DNA from: a virus
Taxonomy: Duplodnaviria; Caudoviricetes
Virus record (IMG/VR): IMGVR_UViG_3300028837_001657
Span: 1 to 53,105 of that record
Direction: 5' to 3' (one strand)
Length of the DNA stretch: 53,105 nt
Shown here: piece by piece, positions 1-53,105 of the stretch
Layout of the letters: each line of letters begins with the position of its first letter
Position numbering within the stretch: the first letter of the stretch is position 1
Translations under genes and position numbers: made by a program
The notes under the pieces: model-generated
The model's database searches: none
Told to the model about the DNA's origin: nothing
The model's input: only the letters and a program-made list of their open reading frames with translations

Positions 1-1
1 C

Positions 2-226
2 ACCACTGGAGGCGCTGAGGCCGCGACGTTGGCCGATGGTGCGTTCGAAGGCCAGCTCAAGGTCGTTACCCTTGTTTCTGACGGGGGCGACTTGACCCTC
101 ACTCCGGCCAACCTCACTGACGGGACCACGATCACGTTTGCGGCTGACTATGATTCCGTCACGCTGGCATGGATCACCGGCGGCTGGAAGGTCGTTGGCT
201 CGCACGGGACGCCTGTTGTCGCCTAG
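2..226 (+). CDS. C-terminal part of a virion head decoration/head-fibre-like protein (5' truncated by the window edge)
   Basis: Frame is open from base 2 (TTGGAEAATLADGAFEGQLKVVTLVSDGGDLTLTP...TITF...DSVTLAW...GWKVVG), a beta-rich TLADG..GQ.K motif typical of small genes that follow capsid genes. Confidence 0.5.
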   Translation, partial: TTGGAEAATLADGAFEGQLKVVTLVSDGGDLTLTPANLTDGTTITFAADYDSVTLAWITGGWKVVGSHGTPVVA

Positions 227-234
227 AAGAATCC

Positions 235-268
235 GCCGGTGGGAGGCAGTGCACGGCCTTCCGCCGGC
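235..268 (+). terminator. GC-rich stem-loop after the first CDS (terminator or RNA stability hairpin)
   Basis: GCCGGTGGGAGGC pairs with GCCTTCCGCCGGC allowing G-U pairs; no clear U-tract. Confidence 0.35.
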
Positions 269-292
269 GCGAGTTTAACTTGGAGGTCCGCC

Positions 293-814
293 ATGAAAGG
301 ATCAGTTACGGTAGTCAGGGATGGGCCAGGGCCGGGTGTGATCGCCGGCAAGCGCCTGCTCCCCGGTCATTCTATCACGACATCCCGGGCACAGTTCGAC
401 CGCGCGCAAGCGAACAGTCCGGGATTCCGCATTGTAGGAGATCCCCAGGAAGAAGCACAAGCACGAGTTGAGGCCCCGCCCGAAGCAGAAGCACCCGTTG
501 AGGCCCCGCCCGAAGTAGAAGCACCAGTCGAGGTCCCGCCCGAAGTAGAAGCACCAGTCGAGGCCCCGCCCGAAGTAGAAGCACCAGTCGAGGCCCCGCC
601 CGAAGTGCCGGCCCAACCGGAACCGAAACCGAAGCCGAAGCCGAAGCCGAAAAGGGAAAGGCGCAGGACGACAAGGCGCAAGAAGAAAGAAGAACCCGTC
701 GCAGAGGCAGTCGAGTCCGAACCCCCAGAAGGCAGCGAGAACGCCGACAGTGACGGAGAGTGGGGTCCGGCCCTCGAAGACGTGTTCGCAGGCGAGGACA
801 GCGAGGACACGTAA
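293..814 (+). CDS. Low-complexity Pro/Glu-rich phage protein in the head module
   Basis: GGAGG RBS before ATG 293; EAPPEVEAPV tandem repeats, a PK run, a basic patch and an acidic tail. Confidence 0.7.
   Translation: MKGSVTVVRDGPGPGVIAGKRLLPGHSITTSRAQFDRAQANSPGFRIVGDPQEEAQARVEAPPEAEAPVEAPPEVEAPVEVPPEVEAPVEAPPEVEAPVEAPPEVPAQPEPKPKPKPKPKRERRRTTRRKKKEEPVAEAVESEPPEGSENADSDGEWGPALEDVFAGEDSEDT
467..606 (+). repeat. 30-bp in-frame tandem repeat, about 4.7 copies
   Basis: GTYGAGGCCCCGCCCGAAGYAGAAGCACCM repeated, encoding VEAPPE(A/V)EAP. Confidence 0.95.
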
Positions 815-831
815 CCGATCGCGGAGGAGCC

Positions 832-1272
832 ATGCCAACAGGAGACGCCGATAAAAGCGGCGAGCAAGGCCCGATTGTAGTTACCTATCAGACCCTTACC
901 GACTTAACTGTCAGTGCGTGGACGACTATTCCCGCTGAGATTTCTCGGGCGGCTGACCACTATCTATTGATCAAAGGTATTAGCAATGGTAAGCCTGTGC
1001 GCCTGATGCTTGCCGTTGCAGGAGAGGTTGCTTCCCCTTGTCCGTTGCCAAACACGATGCTTGCGGACATGCTTGATCCGAGTGGCATCAAGTTTTTTAC
1101 TCTGGAAGAGTTGAACCTTCGACAAACTGAGGGCAAGGCACTAGTAGACCCAACTGGCACACTCGTAGAGCCTTACACTTACCAGGACCGTGTGAAGAGA
1201 ACGGTCTGGGCCGAAGACGAAGAGGAGGAAGAACCCGATGGAAGTGGAAACGGAGGATCCGCTGCTAGGTGA
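832..1272 (+). CDS. Hypothetical protein
   Basis: GGAGG RBS, ATG 832 (MPTGDADK), packed in the + strand gene run. Confidence 0.6.
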   Translation: MPTGDADKSGEQGPIVVTYQTLTDLTVSAWTTIPAEISRAADHYLLIKGISNGKPVRLMLAVAGEVASPCPLPNTMLADMLDPSGIKFFTLEELNLRQTEGKALVDPTGTLVEPYTYQDRVKRTVWAEDEEEEEPDGSGNGGSAAR

Positions 1273-1423
1273 CGCCGAACCATTGTCGCGGCGATCTATC
1301 TATGTTATGGCAATCCACGGCGCGTTGTGGACGCATCGCCAAGTTCCCCGCCGGTACACCTACATCGTGTTTGGCGGTTGGGGAGTGATCATCTTGTTGC
1401 TGTTCTTGATCAACTTGGCGTAA
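1238..1423 (+). CDS. Small membrane protein
   Basis: GAGGAG upstream; C-terminal hydrophobic helix YIVFGGWGVIILLLFLINLA. Confidence 0.5.
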   Translation: MEVETEDPLLGDAEPLSRRSIYVMAIHGALWTHRQVPRRYTYIVFGGWGVIILLLFLINLA

Positions 1424-1478
1424 TTGACAGGCACGAGACAACCGCATAGCAAGACAAGAGCAAGGAGCCTTCAACGAC

Positions 1479-1703
1479 ATGGTGTTACCGAAGTTGGGCA
1501 CAGAAAAGCAGTATGCAGGATGGCTGCTCATCTGGAGGCGCGTTTTCCGTTTTGGCCGCCCTACTATCTGGTGTCACGTGTCCCGACGATGGTCTCCTGC
1601 TCTCCCTATACCGTTTCTCTTGAAGGAACCCCCTTACGATCACCAGCGCGATGCTCGACCTGCTTCTATCCCGAGGTGGTGGGCCTCGCGGGCTAAAGGA
1701 TGA
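1479..1703 (+). CDS. Hypothetical protein
   Basis: AAGGAG upstream; fills the gap between neighbours. Confidence 0.4.
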   Translation: MVLPKLGTEKQYAGWLLIWRRVFRFGRPTIWCHVSRRWSPALPIPFLLKEPPYDHQRDARPASIPRWWASRAKG

Positions 1704-1706
1704 ACT

Positions 1707-1982
1707 ATGCATAAGCTTTCAGAACAATCTCTTCGCATAATTCGCCTGGTGTTTCCCGATGGCACAACCTTTCGCAGCGCAGGCGTAGTGATTGGCGGAA
1801 GCTCTGAAGACAGCCGTGTCCATCGGGTAGGTGATAATGATATGGTAGTCCATTTAGAGCCAGGAGAAAAGGCACGATTCTGGATTGACGTTGAAGTGCC
1901 TGCCGCCGCAGATGACTTCGAGGTGGGTGCACCTACGCCTCGACAAGATGCTTTCCGTCGCATCACGGAGCACCAACAGTGA
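1707..1982 (+). CDS. Hypothetical protein
   Basis: AAGGA upstream; starts 3 nt after the previous stop. Confidence 0.55.
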   Translation: MHKLSEQSLRIIRLVFPDGTTFRSAGVVIGGSSEDSRVHRVGDNDMVVHLEPGEKARFWIDVEVPAAADDFEVGAPTPRQDAFRRITEHQQ

Positions 1983-2089
1983 AGGCCGCCTGATGCCCAA
2001 GAAGAGGTCATCACGCGGCCGGCGCCATCTCCGCAGGAAGCGGAAACGGAAGCAGGAGCAGAAGCAAAAGAAAAGTGAAGAGCCAAAGA

Positions 2090-2623
2090 ATGACACGACC
2101 ACTTAGAGCGCACTTGAGTTACCTTAAATATGTGCTCAGACACAAATGGTATGTGTTTATCGAATGTGCCACGCTAGAGTTGTACTGGCGTGGCCTGATC
2201 CATGATTGGCACAAGTTACTACCCAGCGAATGGATCCCTTATGTCGCTTTCTTTTATGACGAGGCCGGGCAGCCTGTCCGACGCCGAGACGACACTGGGT
2301 ACTATAAGCCCGTAGACACTGGGAACCTCGACTTTGATCTGGCCTGGCTGAAACATGTACACCGGTGCGAGCACCACTGGCAATGTTGGGTTGTGCCGGG
2401 AGAAGGTACGGCCGTGCGGTGTTTCCCGATCCCCGAGGCTGCCATGCACGAGATGATTGCCGATTGGTTCGGTGCTGCGCTTGCACAGGGAAAGACACGT
2501 GAAAGCGTCCTGATGTGGTATAAGGCAAACTCGTGGAAAATGCACATCCATGCAGCAACGAAAGGCCTCTTGAATGGTCTGATCGTAAAACAAGTGAGCA
2601 GGTCCACAAAGACAGCCAGGTGA
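2090..2623 (+). CDS. DUF5662-like protein (HD-superfamily-like metal-binding protein)
   Basis: HKWYV...GLIHDWHK...LAWLKHVHRCEHHWQ...P..AMHEMIADW motif series. Confidence 0.7.
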   Translation: MTRPLRAHLSYLKYVLRHKWYVFIECATLELYWRGLIHDWHKLLPSEWIPYVAFFYDEAGQPVRRRDDTGYYKPVDTGNLDFDLAWLKHVHRCEHHWQCWVVPGEGTAVRCFPIPEAAMHEMIADWFGAALAQGKTRESVLMWYKANSWKMHIHAATKGLLNGLIVKQVSRSTKTAR

Positions 2624-2650
2624 TTAGTCTGGCAAGATTAAAGGAGGCAA

Positions 2651-3448
2651 GTGTCCACAGAACAGGCCATAGGCACTGCGGTGTGGGAGGCAAGGATTGT
2701 CGTGGCTGGCACCATCGCACTGCTGTACCTTTGGCTCAACGCGAGCGGGACGAGAAACGGGTACTGGCACTGGCTCACGAACTACTTCGTGGTACTCGCT
2801 TTCAGCGAAGTTTACTTGTACTGGCTGAGTACCTATCAGCGAGTGTTTCCGGACATCGACTTCGCCTACGTGAGTATCTTCCAGGCGGTGGCGACGTTTT
2901 GGTACATTGTCAACACAACAGTAATCATGATACTTGTGATCGCAGCGCACAAGTTGACCGACCGTCGGATACATCCGATATGGAGCTTGCTGTACGCGGT
3001 GCCTATCATATCTATCCTATATCAAGGCGGCTCCGAGTCGGCGGTCTGGCTACCACTCAATCAGTGGGCCTACAACTACTTCAGGATTCTTGGTCCTCTA
3101 GCCGCATTCTCACTCATAGCATTCCGATCGCCGCGTTGGTGGATGCAGCGCGTCATGCGCATCATAACCATTGTCTTGGGAATACTCTGGTACGCGCAGA
3201 ACTTTTTGTGGGCCTGGGCAGGGCGGCTGTGGGCAATACCAGACAAAGCTCACCTGACCGGGATATTCCTGGATTTGCTGATGGGCGGCTGGCTATTGCT
3301 CTTGCACCTACGCAGGGTAGAAGTGCAGCGCGATGATGCGTTGGCTAAGTTGGCAGAAGAGCGCACCTTGTTAGATCAGGCCGTGCAAGTGACAGCTAAC
3401 GGGATGGAACACGAGGTAGCTATTCTCAAAGGACAGGAGACATCATGA
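2651..3448 (+). CDS. Polytopic membrane protein
   Basis: AAGGAGG RBS with GTG start; about 7 hydrophobic segments followed by a C-terminal coiled coil. Confidence 0.75.
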   Translation: MSTEQAIGTAVWEARIVVAGTIALLYLWLNASGTRNGYWHWLTNYFVVLAFSEVYLYWLSTYQRVFPDIDFAYVSIFQAVATFWYIVNTTVIMILVIAAHKLTDRRIHPIWSLLYAVPIISILYQGGSESAVWLPLNQWAYNYFRILGPLAAFSLIAFRSPRWWMQRVMRIITIVLGILWYAQNFLWAWAGRLWAIPDKAHLTGIFLDLLMGGWLLLLHLRRVEVQRDDALAKLAEERTLLDQAVQVTANGMEHEVAILKGQETS

Positions 3449-3870
3449 CACTGACAGTAAGGATGCTTGTTGTTGCACGACCGGCACTGGAGCGCCTGGC
3501 GCGCACGGAGTTGCCAGCACGGGCCGCATTCCAAACGGCGGGGATCATTCGACTAGTAGAAGGTCCCCTCGAGGACTATCTGCGCACGGAGTTAGCCTTA
3601 TACACCAAGTACGGGGAGGCGGATCCGGAAGGGAACATCACTGTCTTAGACAAGCACAGAGAACGATTCGAAGCAGAGCGCGAGCAATTACTCGAAACAG
3701 TGATAGAACTAGGCCTTGACGGACTCGCCTTAAAGCCAGATGACCTAATCAGCAATAGTGTCGATGTCGCTTTCAGGCCGGGGGACATCGTTCTACTGCA
3801 AGCAGTAGGAGTCATTGAAGCATGTCCACAGTTGCCCCACACTCCGGAGAAGAAGACACAGGCGGGCTAG
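3445..3870 (+). CDS. DUF1617-like phage protein
   Basis: L..L...ELP...AF...L..KYGE.D.EG...F..E..QLL pattern; ATGA overlap with the previous gene. Confidence 0.55.
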   Translation: MTLTVRMLVVARPALERLARTELPARAAFQTAGIIRLVEGPLEDYLRTELALYTKYGEADPEGNITVLDKHRERFEAEREQLLETVIELGLDGLALKPDDLISNSVDVAFRPGDIVLLQAVGVIEACPQLPHTPEKKTQAG

Positions 3871-4289
3871 GAGACCTAAGCCTGACGACACTTGAGAGAC
3901 TGATCGCTGCAACGGAAGAGAAGGCACAGGCAGAATTGCGTCGAGTGCAAGTAGAAGAGCAGCGAGTAGAGGCAGCGGCACAAGAAGCGCGTCTGCTTGC
4001 GCAGCGCAACCAGATCATGGAGCAGTTAGTAAGCGATGTGCGCTTGCTGATCAAACTAATCCAAGCGACGTTCACGCCGACGCTGGCGAAACACACGAAC
4101 ATGCTCGCCCTTCTTTTAGAAGTACAGCGCATCATCATCCCCCAGTTAGCGAGGGAAGGGCGGGGTGAAGAAGAGATAAACCGATTGACTGCCTTGCTCG
4201 CACAGATAGGGCAACGGGGCTCGTCGGAACTGAGTGTTACTACCGGTGCCATGAGCGCCGGTCAAGACCTGACCATAGAGGCAGGCTAA
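3822..4289 (+). CDS. Hypothetical coiled-coil protein
   Basis: Long helical E/Q/R-rich ORF in the gene run. Confidence 0.55.
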   Translation: MSTVAPHSGEEDTGGLGDLSLTTLERLIAATEEKAQAELRRVQVEEQRVEAAAQEARLLAQRNQIMEQLVSDVRLLIKLIQATFTPTLAKHTNMLALLLEVQRIIIPQLAREGRGEEEINRLTALLAQIGQRGSSELSVTTGAMSAGQDLTIEAG

Positions 4290-4299
4290 GGAGACTGAC

Positions 4300-4617
4300 A
4301 TGGCCATCACGGTAGATGTAAAAGGGGACATTGACGTAGGGGGCGACTTCAACATTCGAGAGCAAGTCGTTCACGCAGCCGCAGCCGCAGCCACTGTCCA
4401 GTGGCCGCCGGAGGTGCTAGAGGACTTAGATGCCTTGACCGCGATGTTTGACGATGCTGATCTACTTGACGTCGAAGCAGCGCAAACGGTCCTTGACCAA
4501 TTGGCTGAAGCTGCGCCGGAGTTGATCGACATGCTGATGAACATCCTTACAGGGCCGGTAGCTGCCTTGGGGCTGACACTGATCAAGCAGGCGGGGAAAC
4601 TGCTGCTAGGAAGGTAA
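4300..4617 (+). CDS. Hypothetical protein
   Basis: AAGGAG RBS, ATG 4300. Confidence 0.65.
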   Translation: MAITVDVKGDIDVGGDFNIREQVVHAAAAAATVQWPPEVLEDLDALTAMFDDADLLDVEAAQTVLDQLAEAAPELIDMLMNILTGPVAALGLTLIKQAGKLLLGR

Positions 4618-4618
4618 A

Positions 4619-5305
4619 ATGTCTGTAAACTTGGCAGAGTTGAAAGGACGCCTCGAGGCGGACGTCCCACAATACGACGAAGTACCTTCCGACTCACAGT
4701 ACAGCCAGGCTGTGCGAGATGCCGTAGCGAACTTCTCGCTCAAGGTCCCGCACGAGAAGTTCGCTCAGATTGTGCTAGTCAGCGGTACCGCCACTTATGA
4801 TCTACCCGGAGACTTCGCCAGCCTGATACAACTAGAGAGTCTTTCCGGTCTAGGTGAGATCATCCATACGGGAGATGGATTGGTACCCATCTCGGCCGAG
4901 TGGGAACAGCACAACTTTATTGAAGGCCTGACTATCACGTTCGTGCCTACCCCGACGTTCGGCATGACGTTAGACCTGCGGTACAACGCCTTGCACGTCT
5001 TGAGTGCCAGCGATGTGTACGAGGACATGACAGCCGAAGAAGCAGGTACCGTCATGCTGCAGGCGCGTGTCATTGTGCTGCAACTACAGGCAATCAAGGC
5101 AAGCCAGCAGGCGCTCTCCTATGCCATCGGTGACGAACGGATAAGTAAAGAAAAGTTAGCTGGCGCGTTGCGAGATACAGCAGCAATGTTAGATCAGCGG
5201 TACAAGGAGAGGTGTCAGGAAATGACAAGGGGCGGCATGTACGGGACACGGGCGAGTTATGCCCCGATTGAGTATCCGCCGTCTATCATGGACTTGCTGA
5301 CCTGA
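4619..5305 (+). CDS. Head-tail adaptor/connector-like protein
   Basis: Helical N- and C-termini, beta insert (LVSGTATYDLP), C-terminal SYAIGDERISK motif as seen in head completion proteins; neck-module position. Confidence 0.55.
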   Translation: MSVNLAELKGRLEADVPQYDEVPSDSQYSQAVRDAVANFSLKVPHEKFAQIVLVSGTATYDLPGDFASLIQLESLSGLGEIIHTGDGLVPISAEWEQHNFIEGLTITFVPTPTFGMTLDLRYNALHVLSASDVYEDMTAEEAGTVMLQARVIVLQLQAIKASQQALSYAIGDERISKEKLAGALRDTAAMLDQRYKERCQEMTRGGMYGTRASYAPIEYPPSIMDLLT

Positions 5306-5316
5306 AGGAGGAACAG

Positions 5317-5730
5317 ATGCCGCAAGACTATCCACTACCGACCAAGACCGTGCAGCACGTAATCGTGATGTCCGACGCGGTTGATTTTACCATCGGGATC
5401 GGGGCAGACGGAAGCGCAGTCACGCCCGTAGACCTGGGGGGCAACTTCGAAGGCATCCTGGTCGCCTGTGCTGACATGGCCGGAGTGCAAGCCGTGACCA
5501 CGATGGGGGCCAAGGTCGGCTTTGACTTGGCAGGGACAATGTACACCTTGTACGCCCAGAATGATCCATCGTCTGCCTGGGTGTCCTCCGGCAACCTGCC
5601 AACCAGTGGGACGATGATGGCAGAGTTTACCTTGGCTAAAGGGGTCCGCCGGCTGCAACTCATCCTGAGCCAGGTCACTGCTGGAGCCGCCGTGACTTTC
5701 AGCATCCGAGGTTGGAACAGGGGCTTTTAG
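5317..5730 (+). CDS. Putative virion structural beta-sandwich protein
   Basis: AAGGAGG RBS; beta-rich composition; structural module context. Confidence 0.55.
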   Translation: MPQDYPLPTKTVQHVIVMSDAVDFTIGIGADGSAVTPVDLGGNFEGILVACADMAGVQAVTTMGAKVGFDLAGTMYTLYAQNDPSSAWVSSGNLPTSGTMMAEFTLAKGVRRLQLILSQVTAGAAVTFSIRGWNRGF

Positions 5731-6059
5731 TGGGGATCCTGGGCCTTGACGATCGGGCGACGATCGCCGCCATGTTGTTAGCGATCCGAGACGACAATCC
5801 GGAAACTATCACCATCAGGCGAGGTGAAGGCACGCTGGATCCGCAGGTAGTGCGCCTGGCCGGGCGGGGCAGCGGGCGGCCACGAGAAAGCCTGGGGGCT
5901 GAAGAAACAAGGGGTACAATCACGATCCTTGGCGATACCGACCTGGACATCCAGGTCGGAGATCGGTTCAACGATGGCAATGCTCAGTTGTATAAGGTGA
6001 CATTCGTCGAGGCCAACACCGACGAGGCAGTGAGGGCCAGGGCAGAAGTCATCGAGTAA
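5730..6059 (+). CDS. Head closure/stopper-like protein
   Basis: About 110 aa, ITIRR...DLDIQVGDRF...LYKVTFV pattern typical of SPP1 gp16-like stoppers; GTG overlaps the previous stop. Confidence 0.55.
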   Translation: MGILGLDDRATIAAMLLAIRDDNPETITIRRGEGTLDPQVVRLAGRGSGRPRESLGAEETRGTITILGDTDLDIQVGDRFNDGNAQLYKVTFVEANTDEAVRARAEVIE

Positions 6060-6066
6060 TGGATGA

Positions 6067-6084
6067 CCTCATGCATGCATGAGG
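6067..6084. promoter_or_regulatory. Perfect 18-bp palindrome CCTCATGCATGCATGAGG (copy 1 of a recurrent intergenic motif)
   Basis: Core CATGCATGCATG also at 16515, 19402 and 37691, each time just after a stop codon. Confidence 0.6.
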
Positions 6085-6127
6085 CGTGTTGCAGGCAACA
6101 CGGAGACAAGTACAGGAGGAAAAGCAG

Positions 6128-6472
6128 ATGGCAACAGTACACGCGATACAACAGATCACGAGGGATGGATTGGAGTCGGTCCCCGTAGCGGCGGATGCGG
6201 GGGCGCTTCCAGACGGGAACACGTGCGTCAATGATGGTAAGATGACCTTCTTGCACATCATCAACGCGGATGCAGGCGACCATACCGTCACGCTCAGTAC
6301 CACAGAGACAGTGGACGGAGAAGCAATTGCGGACAAGACCGTCGTGATCACGGCAGGGGAAGAGCGGTTCATCGGCCCGTTTCCCACCGCGATCTACAGT
6401 TCCACTTTGCGGTTTTCGTTCGAAGCCGTCACGAGCGTGACCGTCGCGGCGCTGCGCCTGGCGAGCGGGTAG
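6128..6472 (+). CDS. Small virion structural protein
   Basis: AGGAGG RBS; NDGK.FL.I.N...TVT...VDG....D..V.I.AGE.RFIGPFP..IY motif typical of small phage structural proteins. Confidence 0.6.
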   Translation: MATVHAIQQITRDGLESVPVAADAGALPDGNTCVNDGKMTFLHIINADAGDHTVTLSTTETVDGEAIADKTVVITAGEERFIGPFPTAIYSSTLRFSFEAVTSVTVAALRLASG

Positions 6473-6475
6473 TCA

Positions 6476-6910
6476 ATGCCAGGTGGCGGTGTCACATTCA
6501 AGTGGGTGAAGCCTGTCTCGAACATACAGACAGGGTTCACCCGGCACGGACGCAAGGCGCTAGTAGCCGTCCGCCAGGCCGCAGATCATTCCGCGATCCG
6601 AATGCAGAACGCGGCACGTGCAGAAGCGCCCTGGACAGACCGCACGGGCAATGCACGGTCGGGACTGTTTGGGGGTGCCTCGGGGGGCGGTCTGCCCGAC
6701 CTAGGTGCACCTAGCGCGGTGGCAGACATCGCTCCCGACGAGAGTGTCGAAGGCGACGAAACCTTGATCGTAGTCGTGATCGCGCACTCCATGAGTTACG
6801 GGGTGAGTTTAGAACTTGATCATGCCGAACTGTACGCGGTCTTGGTACCAGTAATGGACAGGGAGATACCACAACTAGGGGCCGCACTCAAGCGGCTAAC
6901 AGGAGGATAA
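6476..6910 (+). CDS. HK97 gp10-like tail/neck component
   Basis: A...APW.DRTGNARSGL and H...YG..LE motifs. Confidence 0.75.
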   Translation: MPGGGVTFKWVKPVSNIQTGFTRHGRKALVAVRQAADHSAIRMQNAARAEAPWTDRTGNARSGLFGGASGGGLPDLGAPSAVADIAPDESVEGDETLIVVVIAHSMSYGVSLELDHAELYAVLVPVMDREIPQLGAALKRLTGG

Positions 6911-6915
6911 GACGA

Positions 6916-7545
6916 ATGGCAACACTCAGCAGGGCCGTAAAGCCCACAGGGACGCTCTCAGCGCGTCACCGCAAGGCTCCCCGGCAGGACGTAGGGCTGG
7001 CGTGGAAATGGCGCAACTTGCCCAACTTGTGGCGCGGCACCTGGCGCAACAAGTTGGCGGAAGCGGTCAGCCAGTTGACCGGTATCCCCGTACTCACAGC
7101 GGAGTTGAAGGCCACACTGATCAAGGCCAGTGGCCTGTACATCGAGTACGGCGTGGTCAGCCGCATGGTAGTCACAGACACCGGCGTGGCGTTCTTGGTG
7201 GATGATTGGGACGACGACACGACAGACATCACCGACATGAACTTCCATGCCTGCGGCACCGGCGTCGCGGCCGAGGATCAAACCGATACTGCCCTGGGTA
7301 CGGAATCGACAACGATCACCGACCGGGGGACGGGGGCCAAGACGCAGCCGACTGCGAATCAGATCAGGTCTACGGCCACCCAAGACTTCACAGGGGCCGG
7401 GGCGATCACGGAGCATGGCCTGTTCTCGATCGTCACGGAAGAGGCTGGCGTCATGTGGGATCGGTCGGTGTTTGCCGCTATCAATGTGGGCAACGGCGAC
7501 TCGATCCAATGGCAGTACACGCTCACGATCACCGCGGGTGGATAG
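6916..7545 (+). CDS. Tail-collar/fibre-base-like structural protein
   Basis: VVT..G...GTG..A....DTAL.TE...ITEHGLF...G.M.DRSVF..IN...GDSI...YT motif. Confidence 0.6.
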   Translation: MATLSRAVKPTGTLSARHRKAPRQDVGLAWKWRNLPNLWRGTWRNKLAEAVSQLTGIPVLTAELKATLIKASGLYIEYGVVSRMVVTDTGVAFLVDDWDDDTTDITDMNFHACGTGVAAEDQTDTALGTESTTITDRGTGAKTQPTANQIRSTATQDFTGAGAITEHGLFSIVTEEAGVMWDRSVFAAINVGNGDSIQWQYTLTITAGG

Positions 7546-7565
7546 CCAGGTGAATTGAAAAGAAC

Positions 7566-7600
7566 GGGCATGCCGGGCCACCACCGGCAAGCTCTTTCTT
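7566..7600 (+). terminator. Putative intrinsic terminator
   Basis: GGGCATGCCGG-7 nt loop-CCGGCAAGCTC followed by TTTCTT, 20 nt after the stop at 7545. Confidence 0.5.
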
Positions 7601-7673
7601 CCCTGTTCTCCTTCGCGACGGTCAGGGCATGGCGGTGCTCACCGAGCCACCATGCCCTGACCAGGGGAGGCGT

Positions 7674-7958
7674 GTGAGAGAAGACCGCCCGTGGCTGCTG
7701 ATCGTGCTACTCACGCTTGCTGCGCTTGGGTTTTTGTGGCTGGCGCAGGTGATGGCGACTAGCGAATTTGATCCGTCTAATGCAGTGAGATCACGCGTAC
7801 AGCCGACGCCGACGCTGGGATGGACTGTCTGCCCGCCTGTGGTCATCGGGATACAGGTAGTGGCTCGCGAAACACCTGCACCTCGGAGACCTTTGCAAAT
7901 CAAAGGCAATAGAACGCACTTTGCTCAAGACATGGACAAGACTGGACGTAGGCCGTAA
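7674..7958 (+). CDS. Small protein with an N-terminal membrane anchor
   Basis: GGGGAGG RBS before GTG 7674; PWLLIVLLTLAALGFLWLA. Confidence 0.5.
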   Translation: MREDRPWLLIVLLTLAALGFLWLAQVMATSEFDPSNAVRSRVQPTPTLGWTVCPPVVIGIQVVARETPAPRRPLQIKGNRTHFAQDMDKTGRRP

Positions 7959-8145
7959 GGAGCGATAGATGATCATACTTTCGTTCGGGCGATGGAACCA
8001 CAGTGCGGGATGGCTGTTCATCTTAGAACGCATCTACCTTTCAAGGGGAAGATGGACGCCGTTTTGCCGCGTCCGTTGGCGGCACGCAGCGCGATCGAGG
8101 GCGTGCGCGTATCCGCGAAGAACTGGGCAAAGCCCCTAGGAAAAG

Positions 8146-8454
8146 ATGATGTTGCCGAAGCATTGGCGCTGGCGAACAAAGTGGGCAGCGTTTTTGCCTG
8201 CACTTGTTGTAGTGCTCTTCTTAGCATCAGGCGCGATCCCCCAGGTCTTGGGTCATAACAACGGGCAAGGCCAGCCGTCAGAATGGTCGATGAACGAAGG
8301 CGAGCGAAGCCGAGTAAGTTGTCTCGGAACTCGCCTGAGAATACATTGGATTGATCAAACGCACGCGGCGTTGTTTTGCGCACCACTGATGGCTTCCCCT
8401 TTGCCTACAACGACGCCTGGCGGGCTACCGCCGAGGCCAACAGTGGTCCCATAA
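8146..8454 (+). CDS. Small protein with a signal/TM segment
   Basis: Basic N-terminus followed by FLPALVVVLFLA. Confidence 0.45.
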   Translation: MMLPKHWRWRTKWAAFLPALVVVLFLASGAIPQVLGHNNGQGQPSEWSMNEGERSRVSCLGTRLRIHWIDQTHAALFCAPLMASPLPTTTPGGLPPRPTVVP

Positions 8455-8481
8455 AACGAGAGTGCGTATGCTGGGTGATAC

Positions 8482-8850
8482 ATGACCTATCTCATCCCAA
8501 TCCGCAGTTGGGACGACGTGCAGCACGAGAGTCTCCGTCGTGAGGTTGACCCCGATTTCAACGTCGCGCATGATGAGCTTTCTGCCTGCTATTACGGCCA
8601 CCAGCCCTTCCGCACCTATGGCACGCTGGACAGAGAACTGTTCGACAAGCTGCATTCATTGATCTGGCATCTGCACCTCGTCGCGTTCCATGATGCCAAC
8701 ATGGCGCGGCCCAAGTCAAAGCAGATCCCACAGAGCGCGTACAACTACATCTACGCCGATGACGCCATTACCGTCGTCGGCACATGGTACGAGCGTGAGC
8801 AACAGAAAATCGCTCTACTCAAACAACAAGGGGTCACCTTACAGATATGA
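8482..8850 (+). CDS. Hypothetical protein
   Basis: 122-aa ORF with ATGA coupling to the next gene. Confidence 0.6.
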   Translation: MTYLIPIRSWDDVQHESLRREVDPDFNVAHDELSACYYGHQPFRTYGTLDRELFDKLHSLIWHLHLVAFHDANMARPKSKQIPQSAYNYIYADDAITVVGTWYEREQQKIALLKQQGVTLQI

Positions 8851-9809
8851 TCCCCATCGCCCGTACTGAAGTCTCTCATAGCACCGACGACGCATGGACC
8901 GACGTAGATGTCACCGCCTACGTCGATGCCGGCAATACTGCCGGCGTGGTGCTTGAGATCGTGAATCCCACGGGGACTGAATACGTTTGGGGCGTGCGGA
9001 AAAACGGCTCTACCGATGATATCACGGGTGTCATCGAAGACAACGGCCATACCTGGGCCGTGGTCGGGGTTGATTCCAACGACATCTTTGAACTGTACTT
9101 GAACGACGCTTCCCAAGTTGACGTTTACCTCGTCGCCTGTGTCCACAACGATGAAGGCTCCTTTTTAACCGATGCATCTGACGTCACCCCAGTGACCGCA
9201 GAAGCGTGGACCGATGTCGACATTTCCACCATCACCGGTGCGGAGACCGCTACCTTCGCGTTCCTCGTGATTTACAACTATCCCTCGAACAACTTCGTGG
9301 GAGTCCGCAAGAATGGGAGCACAGATGATCGCCACGCGAGCAACCAACTTGAAGGTGACCTGCGGGGCTACATGATCGGCGTTGATAACGCCGAAAAGTT
9401 TGAGGCATGGGTTGAGGACAAGGACCAGGTCACGGTGTACTTGTTCGGGTGGCTCACAGCAGGGGTGAGCACCTGGGCCAATGGCAAAGACTACTCTACG
9501 GGCACGACAGGCTCGTGGGTTGACGTAGATGTCTCTTCTGACGTTCCAGCAGGTAACACCGGGGCTTTCTTTCACCTTTGGGGCGGAAACTCTGAGTATG
9601 CGGGGGGCATCAGGCAGAACGGGACCAGCATCACCAACAACTTTGACATAACTAACCAGCAGTTCTGTTGGGTTGAATTAGATGCTGCCCGCATTGCCGA
9701 GCAGTGGGTTGAATCTACTAGCCTCGATTTGTATCTGCTGGGATACACGAGTTCGCCGGTTGGCGTCATGCCAGCAGCGATGAATCATTATCGCAGACGA
9801 AGGACGTGA
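8847..9809 (+). CDS. Virion-associated protein with three internal ~100-aa beta-sandwich repeats
   Basis: W(T/V)DVD(V/I)...G(V/I)R(K/Q)NG(S/T)...YL.G repeated three times. Confidence 0.7.
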   Translation: MIPIARTEVSHSTDDAWTDVDVTAYVDAGNTAGVVLEIVNPTGTEYVWGVRKNGSTDDITGVIEDNGHTWAVVGVDSNDIFELYLNDASQVDVYLVACVHNDEGSFLTDASDVTPVTAEAWTDVDISTITGAETATFAFLVIYNYPSNNFVGVRKNGSTDDRHASNQLEGDLRGYMIGVDNAEKFEAWVEDKDQVTVYLFGWLTAGVSTWANGKDYSTGTTGSWVDVDVSSDVPAGNTGAFFHLWGGNSEYAGGIRQNGTSITNNFDITNQQFCWVELDAARIAEQWVESTSLDLYLLGYTSSPVGVMPAAMNHYRRRRT

Positions 9810-10138
9810 CGATGTGTCAGTGGGGAGATACCGTGCCCGTGTGCGTAGTCATTCCTGCCGATTTGTCATGTACCGGCAAGGCCCGCTGGAGAGAAAAGCA
9901 GATAGATTCTTGCATTGCCGACCTGGTGCGCGCACTGCAACGAGCAGAGATAAACATGCGCGGTTCTTGCTGCGGTCACGGAAAGACCTGGGGAAGTGTC
10001 GGCCTTTGGGACGGCAGGGTGTTAGTTGTCACCGACGAATCATGCTCCCGCAACCCAGTGCTTTGGGCACTTCGCACGTTGTGGCAAGCAGTACGATGGA
10101 AAGTCATCGGCCATCGTGAGGAAATCAACAGGGTATAG
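9806..10138 (+). CDS. Conserved phage Cys/His protein (ID.CIA.LV.AL...SCCGHG family)
   Basis: IDSCIADLVRAL...RGSCCGHG motif. Confidence 0.6.
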   Translation: MTMCQWGDTVPVCVVIPADLSCTGKARWREKQIDSCIADLVRALQRAEINMRGSCCGHGKTWGSVGLWDGRVLVVTDESCSRNPVLWALRTLWQAVRWKVIGHREEINRV

Positions 10139-10181
10139 GTGCGCTCGTGGTGGAGTGGCGCATTGAAAGAGGACGCATGAC

Positions 10182-11024
10182 ATGGCGCAATTCTTAAAAC
10201 AGTCCACGGCAGCGACTATCTTGGTCGGTCCCGCCCTCGACAAAGATGACGGCGTTACTCCCGAAACCGGCCTGACCGCAGGCGCGGTAGACGAGATAGT
10301 TGTGTACAAGCACGACGCTACCAGTGCGACCGACATTTCAGGAACGACCACGCTCACCCATCGGGCTGGCGGGAATTACACTGCCACATTGAGTGCGTCG
10401 GATACTGGAACGTTAGGCCGGCTGACTACCTTCGTTCGCGACGACGATGTGTGCTTGCCAATCTGGAAAGAATTCATGGTCGTCCCGGCCAACGTCTATG
10501 ATTCCTTGTTCGGCGCCGATGCGCTTCAGGTCCATGCCAACGAGATCACGGCGGGCCTGATCACTGCGGCCGCCATCGCGACCGGGGCGATTGACGCGGA
10601 CGCCATCGCCGGGGATGCGATCACAGCCGCGAAGATCGCGGCCGGCGCCATCGGCGCGGCGGAGCTCGCGGACGCTGCCATTGACGCGGCGACGCTGGCC
10701 GCGGACATGGATACCTACCAAGCCAAGCTATGGCTGTTCGATGATGATTCAGGAGCGAATGATCGCTACGTGGCCGTATGGTTCCAAAACGGGGAACCAG
10801 TGACCAGCGGGATCACGAGCCCGCAGATCCAGGTGATCAAGGTCGCGGATGGAACGGATCTTGTCGGAGCAACTGCCATGACGCAGATTGGTGCTCTCGG
10901 CATGTATCGCTACGATGAAGGCACCAATCGCATCGTGAGCGGCGCCGCCTACATCGCCAAGGTCACGGCGACGATAGGCGGAAGCGGCCGCACCTGGTAT
11001 CAGCCCGTAGGGAGGGATAGTTGA
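10182..11024 (+). CDS. Virion structural/fibre protein
   Basis: FLKQSTA..I.VGP..D..DG.T.ETGL N-terminus and ITAAAIATGAIDADAIA-type pentad repeats. Confidence 0.65.
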   Translation: MAQFLKQSTAATILVGPALDKDDGVTPETGLTAGAVDEIVVYKHDATSATDISGTTTLTHRAGGNYTATLSASDTGTLGRLTTFVRDDDVCLPIWKEFMVVPANVYDSLFGADALQVHANEITAGLITAAAIATGAIDADAIAGDAITAAKIAAGAIGAAELADAAIDAATLAADMDTYQAKLWLFDDDSGANDRYVAVWFQNGEPVTSGITSPQIQVIKVADGTDLVGATAMTQIGALGMYRYDEGTNRIVSGAAYIAKVTATIGGSGRTWYQPVGRDS

Positions 11025-13591
11025 GCCTGCGCTTTCACCGAGGCGGCCTATACGAGCCATTCGACGATGATGCCCGCGCTGAATTCCTGAGCGAGCATCA
11101 TGACGTCAGCCTGGCGGGAGCATTGTCGCTGGCGGGCACCGTTACACGTCAAGTCACAACGGTCCTCGTTGGTGCGTTGACTTCTGCTAGTGCACTGATC
11201 AGCCAGGCGAGCAAAGCCCTCACTGGCGCGATCGCGCCCGCAGGCGCGGCAGCACGCACGATCGGCACGGTCCTGACCGGAGGGATCACGCCTGCCGGCG
11301 CAGTAGTTCGCACCGTGACCTATCCCCTTTCAGGCGCAGTCACTTCCGCTGGGGCACTCAGCAGGCAAGCACAGCGAGCACTCGCTGGCACCGTCACTTC
11401 CGCTGGTACACTCATCGGTCAAGCGCAGAAGGTTTTTGCAGGGGCGATCACTCCGGCCGGAGTGTTGACTCGCACCTTATCACTGGTGCGCCAACAGGCA
11501 GGCGCGATTACTCTGGCAGGTGCCCTTGCTCGCACGACTACTACGGCTCTCACTGGGGCGATCACTCCTGCAGGTGTGTTAGCCCGGGCGATCAGTGTGA
11601 CTTTTACAGGAGTGATCACGCCTGCTGGGGTGCTGATCAGGACGATCAGCACAACCGTTGCTGGCACAGTTACCTCTACCGGTGTATTGGTCAGCCAGGC
11701 GCAAAAGGTCCTTGCTGGCACAATCACACCTGCTGGTGAGTTAGCTCGCGTACTGTCACTGATACGTCAATATGCAGGTGCGATCACCCCGACTGGCGCT
11801 CTCATTCGCACGACCAGCAGAACCCTTGCAGGAACGATCACACCTGCAGGCGTGTTAGGCCGTGTGATCAGTATGGTGCTCACGGCCGCAGTCACCCCAG
11901 CAGGTGCCTTGAGCCGAACGACTACTACGGTCCTCACGGGCACGATCACACTTGCTGGCACGCTCGTCAATCAGGCACAGAAGGCCTTCGCTGGCACACT
12001 CACACCGGCCGGTGCACTGGCGCGCACTTTGTCACTGGTGCGCCAATATGCAGGCGCGGTCACCTTTGTGGGCACGCTCTTGCGCACAGTGACCCATCCT
12101 CTCGCGAGTACGGTCACTTTCGCAGGCGTGCTCATCAGGCAAGTACAGCAGACACTCGTCGGAGTGATCACGCCCACCGGTGCACTCGTCGGCCAGGCGC
12201 AGAAAGTTCTTGTCGGAGCGATCACGCCTGCAGGTGCACTCATCGGCCAGGCACAAAAGGCCCTCGCCGGAACGGTCACACTAGCAGGTGCTTTAGAGTC
12301 GGGATTCATTCGTGTGTTGACCGGGGCAGTCACCTTCGCAGGCACATTAACTCGCACGACTGCTACAGCCGTCACAGGAACGATCGCGCCGGCAGGGGTG
12401 CTGGCCCGCACGATTAGCACGGCACTCACAGGGGCGACTACTCCAGTGGGAGTATTGATCCGCACGGTCGGCACGACACTCATAGGGGAGATCACTCCTG
12501 CTGGCGTCTTGCAATCGACGCTTGTTCTGGTACGGGCACTGACTGGGACACTCACGTTTGCAGGCGTGCTTGTCCACACAACTAGCACGACACTCGCCGG
12601 CGTGATTAGTCCGTCTGGTGTTTTGGTACGATCGGTGACGACAGCACTGACCGGCACGGTCACACCTGCCGGAGCCATGATCATGACGTTAGCCCGCGTA
12701 CTGGCGGGCACGATCACGCCAGCAGGTGTGATTGCATCAAGCGTTTTGCTATTCAAGGCGCTGGCCGGGGCGATCACGCCGGCGGGCGTGTTAGTCATAG
12801 AGGTGGGCAAGGTGTTCGCTGGCACTGTCACTTTTGCCAGCATATTGACACGCACGACCAGCACGATCTTCGCGGGGACGATCACACCGGCAGGAGACCT
12901 CTTGCGATCGGTAGCAACTTCGCTGGCAGGCACAACTACCCCCGCCGGCGCATTGATCGGGCAAGCGCAAAAGGTGTTCACGGCAACGATCACACCAGCA
13001 GGGGTGTTAGGTCGCGTGATTGGCAAGACCTTGTCAGGAATGATCACCTCCACTGGCGTGCTCATTCGCACAACTAACACCATTCTTGCAGGAACAGTTA
13101 CTCCGGCTGGCGTCTTGCAATCGGCAATGGTCATAGTCCGAGAACTGACCGGGGCAGTCACTTTCGCGAGTGCACTGATTCGCACGACTACCCATGCCGT
13201 AGCCGGGACGATCACACCGACAGGAACACTCATCCAAGAGATTCAGCGTGCGTTGGTAGGGGTCTTGACCTCTACAGGTGTCCTCACCAGCACACAAACG
13301 ATGTTCAAGGCACTGGTCGGGGCGATCACTTTGACCGGGGCAGTGACCAGGCAGACCACTCACGTCTTGGCTGGGGTTTTGGCGCCCATCGGTGCGCTCG
13401 GTCGGGCTATCCGCAAAGCGTTGGCAGGCGCGCTCACGTTCATCGGTGACCTGGTGCAGAGCGAGCCCGTTCCCATCGAAGCGGATCTACGGGTGCGGAT
13501 GACGCCTGCCTTAGATTTGGCTACCCGCATCACACCGGCGACTTCATTGGCGCTGCGTTTCGCCGTCACTGCTGACTTGGAGGTGACATGA
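11021..13591 (+). CDS. 856-aa repetitive fibre-like structural protein
   Basis: About 40 copies of a ~19-21 aa repeat, consensus L.G.ITPAG.L.R...... Confidence 0.75.
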   Translation: MSLRFHRGGLYEPFDDDARAEFLSEHHDVSLAGALSLAGTVTRQVTTVLVGALTSASALISQASKALTGAIAPAGAAARTIGTVLTGGITPAGAVVRTVTYPLSGAVTSAGALSRQAQRALAGTVTSAGTLIGQAQKVFAGAITPAGVLTRTLSLVRQQAGAITLAGALARTTTTALTGAITPAGVLARAISVTFTGVITPAGVLIRTISTTVAGTVTSTGVLVSQAQKVLAGTITPAGELARVLSLIRQYAGAITPTGALIRTTSRTLAGTITPAGVLGRVISMVLTAAVTPAGALSRTTTTVLTGTITLAGTLVNQAQKAFAGTLTPAGALARTLSLVRQYAGAVTFVGTLLRTVTHPLASTVTFAGVLIRQVQQTLVGVITPTGALVGQAQKVLVGAITPAGALIGQAQKALAGTVTLAGALESGFIRVLTGAVTFAGTLTRTTATAVTGTIAPAGVLARTISTALTGATTPVGVLIRTVGTTLIGEITPAGVLQSTLVLVRALTGTLTFAGVLVHTTSTTLAGVISPSGVLVRSVTTALTGTVTPAGAMIMTLARVLAGTITPAGVIASSVLLFKALAGAITPAGVLVIEVGKVFAGTVTFASILTRTTSTIFAGTITPAGDLLRSVATSLAGTTTPAGALIGQAQKVFTATITPAGVLGRVIGKTLSGMITSTGVLIRTTNTILAGTVTPAGVLQSAMVIVRELTGAVTFASALIRTTTHAVAGTITPTGTLIQEIQRALVGVLTSTGVLTSTQTMFKALVGAITLTGAVTRQTTHVLAGVLAPIGALGRAIRKALAGALTFIGDLVQSEPVPIEADLRVRMTPALDLATRITPATSLALRFAVTADLEVT

Positions 13592-13902
13592 GCTTGGATC
13601 ACATGATCGCGGGGCAATTTGGGAGGCCCTGGGAGTTCACCCTCAAGCAAGACGAAGTTGCACGAGACCTCTCTTCTTTCACCACGGTGACGTATGTGCT
13701 CGACCAACCCGATGACACGGTAGTGGAAAAGGTGGCGGGGTTCAAGACAGACGGGACGGACGGGATCGTGTCGTGGACACCAGAGGAAGGTGACTTGGAC
13801 TTGCCCGGTACCTGGACGCTCCAAGTGAGGCTGACCGGCGTCACTGCAGAACTGAGCACGGTGCCCGTCGTGTTCGTATTGGGAACGAGGTTAGCGGCAT
13901 GA
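13588..13902 (+). CDS. BppU N-terminal-like (Ig-fold) baseplate/fibre adaptor
   Basis: DLS..T......PD.......TDG.DG.V......GDLD.PG.W..QV motif. Confidence 0.6.
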   Translation: MSLDHMIAGQFGRPWEFTLKQDEVARDLSSFTTVTYVLDQPDDTVVEKVAGFKTDGTDGIVSWTPEEGDLDLPGTWTLQVRLTGVTAELSTVPVVFVLGTRLAA

Positions 13903-15239
13903 GCAGCAATGCATCTCGCCCTGGACCAATCCAACGCCTGATAGACAGGATTACTCGCCTGTTCGGTGATGCGCCAGATGCGAGCGGTACTGTCACGACG
14001 CAGTCACCGGTTGGCCCGCGCACTCAAACTCAGTTGGATGTAGCCCAGCGGTTTATGCCCGACCGCGACCGACAAGAACGCCTTGCTACCGCACGTCAGA
14101 TGTACGAGGACGACACACGAGCAAAAGAAGTATTGAAGTCAATGGCGCGTGACGTGATGATGGGCGGGTATGAACTCATAATAGAAGATGCAGGGGCGGC
14201 CGACAGTGCAGCCATGCTAGAAAAGCAACTAGACCTGCAACGCTCGTTAGAGAACTGGGTGCGCCTTTGCTTCCGTGATGGCGATCTATTCCTAGAGATC
14301 GGGGTTGACGATAGTTTCAACATTGTCGAAGTGACTCGTAAACCCATCATCGGGATGCATCGGTATAGCAACACTTTTGATCAGTTCGATGATCCGACTC
14401 ACGCATACTGGTACAGTGACCGATGGTACGGCGGTGAGCCTCCTCCCGAGGCTGTGTGGTTCTCGAACTGGCAGGTGGTTCAAGCCCGTTGGGATCATGA
14501 CGAAGGAGAGCGGTACGGCAGGCCGTTCTTCGCCAGTGGCTCAGGAGCGTGGAAGCGGCTGAAAGAAGGAGAGCTAGACATCTCTGTGCGCCGCAAGACG
14601 CGGGCCGGAATAAAATATCAACACAAGTTCCCGCCAGGCACCAAGAAGGGGACGATCGACGAGTACAAAGTAATAAACAAGGATGCTTTGACAGATCCTC
14701 TGGCAGCCGTCGCCGATTTCTTCGGCACGCCAGACATCAACGTGTTGCAAGGCGATGCACGCTTGGGAGAGATCGCTGACGTGTTGTATCACTTGAGGAC
14801 ATGGTTTATCGTCGCTCCTATGCCGATGTCTCTGATGGGTTATGGAGAAGACCTTAACCGAGACGTGCTGACGGCGCAGGAGCAGCAGTACCGACGCGCT
14901 CTAGAGGGCATGGCTAAATGGGTTGAAAAGCAGTTACTTGTACCACTGTTAGAGCGCCAATGGCTGCTGCATGGCTTTTGGCCTCCTCACCTAGACTACA
15001 GCATTCAGTGGGCATCAAAGCAACCGCTCACGGCTCAAGTTCTACAGAGGGTTGCCGATGCAGCCTTACGCTTCCGCGCTCTCGGTTGGCCTGATGAATT
15101 GCTAGTGCAGTTGCTCGCCCCGTTCTTGCCTGGCGTCAACCTGGAGACACTGCTACAAGTAAAACAGACGGGGCCAGCCACGCCGGAGAGGATCGCGAGA
15201 GCGGCAGAACTCATTCGACAGGTGACACATGGCGGTTGA
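13899..15239 (+). CDS. Portal protein
   Basis: 446 aa; RDGD.FLEI, W.V...RW......YG.P, P..L.G....NR..L..Q...Y and I.W motifs; immediately followed by a head morphogenesis gene. Confidence 0.75.
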   Translation: MSSNASRPGPIQRLIDRITRLFGDAPDASGTVTTQSPVGPRTQTQLDVAQRFMPDRDRQERLATARQMYEDDTRAKEVLKSMARDVMMGGYELIIEDAGAADSAAMLEKQLDLQRSLENWVRLCFRDGDLFLEIGVDDSFNIVEVTRKPIIGMHRYSNTFDQFDDPTHAYWYSDRWYGGEPPPEAVWFSNWQVVQARWDHDEGERYGRPFFASGSGAWKRLKEGELDISVRRKTRAGIKYQHKFPPGTKKGTIDEYKVINKDALTDPLAAVADFFGTPDINVLQGDARLGEIADVLYHLRTWFIVAPMPMSLMGYGEDLNRDVLTAQEQQYRRALEGMAKWVEKQLLVPLLERQWLLHGFWPPHLDYSIQWASKQPLTAQVLQRVADAALRFRALGWPDELLVQLLAPFLPGVNLETLLQVKQTGPATPERIARAAELIRQVTHGG

Positions 15240-16500
15240 CGCGACAGCTCTCACCGGCATAACAGTCGATCAGGCGCTCGTCGCGCAGCAAAGTGCGCTG
15301 ATGCGAGTGCAGTTATTCACGATCGGAGAAACCCATCAAATCCTGAACGACTTCACTACCCGCCTGCAGGGAGAGATCACGGCAGCGGCGGGAGGCGAAG
15401 CAGAGGCAGAGAAGAAGCCGCTTGGCGGCATGGAACTGCTACAGGTCGTTGATTGGCTTGACGCGCACTGGCCGCCTACATTCGCACGATGGCACCGCCT
15501 TATGCAAGCCATGAGGATGGAAGCAGCTCGAATCTCCCATGGCAGTTTAGTGATCATGCATGAGCATTTCATCGGAGAACCGGCAAGGCAAGGCCTCAAG
15601 CGCCCGGAGCAACCTGCCCCGGGGCAGGTTCGTGCATCTAGGCGAGCACAGTTACAAAGGATGCACGAGCAGCAAAGTCAAACGGTAGGGGTCGGCGTAG
15701 CCGCCTTGTATGCCCAACGGATGCAACTCATCATGGATGCGGCCTCCGCGCGTCTTTGGGGGACGGGATTCAACCTCTCACAGCGGATATGGCAAATGGA
15801 CGCTGTATCACTAGAAAACCTCAAACGGGTGGTGTACTCAGGAGTAGCAAATGGGACATCAGCATGGGACCTGGCTCAACAAGTGCCGACGTTCTTGGGT
15901 GCCGGAGCAGACTGCCCTCGCTGGACACAGGATCGGCTTTACAGCCTGACCAAAGGAGACATTGCCAAAGGTAACAAGGCCGGGCTTATCTCTTCTCCCA
16001 ACTGCGCAGGCCAGGGAGTAAGTTACAATGCCTTGCGTTTGGCTCGAACAGAGATCCAATGGGCCCATGCCCTCGCCACGACGATGATGCTTGATCAAGT
16101 GCCTTGGGTAGAGCTGGTAACGGTCAATCGTGCACCGACCGAGGTAGATTGTGAGATATGCGATCCTGTCGTAGAAGAGAGCCCGTACCCGAAAGCAGAG
16201 GTACCAGCACTGCCCTTACACCCGAACTGCCTTTGCTACGTGACAGCAGAGCTACCGTCCTTCGATGCTTTCGTAGATGACCTCTCTGCATGGGTGGCAG
16301 GCGACATGGCCTGGCCTGCGATGGATGCCTATGCCAGATGGACAGGGTTAGACACGTCAAGCCCTGCGGGACTATCAATGCCAGACACAACGATCAGTAC
16401 GCTAGGCGGGGCAATGGCAGCTTGGTTATGGACCGAACCTGCCGACCTGGTTGACGACTACCTAGACGACTACGAGTTGTGGGCACCATTAGTGGCCTAG
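15229..16500 (+). CDS. Head morphogenesis / minor capsid protein (Mu gpF / SPP1 gp7-like)
   Basis: LSQRIW, YNALRLARTE, DCEICD and PLHPNCLC motifs. Confidence 0.85.
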   Translation: MAVDATALTGITVDQALVAQQSALMRVQLFTIGETHQILNDFTTRLQGEITAAAGGEAEAEKKPLGGMELLQVVDWLDAHWPPTFARWHRLMQAMRMEAARISHGSLVIMHEHFIGEPARQGLKRPEQPAPGQVRASRRAQLQRMHEQQSQTVGVGVAALYAQRMQLIMDAASARLWGTGFNLSQRIWQMDAVSLENLKRVVYSGVANGTSAWDLAQQVPTFLGAGADCPRWTQDRLYSLTKGDIAKGNKAGLISSPNCAGQGVSYNALRLARTEIQWAHALATTMMLDQVPWVELVTVNRAPTEVDCEICDPVVEESPYPKAEVPALPLHPNCLCYVTAELPSFDAFVDDLSAWVAGDMAWPAMDAYARWTGLDTSSPAGLSMPDTTISTLGGAMAAWLWTEPADLVDDYLDDYELWAPLVA

Positions 16501-16514
16501 AATCAAACCAACTA

Positions 16515-16864
16515 CATGCATGCATGAGGTGGCTTTCTCCCGTTGTTGACTCGGTTTGCAACTTTGGTTTTCGACGGGTTTTTGACGGTTTTGACGGAAA
16601 CGAACCCCCAGATGTAGGGGGGACGGGGGTAGTCAACCCCCAGATGTAGGGGTGGACGAGCGTCAAAAACCGTCAATAGACGAAAGTCTTACGAACGGGC
16701 ACGAACCCCCAGATGTAGGGGGGACGAGGGTGGTCGACCCCCAGATGTAGGGGTAGACCAGGAAAACGGCGTTTGGGCGGTATAATGTATCAAGTCCCGG
16801 GTTTTGGCGCTACAAAGCGGCACTCAGTGAGTGTTATTATGTAGAGCAGTTGTTGAGTCAACGC
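16515..16864 (+). repeat. Copy A of a ~340-bp non-coding element (inverted copy at 37366-37702)
   Basis: Near-identical to the reverse complement of 37366-37702; four ACCCCCAGATGTAGGGG repeats (about 16604, 16636, 16705, 16737) and TATAAT at 16781. Confidence 0.95.
16781..16786 (+). promoter_or_regulatory. -10 box (TATAAT) of a putative tail-operon promoter
   Basis: Perfect TATAAT 80 nt before ATG 16866, conserved in both element copies; no canonical -35 at 17 bp. Confidence 0.55.
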
Positions 16865-16865
16865 C

Positions 16866-17285
16866 ATGCAAGACGCGATCAAGACAACTTTTGAGGCAGA
16901 CGGAACTATAATGGCACTGCTCACTGGGGGCGTACACGTCACTGGAGAGATCAGCCGCCAGATTACGCCTACGGCTTTCGACGGCAGTGCAGAGATACTG
17001 CCCTGCTGTCTGATCAAAGAGATGGACCAGGTGCCAACGGGTGACCTGGAGACAACTACGTCTGTCTCTACTCGCCTGCGCATCTCTGTTCTCTTTTATC
17101 AGCGAAGCGGATACGATGTGATCAGCCAAGCGCGCGCTCGAGCTTTTGCGTTACTACACCGACAAAGGTTAGACCAGGCTGGGGTGTGGACGTTGGAATG
17201 GACAGATGACGTGATCGAGCAAAGAGACGGGGCGCTTGGCTGCTCCCTGGAGATTGCCCGGTACGTGTCTGTGCAATGGAAATGA
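16866..17285 (+). CDS. Tail terminator/completion protein
   Basis: 139 aa, L..D.T..ALLTGGV...GY..I..A..R...LLH pattern; lies just upstream of the tail tube gene. Confidence 0.65.
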   Translation: MQDAIKTTFEADGTIMALLTGGVHVTGEISRQITPTAFDGSAEILPCCLIKEMDQVPTGDLETTTSVSTRLRISVLFYQRSGYDVISQARARAFALLHRQRLDQAGVWTLEWTDDVIEQRDGALGCSLEIARYVSVQWK

Positions 17286-17307
17286 GACCACTAGAAAGGA
17301 GGTCAGC

Positions 17308-17694
17308 ATGCTCATAGTGTGGCTGGGACCGAAGAATCGGATTCGTGTACATAAAGGCACAGACTATCAGTGGCGACGAGAGAACGATTTCCTGCAAGAG
17401 GTAATAGAGGCAGACGTACTTGCAGACCTGCTCACGCAAGCCGGCGGCAGTGAGTTTATGGTCCACCAGGACGACCCCCTTCGTGACCTCGTACCCCATA
17501 GTCACATCGTAGAGATGACTTTCGCCGGGATCGTGTCGCTGGCTGACCTGGCTGCCGTGGAAGATATCGCGGCCGTCTTAGAGGTCTGCACTGCCGGTGA
17601 AGAGCAAGTCAGTGAATGGATAGCCCGGGCCCGTGACTTGCCCGATGGACAAGAAGTGGGCTTGGGTACAACAGAACCAGTAGAGGAGGACTAG
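17308..17694 (+). CDS. Hypothetical tail-module protein
   Basis: AAGGAGG RBS before ATG 17308. Confidence 0.65.
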   Translation: MLIVWLGPKNRIRVHKGTDYQWRRENDFLQEVIEADVLADLLTQAGGSEFMVHQDDPLRDLVPHSHIVEMTFAGIVSLADLAAVEDIAAVLEVCTAGEEQVSEWIARARDLPDGQEVGLGTTEPVEED

Positions 17695-17698
17695 AAGA

Positions 17699-18208
17699 AT
17701 GTCATACACGTATGGACTGAGGGATGTCAAGGTAGCCGATTTTCCAGATGGCGCCAACGCAGTCGATCTGCCGGCCGCCCGCACGTTGGGCTTCGAAGAG
17801 CGGATCGCCACGTCTGAGTTGGAAGGCGATGACGTAGTTGTGTCCGTGCATAGCTCCGTCGCCGCGCTCAACTGGACGCTGGAGAACGGCGGCATTGACC
17901 TGGATGCTTACGGCAAGCTCACCGGGCGAACGCCGGTCGCGGGGACGGGTGAGGTCACCTTGTCGGCCGCAGGAGGCGATAGCTTCCCTTGGCTGAGGAT
18001 CTGGGGTCAGAGCATCGGGGACGAAGGTGACGACATCCACGTCAAACTGTTCAAGTGCAAGGTGACCGCGGTCAGCGGGACCTGGGGACTCAACGAGTTC
18101 TTCGTCACGGCTTGCAGCGGTATCGCCATTCCTGACGGTTCCGACCGCATCTGGGACGTCGTCACGCATGAGGCCGACGAAGCTCTGGACATCACCGACC
18201 CGGTGTAA
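17699..18208 (+). CDS. Major tail (tube) protein
   Basis: YGL.D.K...LP.A..L.F......EL.GDD...G.D.H..L.KCK......F....SG.A pattern; position before chaperone and tape measure. Confidence 0.75.
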   Translation: MSYTYGLRDVKVADFPDGANAVDLPAARTLGFEERIATSELEGDDVVVSVHSSVAALNWTLENGGIDLDAYGKLTGRTPVAGTGEVTLSAAGGDSFPWLRIWGQSIGDEGDDIHVKLFKCKVTAVSGTWGLNEFFVTACSGIAIPDGSDRIWDVVTHEADEALDITDPV

Positions 18209-18239
18209 TGCCACGACAATAGAATAGGAGGACAGGAGC

Positions 18240-18791
18240 ATGAGCAAGAAGCCCGAACGAACAGTGCCCGCGCCGACGCAGGCTGCTATGCCTGCCGTGC
18301 CGACTTTAGCGGACGCGATGACAGCGGCAGCAAAAGCACGCGAAGCGCAACAACAAGCCATGCCACTCCCCGAACCAATGAAATTTGGGGAATGGCAAGA
18401 ACAGCAGCGCAAGGGCGTGCCATGGGTGCTTCCTTCCGGCTTGATCGCTTACCTGAAGCCGGTCGGTATCCTCGACTTAGCAGCGCGGGGAGGCATCCCC
18501 GCGCCGCTAATGGGGATGGCAGAGAAGATCACCTCTACAGATACGATCCAGGTACTCTTGAAAGAACTCGGCACCTTCACTGAGACCGTGAGGCTGGTCG
18601 TTCTCGCCGCCGTCGTGTTTCCCAAACTGGTAGCAGAAGAACCAGAGGATGATCAGGAACTGGCAGATGATGAGCTCTGGATTGGAGATTTACTGCTCAG
18701 TGATCAACTAGCAGTATTCAACTGGGCTAACAACACCAGCCAGGTCCTGCGGCCCTTTCGTCCAGAATCCGACGGAGCTGTGGAAACTTGA
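18240..18791 (+). CDS. Tail assembly chaperone
   Basis: LPSG....L.....L...G.IP..L...V.P......L...D...VF.WA....LRPFR; lies between tube and tape measure. Confidence 0.75.
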   Translation: MSKKPERTVPAPTQAAMPAVPTLADAMTAAAKAREAQQQAMPLPEPMKFGEWQEQQRKGVPWVLPSGLIAYLKPVGILDLAARGGIPAPLMGMAEKITSTDTIQVLLKELGTFTETVRLVVLAAVVFPKLVAEEPEDDQELADDELWIGDLLLSDQLAVFNWANNTSQVLRPFRPESDGAVET

Positions 18792-19062
18792 CCTAGTTGC
18801 ACGACGGTACGGCGAGCGGCCAAGCGCCATCTTGGGCATAACTGATTCTTGGCTGGCGTATCAACTCGACCTCACCTGCGCGGGCGCAGGCCTGCGGGTA
18901 GAAACCGCGCAGGTGAAGGCGCGAGCAAGTGGCAAGGCCATGCCTTCCGCGGCAGATGTGCTCTCTGGCAAAGGCCAGGCGACGCAGTTCACTTCCTTCA
19001 GATCGAGGGGGATCACGCCGCGCAAAGTCCAGATACGAGAGGACGGGGGTTGGGATGACTAG
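18757..19062 (+). CDS. Tail assembly chaperone C-terminal extension (reached by +1 frameshift)
   Basis: +1 frame is open from 18712; FVQNPTELWKLDLVARRYGERPSAILGITDSWLAYQLD begins at the CCC-TTT-CGT site; no good independent start. Confidence 0.65.
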   Translation, partial: FVQNPTELWKLDLVARRYGERPSAILGITDSWLAYQLDLTCAGAGLRVETAQVKARASGKAMPSAADVLSGKGQATQFTSFRSRGITPRKVQIREDGGWDD

Positions 19063-19063
19063 G

Positions 19064-19390
19064 ATGGACCAATCACCAGTCAGGCCTGATGGCAGGCCTG
19101 CTGGTGGAGTGCGCACGCCATTCTTCATTGGTCAGCCATCTGACCAGGTACGCCAGGTTGCCAAGCGCACGGGGCGGCAGGCGTTACGTCGGCCTGAAAA
19201 GATTGGTACGGATACCAACGGCCTGATCGTCCAATGGTTCTTGCCTGACGTGACCCTTACTTTCCGCCTGTGGAAGATCGGCCGTGTGACCTGCTACCGA
19301 GTGACCGAGATCATACCCACTGAGCAAGAGCGACGCGCGCAGGCGTCGGGCCGGCCGCGCAAGCGAAAACGCCAACGCAAGAAGAAGTGA
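19064..19390 (+). CDS. Hypothetical basic protein
   Basis: ORF between chaperone and tape measure; basic C-terminal tail. Confidence 0.5.
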   Translation: MDQSPVRPDGRPAGGVRTPFFIGQPSDQVRQVAKRTGRQALRRPEKIGTDTNGLIVQWFLPDVTLTFRLWKIGRVTCYRVTEIIPTEQERRAQASGRPRKRKRQRKKK

Positions 19391-19450
19391 TTTTCTTATC
19401 TCATGCATGCATGGGACTGATTGGACAGGAGCAAGGTGTAGTGACCTGAC

Positions 19451-22400
19451 GTGGCAGTTCAAGTAGGTTCCGCCTACGGCAAGATCGGCATAGACGTCTC
19501 TGGTATCCAACAGGGCGTCAATCAAGCCAATACCATGATCGGCGGCTTTGGGAACGCAATTGGAAGGGTGTTCCAATACGCTGCCGGGACTCTCGTGGCC
19601 CAGGCCGTCAGCCGTATCTCTGGCGCGTTCATATCGACAGGCAAAGAAGCCATCCTCGGCGCTGCCCGTGTAGGAGAAATGGGCGTCGTGCTCGAGGTGA
19701 TGGGTGCGCGGTTGGGACACACTGCCACTCAGATGGAATCTTATGTACAGGGCGTCATTGAGGCAGGAATCCGAACCGATGTCGCTCAAAACCTCATCGC
19801 GCAGTTCACCCGCAACAACCTTGACCTAGCAGATGCGACCGGCCTGGCCCGCGTTGCACAAGACGCGGCAGTCCTATCCATGCAGGACTCCAGTGCCGCG
19901 CTGCAGAAAATGGTATGGGGCATCACTACGGGCAACACCCGTATCTTGCGCCAGGCCGGGATCATGATCAACGCCAACGAGGTCTACAAGCAATACTCGG
20001 CAAGCATAGGGGTGGCGGCTAACGAACTGACAGAGGCCCAAAAACAACAAGCGCGCCTCAGTGCCGTCATGGAACAAGGGCAACGTATTGCGGGCACTTA
20101 CGAAGCGGCGATGGGATCGGCGGGCAAGCAACTGCGCTCGATCCCACGGTACATCTACGAGACGTTGCTGGCGATCGGGCAACCATTCCAAGATGCTTTT
20201 GGCTCAGTGGTATTCAGCATCAGTGACGCAGTTAAGCAAGTGCAGTCCTTTGTGTCTGAAGGAGGGGCACTGTTCCCGCTGTTCCAGAACTTGGGTGCGG
20301 TCGCTGCCGTCATAGGCGAGAGCTTCGGCAACGTTGTGCGCGGGTTGGTCGGAATACGCCAAGAGGCGGTCCGGGCAGCCGAAGACATGGACGCAGCAAT
20401 GCGGGGGGGCGTGGCAAGCATGCAACGCGCCAGCCAAGAAGGATTCAACACCTGGCTGACCAGCCTCGCCAATACTCTCCAGCAAGGTGCATCGAGCGCG
20501 CTGACCTGGGGGATCGAGATCAGCACTCAGCTTGCCACTGGCCTGGTGCAAGGTGCTGCTGCCGCGATCACGGCCGCGATGAATGCTATCAGCGGCTTGC
20601 TGACCTTTTGGTTGGGACCGGGATCGCCGCCCCGCGTGGCCCCTGAGTTGGCTGAGTGGGGTGCGGCATGGATGACCGAGATACTGGAAGGCTTCTCTCA
20701 GGCCGACTACGACGTCTTGGGGGGAGTGCAGCGACAATTGAGCACCGCCCTGGACACTTTAGTCAACCTGGGAGAATTGACCGAAGATGCAGTAGGGGAC
20801 ACCTACGCCAGTGTCTCTTATCAGTTAATGGCCGCGCTGGATCAGTTCAATCAAACAGGAGTAATGTCGACGCAAATCTTCGACGACTTGGTCGAGGTGG
20901 GCGGGGACTTCGGGCAAGAGCTGGCAGACTTGCTGGGGATGGAGTTGGACCTGGCCGTCGCCACCGCGAAGGCGGCAGAGGCGCAGCAAGACTTGAACGA
21001 TGCGCAGGCTGCCGAGATGGCATACGACCAGTTGTTGGCCGACCTGGGGGTACTGCGGGCCGAGTACGCCGTCGTGCAATCAGAAGGCATTGAGGCTGCC
21101 AGCGCGCAAGAGACTGCCGCGCGCACGCAGGTCGACGCAGTGCAGGCACTCGTCAGAGAGTATCAGGCTCTCGCCGCCGCCGGCGCTGATACTTCTTTGC
21201 TTGCTGCAAAAGAGGCAGAGATCGAGGCCACGATGACTGCGGCCGACGCCTCGGTAGGTGCGCACCAGCAGACCGTCGCCGCGACCGACGCGGCCCTCGA
21301 CGCGCTCGAAGGTCAGATCGACGCCAAAGAGGATGAGGTAGACGCAGCGGAGGCAGCGGCCCAGGCAGCACAGGCACAGATCGACGCAGCACAGGCCACC
21401 TATGACCTGGCCATGATGGAAGTAAACGCTGCGCAAGAGAAAGTGGACCTCCAAAACCAATTGCTCGACCAAGTGTTCGGCATTACTGATGCACAGGCAG
21501 ACTCGCTCGCCATCACGGACGACATTGCAGGCGCGTTAGGTGCAGCCGCAGGGGGAGCGGGCGGACTGAGTGACGCCTTGGCGGGGGCGATGGACATGGC
21601 GGGCGGCCTCGCGGGGGCCGGAGAATCAGTCGTCAGTGCCTTCGATGTCTTGAAGGAGCAAGTGCGCGACAAGCTGGCAGAGGCATTCGAGCCCGTCCGT
21701 GTCCTCTGGGAAGAAACGTTGCCCAAGGCACTTGCCCCGCTCCAAGAAGCATGGGACGGACTGATGGGCGACATGCGGCGCGTCTACGATGAGAAAATCC
21801 AACCCATCGTGGACGGGATCAAGGATGTTCTGCCGGACGACTTTTTGGTCAAACTCGGCCAGGTAGCCGGGGTGGTACTTGCGGCAGATCTCGCCTTTAG
21901 GTTGCTGGGGCTCTCTTTGGCTATCGTGGCTACCCTCGTCTCGGCCATTACCAGTCCAATCGCGCTGATCGTGGGCGCAGTCGCCCTGTTGTACGTCGCA
22001 TGGACAGAGAATTGGTTTGGCATCCAAGACGTCACTACACGAGTGTGGGAGAAGCACATCAAGCCAGCAGTCGAGGGCATCAAGAAGTGGTTCGAGAAGA
22101 ATTGGCCCATCATACAGGCTGTGTTTCTGACCGCATGGACGGTCATCCAAGACGTCGCCACGGTCGTCGCCAACATCTTCACCAACAGCATCATGCCCAG
22201 CATCCAAGGGGCTCTTGAAAACATATCCGCAGCGATGGAAAGCCTGGGGATTGATTGGGAGGCTATTTGGGGCTGGCTAGGCGACATCGTCATGACTATA
22301 GGCGCACTGATCGGTGGCAACCTCCTCTTGGTCGTGGGCATCATCGTTTCAGCCTTTGAAACCGTGGCAGAGGTCATCGCTTATGTTACCGGCGTTTGGG

Positions 22401-23263
22401 CGCAAATGGCCGAAAGCGTGCGCCTGATCATCGAAGGACTCTCCAACATCATCGGCGGTGCCATGGCGCTGATCAAGGGAATCATCACCGGCGACACTGA
22501 TTTGATCCGCGAATCATTCAAGGCCAACTTCGAGGGCGTCAAGCAAATTGTCGAAGGGGTATTCGGTTTCATCTCCTCTTGGATCTCGCTCACCTTGGGC
22601 ACAGTTATCAAGACTGTGGGCGGCTTCGTGGAGAATCTCATCTTTTTCTTCGTGGACCTGTACGAGCAGCTAGTCGGCGGCTCGATCATCCCCGAACTGA
22701 TGGAGGGCATGCTTGGCCTGTTCGTGGACACGCTTGAGGATTTATGGCTTTACTGGAAAGAGAAGTGGACCGACATCCTCGACACGCTGCGCAACATCGT
22801 TTCCGACATCCTCGCCACGATTCGGACGTGGCTCAGCGATGTGTGGCAAACCGTGACGACTACGTTCAACGACATCGTGATCTTCTTGCAAGGTCTCTAT
22901 GGCAGTGCGGTAGATGCGGGGAAAGCCTTCATCCAGGGCTTGATAGACGGCATCGGTCAGATGACGGACGCACTATGGAATGCTGTCATGGCTGTCGCGC
23001 AATCGGTGATCGACTGGTTGTTCTCAAAGTGGGGCATCCCCACGGGGGGCGGTGGCGAAGAGAAGGCCGCGCTGGCAGAGATCCTCGGTAGTTATGGGAA
23101 CCTGCCCGCCACCGCCATGCCTGGCCTCGCCTTGGCAACGTCGCCAGCAACAGAGGGAGCGGCGCTGCTGCCATCCACCCTCATCGTTTATGGCGACGTG
23201 ACGGTGGAAGGCGTGCAGGACACGTCTAGCCTGATGGCTGAGTTACAGGAGCTCGCGCTATGA
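19451..23263 (+). CDS. Tape measure protein
   Basis: 1270 aa, Ala-rich helical; VGSAYGKI.ID N-terminus, AMGSAGKQLRS motif, TM-like and Trp-periodic C-terminal repeats, LVGGSIIP motif. Confidence 0.92.
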   Translation: MAVQVGSAYGKIGIDVSGIQQGVNQANTMIGGFGNAIGRVFQYAAGTLVAQAVSRISGAFISTGKEAILGAARVGEMGVVLEVMGARLGHTATQMESYVQGVIEAGIRTDVAQNLIAQFTRNNLDLADATGLARVAQDAAVLSMQDSSAALQKMVWGITTGNTRILRQAGIMINANEVYKQYSASIGVAANELTEAQKQQARLSAVMEQGQRIAGTYEAAMGSAGKQLRSIPRYIYETLLAIGQPFQDAFGSVVFSISDAVKQVQSFVSEGGALFPLFQNLGAVAAVIGESFGNVVRGLVGIRQEAVRAAEDMDAAMRGGVASMQRASQEGFNTWLTSLANTLQQGASSALTWGIEISTQLATGLVQGAAAAITAAMNAISGLLTFWLGPGSPPRVAPELAEWGAAWMTEILEGFSQADYDVLGGVQRQLSTALDTLVNLGELTEDAVGDTYASVSYQLMAALDQFNQTGVMSTQIFDDLVEVGGDFGQELADLLGMELDLAVATAKAAEAQQDLNDAQAAEMAYDQLLADLGVLRAEYAVVQSEGIEAASAQETAARTQVDAVQALVREYQALAAAGADTSLLAAKEAEIEATMTAADASVGAHQQTVAATDAALDALEGQIDAKEDEVDAAEAAAQAAQAQIDAAQATYDLAMMEVNAAQEKVDLQNQLLDQVFGITDAQADSLAITDDIAGALGAAAGGAGGLSDALAGAMDMAGGLAGAGESVVSAFDVLKEQVRDKLAEAFEPVRVLWEETLPKALAPLQEAWDGLMGDMRRVYDEKIQPIVDGIKDVLPDDFLVKLGQVAGVVLAADLAFRLLGLSLAIVATLVSAITSPIALIVGAVALLYVAWTENWFGIQDVTTRVWEKHIKPAVEGIKKWFEKNWPIIQAVFLTAWTVIQDVATVVANIFTNSIMPSIQGALENISAAMESLGIDWEAIWGWLGDIVMTIGALIGGNLLLVVGIIVSAFETVAEVIAYVTGVWAQMAESVRLIIEGLSNIIGGAMALIKGIITGDTDLIRESFKANFEGVKQIVEGVFGFISSWISLTLGTVIKTVGGFVENLIFFFVDLYEQLVGGSIIPELMEGMLGLFVDTLEDLWLYWKEKWTDILDTLRNIVSDILATIRTWLSDVWQTVTTTFNDIVIFLQGLYGSAVDAGKAFIQGLIDGIGQMTDALWNAVMAVAQSVIDWLFSKWGIPTGGGGEEKAALAEILGSYGNLPATAMPGLALATSPATEGAALLPSTLIVYGDVTVEGVQDTSSLMAELQELAL

Positions 23264-25218
23264 AAGTCGTCTCATTCGACGGGAATGCATTCGCGCCCAC
23301 CTACACGGCCACGATCACTGGCAGTGAACGCATGCGCCTGCCGGGAACCAAGGCAATCAGTGTTGAGCGTCCGGGCACATTCCCCGTTCTCAGCGGGGTA
23401 GAGTACAAATCACTGAAGGTGCCGCTTGGCATTGCCATCGAAGATGACACCAGCATAGAGGCGGCCAGGTTAGAACTCCTTCAATGGTTCAAGCCAGGCG
23501 ACGGAACCTCTAGGCGATTAGTGGTGTCCGACGACAATGGGCAAAACCTCAGGTACCGGGATTGTGTCTGCGAGTCGCTGGACGCCATGCCCAAGAGCGC
23601 CGGTCACATATTCGTGGTGCGGTTGCGGGTAGACAAGGATTATCGCTGGCGAGCAGTCACGGATGATGAAGAGACATGGAACATCACCGCCACTGGGCAA
23701 ACGACTGCCGTCACTAACGCGGGCGAGGACGAGGCATACCCAGTCCTCGACATCAAGCCGACCAGTACCCACGTGGCGGGCTACGATAACAAGCGGTGGG
23801 TGTGCATCTTTTGGTATTGCGACGAGAGCGTGTTCAACTACCCCATCCAAATCGACATGCCTGACCTCACGGGCAAGTGCCAAGGCGACGGCGATGACGT
23901 CCGCGTGTTCGTGGACGGCACGGAGACTTACCGATGGATCGACGGCACGATCCCCACCGACTTTTACATCTGGATCAATACCTGGTTCATGGCGGGTAGG
24001 CAAGCAACCTTGGCGCACGCCATAGCCAGCGGAGACCCTGCCGAGACGATAGACGTCAACGAGGATATCACCTGGTGGGGGGCGTCTGGGATCATATACA
24101 TCCAGAACGCAGCGACGGAGTACGAGGTCTTTACCTATGAAAGCAAGAACGATGGTTTGAGGCGATTCTTGGGTGTTACCAGGGCGCAAAAAGGCACCAC
24201 GGCGCGCAACTTTGCTGTAGACGACGCAGCATACTGGGTGCAGCACGACGTGTGGGTCATGTATGGCAACACGGCGGCTGAAGCGCCTTGGATGTACGAC
24301 GACATCGAGCCTGCCTTCGACTTGCTGAGCTCGGACAATGACCACTGGGTATGGTCGCTCGTTCCTCCCCACGACGATGGGTGCTTCGGGGAAGACGACG
24401 GTTACAGGACGATGCAGTGGATATGGGAGTTATTCAGCGGCTACTCGGGTTGGCCCTACGGGGGAGAGTATGGCACGGTAGAAGATCCGTGGGAGGTGGC
24501 TGGGATACGAGCACTCATCAGTTCTATCCCACCCCGGCCCGGCCTGCCCGTGGTCAACATCTCTACCGGGCATTACATTCTCTTCAATCCATGCGGCATT
24601 ACCTGGTGCTATGTCATGGGACACAGCCTGAAGGACTACACCGGTGCGGACTGGTACGCCAATCTGCGAGCGAGCGAAATCGGGGGCTCAAACTACCTGG
24701 ATTGGGAGTATTTCGCCACTATTCCCGAGCCAACAGTATCTTCTCCGAGCTGGGATGACTGGGACATCACGTATGACCTCGCCGCGAATTACCCGGGCAA
24801 GCATTTCCGCTGGATGGACTTTCTTCTCTGGTTAGACGGGGCAGCGGGTGACCTGGCTCGATGCGAAATGTACCACTGCTACCTGGCATTCAACACAGCG
24901 TATACCCCCGAGGTCATGGTGTTTGGCGAGAGCGGCAACTATGACCTGGAGTGCACGATCACTAACGAGACGACAGGAGATGCCATCAAGGTCACGTACA
25001 AGATGGAAATAGACGACACCTTGCGGGTAGACACCGCGAACAAAGTGGTCACGGACCTAGTCGATGGCTCAGTACAGATGCAGGCACGGGAAGTGTTAGG
25101 AGACGTGCGCTCGCAGTGGCTTCCCTTGGCACTTGGGCCTAACACGCTGCGCTACGACGCCGCCGGCACCGGTAACGTCACCGTCACGGTGACGTGGATC
25201 AAGAGGTATCTACTATAA
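23260..25218 (+). CDS. Distal tail protein (Dit) with large internal insertion
   Basis: Follows the tape measure; VTNAG...AYPV near the N-terminus and WLPL..GPNTLRY...VTVTW..RY at the C-terminus; internal KCQGDGDDVRV (DUF2341-like). Confidence 0.75.
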   Translation: MKVVSFDGNAFAPTYTATITGSERMRLPGTKAISVERPGTFPVLSGVEYKSLKVPLGIAIEDDTSIEAARLELLQWFKPGDGTSRRLVVSDDNGQNLRYRDCVCESLDAMPKSAGHIFVVRLRVDKDYRWRAVTDDEETWNITATGQTTAVTNAGEDEAYPVLDIKPTSTHVAGYDNKRWVCIFWYCDESVFNYPIQIDMPDLTGKCQGDGDDVRVFVDGTETYRWIDGTIPTDFYIWINTWFMAGRQATLAHAIASGDPAETIDVNEDITWWGASGIIYIQNAATEYEVFTYESKNDGLRRFLGVTRAQKGTTARNFAVDDAAYWVQHDVWVMYGNTAAEAPWMYDDIEPAFDLLSSDNDHWVWSLVPPHDDGCFGEDDGYRTMQWIWELFSGYSGWPYGGEYGTVEDPWEVAGIRALISSIPPRPGLPVVNISTGHYILFNPCGITWCYVMGHSLKDYTGADWYANLRASEIGGSNYLDWEYFATIPEPTVSSPSWDDWDITYDLAANYPGKHFRWMDFLLWLDGAAGDLARCEMYHCYLAFNTAYTPEVMVFGESGNYDLECTITNETTGDAIKVTYKMEIDDTLRVDTANKVVTDLVDGSVQMQAREVLGDVRSQWLPLALGPNTLRYDAAGTGNVTVTVTWIKRYLL

Positions 25219-26249
25219 TGCCGACAGCTGTGCAGACACGGATCTTTAACCGCTACGGGCGCGAGTCGGCCGAGATTGACGCTGGTCTCCAATCAATTTC
25301 CTGGCGGCTCAACGACTATGGACAGTCACGCTTCAGCATGCCTTGGGCAGACGCGAAGTGCACGAAGGCTATGTTGCGGCCCGGCAACCGCGTGCTGCAC
25401 GAGTTCTCGACCGGCCTGCCCGCCTGGGCCGGGACCATCGACGTTCCCCGTGGCCGCACGTTCGGCACTACGGACGTCACGGCGTACACAGGGGAGAAAT
25501 TGCTGGATTCTCGGTACACCATCATCAACGCCGTGTACGATGCAATTCGGCCAGGGGCCATCTTCCAGGATTTGATCATGCAGGTCAACGCGATCCACGC
25601 GACCTCTATCACCTTGGGCGAGATATACGCGGGCGGGAGTGCCCGCGACGAGGAGTATCATTACCACAACCTGTATGATGCGATCGTTGACTTGGCCCGC
25701 CTGAGCGGGCACGATTTTGCTGTGTTGCCAAACATAACAACGGCGAGTATCGAGTTCATAGCCGGGTGGTACGAGCGCCGAGGCCGCGATCTTCGGACTA
25801 AGATCCACCTGATCCATGGCGTGAACGTGAGCGCGGGCGCGTTGGATGAGCAAGGCACCATCGCCAATCACATCATCGTGGTTGGCGAAGGACAGGACTG
25901 GGACGCGGACAGGCCGACCGCGATCGCAGATGACTTAGAAAGCCAAGATCGCTATGGGTACCGGGAGCATGTCGTGATTCTGACGGATATCGGGGACATA
26001 CCCACGTTGCAGGCAACGGCGGACGCACTCCTGGTAGAGATGGCCTATCCGCGAAACCGCATCACGCTCTCTGCGACCAACCAAGTTCCGGCCCTGTATT
26101 CCGAGTATGACGTCGGGGACATCGTGTGGGCGGAGTTGTTCTTGGACAGTGTAGGGTGGCACTTCGACGCAGCCGTGCGTGTACTGGCCCGCGAGTGGGA
26201 CGCGAACACCGACTCTTGCACGCTTGAGGTTGAGGAGTACGCTTTTTAA
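25218..26249 (+). CDS. Baseplate hub / Tal-like minor tail protein
   Basis: W.LN..G...F, N.I.V.GEG, S...YG.RE and Y.VGD.V motifs; follows Dit. Confidence 0.75.
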   Translation: MPTAVQTRIFNRYGRESAEIDAGLQSISWRLNDYGQSRFSMPWADAKCTKAMLRPGNRVLHEFSTGLPAWAGTIDVPRGRTFGTTDVTAYTGEKLLDSRYTIINAVYDAIRPGAIFQDLIMQVNAIHATSITLGEIYAGGSARDEEYHYHNLYDAIVDLARLSGHDFAVLPNITTASIEFIAGWYERRGRDLRTKIHLIHGVNVSAGALDEQGTIANHIIVVGEGQDWDADRPTAIADDLESQDRYGYREHVVILTDIGDIPTLQATADALLVEMAYPRNRITLSATNQVPALYSEYDVGDIVWAELFLDSVGWHFDAAVRVLAREWDANTDSCTLEVEEYAF

Positions 26250-26968
26250 TGACAATCCGGAAGGATCACTACTCCGAGAATATATTCGAGCAACTAAAAG
26301 CGATGAAGCGGCGCGTAGACAGGCTAGAGCGTCGCACCGGGAGCGTGGGAGGCCGCGGGCAGATGGGCGCCGCCAGACACTCTCGCCTGGCGGGACTGGC
26401 GGAAGACGATCATCTGCATTACGTGCACTTAGATGGCGCTCGCACGATCACGGCGCAGCATACCTTCGCACCGGCAGCGGTGCAGCCTCCCTTCCTCCTC
26501 AGTGCGAACGCACAAGACCAGGTAGTCGTGGGCTTGCGGGCCGACCAGGTCAACCGGACCCTCACGGCGGGAACCGGATTGACCGGGGGCGGCCTGCTGA
26601 CGGCAGACCGCCAGCTAGACGTAGACGAGACATACGCGTTCAGTTGGAGCGCGCTGCACGTGTTTGGAATTGGACTCAGGATCACAGCAGGGCAGACGCT
26701 GCAATTCGGCACGGACGCCGCACTGGAGCGTGTCGCAGCCGGAGCCGTCGGGCCTGCAACCGGCGACGTGCTCCAGTCGCAAGGTTACAGCGTGGGGCGA
26801 ACGGGTTGGAAGTTAGAAGCTAGCGATCATGCCGAGATGAACAGCGCAGAGGTGCGCGCAGAGATGCACGCCAGCGTGTTGACCGTTGGGGAGAACCACG
26901 CGGTAGGTGGCACCGTGACGCTGAGTGCAGCCTCTGTGTTGTGGGAAGAGGTCACCACGCTAGACTAG
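26249..26968 (+). CDS. Tail fibre/spike N-terminal part
   Basis: Coiled-coil RRVDRLER, H..L.GL..DDH..Y, AGTGLTGGG.L..DR.L and GW......AE.N...VR.E.HASV motifs. Confidence 0.7.
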   Translation: MTIRKDHYSENIFEQLKAMKRRVDRLERRTGSVGGRGQMGAARHSRLAGLAEDDHLHYVHLDGARTITAQHTFAPAAVQPPFLLSANAQDQVVVGLRADQVNRTLTAGTGLTGGGLLTADRQLDVDETYAFSWSALHVFGIGLRITAGQTLQFGTDAALERVAAGAVGPATGDVLQSQGYSVGRTGWKLEASDHAEMNSAEVRAEMHASVLTVGENHAVGGTVTLSAASVLWEEVTTLD

Positions 26969-26978
26969 GAAGAGAAGA

Positions 26979-29399
26979 ATGACTACGTATTACGTGGCAA
27001 CAACAGGTGACGATGGGGACCCTGGGACTGAAAGTGAGCCCTGGGCGACACCGCAACATGCTGCGGACACGGCGAGAGATGGCGACATCGTGATCTTCAA
27101 GGACGGGACATGGAACCTCACGGCGCAGATAGACTATGACCAAAATTCAGGGTCTTCAGGGAACGAAATCACGTTCCGGGCGCAAAACTCCAGGCTTGCG
27201 ATTTGGAAGCGGGCCTGGAACGGCTCGGCCGTGGTGTACGTGAACCAGGAAGACTACATCACGTTCAATGGCATCGTGATAGACGGCGATTATGCGGTTG
27301 GCGGACGAACGGGGAGTTGGGCATTCAGGCTGGGCAATGCTGATCACATCACGATTATTGATTGCGGGATCAAGAACATTCAAGGCTGGGGCGTGCATGC
27401 AGTGAACGGCTGCGCTGACCTGACCATCGAGGACACTGACATCAACTTAGGGTTTTATGGAGCGGGCAATACCTATGACGCGATCTACCTAGATGACTCA
27501 GACAATCCTAACCTGATCATCAGGAATGTGACTGCACAATATACAGATCATGCAGGCTTCAACATTGCTCGTGCCGCTAATTTCTTGATCGAGGATTGCA
27601 CTGTACACGACACGCACAGCCACGGGATTCAGTTCGGGGATCCCACCGAAAGCGCTCCCGCCGGATCTATCTCCGGCACGGCACAGCGAAATAAAGTATC
27701 CAACGTCGAGAGATTCCATCCGGAGCCCCAGTCCCACAATGCTTTTTTTACCTGGGCGGATTCCGTGGGCGATGTTACAATTCAGCTAAACGAAATCTAT
27801 AACGTCGACTGCTCTGGCGTCCACATCAGGGCCGACGTGACAGGACCTGTCAAAATATACAACAACTCGATATACAATCACAACGAGAATGAAGGAGAAG
27901 GCGACACCTCGTCTGGAATCCACATCTGGGCTCCGGGCAGCGAATCCCCAACCATTGAGGTCAAGAACAACATCATCTACAACGTATTCGATGGGGGGCG
28001 CACCGTGACGGTCACGGGCACCAACATCGAGGACAACCTGGACATGGATTATAACCTCTACTATGCTCCTTACAGCAACGGGGAGGAGATCAAACGGGGA
28101 GGGGCCACATATTCCAGTTACACAGCGTATCAAACCGCCGGCTATGAGCCAAACACGGAGGTTGGCAGTGATCCCTTGTTCAACGATGCACCTGCCGGGG
28201 ACTTTACGCTTGAAGGAGGCAGCCCCGCGATAGATGCGGGCACGGACGTCGGCCTGCCATACTTTGGGAGCGCTCCCGACATAGGTGCGCATGAGTTCGG
28301 CACTGCGGTCGTAGACGGGAGCGTCACACTCGCTGGCAGCTTGGCACTTGCCTTGAGCACAACGAAGGCAGGTACGTTAAGCTTTGCCGGTGTAGTGACG
28401 GCAGATTTGCTCGGACCTCTGTTCGAGGTGAAGGTCAAAGACCCACCGACCGGTCACGCTGCCTTGTTCGCCACCGGCGACATCCTCCGGGTGCGTGCGC
28501 TGAGTGGAGCCACGGTGCGGGACAACTGGCTCAAGGTATTCGGCGTCAGCGATCCGGGAAGCGATTACTTCACCTACTCTGCGCGCCTGGAGAGTGGTGC
28601 CGCCGGTGTGTTGCCTCGGGGTTCGGCCATCTTCAACTACGGCCAAAGCGGGGACGGCATCTTGCAACTGGTCGGGAAAGAGACCAACGGACCCCACTTG
28701 CTGGTCGCTACCCACGCGGGCGAGCCGTGGACCACAATCACCCGCCACGCGCAAATCGGGAACCTCAATGGGATTTTAGGGCTCAGTGCGGACGAATGGG
28801 GCATCGCTGCCGGGGAGGATCTAAGCTCTACCAGCGTGCCCTACATCCTCGTCACGAACGCTACCGCAAAGGCTTTTCTCAATGATGTCCGGGCGGCGAC
28901 AGGAATGACCATCGGCAGCCTGACATTGGGGGCGAGCGTGGGAGAGCTGCTGTTCGCCGGTACAGGAGACCTGCAGTTGCGCTTCTTCCAGGATGCAGCC
29001 AACCGCTGGACGATGGGTGTAGACGACTCCGACTCTAACGCCTTCAAGATTTGCCAAGGCAACGTGTTAGGTGGATCATTTCAACGGCTGATGTTCACGA
29101 CAGACGGTCAGGCGGGGATGAGCATTGCGGACGGAGATCAGCCGCAAGCCTGGCTGCACATCATACAACACGAGGCCGCGGCGGCGGTAGCCGTGCTGCG
29201 TCTTGAGCAAGATGACTTAGACAATCCGATGATTGACTTCATCGGCGACGTGCAAGATGGAGGATTTGGATACAGCCTGGTAGACGAGAACGATGTCACT
29301 ACGCCTACTCGCGTCGTGTGGGTCCGATGTTACATGGAAGACCGCCAAGACGTGGTCACGGACGGCGTGCTATGGATGCCGCTGTACTCACTCGCGTAG
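26979..29399 (+). CDS. Tail spike/receptor-binding protein: right-handed beta-helix (depolymerase-like) fused to a fibre C-terminal part
   Basis: YYVATTGDD.DPGT..EPW.T start, Asn-ladder repeats (IYNNSIYN, VKNNIIYN, DYNLYY), DPLF...GDFTL..GSPAIDAG...PDIGA.E cap; then a fibre-type region (GNLNG, W.MGVD.SD.N.FKI). Confidence 0.75.
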   Translation: MTTYYVATTGDDGDPGTESEPWATPQHAADTARDGDIVIFKDGTWNLTAQIDYDQNSGSSGNEITFRAQNSRLAIWKRAWNGSAVVYVNQEDYITFNGIVIDGDYAVGGRTGSWAFRLGNADHITIIDCGIKNIQGWGVHAVNGCADLTIEDTDINLGFYGAGNTYDAIYLDDSDNPNLIIRNVTAQYTDHAGFNIARAANFLIEDCTVHDTHSHGIQFGDPTESAPAGSISGTAQRNKVSNVERFHPEPQSHNAFFTWADSVGDVTIQLNEIYNVDCSGVHIRADVTGPVKIYNNSIYNHNENEGEGDTSSGIHIWAPGSESPTIEVKNNIIYNVFDGGRTVTVTGTNIEDNLDMDYNLYYAPYSNGEEIKRGGATYSSYTAYQTAGYEPNTEVGSDPLFNDAPAGDFTLEGGSPAIDAGTDVGLPYFGSAPDIGAHEFGTAVVDGSVTLAGSLALALSTTKAGTLSFAGVVTADLLGPLFEVKVKDPPTGHAALFATGDILRVRALSGATVRDNWLKVFGVSDPGSDYFTYSARLESGAAGVLPRGSAIFNYGQSGDGILQLVGKETNGPHLLVATHAGEPWTTITRHAQIGNLNGILGLSADEWGIAAGEDLSSTSVPYILVTNATAKAFLNDVRAATGMTIGSLTLGASVGELLFAGTGDLQLRFFQDAANRWTMGVDDSDSNAFKICQGNVLGGSFQRLMFTTDGQAGMSIADGDQPQAWLHIIQHEAAAAVAVLRLEQDDLDNPMIDFIGDVQDGGFGYSLVDENDVTTPTRVVWVRCYMEDRQDVVTDGVLWMPLYSLA

Positions 29400-29599
29400 T
29401 GACAGCCGTGCTGCATAGAGCAGCCTATGGGATAGGTGTCCTCGGGGGCACACTGATCGGAACGGGGTTAGCGTTTATTCCGTTTCTTTCTACCCACTTA
29501 GTGATCGGATTGCTACTCACAGTTGCGAGCTACTGCACTTCGGTCATCACTTGTGCAATTGACGTGCCTGAGCGTGAAACAGACAGGAGGATAGCATGA
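29399..29599 (+). CDS. Putative holin (two TM helices)
   Basis: 66 aa, two hydrophobic segments, charged C-terminus, directly before the endolysin. Confidence 0.45.
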   Translation: MTAVLHRAAYGIGVLGGTLIGTGLAFIPFLSTHLVIGLLLTVASYCTSVITCAIDVPERETDRRIA

Positions 29600-32500
29600 G
29601 CACTATAACCGTCGTAGTTAAGCCAAGTGCACCGCAAGTCGGAGGGGCGTTGAGTGTCGTCGCCAAAAGCGCCGATGCCTTGACCAACGTCAAACTCAAT
29701 GTGCACGATCCGACCGGTGCCCTTGTCGGGCGCACGGCCGTCACTGTCGGGCGAGACGGCAGTGATTACATGTGGAGTTGGACAACTGACCCACTTGCCT
29801 TGCAAGGAGACCACGTCGTGGCCGTGACCACCTCGGCAACTAACGCCACAGTGACGGTGATGGTTGGAGATCCACAGGCAACTATCCACAGCAAGCTCGG
29901 CCCGCACATCATCAAAGACGAGCACGCGGGGTACTTGCTGGCTGGCCCGGCAGTAGCAAAGTATGTTGGAGAGTGGGGGAGTGCAGTGCACTACGCACTC
30001 GCTAATACCTTAGTCATTGGGCGTCTCCACAGTGAGGCCTATGATGCACAGTGGCATGTTGCACAAGGCATGTCACCTCAGCAAGCGGCAGAAATGTTCG
30101 TGCCTGATCAACTCGGCACCTACATGTCCAATGAGCACATTCTCTACTGGGAGGGGCACAATGAGCCAATCTGGAACACAGCAGAAGAGATGGCCTGGTA
30201 CGCGGAGTTTGAGATAGCACGCATGCAACTGATGGCAAACATCGGCTTGCGCTGCGTGATCGGTAACTTTGCCACCGGAACACCGGCCTTGTCACTGTGG
30301 CCTGCATTCTTACCGGCGATTGAAGCGGGATTAGAACACAAGGCTATTCTTGGCCTGCATGAGTACAGTTGCCCATGGATGTGGTGGATGACGGGCAGTT
30401 ATCAACTAGATCCGGCAGACGATCAAGGAGACGAGGGGTGGACGACGTTGCGCTACCGAAAGGCTTACAGGCAACATCTGATTCCCGCTGGCCTCGGTCA
30501 TATTCCCTTGGCGATCACAGAGGCCGGGATCGACTCGTTAGTCAGGCCACTTCCGCCTGGAGCACCTGGGGCGGCCTGGAGCGATCTGGGGGATTACTGG
30601 CGAGACCACGACAGAGAACCAGATGCGGCAGATTACTATTTCCAACAGTTGGTGTGGTATGATCAAGAACTGCAAAACGATGAGTATGTAGTAGGTGCGA
30701 CAGTTTTTTGCTTCGGCAACTACGGGGCGCCTTGGTCTGCCTTCGACGTGGCGGGCACAGCAGTTGCCGACAAGCTGACCGCCTATGCACAGGCGTACCC
30801 GGGCAAACCGTTTGTGTATCCTACCGACAAAGTGTCAGGGCGTGGCGATCCTCGCACGCCTTACAAGCGTACTTATGTCCTCTTACCTCCCGGTGCCGAC
30901 AAAGACTGGGCAGTGGCAGCCATCGAGGGCAGTTGGAGACAAGGGCAGACGGTCGGCGGAAGCGCCGACGATGCGGGGATCGGGGACTTGCCCGACAAGA
31001 CCGCCCGCGTCATCAATCCGGCTGAATGGACCAACGGAGACATCGCAAATTTCTACGGGACGCACTACCCGAACACGGGCATCGAGCCTTTAGTGGCGAA
31101 CACGCCTGCAGAACTCAAGGCGGCACTACAAGGCCAAGCGACTGCGGAGTATCCTTGGCACAGGGATGTCACGGCCGCACTGCCACAACGGACTGACTAT
31201 GAGGCATGGTCGGGAACGTCACTAGAAAATGGATGGGGAACGCGCACCCTTGCAGAGATCGACGACATCTGCATCCATCATACGGCAGGACTGGCAGAGG
31301 CCATCGGAGCTGATGTCGGGGCCAGTGATTTCTATAACCTGGTGCACTGGTACGTGTGGAGCAAAACGTGGACATCAGACCTTCACACCTACACCGGCCA
31401 TCCCTCCGGACCTTACAGCATCGTGATCGACACCGTAGGAACCGTGCTTCTGGCAAACGACCTGACGGTAGCGTGCTGGCACAACCAACGTGGGGCAAGC
31501 CTGTCCTTGTCCATTGGTCTTTTGTGTGATGCAGTGAATGGTCTGCCCACGGAGGCCCAACTTGACGCCTTGGCCGGCGTGTGCGTCTGGGCGATCCAAT
31601 CGGATGTACTGCCAACCATTACCTCTATCGACCAGATCACAGGACACCTCGACTGGTTTGCGACAGAGTGCCCCGGCTGGACGGACAGTGCGGGCCACGA
31701 CCGGTGGAAAAGGGCGTTGCTCGAAAAGATCAGTGTGCAACTCGGAGAACCTTTGCCAGGGAATGGACCAACGCCAACTACAGCATCTCCGGTCTTAGGT
31801 ATTCACGACTGGCCGGGCAATGCGGAAGGCGGTTCGGCTATTCGCTGGCTGGCTGATCAAGGTTTGGCGGGTACGGTCTACGTGCCGCTCTACGTGGGCA
31901 CAGGTGTGAGCGGGTTGAACTTGCAAGGCTATGCTGATCAGGGCTTCAAGATTTACTACAACTTGAGATTCTCGTACTCAACTGACAAGGGAGGTGCGGG
32001 GACGTTGCCGCCGGAGAACGAGCTTGACGACTTCGTGGAGGCGTGCCTGGGGACGATGCGCGCCAGCACGGGCATCGCGGGCTACGCCATTGGGAATGAG
32101 TGGAACAACCCGAGGGAATCGCCGAAGAACTTTGACCTCAGCCCGACTTACGTGGCTGCTGTCTACAACGAAATCTGGCGACGGAAGCCGGAGGGCGCCC
32201 GCGTGAGCCTGGGGGCCGTTGATCCGTTCTTCGGGCCGGGGAGTGACTGTGGCTGGTGGTTTGACGAGGTGATGAAACAGGTCGAAGGGATGGACTTCAT
32301 CGACCTGCACGGGTACGTCAGGGGGCCGAACGCCGGCCTGGTGTGGTCAATGGAGATGTTTGGGGATGATCCCTTGCGCTGGCAGTACCTCAACTACTTT
32401 GGCTGCGTCGAGACGATGCTTCGGAGATTACCTGCACGCTTCCACGATCTGCCCGTGATCGTGAGCGAGTTCAACCACTTGTGGAAAACCAGCGAAGAGG

Positions 32501-32700
32501 TTGGGGACCTGGGGTGGGTAGACGACGAAAGGGCGACGGCAGTGCTGCACAATGCTATCGCCCGTGCCTTGGAGTGGAACGAGGCCGGCGGGCATAACCC
32601 GATCGAGGCAGTGATCGCTTACCGCTGGTCAGGCGACGAATGGGCTATAGATGGACGGGGAACCATCAAAGCATACCTGGCCGACCTGCTCCGCGAGTGA
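29596..32700 (+). CDS. Multidomain endolysin: Ig-like + glycoside hydrolase-like barrel + Amidase_2 + second GH-like barrel
   Basis: WEGHNEP/GLHEY/ITEAG; IHHTAG...CWHN...SIGL...PTEAQL..L...ITGH.D..ATECPG (zinc amidase); IGNEWN/DLHGY/VSEFN. Confidence 0.8.
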   Translation: MSTITVVVKPSAPQVGGALSVVAKSADALTNVKLNVHDPTGALVGRTAVTVGRDGSDYMWSWTTDPLALQGDHVVAVTTSATNATVTVMVGDPQATIHSKLGPHIIKDEHAGYLLAGPAVAKYVGEWGSAVHYALANTLVIGRLHSEAYDAQWHVAQGMSPQQAAEMFVPDQLGTYMSNEHILYWEGHNEPIWNTAEEMAWYAEFEIARMQLMANIGLRCVIGNFATGTPALSLWPAFLPAIEAGLEHKAILGLHEYSCPWMWWMTGSYQLDPADDQGDEGWTTLRYRKAYRQHLIPAGLGHIPLAITEAGIDSLVRPLPPGAPGAAWSDLGDYWRDHDREPDAADYYFQQLVWYDQELQNDEYVVGATVFCFGNYGAPWSAFDVAGTAVADKLTAYAQAYPGKPFVYPTDKVSGRGDPRTPYKRTYVLLPPGADKDWAVAAIEGSWRQGQTVGGSADDAGIGDLPDKTARVINPAEWTNGDIANFYGTHYPNTGIEPLVANTPAELKAALQGQATAEYPWHRDVTAALPQRTDYEAWSGTSLENGWGTRTLAEIDDICIHHTAGLAEAIGADVGASDFYNLVHWYVWSKTWTSDLHTYTGHPSGPYSIVIDTVGTVLLANDLTVACWHNQRGASLSLSIGLLCDAVNGLPTEAQLDALAGVCVWAIQSDVLPTITSIDQITGHLDWFATECPGWTDSAGHDRWKRALLEKISVQLGEPLPGNGPTPTTASPVLGIHDWPGNAEGGSAIRWLADQGLAGTVYVPLYVGTGVSGLNLQGYADQGFKIYYNLRFSYSTDKGGAGTLPPENELDDFVEACLGTMRASTGIAGYAIGNEWNNPRESPKNFDLSPTYVAAVYNEIWRRKPEGARVSLGAVDPFFGPGSDCGWWFDEVMKQVEGMDFIDLHGYVRGPNAGLVWSMEMFGDDPLRWQYLNYFGCVETMLRRLPARFHDLPVIVSEFNHLWKTSEEVGDLGWVDDERATAVLHNAIARALEWNEAGGHNPIEAVIAYRWSGDEWAIDGRGTIKAYLADLLRE

Positions 32701-32705
32701 CAAAC

Positions 32706-32738
32706 AAAAAAAAGCCCCCGCCTCGAGGCGAGGGGCTT
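32706..32738 (-). terminator. Intrinsic terminator at the convergence of the two transcription blocks
   Basis: On the - strand, hairpin AGCCCCTCGCC-TCGA-GGCGGGGGCT runs into a T8 tract; lies 40 nt past the RAMP gene stop. Confidence 0.8.
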
Positions 32739-32779
32739 AGTACCGGCAAGTCGGAGTGTTCAGCGAGGAATTGTCGAGG

Positions 32780-33391
32780 TTACCCGTTCTCGTCCCTGGC
32801 AACTTGGAACATGCCCTTGTTGCCACTCTTCTCAGGTCTCCAGTCACCGATGCCCACATGGAACCCAGCGATTTCCAGTAGTCGGGCAATGTCGTCAGCG
32901 GAGATGACTGTGGGGTTGAATAGTACGTCGAACGTGATTGACCATGGGGGCGAGAATTCCGCACGATAACGCAGGTCGGCCACACCACGCCCGATCACGA
33001 CCACGTCTTCGCGCATGTGAGGCTCGCTGTCTTCGATGGGCAACACGCCGCCCAAGACGTAGAACGCTCCGCGTGCGCTGGTCATGGTCATGTCAGGAAC
33101 AAAGCGGCAGGCCCCCACACAGGCGGCCTTGATTCCGTCCGCGATGAATCCCGGCCGACCGTCTTCGGTCATATACATTGAAGCCTTGTACTCTATTTCC
33201 GGAGTGCGTACCGGTCGTCCTACAGTCGTGTCCTTCTTCTGCTGCTTATCCCGTATCCTCTTGATCTTGTCAGGATCAAACCTGTTGCAGAGCAACGGAC
33301 TTAACCCTGTGATCGTGATCGTCATCCGTTCTTTCTGGATCTGCGGGATCATCACTGTCTTTGCTACTGGTGTTCCTTTTGCTTTTGTCAT
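32780..33391 (-). CDS. Stand-alone RAMP/Cas7-like RNA-binding protein (Vipr-like)
   Basis: N-terminal strand ITITGLSPLL, PGFIADGIKAAC (cf. RAMP P.IP.SS.KG), RYRAEF..W, and C-terminal Gly-rich loop GIGDWRPEKSGNKGMF; AGGAG RBS; adjacent to the repeat array. Confidence 0.75.
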   Translation of the reverse strand: MTKAKGTPVAKTVMIPQIQKERMTITITGLSPLLCNRFDPDKIKRIRDKQQKKDTTVGRPVRTPEIEYKASMYMTEDGRPGFIADGIKAACVGACRFVPDMTMTSARGAFYVLGGVLPIEDSEPHMREDVVVIGRGVADLRYRAEFSPPWSITFDVLFNPTVISADDIARLLEIAGFHVGIGDWRPEKSGNKGMFQVARDENG

Positions 33392-33427
33392 GTCTCCTGT
33401 CCGCCTTTCTATAGCTGTGTGTTCTTC

Positions 33428-33911
33428 GCCTTACCTTGCCTAACCCTGCCACACCGCACTGTGCCGGACCCAGCCTTGCCTTGTCACGCCTGGCCCTACC
33501 GAGCCGCGTCTGATAATGACGGTCCGCGCCTTGCCGTGCCTAGACCCGCCCAGCCCTGCCTAACCACGCCGTGCCTCGGCACTGTGTCAGATGAAGGCGG
33601 TCCTCGCCTTGCCAGGTCACGCCTTGCCGTGCCCTGCCCGGCCTAGCGATACCTAGCCGTGTCAGATAATGGCGATCCGCGCCTTGCCTTACCTTACCAG
33701 GCCGCACCATACCATACCCCGCTCTGCCAAGCCACGACAATTCGCCTCGCCTTGCCTCGCCAGGCCTTACCTCACCACGCCCTGCCCGACCCTGCCAAAC
33801 CCTACCCTTCCGTGCAGTGCCATGCCGCGTCAGATGATAGCAGGCCTCACCTTGCCTTGCCTCACCTCGCTGGGCCTAACCGCACCATGCCATGCAATGC
33901 CATGCCGCGTC
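33428..33911 (-). ncRNA. Array of six GGY-NN pentamer units with conserved linkers (candidate guide-RNA array)
   Basis: 5-nt periodicity, RCC-NN on + (NN-GGY on -); units at 33428-33510, 33528-33588, 33606-33663, 33681-33738, 33749-33831 and 33849-33911; four 17-nt linkers plus one 10-nt linker. Confidence 0.85.
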
Positions 33912-34389
33912 AATCTGCAATCATGTCAATCGCTGCGATCACCGCAGCAAATTCTTCGTAGGTGGCATACTTCTTGCGCCAAGCAAGCAATTGCCGATGG
34001 GCATCTTCAAGAACCTGCGCGCGCAAGGCATCTTCATTCATAGCTTTGGCGACGAGGACATAAGCCTTCACAGGCTCATCGTCTGCACGTTTCAAGGTGA
34101 CGTGCTGGAAAGCCCGCACGGTCACGACTTCACTGCAGTCCGCGGCCGTCACCACGACGTGGATTGATCGGAGAATGTAACTGGCTTGCTCAAGCCGCCA
34201 TTTCTCCGCTGCCGTTTCGTCGTCCCACTCAAACCCGTCATGCAATGGAGATCGCTTTGATCGCGCATCTTTGACGACTTGAGCAGGAGTAATGCTGCCG
34301 TCACTGCGCACGATCAGACGCGTGATGCGGTCTCCATACTTTTGTGCTTGTTTTCGCGTTAGTGTCGATCCGTCGGCAGGTATGTACAA
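33910..34389 (-). CDS. Conserved phage protein immediately upstream of the array
   Basis: G.ITP..VV..AR...SPLH..FEWDD..AAEKWRL.QA..I.RSI motif; its TGA overlaps the first base of the array. Confidence 0.75.
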   Translation of the reverse strand: MYIPADGSTLTRKQAQKYGDRITRLIVRSDGSITPAQVVKDARSKRSPLHDGFEWDDETAAEKWRLEQASYILRSIHVVVTAADCSEVVTVRAFQHVTLKRADDEPVKAYVLVAKAMNEDALRAQVLEDAHRQLLAWRKKYATYEEFAAVIAAIDMIAD

Positions 34390-34401
34390 GCATCTCCTTT
34401 G

Positions 34402-34593
34402 TTACTCGACGAAGGCGAGTAACGCTGCTGCGCGCCTTATCAGAAGATCCACAGTTGCCTCCGCCCATTTCTCGAACGTGGGGGGGGGGCTTTCAGTAAG
34501 CTGCTCGCGAAGCTGCTCCGCTTCGTTCGTGGGAACGGTGAGCAACACGCGCCATCTCTTCTTGTTCCATCTGCACTCTTGTAGTGCTTTCAC
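34402..34593 (-). CDS. Hypothetical protein
   Basis: GTGA coupling to the upstream gene; fills the operon gap. Confidence 0.5.
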   Translation of the reverse strand: MKALQECRWNKKRWRVLLTVPTNEAEQLREQLTESPPPTFEKWAEATVDLLIRRAAALLAFVE

Positions 34594-35138
34594 ATCGACA
34601 TGACATAGTACGGTCCATGTACGCCGCTGCTGAATTGTCCCGCGATGTGCAACGCCTCTAGGATACGCTCCTTAGGCGGTAAGTCACACTCGTCGTCCAG
34701 GGCAGCCATCGCCCCGAGAGCATACTCGCGCCCGCATCCAATAGCTGCTAGGCCCCCTCGATCATTGTAGGCTGTGACCTGGAAGTCATCGTGGATGTGG
34801 TACGCCTGGCTGCGATAGCCTGCCAAGAAAAACCCGCCTTCTTCGCGATTGTCCTCAACCTTTGTGAACCCGCCTTCCTTCAAGCACGTGCGGACAGCAG
34901 GGATAAAAGTGGCGACGAGATAGGCATGATCCTTCACGCCGTCTACGTGCTCAGGGATGGTCAAGTCAAACCGGAGCAGTTGCGCCATCCGGATGCTTCC
35001 TGTACAGCCGAGTAAGAAAGGGCCGTTGCGGAATACTTTTGTCGCCGCCATCTGCCGGATGCTCCAACCTGAGAGGACAGCGGAATCGCTACCCATCCAT
35101 ACCTTGCCACTGTCGGGCAGGGCAATGATGCAAGTCAT
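34590..35138 (-). CDS. HslV/proteasome-beta-like Ntn peptidase
   Basis: MTCII...V.MGSDS...KVF...G.TGS.R...AIGCG..YALGAM; Thr2 in the nucleophile position. Confidence 0.8.
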   Translation of the reverse strand: MTCIIALPDSGKVWMGSDSAVLSGWSIRQMAATKVFRNGPFLLGCTGSIRMAQLLRFDLTIPEHVDGVKDHAYLVATFIPAVRTCLKEGGFTKVEDNREEGGFFLAGYRSQAYHIHDDFQVTAYNDRGGLAAIGCGREYALGAMAALDDECDLPPKERILEALHIAGQFSSGVHGPYYVMSM

Positions 35139-36232
35139 CGTGAATTCCTCTGAACAAGTTCAGTCGTTCTAAGCGCCGCATTTAACACAGTCAAGAGCGG
35201 AGCGTCGAATCTTGTCCTCTTCCCTTCTGCGTACACAAAGAACTCTCCGGAGGCCAGCCGCTCTGCGGCTGTACTGAACGTAACCTCACTGAGGTCGCAG
35301 GCATTCTGCGCATCCGGTGTTTTACCAAGGATGCGCACAAGGAACCCCCAAGCCGAAAAGAGCCCGACGCATGGAGGTTTTCTTTCTACCGTGGCGACGA
35401 CGTGCACTCCTACAGCAGGGCCGTGCGTCGTGATATACGAAAAGATAGGCGCCAGGTTGCCAGACTGCTCGAAAACGTCTTCGAGGCCGTCCACGATAAA
35501 CAGCAAGGTAACAAAGGCATCGGGCTGGGGTTTCATTTCACGCTCTATGACAAGACGGGCTACCGCGCGCACCGATCTTTCTACCTTGCAAGCATGCACA
35601 TCAACAGGTGCGGTCATAAGGTGCGGGACGGAATCTGACCAGCCCCACTCTTCTCGCGGCGCGATGATCAACATGCGCAACGCAGCCGGCGATTCGCTCA
35701 ATGCAAGAGACATCACCAGGCAGCGCAGTAGATTTGTCTTTCCGGCTCCGGCCTCTCCACTGATCAGAACGTTCTTGACATCCTCAGAGGGCAGCCGCAC
35801 TAAAAGCGGCGTCCCGTCTTCAGCCAACCCGATCATCCCTGTAAGACGCGGGGGCCTTCTTGCCTGCCTTGGGGGATTTAGCAGAGCAGCAGCAAGATGA
35901 GGGAGCCCTGGCAGTGTGATCACATCATCGTACTGGTACAACTGCTCGTACAACTGCCCGAACTGTAAAGGTGCCACGTTGACGCGGAGAGCCACGACTG
36001 CCACTCTTGCGCCCCGCCGCTCTACGCGACATTCCATCCTTAGCGCGCTCGTTAGCGTGTCAATCAACGCAGGAGTAATAAGGATGGTGTCTCCGCTGAG
36101 ACGAGGGAATACGTCGAAGCGCACCCACCTGTGTGTTCTCTGCCCTCCTGAAATTCTTACACGGATGCCCTGACTTGCGAAAGCGGTCTCTACCCTGTCT
36201 GCTTGAAACTCCAACTCTGTTCTGATAGTCAT
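35135..36232 (-). CDS. FtsK/SpoIIIE-like ATPase (degenerate Walker B)
   Basis: IG...DG.P...L, NVLISGEAGAGKT, LFIVDGL.D, G..VGVHVVAT and L..GEF motifs. Confidence 0.75.
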   Translation of the reverse strand: MTIRTELEFQADRVETAFASQGIRVRISGGQRTHRWVRFDVFPRLSGDTILITPALIDTLTSALRMECRVERRGARVAVVALRVNVAPLQFGQLYEQLYQYDDVITLPGLPHLAAALLNPPRQARRPPRLTGMIGLAEDGTPLLVRLPSEDVKNVLISGEAGAGKTNLLRCLVMSLALSESPAALRMLIIAPREEWGWSDSVPHLMTAPVDVHACKVERSVRAVARLVIEREMKPQPDAFVTLLFIVDGLEDVFEQSGNLAPIFSYITTHGPAVGVHVVATVERKPPCVGLFSAWGFLVRILGKTPDAQNACDLSEVTFSTAAERLASGEFFVYAEGKRTRFDAPLLTVLNAALRTTELVQRNSR

Positions 36233-36482
36233 CTTGTCGTTTCCTCCTTGTGTTCTGCAGGAAGGCCAAGGAGTTCGGCCAGACCGGTTGCCCTTTCTAT
36301 GGCCGCCTTAGCACATGCTATTGCTTCTTCTAGCCCGGCAGCTCTGCCGCCACTTCGCGGCAAAGAGCACTTGAATCCAGCAGCGCCGCCTCTGCCACCT
36401 CCGCTCGCTGATCGGCGGCTTTAGCGCGAGCCTGGGCTGCCTCGAGTGCCAGGGCTGCTTCGAGTATTGCTTGTTGATCCAC
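36229..36482 (-). pseudogene. Small coiled-coil gene interrupted by an apparent 1-nt deletion
   Basis: GTG 36482 frame (MDQQAILEAALALEAAQARAKAADQRAE...) stops at 36330; the -1 frame continues (RAAGLEEAIACAKAAIER...) to 36229 with ATGA overlap into the FtsK gene. Confidence 0.4.
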
Positions 36483-36496
36483 GTTTCCCCCTTTGA

Positions 36497-37093
36497 TCAT
36501 AACAGTATCAATTGCTCATTCCTCTGAGCGCCCACGTTTCTGACATCTACGCTCAAGACGACTCCGAGCGAAGCTGCTAACTCCGAGAGTTGTAGTTGGG
36601 CCTCATCTAATTGACGTTGCTCCATCTCAATCCGGAATTTCTGATAGGTCGGGCTGCTGCCGGTGCGGACTCCGCGTGCGACTTCATCCGCATGTTGCTG
36701 TGCTTGTAATAGATCCCGCCTACAGCTCGCCACCTGCTCGCTTGCCCAGGCTACCTGTACAAGTGCAGATAGATGATCCACACGGACCCAATGCTCAATG
36801 CAGAACTGATCTTTGCGCCATAACCCCAGGGAGAACATGGCGTTGATCCAAATATCGGGATCAGGACCGAGCACACCATACCGGTTTTCTTTGATTGCCT
36901 CCACCGTCTCACTGGTGTGCGTCCAAACGTTGCGCCAAGTAGTGCCCGGCAGCTCATCCATCGTCCACGGCAACACCGTCATAGGGAACGGTAGTCGTGG
37001 ATAGGGCTGTTCAGGGATGCCGCGCATCATTTCTTGTTCCCGAGCCACCTGCTCTATCGTTTCACCCGTGAAGCGGGCGAACAGTTTCGTCAT
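36497..37093 (-). CDS. Hypothetical protein
   Basis: 198-aa ORF, GGAG RBS, ATGA coupling. Confidence 0.65.
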   Translation of the reverse strand: MTKLFARFTGETIEQVAREQEMMRGIPEQPYPRLPFPMTVLPWTMDELPGTTWRNVWTHTSETVEAIKENRYGVLGPDPDIWINAMFSLGLWRKDQFCIEHWVRVDHLSALVQVAWASEQVASCRRDLLQAQQHADEVARGVRTGSSPTYQKFRIEMEQRQLDEAQLQLSELAASLGVVLSVDVRNVGAQRNEQLILL

Positions 37094-37344
37094 GTAGGCT
37101 CTCCAGTAAGGCGGCGACGCAAATCTTCGCCTTTGTGAAAGACGGCCGTGAGTCGTTGGTTCACTTCGCGCACGGTCGCCTGCATCTTTGCCAGAGCGTT
37201 CTCCGCCTCCTCCGCACGGACTTCCGCTTCTGCGGCGCGCTGCTCGGCGGCCTTGGCGCGCTGCCCCAACGTTTCCAGTGCCTGGTCCTTCTCCGCTAAG
37301 GCCGCTGCCGCAGCCTCAGCTCCATCGAAAAGATGCTGGTTCAT
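37090..37344 (-). CDS. Coiled-coil protein, first gene after element copy B
   Basis: GGGAG RBS; Ala/Glu heptads. Confidence 0.65.
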   Translation of the reverse strand: MNQHLFDGAEAAAAALAEKDQALETLGQRAKAAEQRAAEAEVRAEEAENALAKMQATVREVNQRLTAVFHKGEDLRRRLTGEPT

Positions 37345-37365
37345 ATCTCACTCCCTGTGAAAAAT

Positions 37366-37702
37366 GCGTTGACTCAAAAACTGCTCTACATAATGAACTC
37401 ACTGAGTGCCGCTTTGTAGTGCCAAAACCCGGGACTTGATACATTATACCGCCCAAACGCCGTTTTCCTGGTCTACCCCTATATCTGGGGGTTGACCACC
37501 CCCGTCCCCCCTACATCTGGGGGGTCATGCTCGTTCGTAAGACTTTCGTCTATTGACGGTTTTTGACACTCGTCTACCCCTACATCTGGGGGTTGACTAC
37601 CTTCGTCCCCCCTACATCTGGGGGTTCGTTTCTGCCAAAACCGTCAAAACCCATCGAAAACCAAAGTTGCAAACCGGGTGACAAGTTTCTCATGCATGCA
37701 TG
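37366..37702 (-). repeat. Copy B of the ~340-bp non-coding element
   Basis: Reverse complement matches 16515-16864, including four CCCCCAGAT(G/A)TAGGGG repeats, GGCGGTATAATG and the CATGCATGCATGAG end. Confidence 0.95.
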
Positions 37703-37740
37703 AGTATAGCCCTTTTCGCTTAGGACTATCTGATCAGCAA

Positions 37741-38040
37741 CTACCGTCTCAAGGTGCGCACTTGGCCTTTCACGATCGCGCTGGCTGTGTCCGCCAGTGC
37801 GTGCATCGTGTCTGAGATTGTCAACCCCAAGGCCACCCCAGCCAAGGCGATCATCATGGGGCGGGGCAACGCCAGGACGCCACAGGCCCGCGCCAAGAGA
37901 AATGCCGGCACGCCGATGTACAACACTCGAGTAAACGTGCCTATGACCGGGAAGTGTGAAAGCATGTTCCGATGGCGGAACACCCGGCCATAAGGTAGCC
38001 AGAACAGCTTCCACAAGAAGATCATCGGGGCCTCCAGTGA
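37741..38040 (-). CDS. C-terminal half of a DUF2227-like metal-binding membrane protein
   Basis: W.PY...F.HR..LSH.PVIGT..R.LY...G...SD..H..AD motif. Confidence 0.6.
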   Translation of the reverse strand, partial: SLEAPMIFLWKLFWLPYGRVFRHRNMLSHFPVIGTFTRVLYIGVPAFLLARACGVLALPRPMMIALAGVALGLTISDTMHALADTASAIVKGQVRTLRR

Positions 38041-38046
38041 TCACGG

Positions 38047-38349
38047 TTATGCGCGCGCACTCTGCTGCTCTTGTTGCCATCGTGCATGCGTTGCGATCTC
38101 TGCCCTTTTCAGCACCCGGTTCGCGTCAGCAAACGCGACCAGGTCAGAGTAATCTTTAGTGTACTGTCGGCTGGCTACTTGTAGAGCAGCCTCTTCGACT
38201 TGCACGGCTTTGCATATGTACGCTAAGAATTGATCATCACTTCGAGCCTCCCGGGCCAATTCAGTCCACTCCCTTTGTTCCTGTTTTGTCAACTGAGGTT
38301 CCTGGCAAAACGCCTCCCAATTGTGTCGTGACGGTATCACTGTCTTCAT
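38047..38349 (-). CDS. Hypothetical protein lying between the two DUF2227-like halves
   Basis: GAGGAG RBS before ATG 38349; 100-aa helical ORF. Confidence 0.6.
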   Translation of the reverse strand: MKTVIPSRHNWEAFCQEPQLTKQEQREWTELAREARSDDQFLAYICKAVQVEEAALQVASRQYTKDYSDLVAFADANRVLKRAEIATHARWQQEQQSARA

Positions 38350-38369
38350 GGTAGTTCTCTCCTCTTCTT

Positions 38370-38645
38370 CTAGTGATGTCCTTCTACCCAGGCAAGCCAA
38401 CCCAACACTAGCACCCAGCTAACGTAGCTGGCGATTTCGCCGACGCAACCGACCTGCGCCTCGATCAGGTCCAGGTCGGGGGTGATCACTTGCCCCATGA
38501 GGCCGCATCCGATCATCGCGCTAAGTGAGAGCAGCACGACCTCCAAGAAATCCCAACCTTGCTGCCAGGCCCACCAGAAGGCCAAGGCGCCGGCGGGTGT
38601 AGCCAAGATGCGGCTATGTGCTCGATGGGCCGCTTTTCGTGGCAT
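38370..38645 (-). CDS. N-terminal half of a DUF2227-like membrane protein
   Basis: MP....H...TM...G...G..ITPDLD motif. Confidence 0.6.
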   Translation of the reverse strand: MPRKAAHRAHSRILATPAGALAFWWAWQQGWDFLEVVLLSLSAMIGCGLMGQVITPDLDLIEAQVGCVGEIASYVSWVLVLGWLAWVEGHH

Positions 38646-38985
38646 CTTGTTTTCTTTCTCGCAGGCGCAGCAATGCGGGCAGCAGCACGTCAGTGAACCA
38701 CGGCAGATACTTAGTCCAAAAGAACACGCCGGCACCTTTTGTGTCCTTCGGTATCTTGGGGGCGGCTTCTAACGTTGCTTGCACGAGCGCGCGTTCTTCT
38801 TGCATTGCCTCCCAAATCGCATCGGCGACGATGTCCCAAAACTCCCGACCGAGGAGTCCACTCAGGCCGGTACGCGTATCGTCATCGGGGACGATTTCCA
38901 CATACTGCTCTCGTTGCATCGGAAAGACCGACTGGGGGTATGGATTCTCCGGCCACCATGTTGGTTTTTGCGTGTTCTTGTTCAT
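38614..38985 (-). CDS. Hypothetical protein
   Basis: GAGGT RBS; WWPENPYP.SVFP motif. Confidence 0.55.
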   Translation of the reverse strand: MNKNTQKPTWWPENPYPQSVFPMQREQYVEIVPDDDTRTGLSGLLGREFWDIVADAIWEAMQEERALVQATLEAAPKIPKDTKGAGVFFWTKYLPWFTDVLLPALLRLRERKQDATKSGPSST

Positions 38986-39055
38986 TGTCACTACCTCTCT
39001 AATGGAATACCGATAACGGCCGTACTTAGAAGTGATGCTAACTTGCATTCCTTAC

Positions 39056-39340
39056 TTACCACCCACGTTGAGCCTGTAGTTTCTGGTACGCAGCATCATC
39101 CAACTGTTCAGCAATCTTGGTGCCGCATTCTGTAAGTCTGAAACCTTGTCTCATCATTCCACTGCCCACTCCAGTCGCAACTGAAACCAGGTGGCGGCTA
39201 ATGAGGCTTTGCAACGTGCGACTATCTACCCGCTCCTCCGGTGCCTCTAGCCAGTAGAGGCCGTCAACAGTGGTGCTAGGTTCGTCACCTTGAAAAAGTC
39301 GCAATAGCATCGCCTCTTGGTTTGCGGATAATGGCTTCAT
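39056..39340 (-). CDS. Hypothetical protein (possible winged helix)
   Basis: LS.NQ...L...TLQSL..R.LV...FRLT..G pattern. Confidence 0.45.
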   Translation of the reverse strand: MKPLSANQEAMLLRLFQGDEPSTTVDGLYWLEAPEERVDSRTLQSLISRHLVSVATGVGSGMMRQGFRLTECGTKIAEQLDDAAYQKLQAQRGW

Positions 39341-39378
39341 TTCACTTCTGACAACCTCTCCTAGTGCAGTAGTGTCAC

Positions 39379-40194
39379 CTACTTCTTGTGTGCTGCGCGG
39401 ATCAAAGCAGGTCGTGACCATGCTCGATTCAACTCTCGCCACTCACGAGAATACTTGAGGTAACGATCTGGCGGCTGATACAACTGCGAGAACGGCAGGC
39501 AACCAATTTCCCACACGGCCTCGAGTCGCCTTGTTGCCTGTGCTATAGTGCCGTTGCAATAACCAATCATCACATAGCAGCGTAGCTTGTTACTGCGTAG
39601 ACCAAGAAACGATAAGCGACTGACCGCATCTTGTAATGGTCTCAGTGCGGCATCAGTATCAGCAGCCAGAAAGACCTTCTTTATTCTGATCAACTGAAAC
39701 TCTGCTGCTATCTCATCTGTGATTCTGGTAGATTCTAAACCACCAGAGAAAACAGCGGCTCGAGGCTGCTGTCGTAGCATCTCATAGACTGCAAGCCGAT
39801 GGGCCTTTGGTGTTGCAGGGAAGTTGTTGTCTTGGATGATGTGTCCTGGCACAATGTCTAGCAGTCTCAGTGCTCCTTCAGATTCGGGCACTAAGCACCA
39901 TGGACACTTGTTCGGGCAACCGCGACTGGTGAATGTTACTCCAGGTCTGATGTATCGTCCTGCTACGAATGGCCCATTGGCCTCGCTAATTGCTGGGCCG
40001 CCAAGTTTGACAGTAGAATAGTGATTCGCCCAGGCCTGGGCTAACCGACGCCCTTCTGCAGCATCCCAAGTGAATGTCACTGAGACGTGCACTTCATTGG
40101 CCTCTAGACGGAACAGCGGCGGGTCTCCAACGAATGCTAACTCATCAGTTGGCGTCATGCTCGTCTTTCTGGGGAAGACTCTGATGATGGACAT
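39379..40194 (-). CDS. Radical SAM protein
   Basis: TSRGCPNKCPWCLVP (CxxxCxxC), VH.SVTFTW, GGPA, DNN and CYVMIG motifs. Confidence 0.85.
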   Translation of the reverse strand: MSIIRVFPRKTSMTPTDELAFVGDPPLFRLEANEVHVSVTFTWDAAEGRRLAQAWANHYSTVKLGGPAISEANGPFVAGRYIRPGVTFTSRGCPNKCPWCLVPESEGALRLLDIVPGHIIQDNNFPATPKAHRLAVYEMLRQQPRAAVFSGGLESTRITDEIAAEFQLIRIKKVFLAADTDAALRPLQDAVSRLSFLGLRSNKLRCYVMIGYCNGTIAQATRRLEAVWEIGCLPFSQLYQPPDRYLKYSREWRELNRAWSRPALIRAAHKK

Positions 40195-40252
40195 TAGTAC
40201 TGATAACCTTTCTTCACGGATGCCGATAACCGCCGTACTCTACACTACCATG

Positions 40253-40669
40253 CTACTTTGCTGATGTCGCTTCAATCGCCCAATGTTCCAAGATAGCTTG
40301 TCCGTCAGCCCTGGTCGCCGTAATTGGCGGCGGACCAGTCCGGTCGGCGGCCTTGGTTATCCTCATGAATTCATTGAGTAGATTGGTTACACGCAGCCCG
40401 TAGAGGGCAAGTGCATCTTTGTATGTCTGATGCACTTTTTCCTCGTGCGATTTGAACTCGCGGAGCGCCTCAACCACCGGCAGCCTCTTTGCCAGTTTGC
40501 GCGCGCAGGCTGCGCAATCATCTGAAGATGGCTCGCCGGCGGGTTGCAAGCTACCGCCAATCCATCCCCAACGACCACATAAACTGCGGCCGTCGACAAA
40601 GTAGTGCGCCTTGCGAGCTGCGCCAGGCCACCCCCATCCTTCTGGCATCTTTTGTTCAGTGGCTACCAT
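40253..40669 (-). CDS. Hypothetical zinc-binding protein
   Basis: KAHYF.DGRSLC.RW...C.AC motif. Confidence 0.55.
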   Translation of the reverse strand: MVATEQKMPEGWGWPGAARKAHYFVDGRSLCGRWGWIGGSLQPAGEPSSDDCAACARKLAKRLPVVEALREFKSHEEKVHQTYKDALALYGLRVTNLLNEFMRITKAADRTGPPPITATRADGQAILEHWAIEATSAK

Positions 40670-40880
40670 TCGCGTTTCCTCTTTTTGAGTTACGACGCAT
40701 CCGGATCAGCATGATCACGTCCAAGGCGATCACGATCAAAGAAACCCTGATGAGCCGCCACGTCAATGGATACCATTCACATCGCCAGGCGATCAAGGTA
40801 GCGATAGCAAAGACAGGAGGAAGGCCACGAGTGACCATTCCTTCGACAAACCTTTCAAGTTCACCCTGCGTATCACTCAC
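40656..40880 (-). CDS. Small membrane protein
   Basis: Two hydrophobic segments; GTGA coupling. Confidence 0.5.
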   Translation of the reverse strand: MSDTQGELERFVEGMVTRGLPPVFAIATLIAWRCEWYPLTWRLIRVSLIVIALDVIMLIRMRRNSKRGNANGSH

Positions 40881-41293
40881 AAAAGCACCTCCTTGCCTTC
40901 TCCTGGAGTTTCGATCACGACAATAGTGGGCAACGTCGGCGCAGGCAAAGGCTCGCGTACTTGAGCTTGTGCTGCGCTGACACCTCGTGCTGTGTTGATC
41001 TTGACCTCACTGGTAGCAGAAGCTACCTTGACTACCTCTCCTGCGGTTTTCATGGCGGTGCCCAGGCCCATCGCCAGGCCTGCCAGGACTCCTCGCGCGT
41101 GCAGATGGCCGATCTTATAACAGAGCAGGCCGATCACAGGCGCGAGCAACGTAGCCACCAATGCCCACACCGCTAAAACCTTCGGGGATAGTTGTACGAC
41201 TACTCGATACAGGCCATACAAGAGACCTGCGAATAGCAGCGCGATGAACACAAGAATTCCTAACACTGCACCCAAGCTGATGTTCTTTCTCAT
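40877..41293 (-). CDS. Membrane protein (2-3 TM)
   Basis: GAGGAG RBS; hydrophobic helices. Confidence 0.65.
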   Translation of the reverse strand: MRKNISLGAVLGILVFIALLFAGLLYGLYRVVVQLSPKVLAVWALVATLLAPVIGLLCYKIGHLHARGVLAGLAMGLGTAMKTAGEVVKVASATSEVKINTARGVSAAQAQVREPLPAPTLPTIVVIETPGEGKEVLL

Positions 41294-41411
41294 TGTCTCC
41301 TCTTTGCTTGCTGACCGACCGACCGGTCATGCACTCACTGTGCTGTCTGACTGGCGTTAAAGGCGTTTAGCCTCCCCTGAGTGTGCATACCAGGCCGGTC
41401 GGTCAGTTGAT

Positions 41412-42794
41412 TTACCAAACATCTTCCGTCAACCGCGTCGGCTTCGGCGGTACCGGGACGTGTACGTTAGTCGGATCAGGATCACTGTCCGCCACTCTGC
41501 AAACGCACCAGCCGTTCGTGTTGAGCCAGGTGATTGCGTCTCGTCCCATGTCTCGCAACCGGCCGACACGATCAGTACCGATGGGGCCAAGTTCGGCCTC
41601 TCTCAGTCGTGTTAACAAAGCGTCGCGCCCTTCTCGCGGGTTCAAGCTGGCTGCCAGCATACTGGCTCCTAGCTGGTCCCCTGTAAAAGGTTTGCGGCCA
41701 CCGTTGGCCGGGAGATCTTGCCCTATGTCTTCTGCCTCAAACTCCGGCCAACGCTGAAAGCGCCAGCTATAGCCGTTGCTCGCTTTGTCGAAATCTGTTC
41801 GGTCGACCCAGGCAACCTGGACGCGATGGAAGCAGCCCGGCCCGATTGCATAGCCGTCGCCTGAACCGCCCAAAAAGTCTGCCCTCGGCCAACTGGCACT
41901 CCCGGTCACCACGCGTGACGCAGCGTGATCAACGACCTGCAGGGCGATCCTCCCCGTCAAGTTGCGCGGAACAGAAGGGTCACCGAATGCCTTTGTGGTG
42001 GGGTGTTGTGTCGTGATAAACACGTGCACCCCACGACTTCGCCCTTGTGCGGCTAATAGGCGCAGCATGTCAGCGATGGCGCTATCTTGGATGATTTCTT
42101 GGATTTCATCTACGGCCACGATCAGCCGGCCGCTCCAGCTATTACTCTCTCCCCGCTGCCGCATCACTTGGACAGCGTAGGCCAGTGCTCCCCGGATGTC
42201 GGGACCTTCCGTCGCCACTGGGCCAAGCACGCCTGGCAAATGCTGCAGCAGACGCAAGGATTCACCTTGCTTTCCGTCGACCAAGATCAACTCATTGTCG
42301 GGGTCCTGGCAGAGTTGGAACAAGATGAGTTGAAGCGCCTTGCTCTTCCCGCTGCCGGAGGTGCCTGCCAGTAAGAAGTGAGGGGTCCTGTCGGATAGCC
42401 CCCCTATCACCACTGGACCCGTTTCGGCCTCACCGATAATGAACTGGCCTTTGCCGGGCTTACGCTCGTCCAGGTCAGTCAGGCGGATCATCGTCCGTGC
42501 CCATTCGCGCGGCCAAGCGCACTCGCATCGAATGAAGCGATCTGTCATGTAGATCAACGGTCTGTCTACCGTCCAAGGCACGAATGGGCGCAGAGCTGCA
42601 CAGTTGTACCGTTTCAGCGCACTGATCAATATGCCTGCTCCCAGGCCTGCGGGATGCAGCAATAAGACACCCGCCCTCGGGCCATCTATCAGGTATACCT
42701 TCTTGATAGGGCAGCTAACTTTGGTGAACTGGCCTTCACCTGCGGCGCGGGCCAGATTTACTGCCCACTCTTCTAACAGCTTAAGCTTGTCCAT
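41412..42794 (-). CDS. FtsK/SpoIIIE-like ATPase
   Basis: PHFLLAGTSGSGKS, LVDGK, VAVDEIQ, GRSRGVHVFITTQHP, RIAL.V and A..L.G.GDG motifs. Confidence 0.88.
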   Translation of the reverse strand: MDKLKLLEEWAVNLARAAGEGQFTKVSCPIKKVYLIDGPRAGVLLLHPAGLGAGILISALKRYNCAALRPFVPWTVDRPLIYMTDRFIRCECAWPREWARTMIRLTDLDERKPGKGQFIIGEAETGPVVIGGLSDRTPHFLLAGTSGSGKSKALQLILFQLCQDPDNELILVDGKQGESLRLLQHLPGVLGPVATEGPDIRGALAYAVQVMRQRGESNSWSGRLIVAVDEIQEIIQDSAIADMLRLLAAQGRSRGVHVFITTQHPTTKAFGDPSVPRNLTGRIALQVVDHAASRVVTGSASWPRADFLGGSGDGYAIGPGCFHRVQVAWVDRTDFDKASNGYSWRFQRWPEFEAEDIGQDLPANGGRKPFTGDQLGASMLAASLNPREGRDALLTRLREAELGPIGTDRVGRLRDMGRDAITWLNTNGWCVCRVADSDPDPTNVHVPVPPKPTRLTEDVW

Positions 42795-43132
42795 CGGTCT
42801 CCTGTCCGTTTCACTACTCCCTTGATCGGGATGGTTTATGTCACTCCAGTGTTATCCTCCAAGCCCGCCCTTCCCCGTACCGTGCATCAAAAGCCGCCAC
42901 GCGAGCAACAGTGCCCCTCTGACCGTCGTAGGTGCGGGCGGTGCTGGAGGAAGAGATACACTGAGCTCACACGTGAACACCTGCCTCTGCTTGCTGATCG
43001 TAAAGAAGCACGCTGACACTGTACGCCCAAACCTCCGTGCCAAGCTTGCTCGTGCCTCATCACTTATTCCGAATACGTAGGCCCAAGGGCCTGCAACTCT
43101 CAGCGTTAGCACACATGTGTCTTTGCGCATGA

Positions 43133-43972
43133 TCACACTCCCCATCCAGTCTCTTGCGCCCACCGCCGTGCTGTAGTTCCAGGCGGTGCGCTGTAGCCTT
43201 GGCTGGTCACTACTTCCGCCACCTGGTTAGGACTGAGCACCGATTCGGTGCCATTCTCGTCTTCGGTAGCCATGTCGGTGCGCCACTGGCGGAATTGGTG
43301 CACAGTAGCACGCCGATGGACATCCGCTTGCTTGCCAGTGGTATCGCCACCGGTATCACTAGCGGCCGTTAGTTGCGCCATTGCGAGTTCGTGTTTCCGT
43401 TGGCGTGCCAGTCGGCGGCTTTCCAGCCGCTGCTGGCGGGCACTGGCCTTTTCTGTCTTTTCTGTGGCCTTACGTTTGGCTTCGATTATCAGCCAGGCCG
43501 CCTGCGCAGTCTCAGCCGCCACAAAGTACCCGTTGAGTACTCCGGCCATTATCGAGCAGGCCGGAGCGCCTACACTGAAGAGCACGGTCAGACCAGGCGC
43601 GGTCCCGATCGTTTCGTGAAGGATCCACACAACTGCGGCCGATGCAATTCCGGCTGTAACTGACATGATCATCGGCAGCACGGTAGCCCGCTCAGGTTGC
43701 CCTTCGACAGTGTTTGCATTGTGTTGAACGCTGCTCACCCATAGCAGCGTTGCTGCTGCCTGAGTCGCAGCGATCACGAACCCAAAAACCCACCCTGACC
43801 AAGTGCGAGCGTCGGAGTATGCCATTGAAGTACCCGTGCCGATAGCACTGAGCTCATACGCTGCTGCACCGATGATCATGCAGATCAAGAGCAGCGGTAG
43901 AACCCAATCTACTTCAAGGTCGGGCAGCCACTCCCTTGGCGATCGCCACCGTCGTCTACGTCGTTTACCCAT
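43133..43972 (-). CDS. Membrane protein with C-terminal coiled coil and HTH-like tail
   Basis: Four TM segments, then a charged coil ending TARRW; lies upstream of FtsK. Confidence 0.6.
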   Translation of the reverse strand: MGKRRRRRWRSPREWLPDLEVDWVLPLLLICMIIGAAAYELSAIGTGTSMAYSDARTWSGWVFGFVIAATQAAATLLWVSSVQHNANTVEGQPERATVLPMIMSVTAGIASAAVVWILHETIGTAPGLTVLFSVGAPACSIMAGVLNGYFVAAETAQAAWLIIEAKRKATEKTEKASARQQRLESRRLARQRKHELAMAQLTAASDTGGDTTGKQADVHRRATVHQFRQWRTDMATEDENGTESVLSPNQVAEVVTSQGYSAPPGTTARRWAQETGWGV

Positions 43973-44222
43973 GTGTTTTGGCCTCCGGGGGCTTGAGTTG
44001 GATTTCTCGTCCTTTGCACACCAGGTCACGCCGAATCCGAGTGCACCCGACACACCGAACGGTTTCCGATGCCTCGAATCTCATGCGGTCGGTTTCCATT
44101 TCGGCTTGAGAGCCAGCGAGATCGAAGTGAATCTCGACAGGCCCGTATGCTCGAGCAGTAACGTAGAAACCGTCTGCAGATCCGCATCGCGGACAAGGAT
44201 CAAACATCGACATCTTCTTCAA
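43965..44222 (-). CDS. Zinc-ribbon protein
   Basis: PCPRCG...RCVGC. Confidence 0.5.
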   Translation of the reverse strand: MKKMSMFDPCPRCGSADGFYVTARAYGPVEIHFDLAGSQAEMETDRMRFEASETVRCVGCTRIRRDLVCKGREIQLKPPEAKTHG

Positions 44223-44499
44223 TCAGGGGAAGATGCTCATGCACCACGATAACGGTCTTGCCAAGAGCGCGGTGCTCTTCTGCATACTCCCCGGCAGCCT
44301 CGTCACGGGCAACGGGCCTATCCGCGAAGTGGGTGACGAGTGAGTGTCCGCAGCCTGGGCATCTGTGTATATCTGCCCATATCGCTTGATAGGGCTGCTC
44401 TTCGGCTACGGTCGGCCCCGCCATGAAGAGAACTACGACGCCGGTCTCGTCCATTTCGTACTCGATTTTACAACCTCTGCAAACTGGCTTACGTGGCAT
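44200..44499 (-). CDS. Zinc-ribbon protein
   Basis: VCRGC...PY..W.AD...CPGCG. Confidence 0.6.
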   Translation of the reverse strand: MPRKPVCRGCKIEYEMDETGVVVLFMAGPTVAEEQPYQAIWADIHRCPGCGHSLVTHFADRPVARDEAAGEYAEEHRALGKTVIVVHEHLPLIEEDVDV

Positions 44500-44752
44500 C
44501 TTGCTGTACTCCTTTCTGAATCAGCTCTACACCCATCCAAAAGTGGTGCCTCAAGACAGTGGGGAGCGCCCCTACACGAACCCTCCCGAACATCAGGCGC
44601 TTACTCTGATCTTTCGGCATAGCGGCCGGATTGACAAGGCACAGATTCGGAGTTACCTTGCGTGTCCTCTTGTAATGTCTTGCCGCGCGTAGCACTTTGT
44701 CCTCTAATGAAGTGCCAGGATTATCGTCATACCACAGCATCCCTTCTTTCAT
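44489..44752 (-). CDS. Conserved hypothetical protein of a type I associate with Chloroflexota
   Basis: GMLWYD......L..KV.RAA.HY......PNLCLVNP...VL.HHFW.G. Confidence 0.65.
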   Translation of the reverse strand: MKEGMLWYDDNPGTSLEDKVLRAARHYKRTRKVTPNLCLVNPAAMPKDQSKRLMFGRVRVGALPTVLRHHFWMGVELIQKGVQQDAT

Positions 44753-45264
44753 TGCGCCTGCGCCTGCGCCTCCGCCACCATCCGGTCAATTCGCATTTCA
44801 TTCCATACATGCATGGCAACGCCCACGGCGTCTGCTTCGTGCTCCGTGATCGTCTCCTTGCCCAAGAATTGCGCGACAACCTTTGCGACACCTTTGTGCC
44901 ATCCGCTGGCTTTGACTTTCATGGCGTTGACGCGACGTAGATCGGTCACGCCGGCCAGGTGAGCCAGGACTAACGGCGTCCACATAGCGGCGCCCAGTAT
45001 CCTATCGGTCAAAGCGTTGCCGTGTGAACCGGTGGGCTCTTCAGCCGCTACGACGGTAAAATCGGCCAGAGTAGCCGGATGTCCGTCTATCTCAAACGGC
45101 AGTGGTCTTCGCATCCAGTTGGCAATGAGCAGCATGCGAACCCACCCGCTGTCGCCTTTCGGTGAGTAGGCTCCGCTGGCGATCACCGTGCCTTCAACGA
45201 TGGCACAGTAACCCACATCCGAAGAGGACGCATCGAACCCCAAGATGCGCAAGGGCTTTGGCAT
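44749..45264 (-). CDS. RuvC-like Holliday junction resolvase
   Basis: ILGFDASS..VGY, VAAEE, VK and EHEADAVGVA motifs. Confidence 0.8.
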   Translation of the reverse strand: MPKPLRILGFDASSSDVGYCAIVEGTVIASGAYSPKGDSGWVRMLLIANWMRRPLPFEIDGHPATLADFTVVAAEEPTGSHGNALTDRILGAAMWTPLVLAHLAGVTDLRRVNAMKVKASGWHKGVAKVVAQFLGKETITEHEADAVGVAMHVWNEMRIDRMVAEAQAQAQ

Positions 45265-46178
45265 CAGAACATCCTCACTTGCCTGGGTACCAGGTCAATC
45301 TCAGGGCGGTCGTCGTGCACTACCCCGTCCAGGATGCGGCCAGATTGTGACCGCCCTACACGGTACGATCGAGTGCCGTCTTGCCACGTATGGCACGCGA
45401 ACTGCCTGAGTGCTTCCGTGCTCGCCTGGTAGCCCATCATGCCCGAAAGCTGCGACTGATGCAGCCAATCCCCATGCGCTTTGTAGTGAAACGAGAGTCC
45501 ATGATCATGGCACCAATCTCGCGCTGCTCGCACCCAGTCAATGTGCCACGGCCGTGCACCAGGTCCAGTTTCGCCTCCGGCCAGGATTCCGCCCAATTGC
45601 GTCCCGCTCGACCGTTGCAGACTTGACCATTGAACGGAACCGAGTACAGGCTCATAAGAGATGACCTTAGTTACTGCCGGGATTGTCCGAAACATCGGCC
45701 CTGCCTTGGAGGCATCGGTTTGATCTGAAATGCTGACGCCAAGCCAAGTGTTGGTCGGCCAGCCACCGCGCCAGCCGAACGGGACCAAAGCAGTCCAGTT
45801 GTGCGGCCGCTTGGTCAAAAGGAGCCAGGCCATGCAAGCCGTCTCTTCAATCAGTGTCCACAAGCGAGCACGGGCTTCTTGCATAGCCTGATGCACTGCC
45901 GCGTCTGGGTGGATTTCGAAGATGTCGCACATACTCCCGCAGAGAACCAAGGCGTTTTTGCCCGTCTTGACCGCCGCCTTCTCCCACTGTCTAGGTGCTT
46001 GCCAGTGGCCTTCTGTGAAGTCAAGACGCCGCCCGCGGTCTGCGCCCCATACGTCGTATCCGACTTCAGTGGCCCATCGCCTTGCGTAGCACCTCGCACA
46101 GCCAGACGCGATCTCCGTGCATCCCCACCAAATGTTAAAGGTATGGTCGGGGTAAGAGATCCGAGTATCCTTACCCAT
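45264..46178 (-). CDS. DUF5131 / phage Gp37-Gp68 family protein
   Basis: DHTFN.W.GC..I.SGC..CYA, SMCD.F, LLLTKRP, WLGVS, SYEP.LG, GGETGP.ARP. Confidence 0.9.
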   Translation of the reverse strand: MGKDTRISYPDHTFNIWWGCTEIASGCARCYARRWATEVGYDVWGADRGRRLDFTEGHWQAPRQWEKAAVKTGKNALVLCGSMCDIFEIHPDAAVHQAMQEARARLWTLIEETACMAWLLLTKRPHNWTALVPFGWRGGWPTNTWLGVSISDQTDASKAGPMFRTIPAVTKVISYEPVLGSVQWSSLQRSSGTQLGGILAGGETGPGARPWHIDWVRAARDWCHDHGLSFHYKAHGDWLHQSQLSGMMGYQASTEALRQFACHTWQDGTRSYRVGRSQSGRILDGVVHDDRPEIDLVPRQVRMF

Positions 46179-46539
46179 TTCCGCCGTCTCTTTCTCCTCT
46201 GGCCTTGAGCAAGCCTTCTACATAAACGAGCAAAAGCTTGGGATCAACATCGAGCCCGATCAGGTCACTCAGAATAGCCTCTACTGCCATCGAGCCAGGG
46301 ATAGGATCATGCACACCCATCGGACCAGCAGCTTGACACTGCGGGAAAGGACCTATAGACGTGCCAAGCAGGACACGCTCTGCCTCTTCGAACGTGGGTA
46401 GGTTTGTGCGGGCCAACTTCTCTCGGAGCGCTGCGAGGATAAACTTAGAGCGGTTCTGGTCTGCTGCAGCCGCAGCCATACGGACTTGCCGATCGAATGC
46501 CGGTGAACATCGAAAAGATACACCTATACTGTAGTCCAT
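46171..46539 (-). CDS. Ribbon-helix-helix transcriptional regulator
   Basis: VSFRC......V..AA.....NRS.FI..AL.EKL; GAGGAG RBS. Confidence 0.7.
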   Translation of the reverse strand: MDYSIGVSFRCSPAFDRQVRMAAAAADQNRSKFILAALREKLARTNLPTFEEAERVLLGTSIGPFPQCQAAGPMGVHDPIPGSMAVEAILSDLIGLDVDPKLLLVYVEGLLKARGERDGGNG

Positions 46540-46568
46540 CTCTTTGCTCCTCTTGTTGAGTATCTGTC

Positions 46569-46606
46569 AGACTGTCATATTATAACACAGTCTTACCAGA
46601 AGTCAA
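46569..46606 (-). promoter_or_regulatory. Sigma70-type promoter with an overlapping inverted-repeat operator
   Basis: On the - strand TTGACT-16 nt-TATAAT with extended TG; AGACTGT/ACAGTCT inverted repeat flanks the -10. Confidence 0.75.
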
Positions 46607-46636
46607 CAACCGCCAAACTTATGCATAGGCAAAGGA

Positions 46637-47305
46637 TCACTCTAACCAAGACGGTGCAGCACTGCTGATACGCTGGATGAGTCCCATCGTGCCTAACCCA
46701 CTTGAGATCATCAATCCTGAACCGGCCAAGGCACGGGTCACTATGACTAAGAACTCCGGACGCTCTAACGCCGGGCGTGCCGTCACAGCATTCCCGATCA
46801 TGGCGATGACTAAGGCATGATTCTGCCGCTCTTGCGCCAAGTTGATCAAAGCACCGCGAAAGCCCCTGCCGGCAGTGATCGCCTTGATTTCTTCATCTGA
46901 GCACACGTATAACCACTCTAAGAGGCCAGGAGGTTGTGCTGGTAGTCGCCAGGATGGGAGGGTAGTAGCAAGACCCCAGGCAAGGGAGCGACATCGTACT
47001 ACGATCGGTACAGGCAGATTACGGGCCTGATCCAACATTACTTCTACCGGCAGGTCTTCTCCACTTGCCGCCAGCGAACCCGCCAATCCTATTTCACGAT
47101 CGTCACCGATCTGGATGTCCTCGATGACCGCATAGATCACGTGGTGAGTTGCTGGGGCATCTACTCGGACGAGTGCCCCATGTTCTGGCACTTCTTCGCG
47201 CATGGCCTGGCATCCTACTGTGAAACCTTGTATTGAACTGGCGCTCACCCGCCCAGCCCGTAGGCGATGTCCACTGCTGATAGGCAATTGACTTTGTGTC
47301 ATCAT
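46637..47305 (-). CDS. HAS-barrel-like protein (NurA/HerA-associated type)
   Basis: GRV..SS..GF.VGC......P..G.LV...IYA.I.DI...DD...DQ.....VP......LP.QPP..L.....C..EE. Confidence 0.55.
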   Translation of the reverse strand: MMTQSQLPISSGHRLRAGRVSASSIQGFTVGCQAMREEVPEHGALVRVDAPATHHVIYAVIEDIQIGDDREIGLAGSLAASGEDLPVEVMLDQARNLPVPIVVRCRSLAWGLATTLPSWRLPAQPPGLLEWLYVCSDEEIKAITAGRGFRGALINLAQERQNHALVIAMIGNAVTARPALERPEFLVIVTRALAGSGLMISSGLGTMGLIQRISSAAPSWLE

Positions 47306-48171
47306 GCAGCCTCCTGAATCACAGCATCGTCATAACTTGTGCGGTAGTTTGGACAATTGAACTGCCCCCCATCTACTGCTGCGGCGGCATACCACCGATC
47401 TGGCGTGCTGCCATCTTCACAATGATTGACGCGACTGTCAGGGCCGTACTCATTCCACCAGTCACAGCCACCGCAAGGGTTAAGGTACCTTGGCCCGTTG
47501 TCTGTGATCTCGTGCAACTTGCCCCACACACAGGCCAGCCACTCGGGGTAGGCGAACGTTAGTTGCCAAAGGGTGCTAACGCGGCCTAAGAAATGTTCTG
47601 GATGGTAGCGCCAGATCACATCGTTCCAAAACATTTCGAAGACCCGCACGGGATCTTGATCCCATTTCGTCGTGTACAACAGACGCGGGAAGCTCCTGTT
47701 TTCTCGCTGATAGATTGTGGCGAAGTCCTCAATGCCACGGAATCCTTCCCGGTGCACCAGGTCGACCGTGATCTCTTCCGGCCGGATGCGCTTGATTCCG
47801 CATAAGGTCCGCCGGGCTTCCCAGTATCCGGCCAACATTAGTGCGTGGTGTGCCTGAGTACGATTCCAAGCGCCCCCGAAAGCGGCTTCAGCATTCGTTT
47901 CCCACCACACCCGGGGATCGAGGAGCACTTCTCCAGTGCGGCGGTTCACCCATACGGACGGCATCGAGTACCCCGGCTGTACCGCGTAGCTCTTGCCCAC
48001 TTCCCACTTGCTCCGCTCGAGGTATCCTTTTGCTGTCTTCCATCGCCGGACGACGGCTCGGGCAGGACGATCACTGTCTGCCTCGACTAACCATTCATCA
48101 TCTTGCGCCAAGCGGAGGGCAGTCGTTTTCTTGCCGGTGACCATCTCTTGCCAAGTATGCTTAAAGATCAT
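47302..48171 (-). CDS. ASCH/PUA-like domain protein
   Basis: MIF......G.KT...R...W.VG.SYAVQPG...I......EGF motif. Confidence 0.6.
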   Translation of the reverse strand: MIFKHTWQEMVTGKKTTALRLAQDDEWLVEADSDRPARAVVRRWKTAKGYLERSKWEVGKSYAVQPGYSMPSVWVNRRTGEVLLDPRVWWETNAEAAFGGAWNRTQAHHALMLAGYWEARRTLCGIKRIRPEEITVDLVHREGFRGIEDFATIYQRENRSFPRLLYTTKWDQDPVRVFEMFWNDVIWRYHPEHFLGRVSTLWQLTFAYPEWLACVWGKLHEITDNGPRYLNPCGGCDWWNEYGPDSRVNHCEDGSTPDRWYAAAAVDGGQFNCPNYRTSYDDAVIQEAA

Positions 48172-48947
48172 CTCCTGTCCTTTCTGTCTGGTGTAACGCA
48201 CTGCCCGCACGTGCACGACGGGAGTGCCTGCTCGCCATCTACAGCCGCCAGGATTTCTCGCGCTATGGCATTCAGCTCTTCAATTCTCTGTTCGGGTGCA
48301 CTCACATTGCACACCAGAGCAGGGAAGTCAATGGGCAAAAAGACGCTGAAGTCACCCAATAGCCTCAAGTAATCTTCCCACAACCGCACAGGGATGTGGC
48401 CGATGCCGTACCTTTCTTCCAGGGCATTTCTGCGCTTTCGCGCCTCGATGTACCGAAGGTATATGTCATAGTCTACGTCACGGGGTATGTAGATTATCAC
48501 TGCGTCCGTGAACCTGCCGTGATGAGCATAGAGACCTACTTGTCCCACGTCTCGCCAACGCGGAACATGGGGGACGTGCTCTCCTAACCGGCAGAACGCT
48601 GCCCACGTGACCGTCTTGATCTCAACCAATGTGCCGTCCTTGAGCACGTAGTCAACGTGGCCCTTGAAGCGGTCGTCGAAGTCGGCCACTACCTCGCGCC
48701 GAAACAGAGGCGCCTGCTCTTCGAACAACCGTTCCTTTACGGCCGCTTCGAAAGCATAACCTACTACCCCGTAGTACTCCATCAAGGCATGTTCTGATTG
48801 CCTGGTCCCCATCATCGCCAAGGCCAACGCACGCGGGCAAGCGCCCCGGCCTACTTGGGACATGCCGAGATAATCCCTTTCTTCTCTCAGAGAGAACGGA
48901 CCTGTAGTGTTCGCTATAAGCAACGTTCTCACTTGATCAGCATTCAT
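48168..48947 (-). CDS. Cas4-like PD-(D/E)XK nuclease
   Basis: S.VG..CPR, GHVD...LVEIKT, Q..LY and C-terminal CTCGQC (1+3 Cys arrangement). Confidence 0.75.
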   Translation of the reverse strand: MNADQVRTLLIANTTGPFSLREERDYLGMSQVGRGACPRALALAMMGTRQSEHALMEYYGVVGYAFEAAVKERLFEEQAPLFRREVVADFDDRFKGHVDYVLKDGTLVEIKTVTWAAFCRLGEHVPHVPRWRDVGQVGLYAHHGRFTDAVIIYIPRDVDYDIYLRYIEARKRRNALEERYGIGHIPVRLWEDYLRLLGDFSVFLPIDFPALVCNVSAPEQRIEELNAIAREILAAVDGEQALPSCTCGQCVTPDRKDRR

Positions 48948-49323
48948 TTCTCGCAGTCTCCTTTTTTGCTGCTTGGGGCAACACGGCTATTATAGCTGTG
49001 TTGCCGTACTGTGCGGCCAAACCTTTGAGTCCTAATTCGATCAGCCCATCGGCGTCACGCACTTCGTCAGGCCGCCCCATCACCAAGGCCACGGCCGGGC
49101 CGTCAAAAACGTGGACGGCCTGGACCTCTTCCGCGTCCAACGTGAGTGCCTTAGAGGATTTGCCCCGCCAGCCTAACAAGACGTCGCCGGTCGTAGGCTT
49201 TCGCTCTACGTTGTGGAGGTCGTGAATTTCGGCAGTGAACTCGATTCTCTGTCCCGCCGTCTGCAACCGGCAGCGCTGCCCATCTATTGCTCGAAGCGCG
49301 GCGATCAACTCAGGCCTGTTCAT
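48937..49323 (-). CDS. Hypothetical protein
   Basis: Overlap-coupled ORF in the - strand gene run. Confidence 0.55.
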   Translation of the reverse strand: MNRPELIAALRAIDGQRCRLQTAGQRIEFTAEIHDLHNVERKPTTGDVLLGWRGKSSKALTLDAEEVQAVHVFDGPAVALVMGRPDEVRDADGLIELGLKGLAAQYGNTAIIAVLPQAAKKETARNEC

Positions 49324-49588
49324 CTTTGGCGTTCCGCATCTTCATCCGGGCATCAAGGTGTAGTTTGCGGTCCTCCGGATCGGCGTTACGGAGGACGATG
49401 TCGAGGCAGGCGATCTGACGGCCTGCGACAACGTTCAGTTCTTGCATGCCCTGGTGGTGTAATTCGTGTAGTCTATCAAGAGCCATTCGGAGGTAATAGG
49501 CTACCTGGCGTGCTCGATCTGGCTCTTGCCCTTTGTGATCAGCAAGCCATCTTACCGCCTGCTGCATAGTATCAAAGGTGCTGCTCAT
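49310..49588 (-). CDS. Hypothetical protein
   Basis: AAGGA RBS; coupled to neighbours. Confidence 0.55.
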   Translation of the reverse strand: MSSTFDTMQQAVRWLADHKGQEPDRARQVAYYLRMALDRLHELHHQGMQELNVVAGRQIACLDIVLRNADPEDRKLHLDARMKMRNAKDEQA

Positions 49589-49589
49589 T

Positions 49590-50380
49590 TCAATCCTTTC
49601 TTCCTATGATGATGTACTCGTGCTTGAACACGGAGAACCCGCCAGCCAAGGCGCGGTAGCGCCATAGGCGGGCTTGCTGGCCGAGCCCTTGTTCGTTGCC
49701 TCGGATGTCCTTGACAATCATAGACTTGATAGCAAGGCCCAGGTCCTGCATCGCTACTGCCGCCCAGGCGCTCAAAGGTTGCAACATGCCATCGTGATAG
49801 GTATCTCCGATTACCACCGCGATAAACCCGCCTGGCCGGACCAGTTCTCGGGCATAATGGATCACATGCCTCAGTCGTACATTGAACAGATACGGCGTCT
49901 GCATCTGAGACAGGTCCTGCTCGTCGTCTGTGAACTTGATCGCCTTGTGGTAAGGTGGATGCAAGATGACTAAGTCGGCCGTTGGGCGCCCGCACAACTG
50001 CTGCGCGGCTGTGTTGACCGTGCTCAAGATGTCGGCCATCGCGGAGTTGCCTTGCCGTAGGAGGATGTCGTCGGCGTCCCCAGGTGATCAGCAAGCCAGG
50101 CCAGGACGGTCGGGTCAATGTCTATCCCGATGCACTTACGTCTGTAACGTGCACAGACGAAAGCGGTAGTGCCTGAGCCAACGAACATGTCAAGCACCAG
50201 GTCACCTCGTCGGGTATAGCGCCACACCAGTTGCTCTGCAACTTGGGGAATGAAGGCCCCTCGAAAGTTGGGCATCTTCGGGTATGAGTCATCTCTGCGC
50301 TCGATCGACCAGAGCGAATCGGTCCAGATGTGGTCGTACTCACGCCACCTACTTAGGTCAAGATCGTTGTAGGCAGGCAT
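49590..50380 (-). pseudogene. Amino (N4C/N6A) DNA methyltransferase split by a frameshift
   Basis: 5' part has G.FIPQV and VLDMFVGSGTT...GIDI; 3' part has LVILHPPY and KHEYI; one extra G in the G4 run at 50078-50081 fuses the two. Confidence 0.8.
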
Positions 50381-50792
50381 CTTCTCTCTCAACTTTCTGC
50401 GTCAACTTGATCGCTCGCGCCATGACCGTGTTAGGAGGCCATTGGGCAAAGTAAGCTGGGCCTACCTCCCCTTTAGCAACGGTTTCCACGTAGCAAATTG
50501 GAGGAAGCGGCTTGATCAGCCCTTTGACCTCACATTCCCAAATTTCCCTGCGCCAACCCGACACCTTCGGGAAGAATCCCCCCGACGCGGAGAATGCTTG
50601 GGCATGCTCAACGGCCCCAAAAGCAGTTAAGTGGTACCCCTGGCGAGCTAACCACGGAGACGCATTGCTCCACAAGCCAGGGACATACTCGACTTCTGCA
50701 TCGCCGTGAGCCTTGGCAGAGAAGTACCACCGCTGTTCAGTGGGTACCGATACGTGAAAACGGACAACCTTGTATGCAATTTGCTTAGTCAT
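50358..50792 (-). CDS. Hypothetical phage protein
   Basis: GGAGG RBS; AYKVV...V.Y..G.W...IWECE...WP..TV....IKL. Confidence 0.6.
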   Translation of the reverse strand: MTKQIAYKVVRFHVSVPTEQRWYFSAKAHGDAEVEYVPGLWSNASPWLARQGYHLTAFGAVEHAQAFSASGGFFPKVSGWRREIWECEVKGLIKPLPPICYVETVAKGEVGPAYFAQWPPNTVMARAIKLTQKVEREDACLQRS

Positions 50793-51372
50793 GCTTCCTC
50801 CGTTCTTCATCCTGTCTCTGGCGAAGAATGCGCGTGCGCACAGTCCACAACGCCCTGCGTAGTACTTCACGACTGTGCTCGCGACCAAGTTCCGGCCACT
50901 TGTCGGCAAGGTCGTCCATCCACGCTTTCCAGGTAAGCTGAGACTCACCTATGAAACCTGCGATAGTCCGAGAGCACAAGGACCCGGGCGGGATCTCTCC
51001 AACCAGGAGCAATGCGCGCTCATAAGCCTCGCGCTTGTCAAGACGGCGGAACCTGTTCGACGGGTCAAATAGGTAAGGCTTCTCGGCCAAAGAGATCGAG
51101 GGGAGTTCGGGCACCTGCTCTTGCGCTGCCTCAAATGCAGCCAAGATGATCGGCTCCAGGCCGTACCACAGGTAGGCCAGGATGCGCTCCCACTCAGTTT
51201 GATCCATGTCACGGATAGCCAGCCAAGCCTGCGTCGCCTCAGGGCTATCTCCGGCTTTGCGCAAGGATGTATGGACGCCTTCTCCCAATGTGTCACGCAC
51301 GGGAGATAGATCAACTGGAGGTGACATTTTCCGCCTCTTTCTGTGCTTTTGCTCGTCTGCTTCGGTCGACAC
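50785..51372 (-). CDS. Hypothetical protein
   Basis: Long ORF in the - strand gene run; start uncertain. Confidence 0.5.
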   Translation of the reverse strand: MSTEADEQKHRKRRKMSPPVDLSPVRDTLGEGVHTSLRKAGDSPEATQAWLAIRDMDQTEWERILAYLWYGLEPIILAAFEAAQEQVPELPSISLAEKPYLFDPSNRFRRLDKREAYERALLLVGEIPPGSLCSRTIAGFIGESQLTWKAWMDDLADKWPELGREHSREVLRRALWTVRTRILRQRQDEERRKHD

Positions 51373-51898
51373 GGAAGGCCTGATTCACCACTTCGCGGAC
51401 GTGCGTTTTCTCCAAGTCCGGATACCTTTCTGTGATGACCTCTTCCACCGTTGACCATTGAAGCGAAAACTTGGCCTTGAACCGAGACATAGGCAGGACT
51501 GCTTTCATGACTACGCGGTCGGGCTGTTGCCTTACGATGCATAAAGCCACTTCGTATGCCGATCGCTTGTCCGGTAGCCGGAAAGTATTAGTTGAATCCC
51601 AACCAGTAGGAAGCACCTGACGGGCATAGTATACAGGTTCAGTTGCTCCTCGCACGGTGAATTCTTGCGGAGGTTGATCTGCCATTGCCAAGCAGACCAC
51701 CAGGACGGTGACTTCGCCTCCCCGATAGGCCAGGCAGTCCGTAGTACAGCCGTCGTCCCAAGCGGCCACGGATTTCTCTGCTGCCGCTTGTGCAGTTGTT
51801 GCGTAAACCTGTGATACACAGGCAAGATCATCTACGGGCGCTACCTCCCAAAGGAAGGCGTACCTCCCACAGACACTACACTCATCAAATATGCTCAT
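51311..51898 (-). CDS. Hypothetical protein
   Basis: AGGAG RBS before MSIFDECSVCG. Confidence 0.55.
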   Translation of the reverse strand: MSIFDECSVCGRYAFLWEVAPVDDLACVSQVYATTAQAAAEKSVAAWDDGCTTDCLAYRGGEVTVLVVCLAMADQPPQEFTVRGATEPVYYARQVLPTGWDSTNTFRLPDKRSAYEVALCIVRQQPDRVVMKAVLPMSRFKAKFSLQWSTVEEVITERYPDLEKTHVREVVNQAFRVDRSRRAKAQKEAENVTSS

Positions 51899-51902
51899 GG
51901 TT

Positions 51903-52439
51903 CTATTCTCCTGAGTCAACACGAATGGTCAAAGCCCACACTTGCGGGTTGTTGACAAAGCGAGTTCCTGGCTTCGTGTGAATGCTGTCCCATAAACGTG
52001 CAAAAGCATAGCGTTCCATCATCTTCGCAGTTTCACGGATAGTCGCAGCATCCACGTGTTTTATCAAAGGGGCAGGCTCAATGCCTTCAGCGCGACAATC
52101 GGCGAAACTGATGTCCTTTACCCACTCGCGACATATCGCCAGGATGCGGAAGCGCCCGACGGCCTTCACGCCCCTGCCTGGTTGCAAGGCATAGGTTTTG
52201 TCCTTGTACGCACCTAAGGCAACGTGCCATTTTAGAGTGTATAGTCGTCGAAGTATGATCAAAGGTGCGCGCACGGTCTGGTGTTGCGCAAGCCTCCGGT
52301 CTTGGATACCTTTCACGTCGCGCCAAACGGCGAAGACATTGCCCGCAGCATCTACAGACGCGAACTCGTTAGGCTGCACTAGCCGGCGCGTTTGAGTTTT
52401 CTCCCTGCGGAGTACCTGTTCCCATTGTCTGAAGATCAT
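51903..52439 (-). CDS. ASCH/PUA-like domain protein
   Basis: KTQTRR, YALQPGRG..A.G...I..I..E...DIS..D..AEG, F..LWD.I and NP.VW motifs. Confidence 0.8.
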   Translation of the reverse strand: MIFRQWEQVLRREKTQTRRLVQPNEFASVDAAGNVFAVWRDVKGIQDRRLAQHQTVRAPLIILRRLYTLKWHVALGAYKDKTYALQPGRGVKAVGRFRILAICREWVKDISFADCRAEGIEPAPLIKHVDAATIRETAKMMERYAFARLWDSIHTKPGTRFVNNPQVWALTIRVDSGE

Positions 52440-52658
52440 GTTCCTCCTCCTGAGGTATGAGCAGATGTCGGAAGTCAAGTTGTAACAACTCTGCAGGCAC
52501 GTGCGCCGCTACAGTGGCATACTCTTGCCACAGATCGCCCAGTTGCTCCGGCCAGGCAGACGGGTGAATAGCGTCCGCCCAGCGATCAATCTCCCGGGCA
52601 AGCCTGTTGACCTCTGCAACCCAAGCATCAACGGTCACGAGTTTGCTAACGTTAACAG

Positions 52659-53048
52659 TCAACGTGATACACCTGGAGACATGTTTGCGGTGATGCAACC
52701 GACGTAGTAATCGAGGGCCTCCGTGTAGGTCATCTCTTGGAGTATTTCATCTAACTGCGTAAGCCTCGTATCGGTCAGGCCCCGAGTGAAGAAAGACGAG
52801 TTCAGTTGAGTGATCAGGCCGAACAAGGTGCTTTGGTAAGCATCCATCGACGTCATGCGAGCCACGAAAAGACCGGGAGCCATGTTTTCGCCTTCACGCA
52901 TTGGGACAGGTTCTCCTTGCTCGCAAGGACGAGACAATGGATTGACAGCCTCGATGGTTCGGGCATACGTCCACCGCAACCATGCATCATGGTCGATGCA
53001 CAACAAATCATCCGCGTCGGCTTGATCAACGACCCACTCCCACACCAT
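52659..53048 (-). CDS. Hypothetical protein (start uncertain, may extend beyond the window)
   Basis: ORF on the - strand at the window end. Confidence 0.4.
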   Translation of the reverse strand: MVWEWVVDQADADDLLCIDHDAWLRWTYARTIEAVNPLSRPCEQGEPVPMREGENMAPGLFVARMTSMDAYQSTLFGLITQLNSSFFTRGLTDTRLTQLDEILQEMTYTEALDYYVGCITANMSPGVSR

Positions 53049-53105
53049 CCCGCCGCAGTTCTCCCATATAATCCTAATCCCATGCCGGACCGTGAAGTCA
53101 TGCAG

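Follow-up and report, generated by a model that had tools for sequence, protein, structure and literature searches.

VIPR (Viral Interference Programmable Repeat) is a phage-borne system of RNA-guided DNA silencing described in a 2026 preprint (10.64898/2026.04.26.720920), with structures of the system of Escherichia phage SUSP1 given in a second one (10.64898/2026.04.26.720927; PDB 36pp). According to these accounts, the Vipr protein polymerises on an RNA made of GGY/NN units, the resulting guide is discontinuous, and silencing is achieved by binding. Hallmarks of such systems are a minimal locus, mostly viral or proviral, in which vipr is joined by an accessory (vap) gene, and vrRNAs whose repeat tracts each end in an invariant structured 3' tail. 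The catalogue in the first preprint holds 667 systems of types I-VII, with SUSP1 as the type II exemplar, and its array caller takes YNNGG runs of at least four units (typically 9-16); degenerate units are described there as frequent inside working vrRNAs, and the SUSP1 vrRNA as a sequenced, protein-bound RNA. The same source reports no self-targets among its systems and places 18 of the 20 assignable natural targets of SUSP1, and 48 of the 66 of P. fulva, in satellites or prophages. VIPR resembles the RAMP proteins of class 1 CRISPR systems (Cas7/Csm3, Cas5, Cas6) in that, as the preprints put it, both have an RRM core, a thumb and a glycine-rich loop, set one subunit at each fixed interval along the guide RNA, with bases flipped at every step. 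However, VIPR advances by 5 nt and sequesters three bases, as against 6 nt and one base in the CRISPR proteins, and its reading of the target is gapped. TIGR-Tas, mentioned beside VIPR in 10.64898/2026.10.21.760802, is likewise guided by RNA outside CRISPR and has arrays of short period, but that source gives it an 18-nt period and a different effector protein.

The window analysed here, meaning the whole stretch of 53,105 bases, is an IMG/VR virus record from marine sediment and derives from an uncultured phage. The record encodes a portal, a tape-measure protein and a lysin, and nothing resembling TIGR-Tas was noticed in it. A locus in this tailed phage (Table 1) is very probably a complete VIPR system with six putative vrRNA tracts, placed at the end of a leftward operon; we base its membership on the match of one protein and its family profile to the solved SUSP1 Vipr, on the fit of the adjoining array to YNNGG, and on the co-occurrence of same-strand arrays with homologues of that protein. 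A sequence-only reading of this DNA had described a 159-aa gene, a pentamer array, a 203-aa gene and a terminator, all on the minus strand, and the ORFs, the tract scan and the terminator scan agree with that layout. The array itself stands, but the 484 bp given for it must be amended to 518 bp of intergenic sequence (33392-33909), 481 bp of which (33429-33909) are spanned by pentamer tracts. Genes and array are ordered vap-array-vipr, the six tracts together occupying this one intergenic block, and the TGA stop codon of the vap-like gene directly abuts the first pentamer unit. At its other end the locus closes where it converges with a plus-strand lysin gene ending at 32700. No sigma-70-like promoter was found in 32500-35300, array included. 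Contigs identical at the locus, with no variants, came from four DNA runs of one study, covering two samples; a search for RNA runs containing the stretch listed none.

Table 1. Features of the VIPR locus in the order of the minus strand (positions in the window).
Feature	Position	Strand	Basis
vap-like accessory gene, 159 aa	33910..34389	-	ORF, TTG start; phrog_15946 match
vrRNA tract 1: 13 units, 11 fitting YNNGG	33845..33909	-	tract scan
Separator / putative 3' tail, 15 nt, CCTGCTATCATCTGA	33830..33844	-	sequence and separator comparison
vrRNA tract 2: 17 units, 15 fitting YNNGG	33745..33829	-	tract scan
8-nt CGAATTGT between tracts 2 and 3	33737..33744	-	sequence
vrRNA tract 3: 12 units, 11 fitting	33677..33736	-	tract scan
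Separator, 15 nt, ATCGCCATTATCTGA	33662..33676	-	sequence and separator comparison
vrRNA tract 4: 12 units, 10 fitting	33602..33661	-	tract scan
Separator ACCGCCTTCATCTGA plus 8 off-register bases CACAGTGC	33579..33601	-	sequence
vrRNA tract 5: 11 units, 10 fitting	33524..33578	-	tract scan
Separator, 15 nt, ACCGTCATTATCAGA	33509..33523	-	sequence and separator comparison
vrRNA tract 6: 16 units, 14 fitting	33429..33508	-	tract scan
vipr leader, 37 nt, GGAG ribosome-binding site 4-5 nt 5' of ATG	33392..33428	-	read from sequence
vipr gene, 203 aa	32780..33391	-	ORF, ATG start; PDB 36pp_D and phrog_4652 matches
Intrinsic terminator, closes operon	32715..32734	-	8-bp stem (7 G-C pairs), then T8

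Submitted as a single sequence, the 203-aa protein matched PDB chain 36pp_D, "SUSP1 Vipr protein" (E 4.6e-5), and the profile of its family (36 sequences) found this chain as its sole PDB match (E 2.2e-13), the match covering 22-195 of the profile's 199 positions and 3-188 of the chain's 202 residues. Aligned directly by hhalign with SUSP1 Vipr as taken from the phage record, it scored 97.7% (E 1.6e-12) over 167 columns at ~28% identity. It also matched phrog_4652 (E 1e-24), and its ORF is intact and of full length relative to the family. The SUSP1 protein (~200 aa) is homologous over its full length, and both Vipr proteins have the GDWRP G-loop and the thumb arginine. RNA-contact residues of SUSP1 Vipr include K33, R138, D177, W178 and R179 (10.64898/2026.04.26.720927). 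Their counterparts are found here: the thumb arginine R143 aligns to R138, and R185, within the G-loop G180-I-G-D183-W184-R185-P186, to R179, both being invariant in 36 of 36 family sequences, while D183 and W184 are kept opposite D177 and W178, and K52 aligns to K33. Judging from this alignment, the residues predicted to grip GGY (R143, D183, W184 and R185) are conserved. At the position of H17, which contacts G1 in SUSP1, the protein has N36, and asparagine stands there in 12 of the 36 family members.

Of the features that had suggested a solo RAMP/Cas7-like gene, the motifs ITITGLSPLL and GIGDWRP...G..G.F are both present in the translation; a RAMP fold is probable from homology to the solved structure 36pp. 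The Cas7 identity did not hold up, however, as no Pfam Cas or RAMP family matched the protein at E up to 0.1; by its homology it is a Vipr, not a Cas7. Membership among the CRISPR-Cas RAMPs was considered and rejected on this result together with the absence of Cas1, Cas2 and a CRISPR array: Cas1 and Cas2 profiles had no match across the whole record, a search of the window found no CRISPR-like tandem array, as had been reported earlier, and in contrast to class 1 CRISPR systems the window has no repeat-spacer array or other cas genes. The identification as VIPR that the sequence-only reading had offered agrees with the 36pp_D match, the hhalign result, the array and its linkage to vipr.

YNNGG runs with at least six good units were sought on both strands of the full 53,105-base window, and six were found, each of 11-17 units, all on the minus strand and all in this intergenic block. 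Across their 81 units, position 1 is C or T in 80, position 4 is G in 75 and position 5 is G in 78, while the NN positions hold 16 different dinucleotides. Autocorrelation reaches 0.505 at lag 5, whereas lags not divisible by 5 give about 0.21-0.28. When the array was shuffled with its dinucleotides preserved, any such run appeared in only 1 of 500 shuffles, and 20 shuffles of the whole window gave one run in total. Periodicity, tracts and shuffles together bear out the 5-nt GGY-NN array first noticed from the sequence, and with its constant GGY, variable NN and position adjoining vipr, it conforms to the published YNNGG definition. The opening four units of tract 2 are a near-repeat of the first four of tract 1. 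There are four conserved 15-nt separators, with two conserved units (CAAGG YGMGG) before each; RNAalifold folds them into a weak hairpin of 4 bp, kept via G-U changes with no compensatory pairs. Between tracts 2 and 3, the 8-nt sequence looks like a decayed separator. An Rfam scan returned only BcKCsr2, at chance level (22.9 bits, the gathering score being 40), and no hammerhead ribozyme.

We surveyed 82 viral loci and 23 further loci, SUSP1 included (105 in all). Pentamer tracts on the same strand lay within 1.5 kb of the vipr homologue in 73 of the 82 viral loci and in all 23 of the further loci, SUSP1 among them (96 of 105 combined), while the 105 loci together yielded a single run on the opposite strand; the co-occurrence of homologues and arrays that the sequence-only reading had put up for checking is borne out. 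A homologue of the 159-aa gene stands beside vipr in 68 of the 82 viral loci and 88 of the 105 overall, whereas none of five other neighbours of the window locus recurs in any of the 105. On this comparative evidence the 159-aa gene is a conserved accessory (vap-like) partner of vipr and not a bystander. Its ORF is also intact and of full length relative to its family, which conserves the motif SPLHxxFEWDDxxAAxxYRLxQA, and its product matches phrog_15946, of unknown function (E 2.7e-27). Pfam has no family for the window protein. DUF3545 appears in 3 of 22 family members (best E 9e-4), and a PDB profile search with the family listed only SopD, at non-significant values (E 0.056 and 0.062). The 159-aa protein shows no detectable similarity to SUSP1 vap1 (hhalign 0.1%), and among the accessory types vap1-6 it is not vap1.

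Both this locus and that of SUSP1 are phage-borne, have two genes and no cas genes, and carry tandem YNNGG units on the strand of vipr. In SUSP1, however, the accessory vap1 is unrelated in sequence, and the order is one vrRNA, vipr-vap1 and three vrRNAs, unlike the single block of six tracts between vap and vipr seen here. Each SUSP1 vrRNA is described as having a leader and a tail of ~40 nt with a pseudoknot, where the window has 15-nt separators. In our own reading of the SUSP1 sequence a TTGACA...TATACT pair lies 5' of vrRNA1, whereas the window array has no promoter-like site.

The locus also differs from its own clade (phrog_4652; Mycobacterium and Gordonia phages such as Donkeykong and UmaThurman, and ~290 IMG/VR contigs), in which Vipr is 35-55% identical. 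The clade has the same vap family and same-strand YNNGG arrays, but mostly in the order vipr-vap-array, and its tracts are spaced by 4 nt in 145 of 209 gaps (CAGG in 100 of 209), as opposed to 15 nt here. This 4-nt spacing may be the "staggered" architecture of fig. S18 in 10.64898/2026.04.26.720920. Separators of 15 nt are rare within the family: among the 105 loci, the window shares those of the TYATCWGA type only with L050. The order vap-array-vipr is shared with L034, L059, L067 and L085. In the cultured actinophages, the stretch equivalent to the array is annotated as a hypothetical CDS. Cellular Vipr homologues are scattered over many phyla, the closest being in an uncultured Anaerolineales MAG (47% identity), and the best cultured-phage match of the portal is Virus Rctr41k (37.5%).

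By analogy with the published SUSP1 work, we suggest that the locus operates as follows. Transcription would run from the vap-like gene through the array into vipr and end at the terminator, and the transcript would be cleaved at the 15-nt separators to release up to six vrRNAs of 11-17 YNNGG units; co-transcription and processing are both predicted from the sequence. One Vipr protomer would then bind each pentamer, with the GGY bases held by R143 of the thumb and by D183, W184 and R185 of the G-loop, so that the displayed NN dinucleotides could base-pair to double-stranded DNA as NNx, one target base being skipped per unit. If filament formation, the one-base skip and silencing carry over from SUSP1, the filament would silence transcription of a competing mobile element, and the 159-aa partner would assist in this. 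It is conceivable, though we consider it rather unlikely, that the window and L050 represent an undescribed VIPR array grammar, with conserved TYATC(N)TGA separators of 15-20 nt, a single operon lacking a promoter in which the tracts stand between vap and vipr, and a first boundary supplied by the vap stop codon. Maturation would then differ both from the tail-and-pseudoknot vrRNAs of SUSP1 and from the 4-nt "CAGG" arrays of the clade: an endonuclease, which might be the FEWDD-motif Vap or Vipr itself, would cut the vap-array-vipr messenger at the separator, and guide production would be coupled to the stability of the vipr messenger.

The guides may well have a natural target, taken as a match of at least 80% of NN positions under the one-base skip rule, despite the outcome of our scans. 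Within the 53-kb phage record, scanned with skips of 0-3 bases, no guide rose above shuffled-guide nulls apart from the array itself, which came up at skip 3, and in 604 kb of related loci at skips of 0-2 bases nothing exceeded the skip-1 shuffled-guide null. Scans of the large collections needed exact seeds and used tracts 2-6 as guides. With 10-unit seeds, IMG/VR gave one match for tract 4 and none for tracts 5, 3, 6 and 2, and the JGI metagenomes gave none for tracts 6 and 2. The lone IMG/VR match (L107), on an AT-rich contig of 159 kb, falls within a plus-strand ORF and is out of codon phase, its skip bases occupying codon position 1; it extends to 21 of 24 over the full guide, and we judged it due to chance. 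Relaxing the seed to 8 units yielded 9 IMG/VR matches for tract 2 and 10 for tract 6 (19 in total), with best full-length scores of 23 of 34 and 21 of 32; these too were rejected as targets, as their extensions (3-7 of 18 and 2-5 of 16) are at chance level. Tract 6 at full length, allowing at most 3 mismatches, had no match in the genome G001 and none in 301 genomes of its class, which is that of the Anaerolineales MAG.

These scans bear on whether the target of a genuine VIPR might here be the host chromosome or the phage's own gene expression, for host takeover or for self-regulation, instead of competing phages or satellites. We hold this to be improbable. No competitor target emerged from IMG/VR or the JGI metagenomes with the seeds tried, host genomes are hardly searchable, the nearest cellular homologue being that of the Anaerolineales MAG at 47% identity, and silencing by binding, as published, would suit any DNA. 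However, the phage's own 53 kb gave no guide above the shuffled nulls, the one long guide carried into the 301 genomes had no match there, and the targets assigned in the preprint for SUSP1 and P. fulva are mostly satellites and prophages.

The scans could also be explained if the locus were a decaying or inactive remnant, its parts still recognizable but its guides no longer made or used. The degenerate separator between tracts 2 and 3, the 10 of 81 units that deviate from YNNGG, and N36 in place of H17 would fit such a history, which we nevertheless regard as very improbable: neither ORF is broken or shortened relative to its family, the family shows no variation at R143 and R185, D183 and W184 are kept, degenerate units are frequent in working vrRNAs according to 10.64898/2026.04.26.720920, and contigs from two samples agree fully at the locus. 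A third reading, in which the pentamer region encodes a protein or is a simple repeat of no function and the 203-aa gene has nothing to do with it, can practically be dismissed, for although mechanical ORFs cross the region (100 and 124 aa on the plus strand, 66 aa on the minus strand) and its actinophage equivalent bears a CDS annotation, the period is 5 and not 3, separators reset the register (by 15 nt here and by 4 nt in most gaps of the family), in 96 of the 105 loci examined the tracts keep to the strand of vipr, and the SUSP1 counterpart is reported as a sequenced RNA bound by protein.

A working VIPR system remains our preferred reading, and as such the locus belongs to a kind of system already described and leaves the picture of how VIPR works unchanged. 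VIPR is a months-old entry among RNA-guided systems and has so far been studied in phages of E. coli and Pseudomonas; here its parts occur in an unrelated, uncultured sediment phage, with six guides in 481 bp. What the locus adds is diversity, in the form of an accessory family marked by the FEWDD motif, for which neither fold nor function is known, the vap-array-vipr order, and a 15-nt separator rare even in its own clade. For the actinophage arrays now listed as hypothetical protein genes a simple correction of the annotation would suffice, and these phages propagate on the tractable hosts Mycobacterium smegmatis and Gordonia terrae, which offers a route to studying the clade.

The minus-strand locus is very probably a genuine VIPR system, recognized from sequence alone. 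Such systems are described in preprints from one group (10.64898/2026.04.26.720920, 10.64898/2026.04.26.720927, 10.64898/2026.10.15.759431). As defined in the first of these (10.64898/2026.04.26.720920), a VIPR system comprises a small RAMP-lineage protein (Vipr), usually one accessory gene (vap), and vrRNAs in which 9-16 YNNGG units precede an invariant tail; the vrRNAs recognize double-stranded DNA with one base skipped per unit, the outcome is transcriptional silencing, the targets are mostly within competing phages and satellites, and seven types are distinguished. A further paper, working by an independent route, arrived at 99 VIPR-like clusters of arrays with period 5 (10.64898/2026.10.21.760802). 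The sequence-only reading had proposed a 159-aa gene, a pentamer array, a 203-aa gene and a terminator in that order on the minus strand, and ORF analysis, a tract scan and shuffling confirmed this arrangement at 34389-32715. Its suggestion that the locus belongs to VIPR was likewise borne out, by a match to the Vipr structure of Escherichia phage SUSP1 (PDB 36pp), by six YNNGG tracts, and by family-wide linkage of vipr, vap and array.

Features of the VIPR locus and its 3' neighbor
Feature	Position	Strand	Remark
159-aa ORF (vap-like)	34389-33910	-	TTG start, AAGGAG site before it
Intergenic stretch, 518 bp	33909-33392	-	between 159-aa and 203-aa ORFs
203-aa ORF (vipr)	33391-32780	-	ORF
Intrinsic terminator	32734-32715	-	8-bp stem + T8
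Lysin gene	end at 32700	+	gene layout

Because of the terminator and the lysin gene converging on it, we regard the locus as the final unit of a tailed phage's leftward block; the genes for portal, tape measure and lysin sit in the rightward block. The window spans the entire IMG/VR virus record, which is linear with an estimated completeness of 72%, and DNA of this phage is present in runs from a marine sediment metagenome study.

No Pfam family was found for the 203-aa protein, which is a member of phrog_4652 (function unknown). Its sole significant PDB-sequence match was 36pp, "SUSP1 Vipr protein" (E 4.6e-5, in the G-loop region); a profile of 36 homologues matched this chain alone in PDB (E 2.2e-13, chain residues 3-188 of 202), and hhalign against SUSP1 Vipr taken from the phage record gave 97.7% (E 1.6e-12). 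A RAMP fold is thus predicted from homology to a solved structure. The SUSP1 residues reported to hold GGY are H17, D177, R138, W178 and R179, with K33 contacting the target backbone (10.64898/2026.04.26.720927). In our alignments R138, D177, W178, R179 and K33 correspond to R143, D183, W184, R185 and K52 of the window protein, R143 and R185 being invariant (36/36 family sequences). H17 corresponds to N36, in a column that is H in 24 and N in 12 of these sequences, and the placement of helix-1 residues E71/M72 differs between two alignment methods. By analogy, the mechanism of the window locus would be that worked out for SUSP1.

The array showed an autocorrelation of 0.505 at lag 5, versus about 0.21-0.28 at lags not divisible by 5. 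Scanning both strands of all 53 kb for YNNGG runs with at least 6 good units returned six runs, every one at this locus on the minus strand, with 13, 17, 12, 12, 11 and 16 units (tracts 1-6); when the array was dinucleotide-shuffled 500 times, any run appeared in 1 shuffle, and 20 whole-window shuffles gave 1 run in total. Among the 81 units, position 1 was a pyrimidine in 80, position 4 was G in 75 and position 5 was G in 78, and the middle two (NN) positions took 16 different dinucleotides. The 15-nt spacers between tracts are conserved (CCTGCTATCATCTGA, ATCGCCATTATCTGA, ACCGCCTTCATCTGA, ACCGTCATTATCAGA), with two conserved units (CAAGG YGMGG) before each; the gap between tracts 2 and 3 is just a degenerate 8-mer. 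The stop of the 159-aa gene (GATTGA) adjoins the first unit as the spacer ends (ATCTGA) adjoin later tracts. Because no promoter-like site was found in 32500-35300 and an Rfam search of the locus matched no ribozyme or other family, the array would appear to be made as one transcript and processed at the separators; a 4-bp hairpin predicted at each junction, with 0 compensatory changes, is weak evidence. The first four units of tracts 1 (33909-33890) and 2 (33829-33810) are nearly identical (CGCGG CATGG CAYTG CAYGG), which suggests that the array grew by tract duplication followed by NN divergence. Another contig, about 17-31 kb long, with deeper coverage and found in 4/4 sediment runs, shares 24-27-nt array pieces about 870 nt apart (window 33677-33703 and 33853-33876) and may carry a second VIPR array from the same community.

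Database homologues of the 203-aa protein numbered 172 at E ≤1e-3 (best, 55% identity), none with a name; the 34 matching cultured-phage records (27 Mycobacterium, 5 Gordonia, 1 cyanophage and 1 Pseudomonas) are all annotated as hypothetical protein. The expectation that homologues co-occur with 5-nt-periodic arrays held: same-strand YNNGG runs lay within 1.5 kb of the vipr homologue in 73/82 loci of a first survey (80 IMG/VR loci and two actinophage records) and were present in 23/23 further loci (22/22 from bacterial genomes, plus SUSP1). In the 73 loci, runs were downstream in 67 and upstream in 7, one locus having both; two of the nine loci lacking runs were truncated no more than 150 nt from the gene. 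Opposite-strand runs numbered one in all 82 loci and none in the bacterial-genome and SUSP1 loci. An IMG/VR relative (L023, 4022-7127) has 32 tracts, by far the largest set among surveyed loci, with 13 within 1.4 kb 3' of vipr and 19 more 2.0-3.1 kb past the vipr start. In Mycobacterium phage Donkeykong (NC_051648.1; L082 2539-2823) and Gordonia phage UmaThurman (NC_031249.1; L083 3634-3939), an array beside the Vipr homologue falls inside gp48 and gp40, respectively. Both are annotated as hypothetical proteins, and both probably represent vrRNA arrays wrongly predicted as CDS; the Vipr homologues (gp49 and gp39) and vap homologues (gp50 and gp41) are also without names.

Homologues of the 159-aa protein were found in 68/82 loci and in 88/105 of the wider set, nearly always adjoining vipr on the same strand. 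Five other neighbors of the window locus occurred in 0/105. This comparison identifies the 159-aa gene as the accessory (vap-like) partner. The family shares the motif SPLHxxFEWDD...R..QA; the window protein has no Pfam family or significant PDB relative and is unrelated to SUSP1 vap1. Gene order also differs: most relatives have vipr-vap-array, whereas the window has vap-array-vipr, as do L034, L059, L067 and L085. Tract gaps in relatives are 4 nt in 145/209 cases (CAGG in 100/209), in contrast to the 15-nt separators here, which have their only counterpart in the 20-nt separators of L050 (protein identity, 43%). VIPR has already been described; this locus adds an accessory family that is distinct and separators whose grammar is rare, which could merit specialist attention.

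Targets were sought with the published NNx rule (one skipped base), exact patterns being required in collection scans. The phage itself and 604 kb of related loci yielded no match above shuffled-guide nulls, nor did one long guide match any of 301 genomes from the class to which the closest cellular relative belongs. Exact 10-unit seeds from two guides gave 0 matches in JGI metagenomes; those from five guides (tracts 2-6) gave 1 in IMG/VR, judged chance because it scored 21/24 over the full guide, lay on an AT-rich contig and was out of codon phase. Seeds of 8 units from the two long guides (tracts 2 and 6) gave 9 and 10 IMG/VR matches, rejected as targets with extension beyond the seed at chance level. 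A run of eight successive NN units within tract 6 (33508-33429) matches, without mismatch, a conserved (E)YLTAVGQF motif in a 645-805-aa portal-like gene of several IMG/VR contigs (L121-L126, also L117 and L120; 54-62% GC), which vary among themselves at the skipped (wobble) positions. These matches score 19-21/32 overall with the remainder of the guide at chance level, and another seed gave just as many by chance.

Directly 5' of the locus lies an HslV-family peptidase-like gene (phrog_1040; 34590-35138, minus strand), and the same leftward block holds two FtsK/SpoIIIE-like ATPase genes (35135-36232 and 41412-42794, both minus strand); VIPR linkage of these genes was 0/105 among other loci. 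A DUF5131 protein (Pfam E 8e-53; phrog_2045), common in phages and of unknown function, is encoded at 45264-46178 on the minus strand. At 452-606, close to the record's left end, a 30-nt tandem repeat (5.2 copies, 93% matching) probably codes for a repeated decapeptide inside an ORF.
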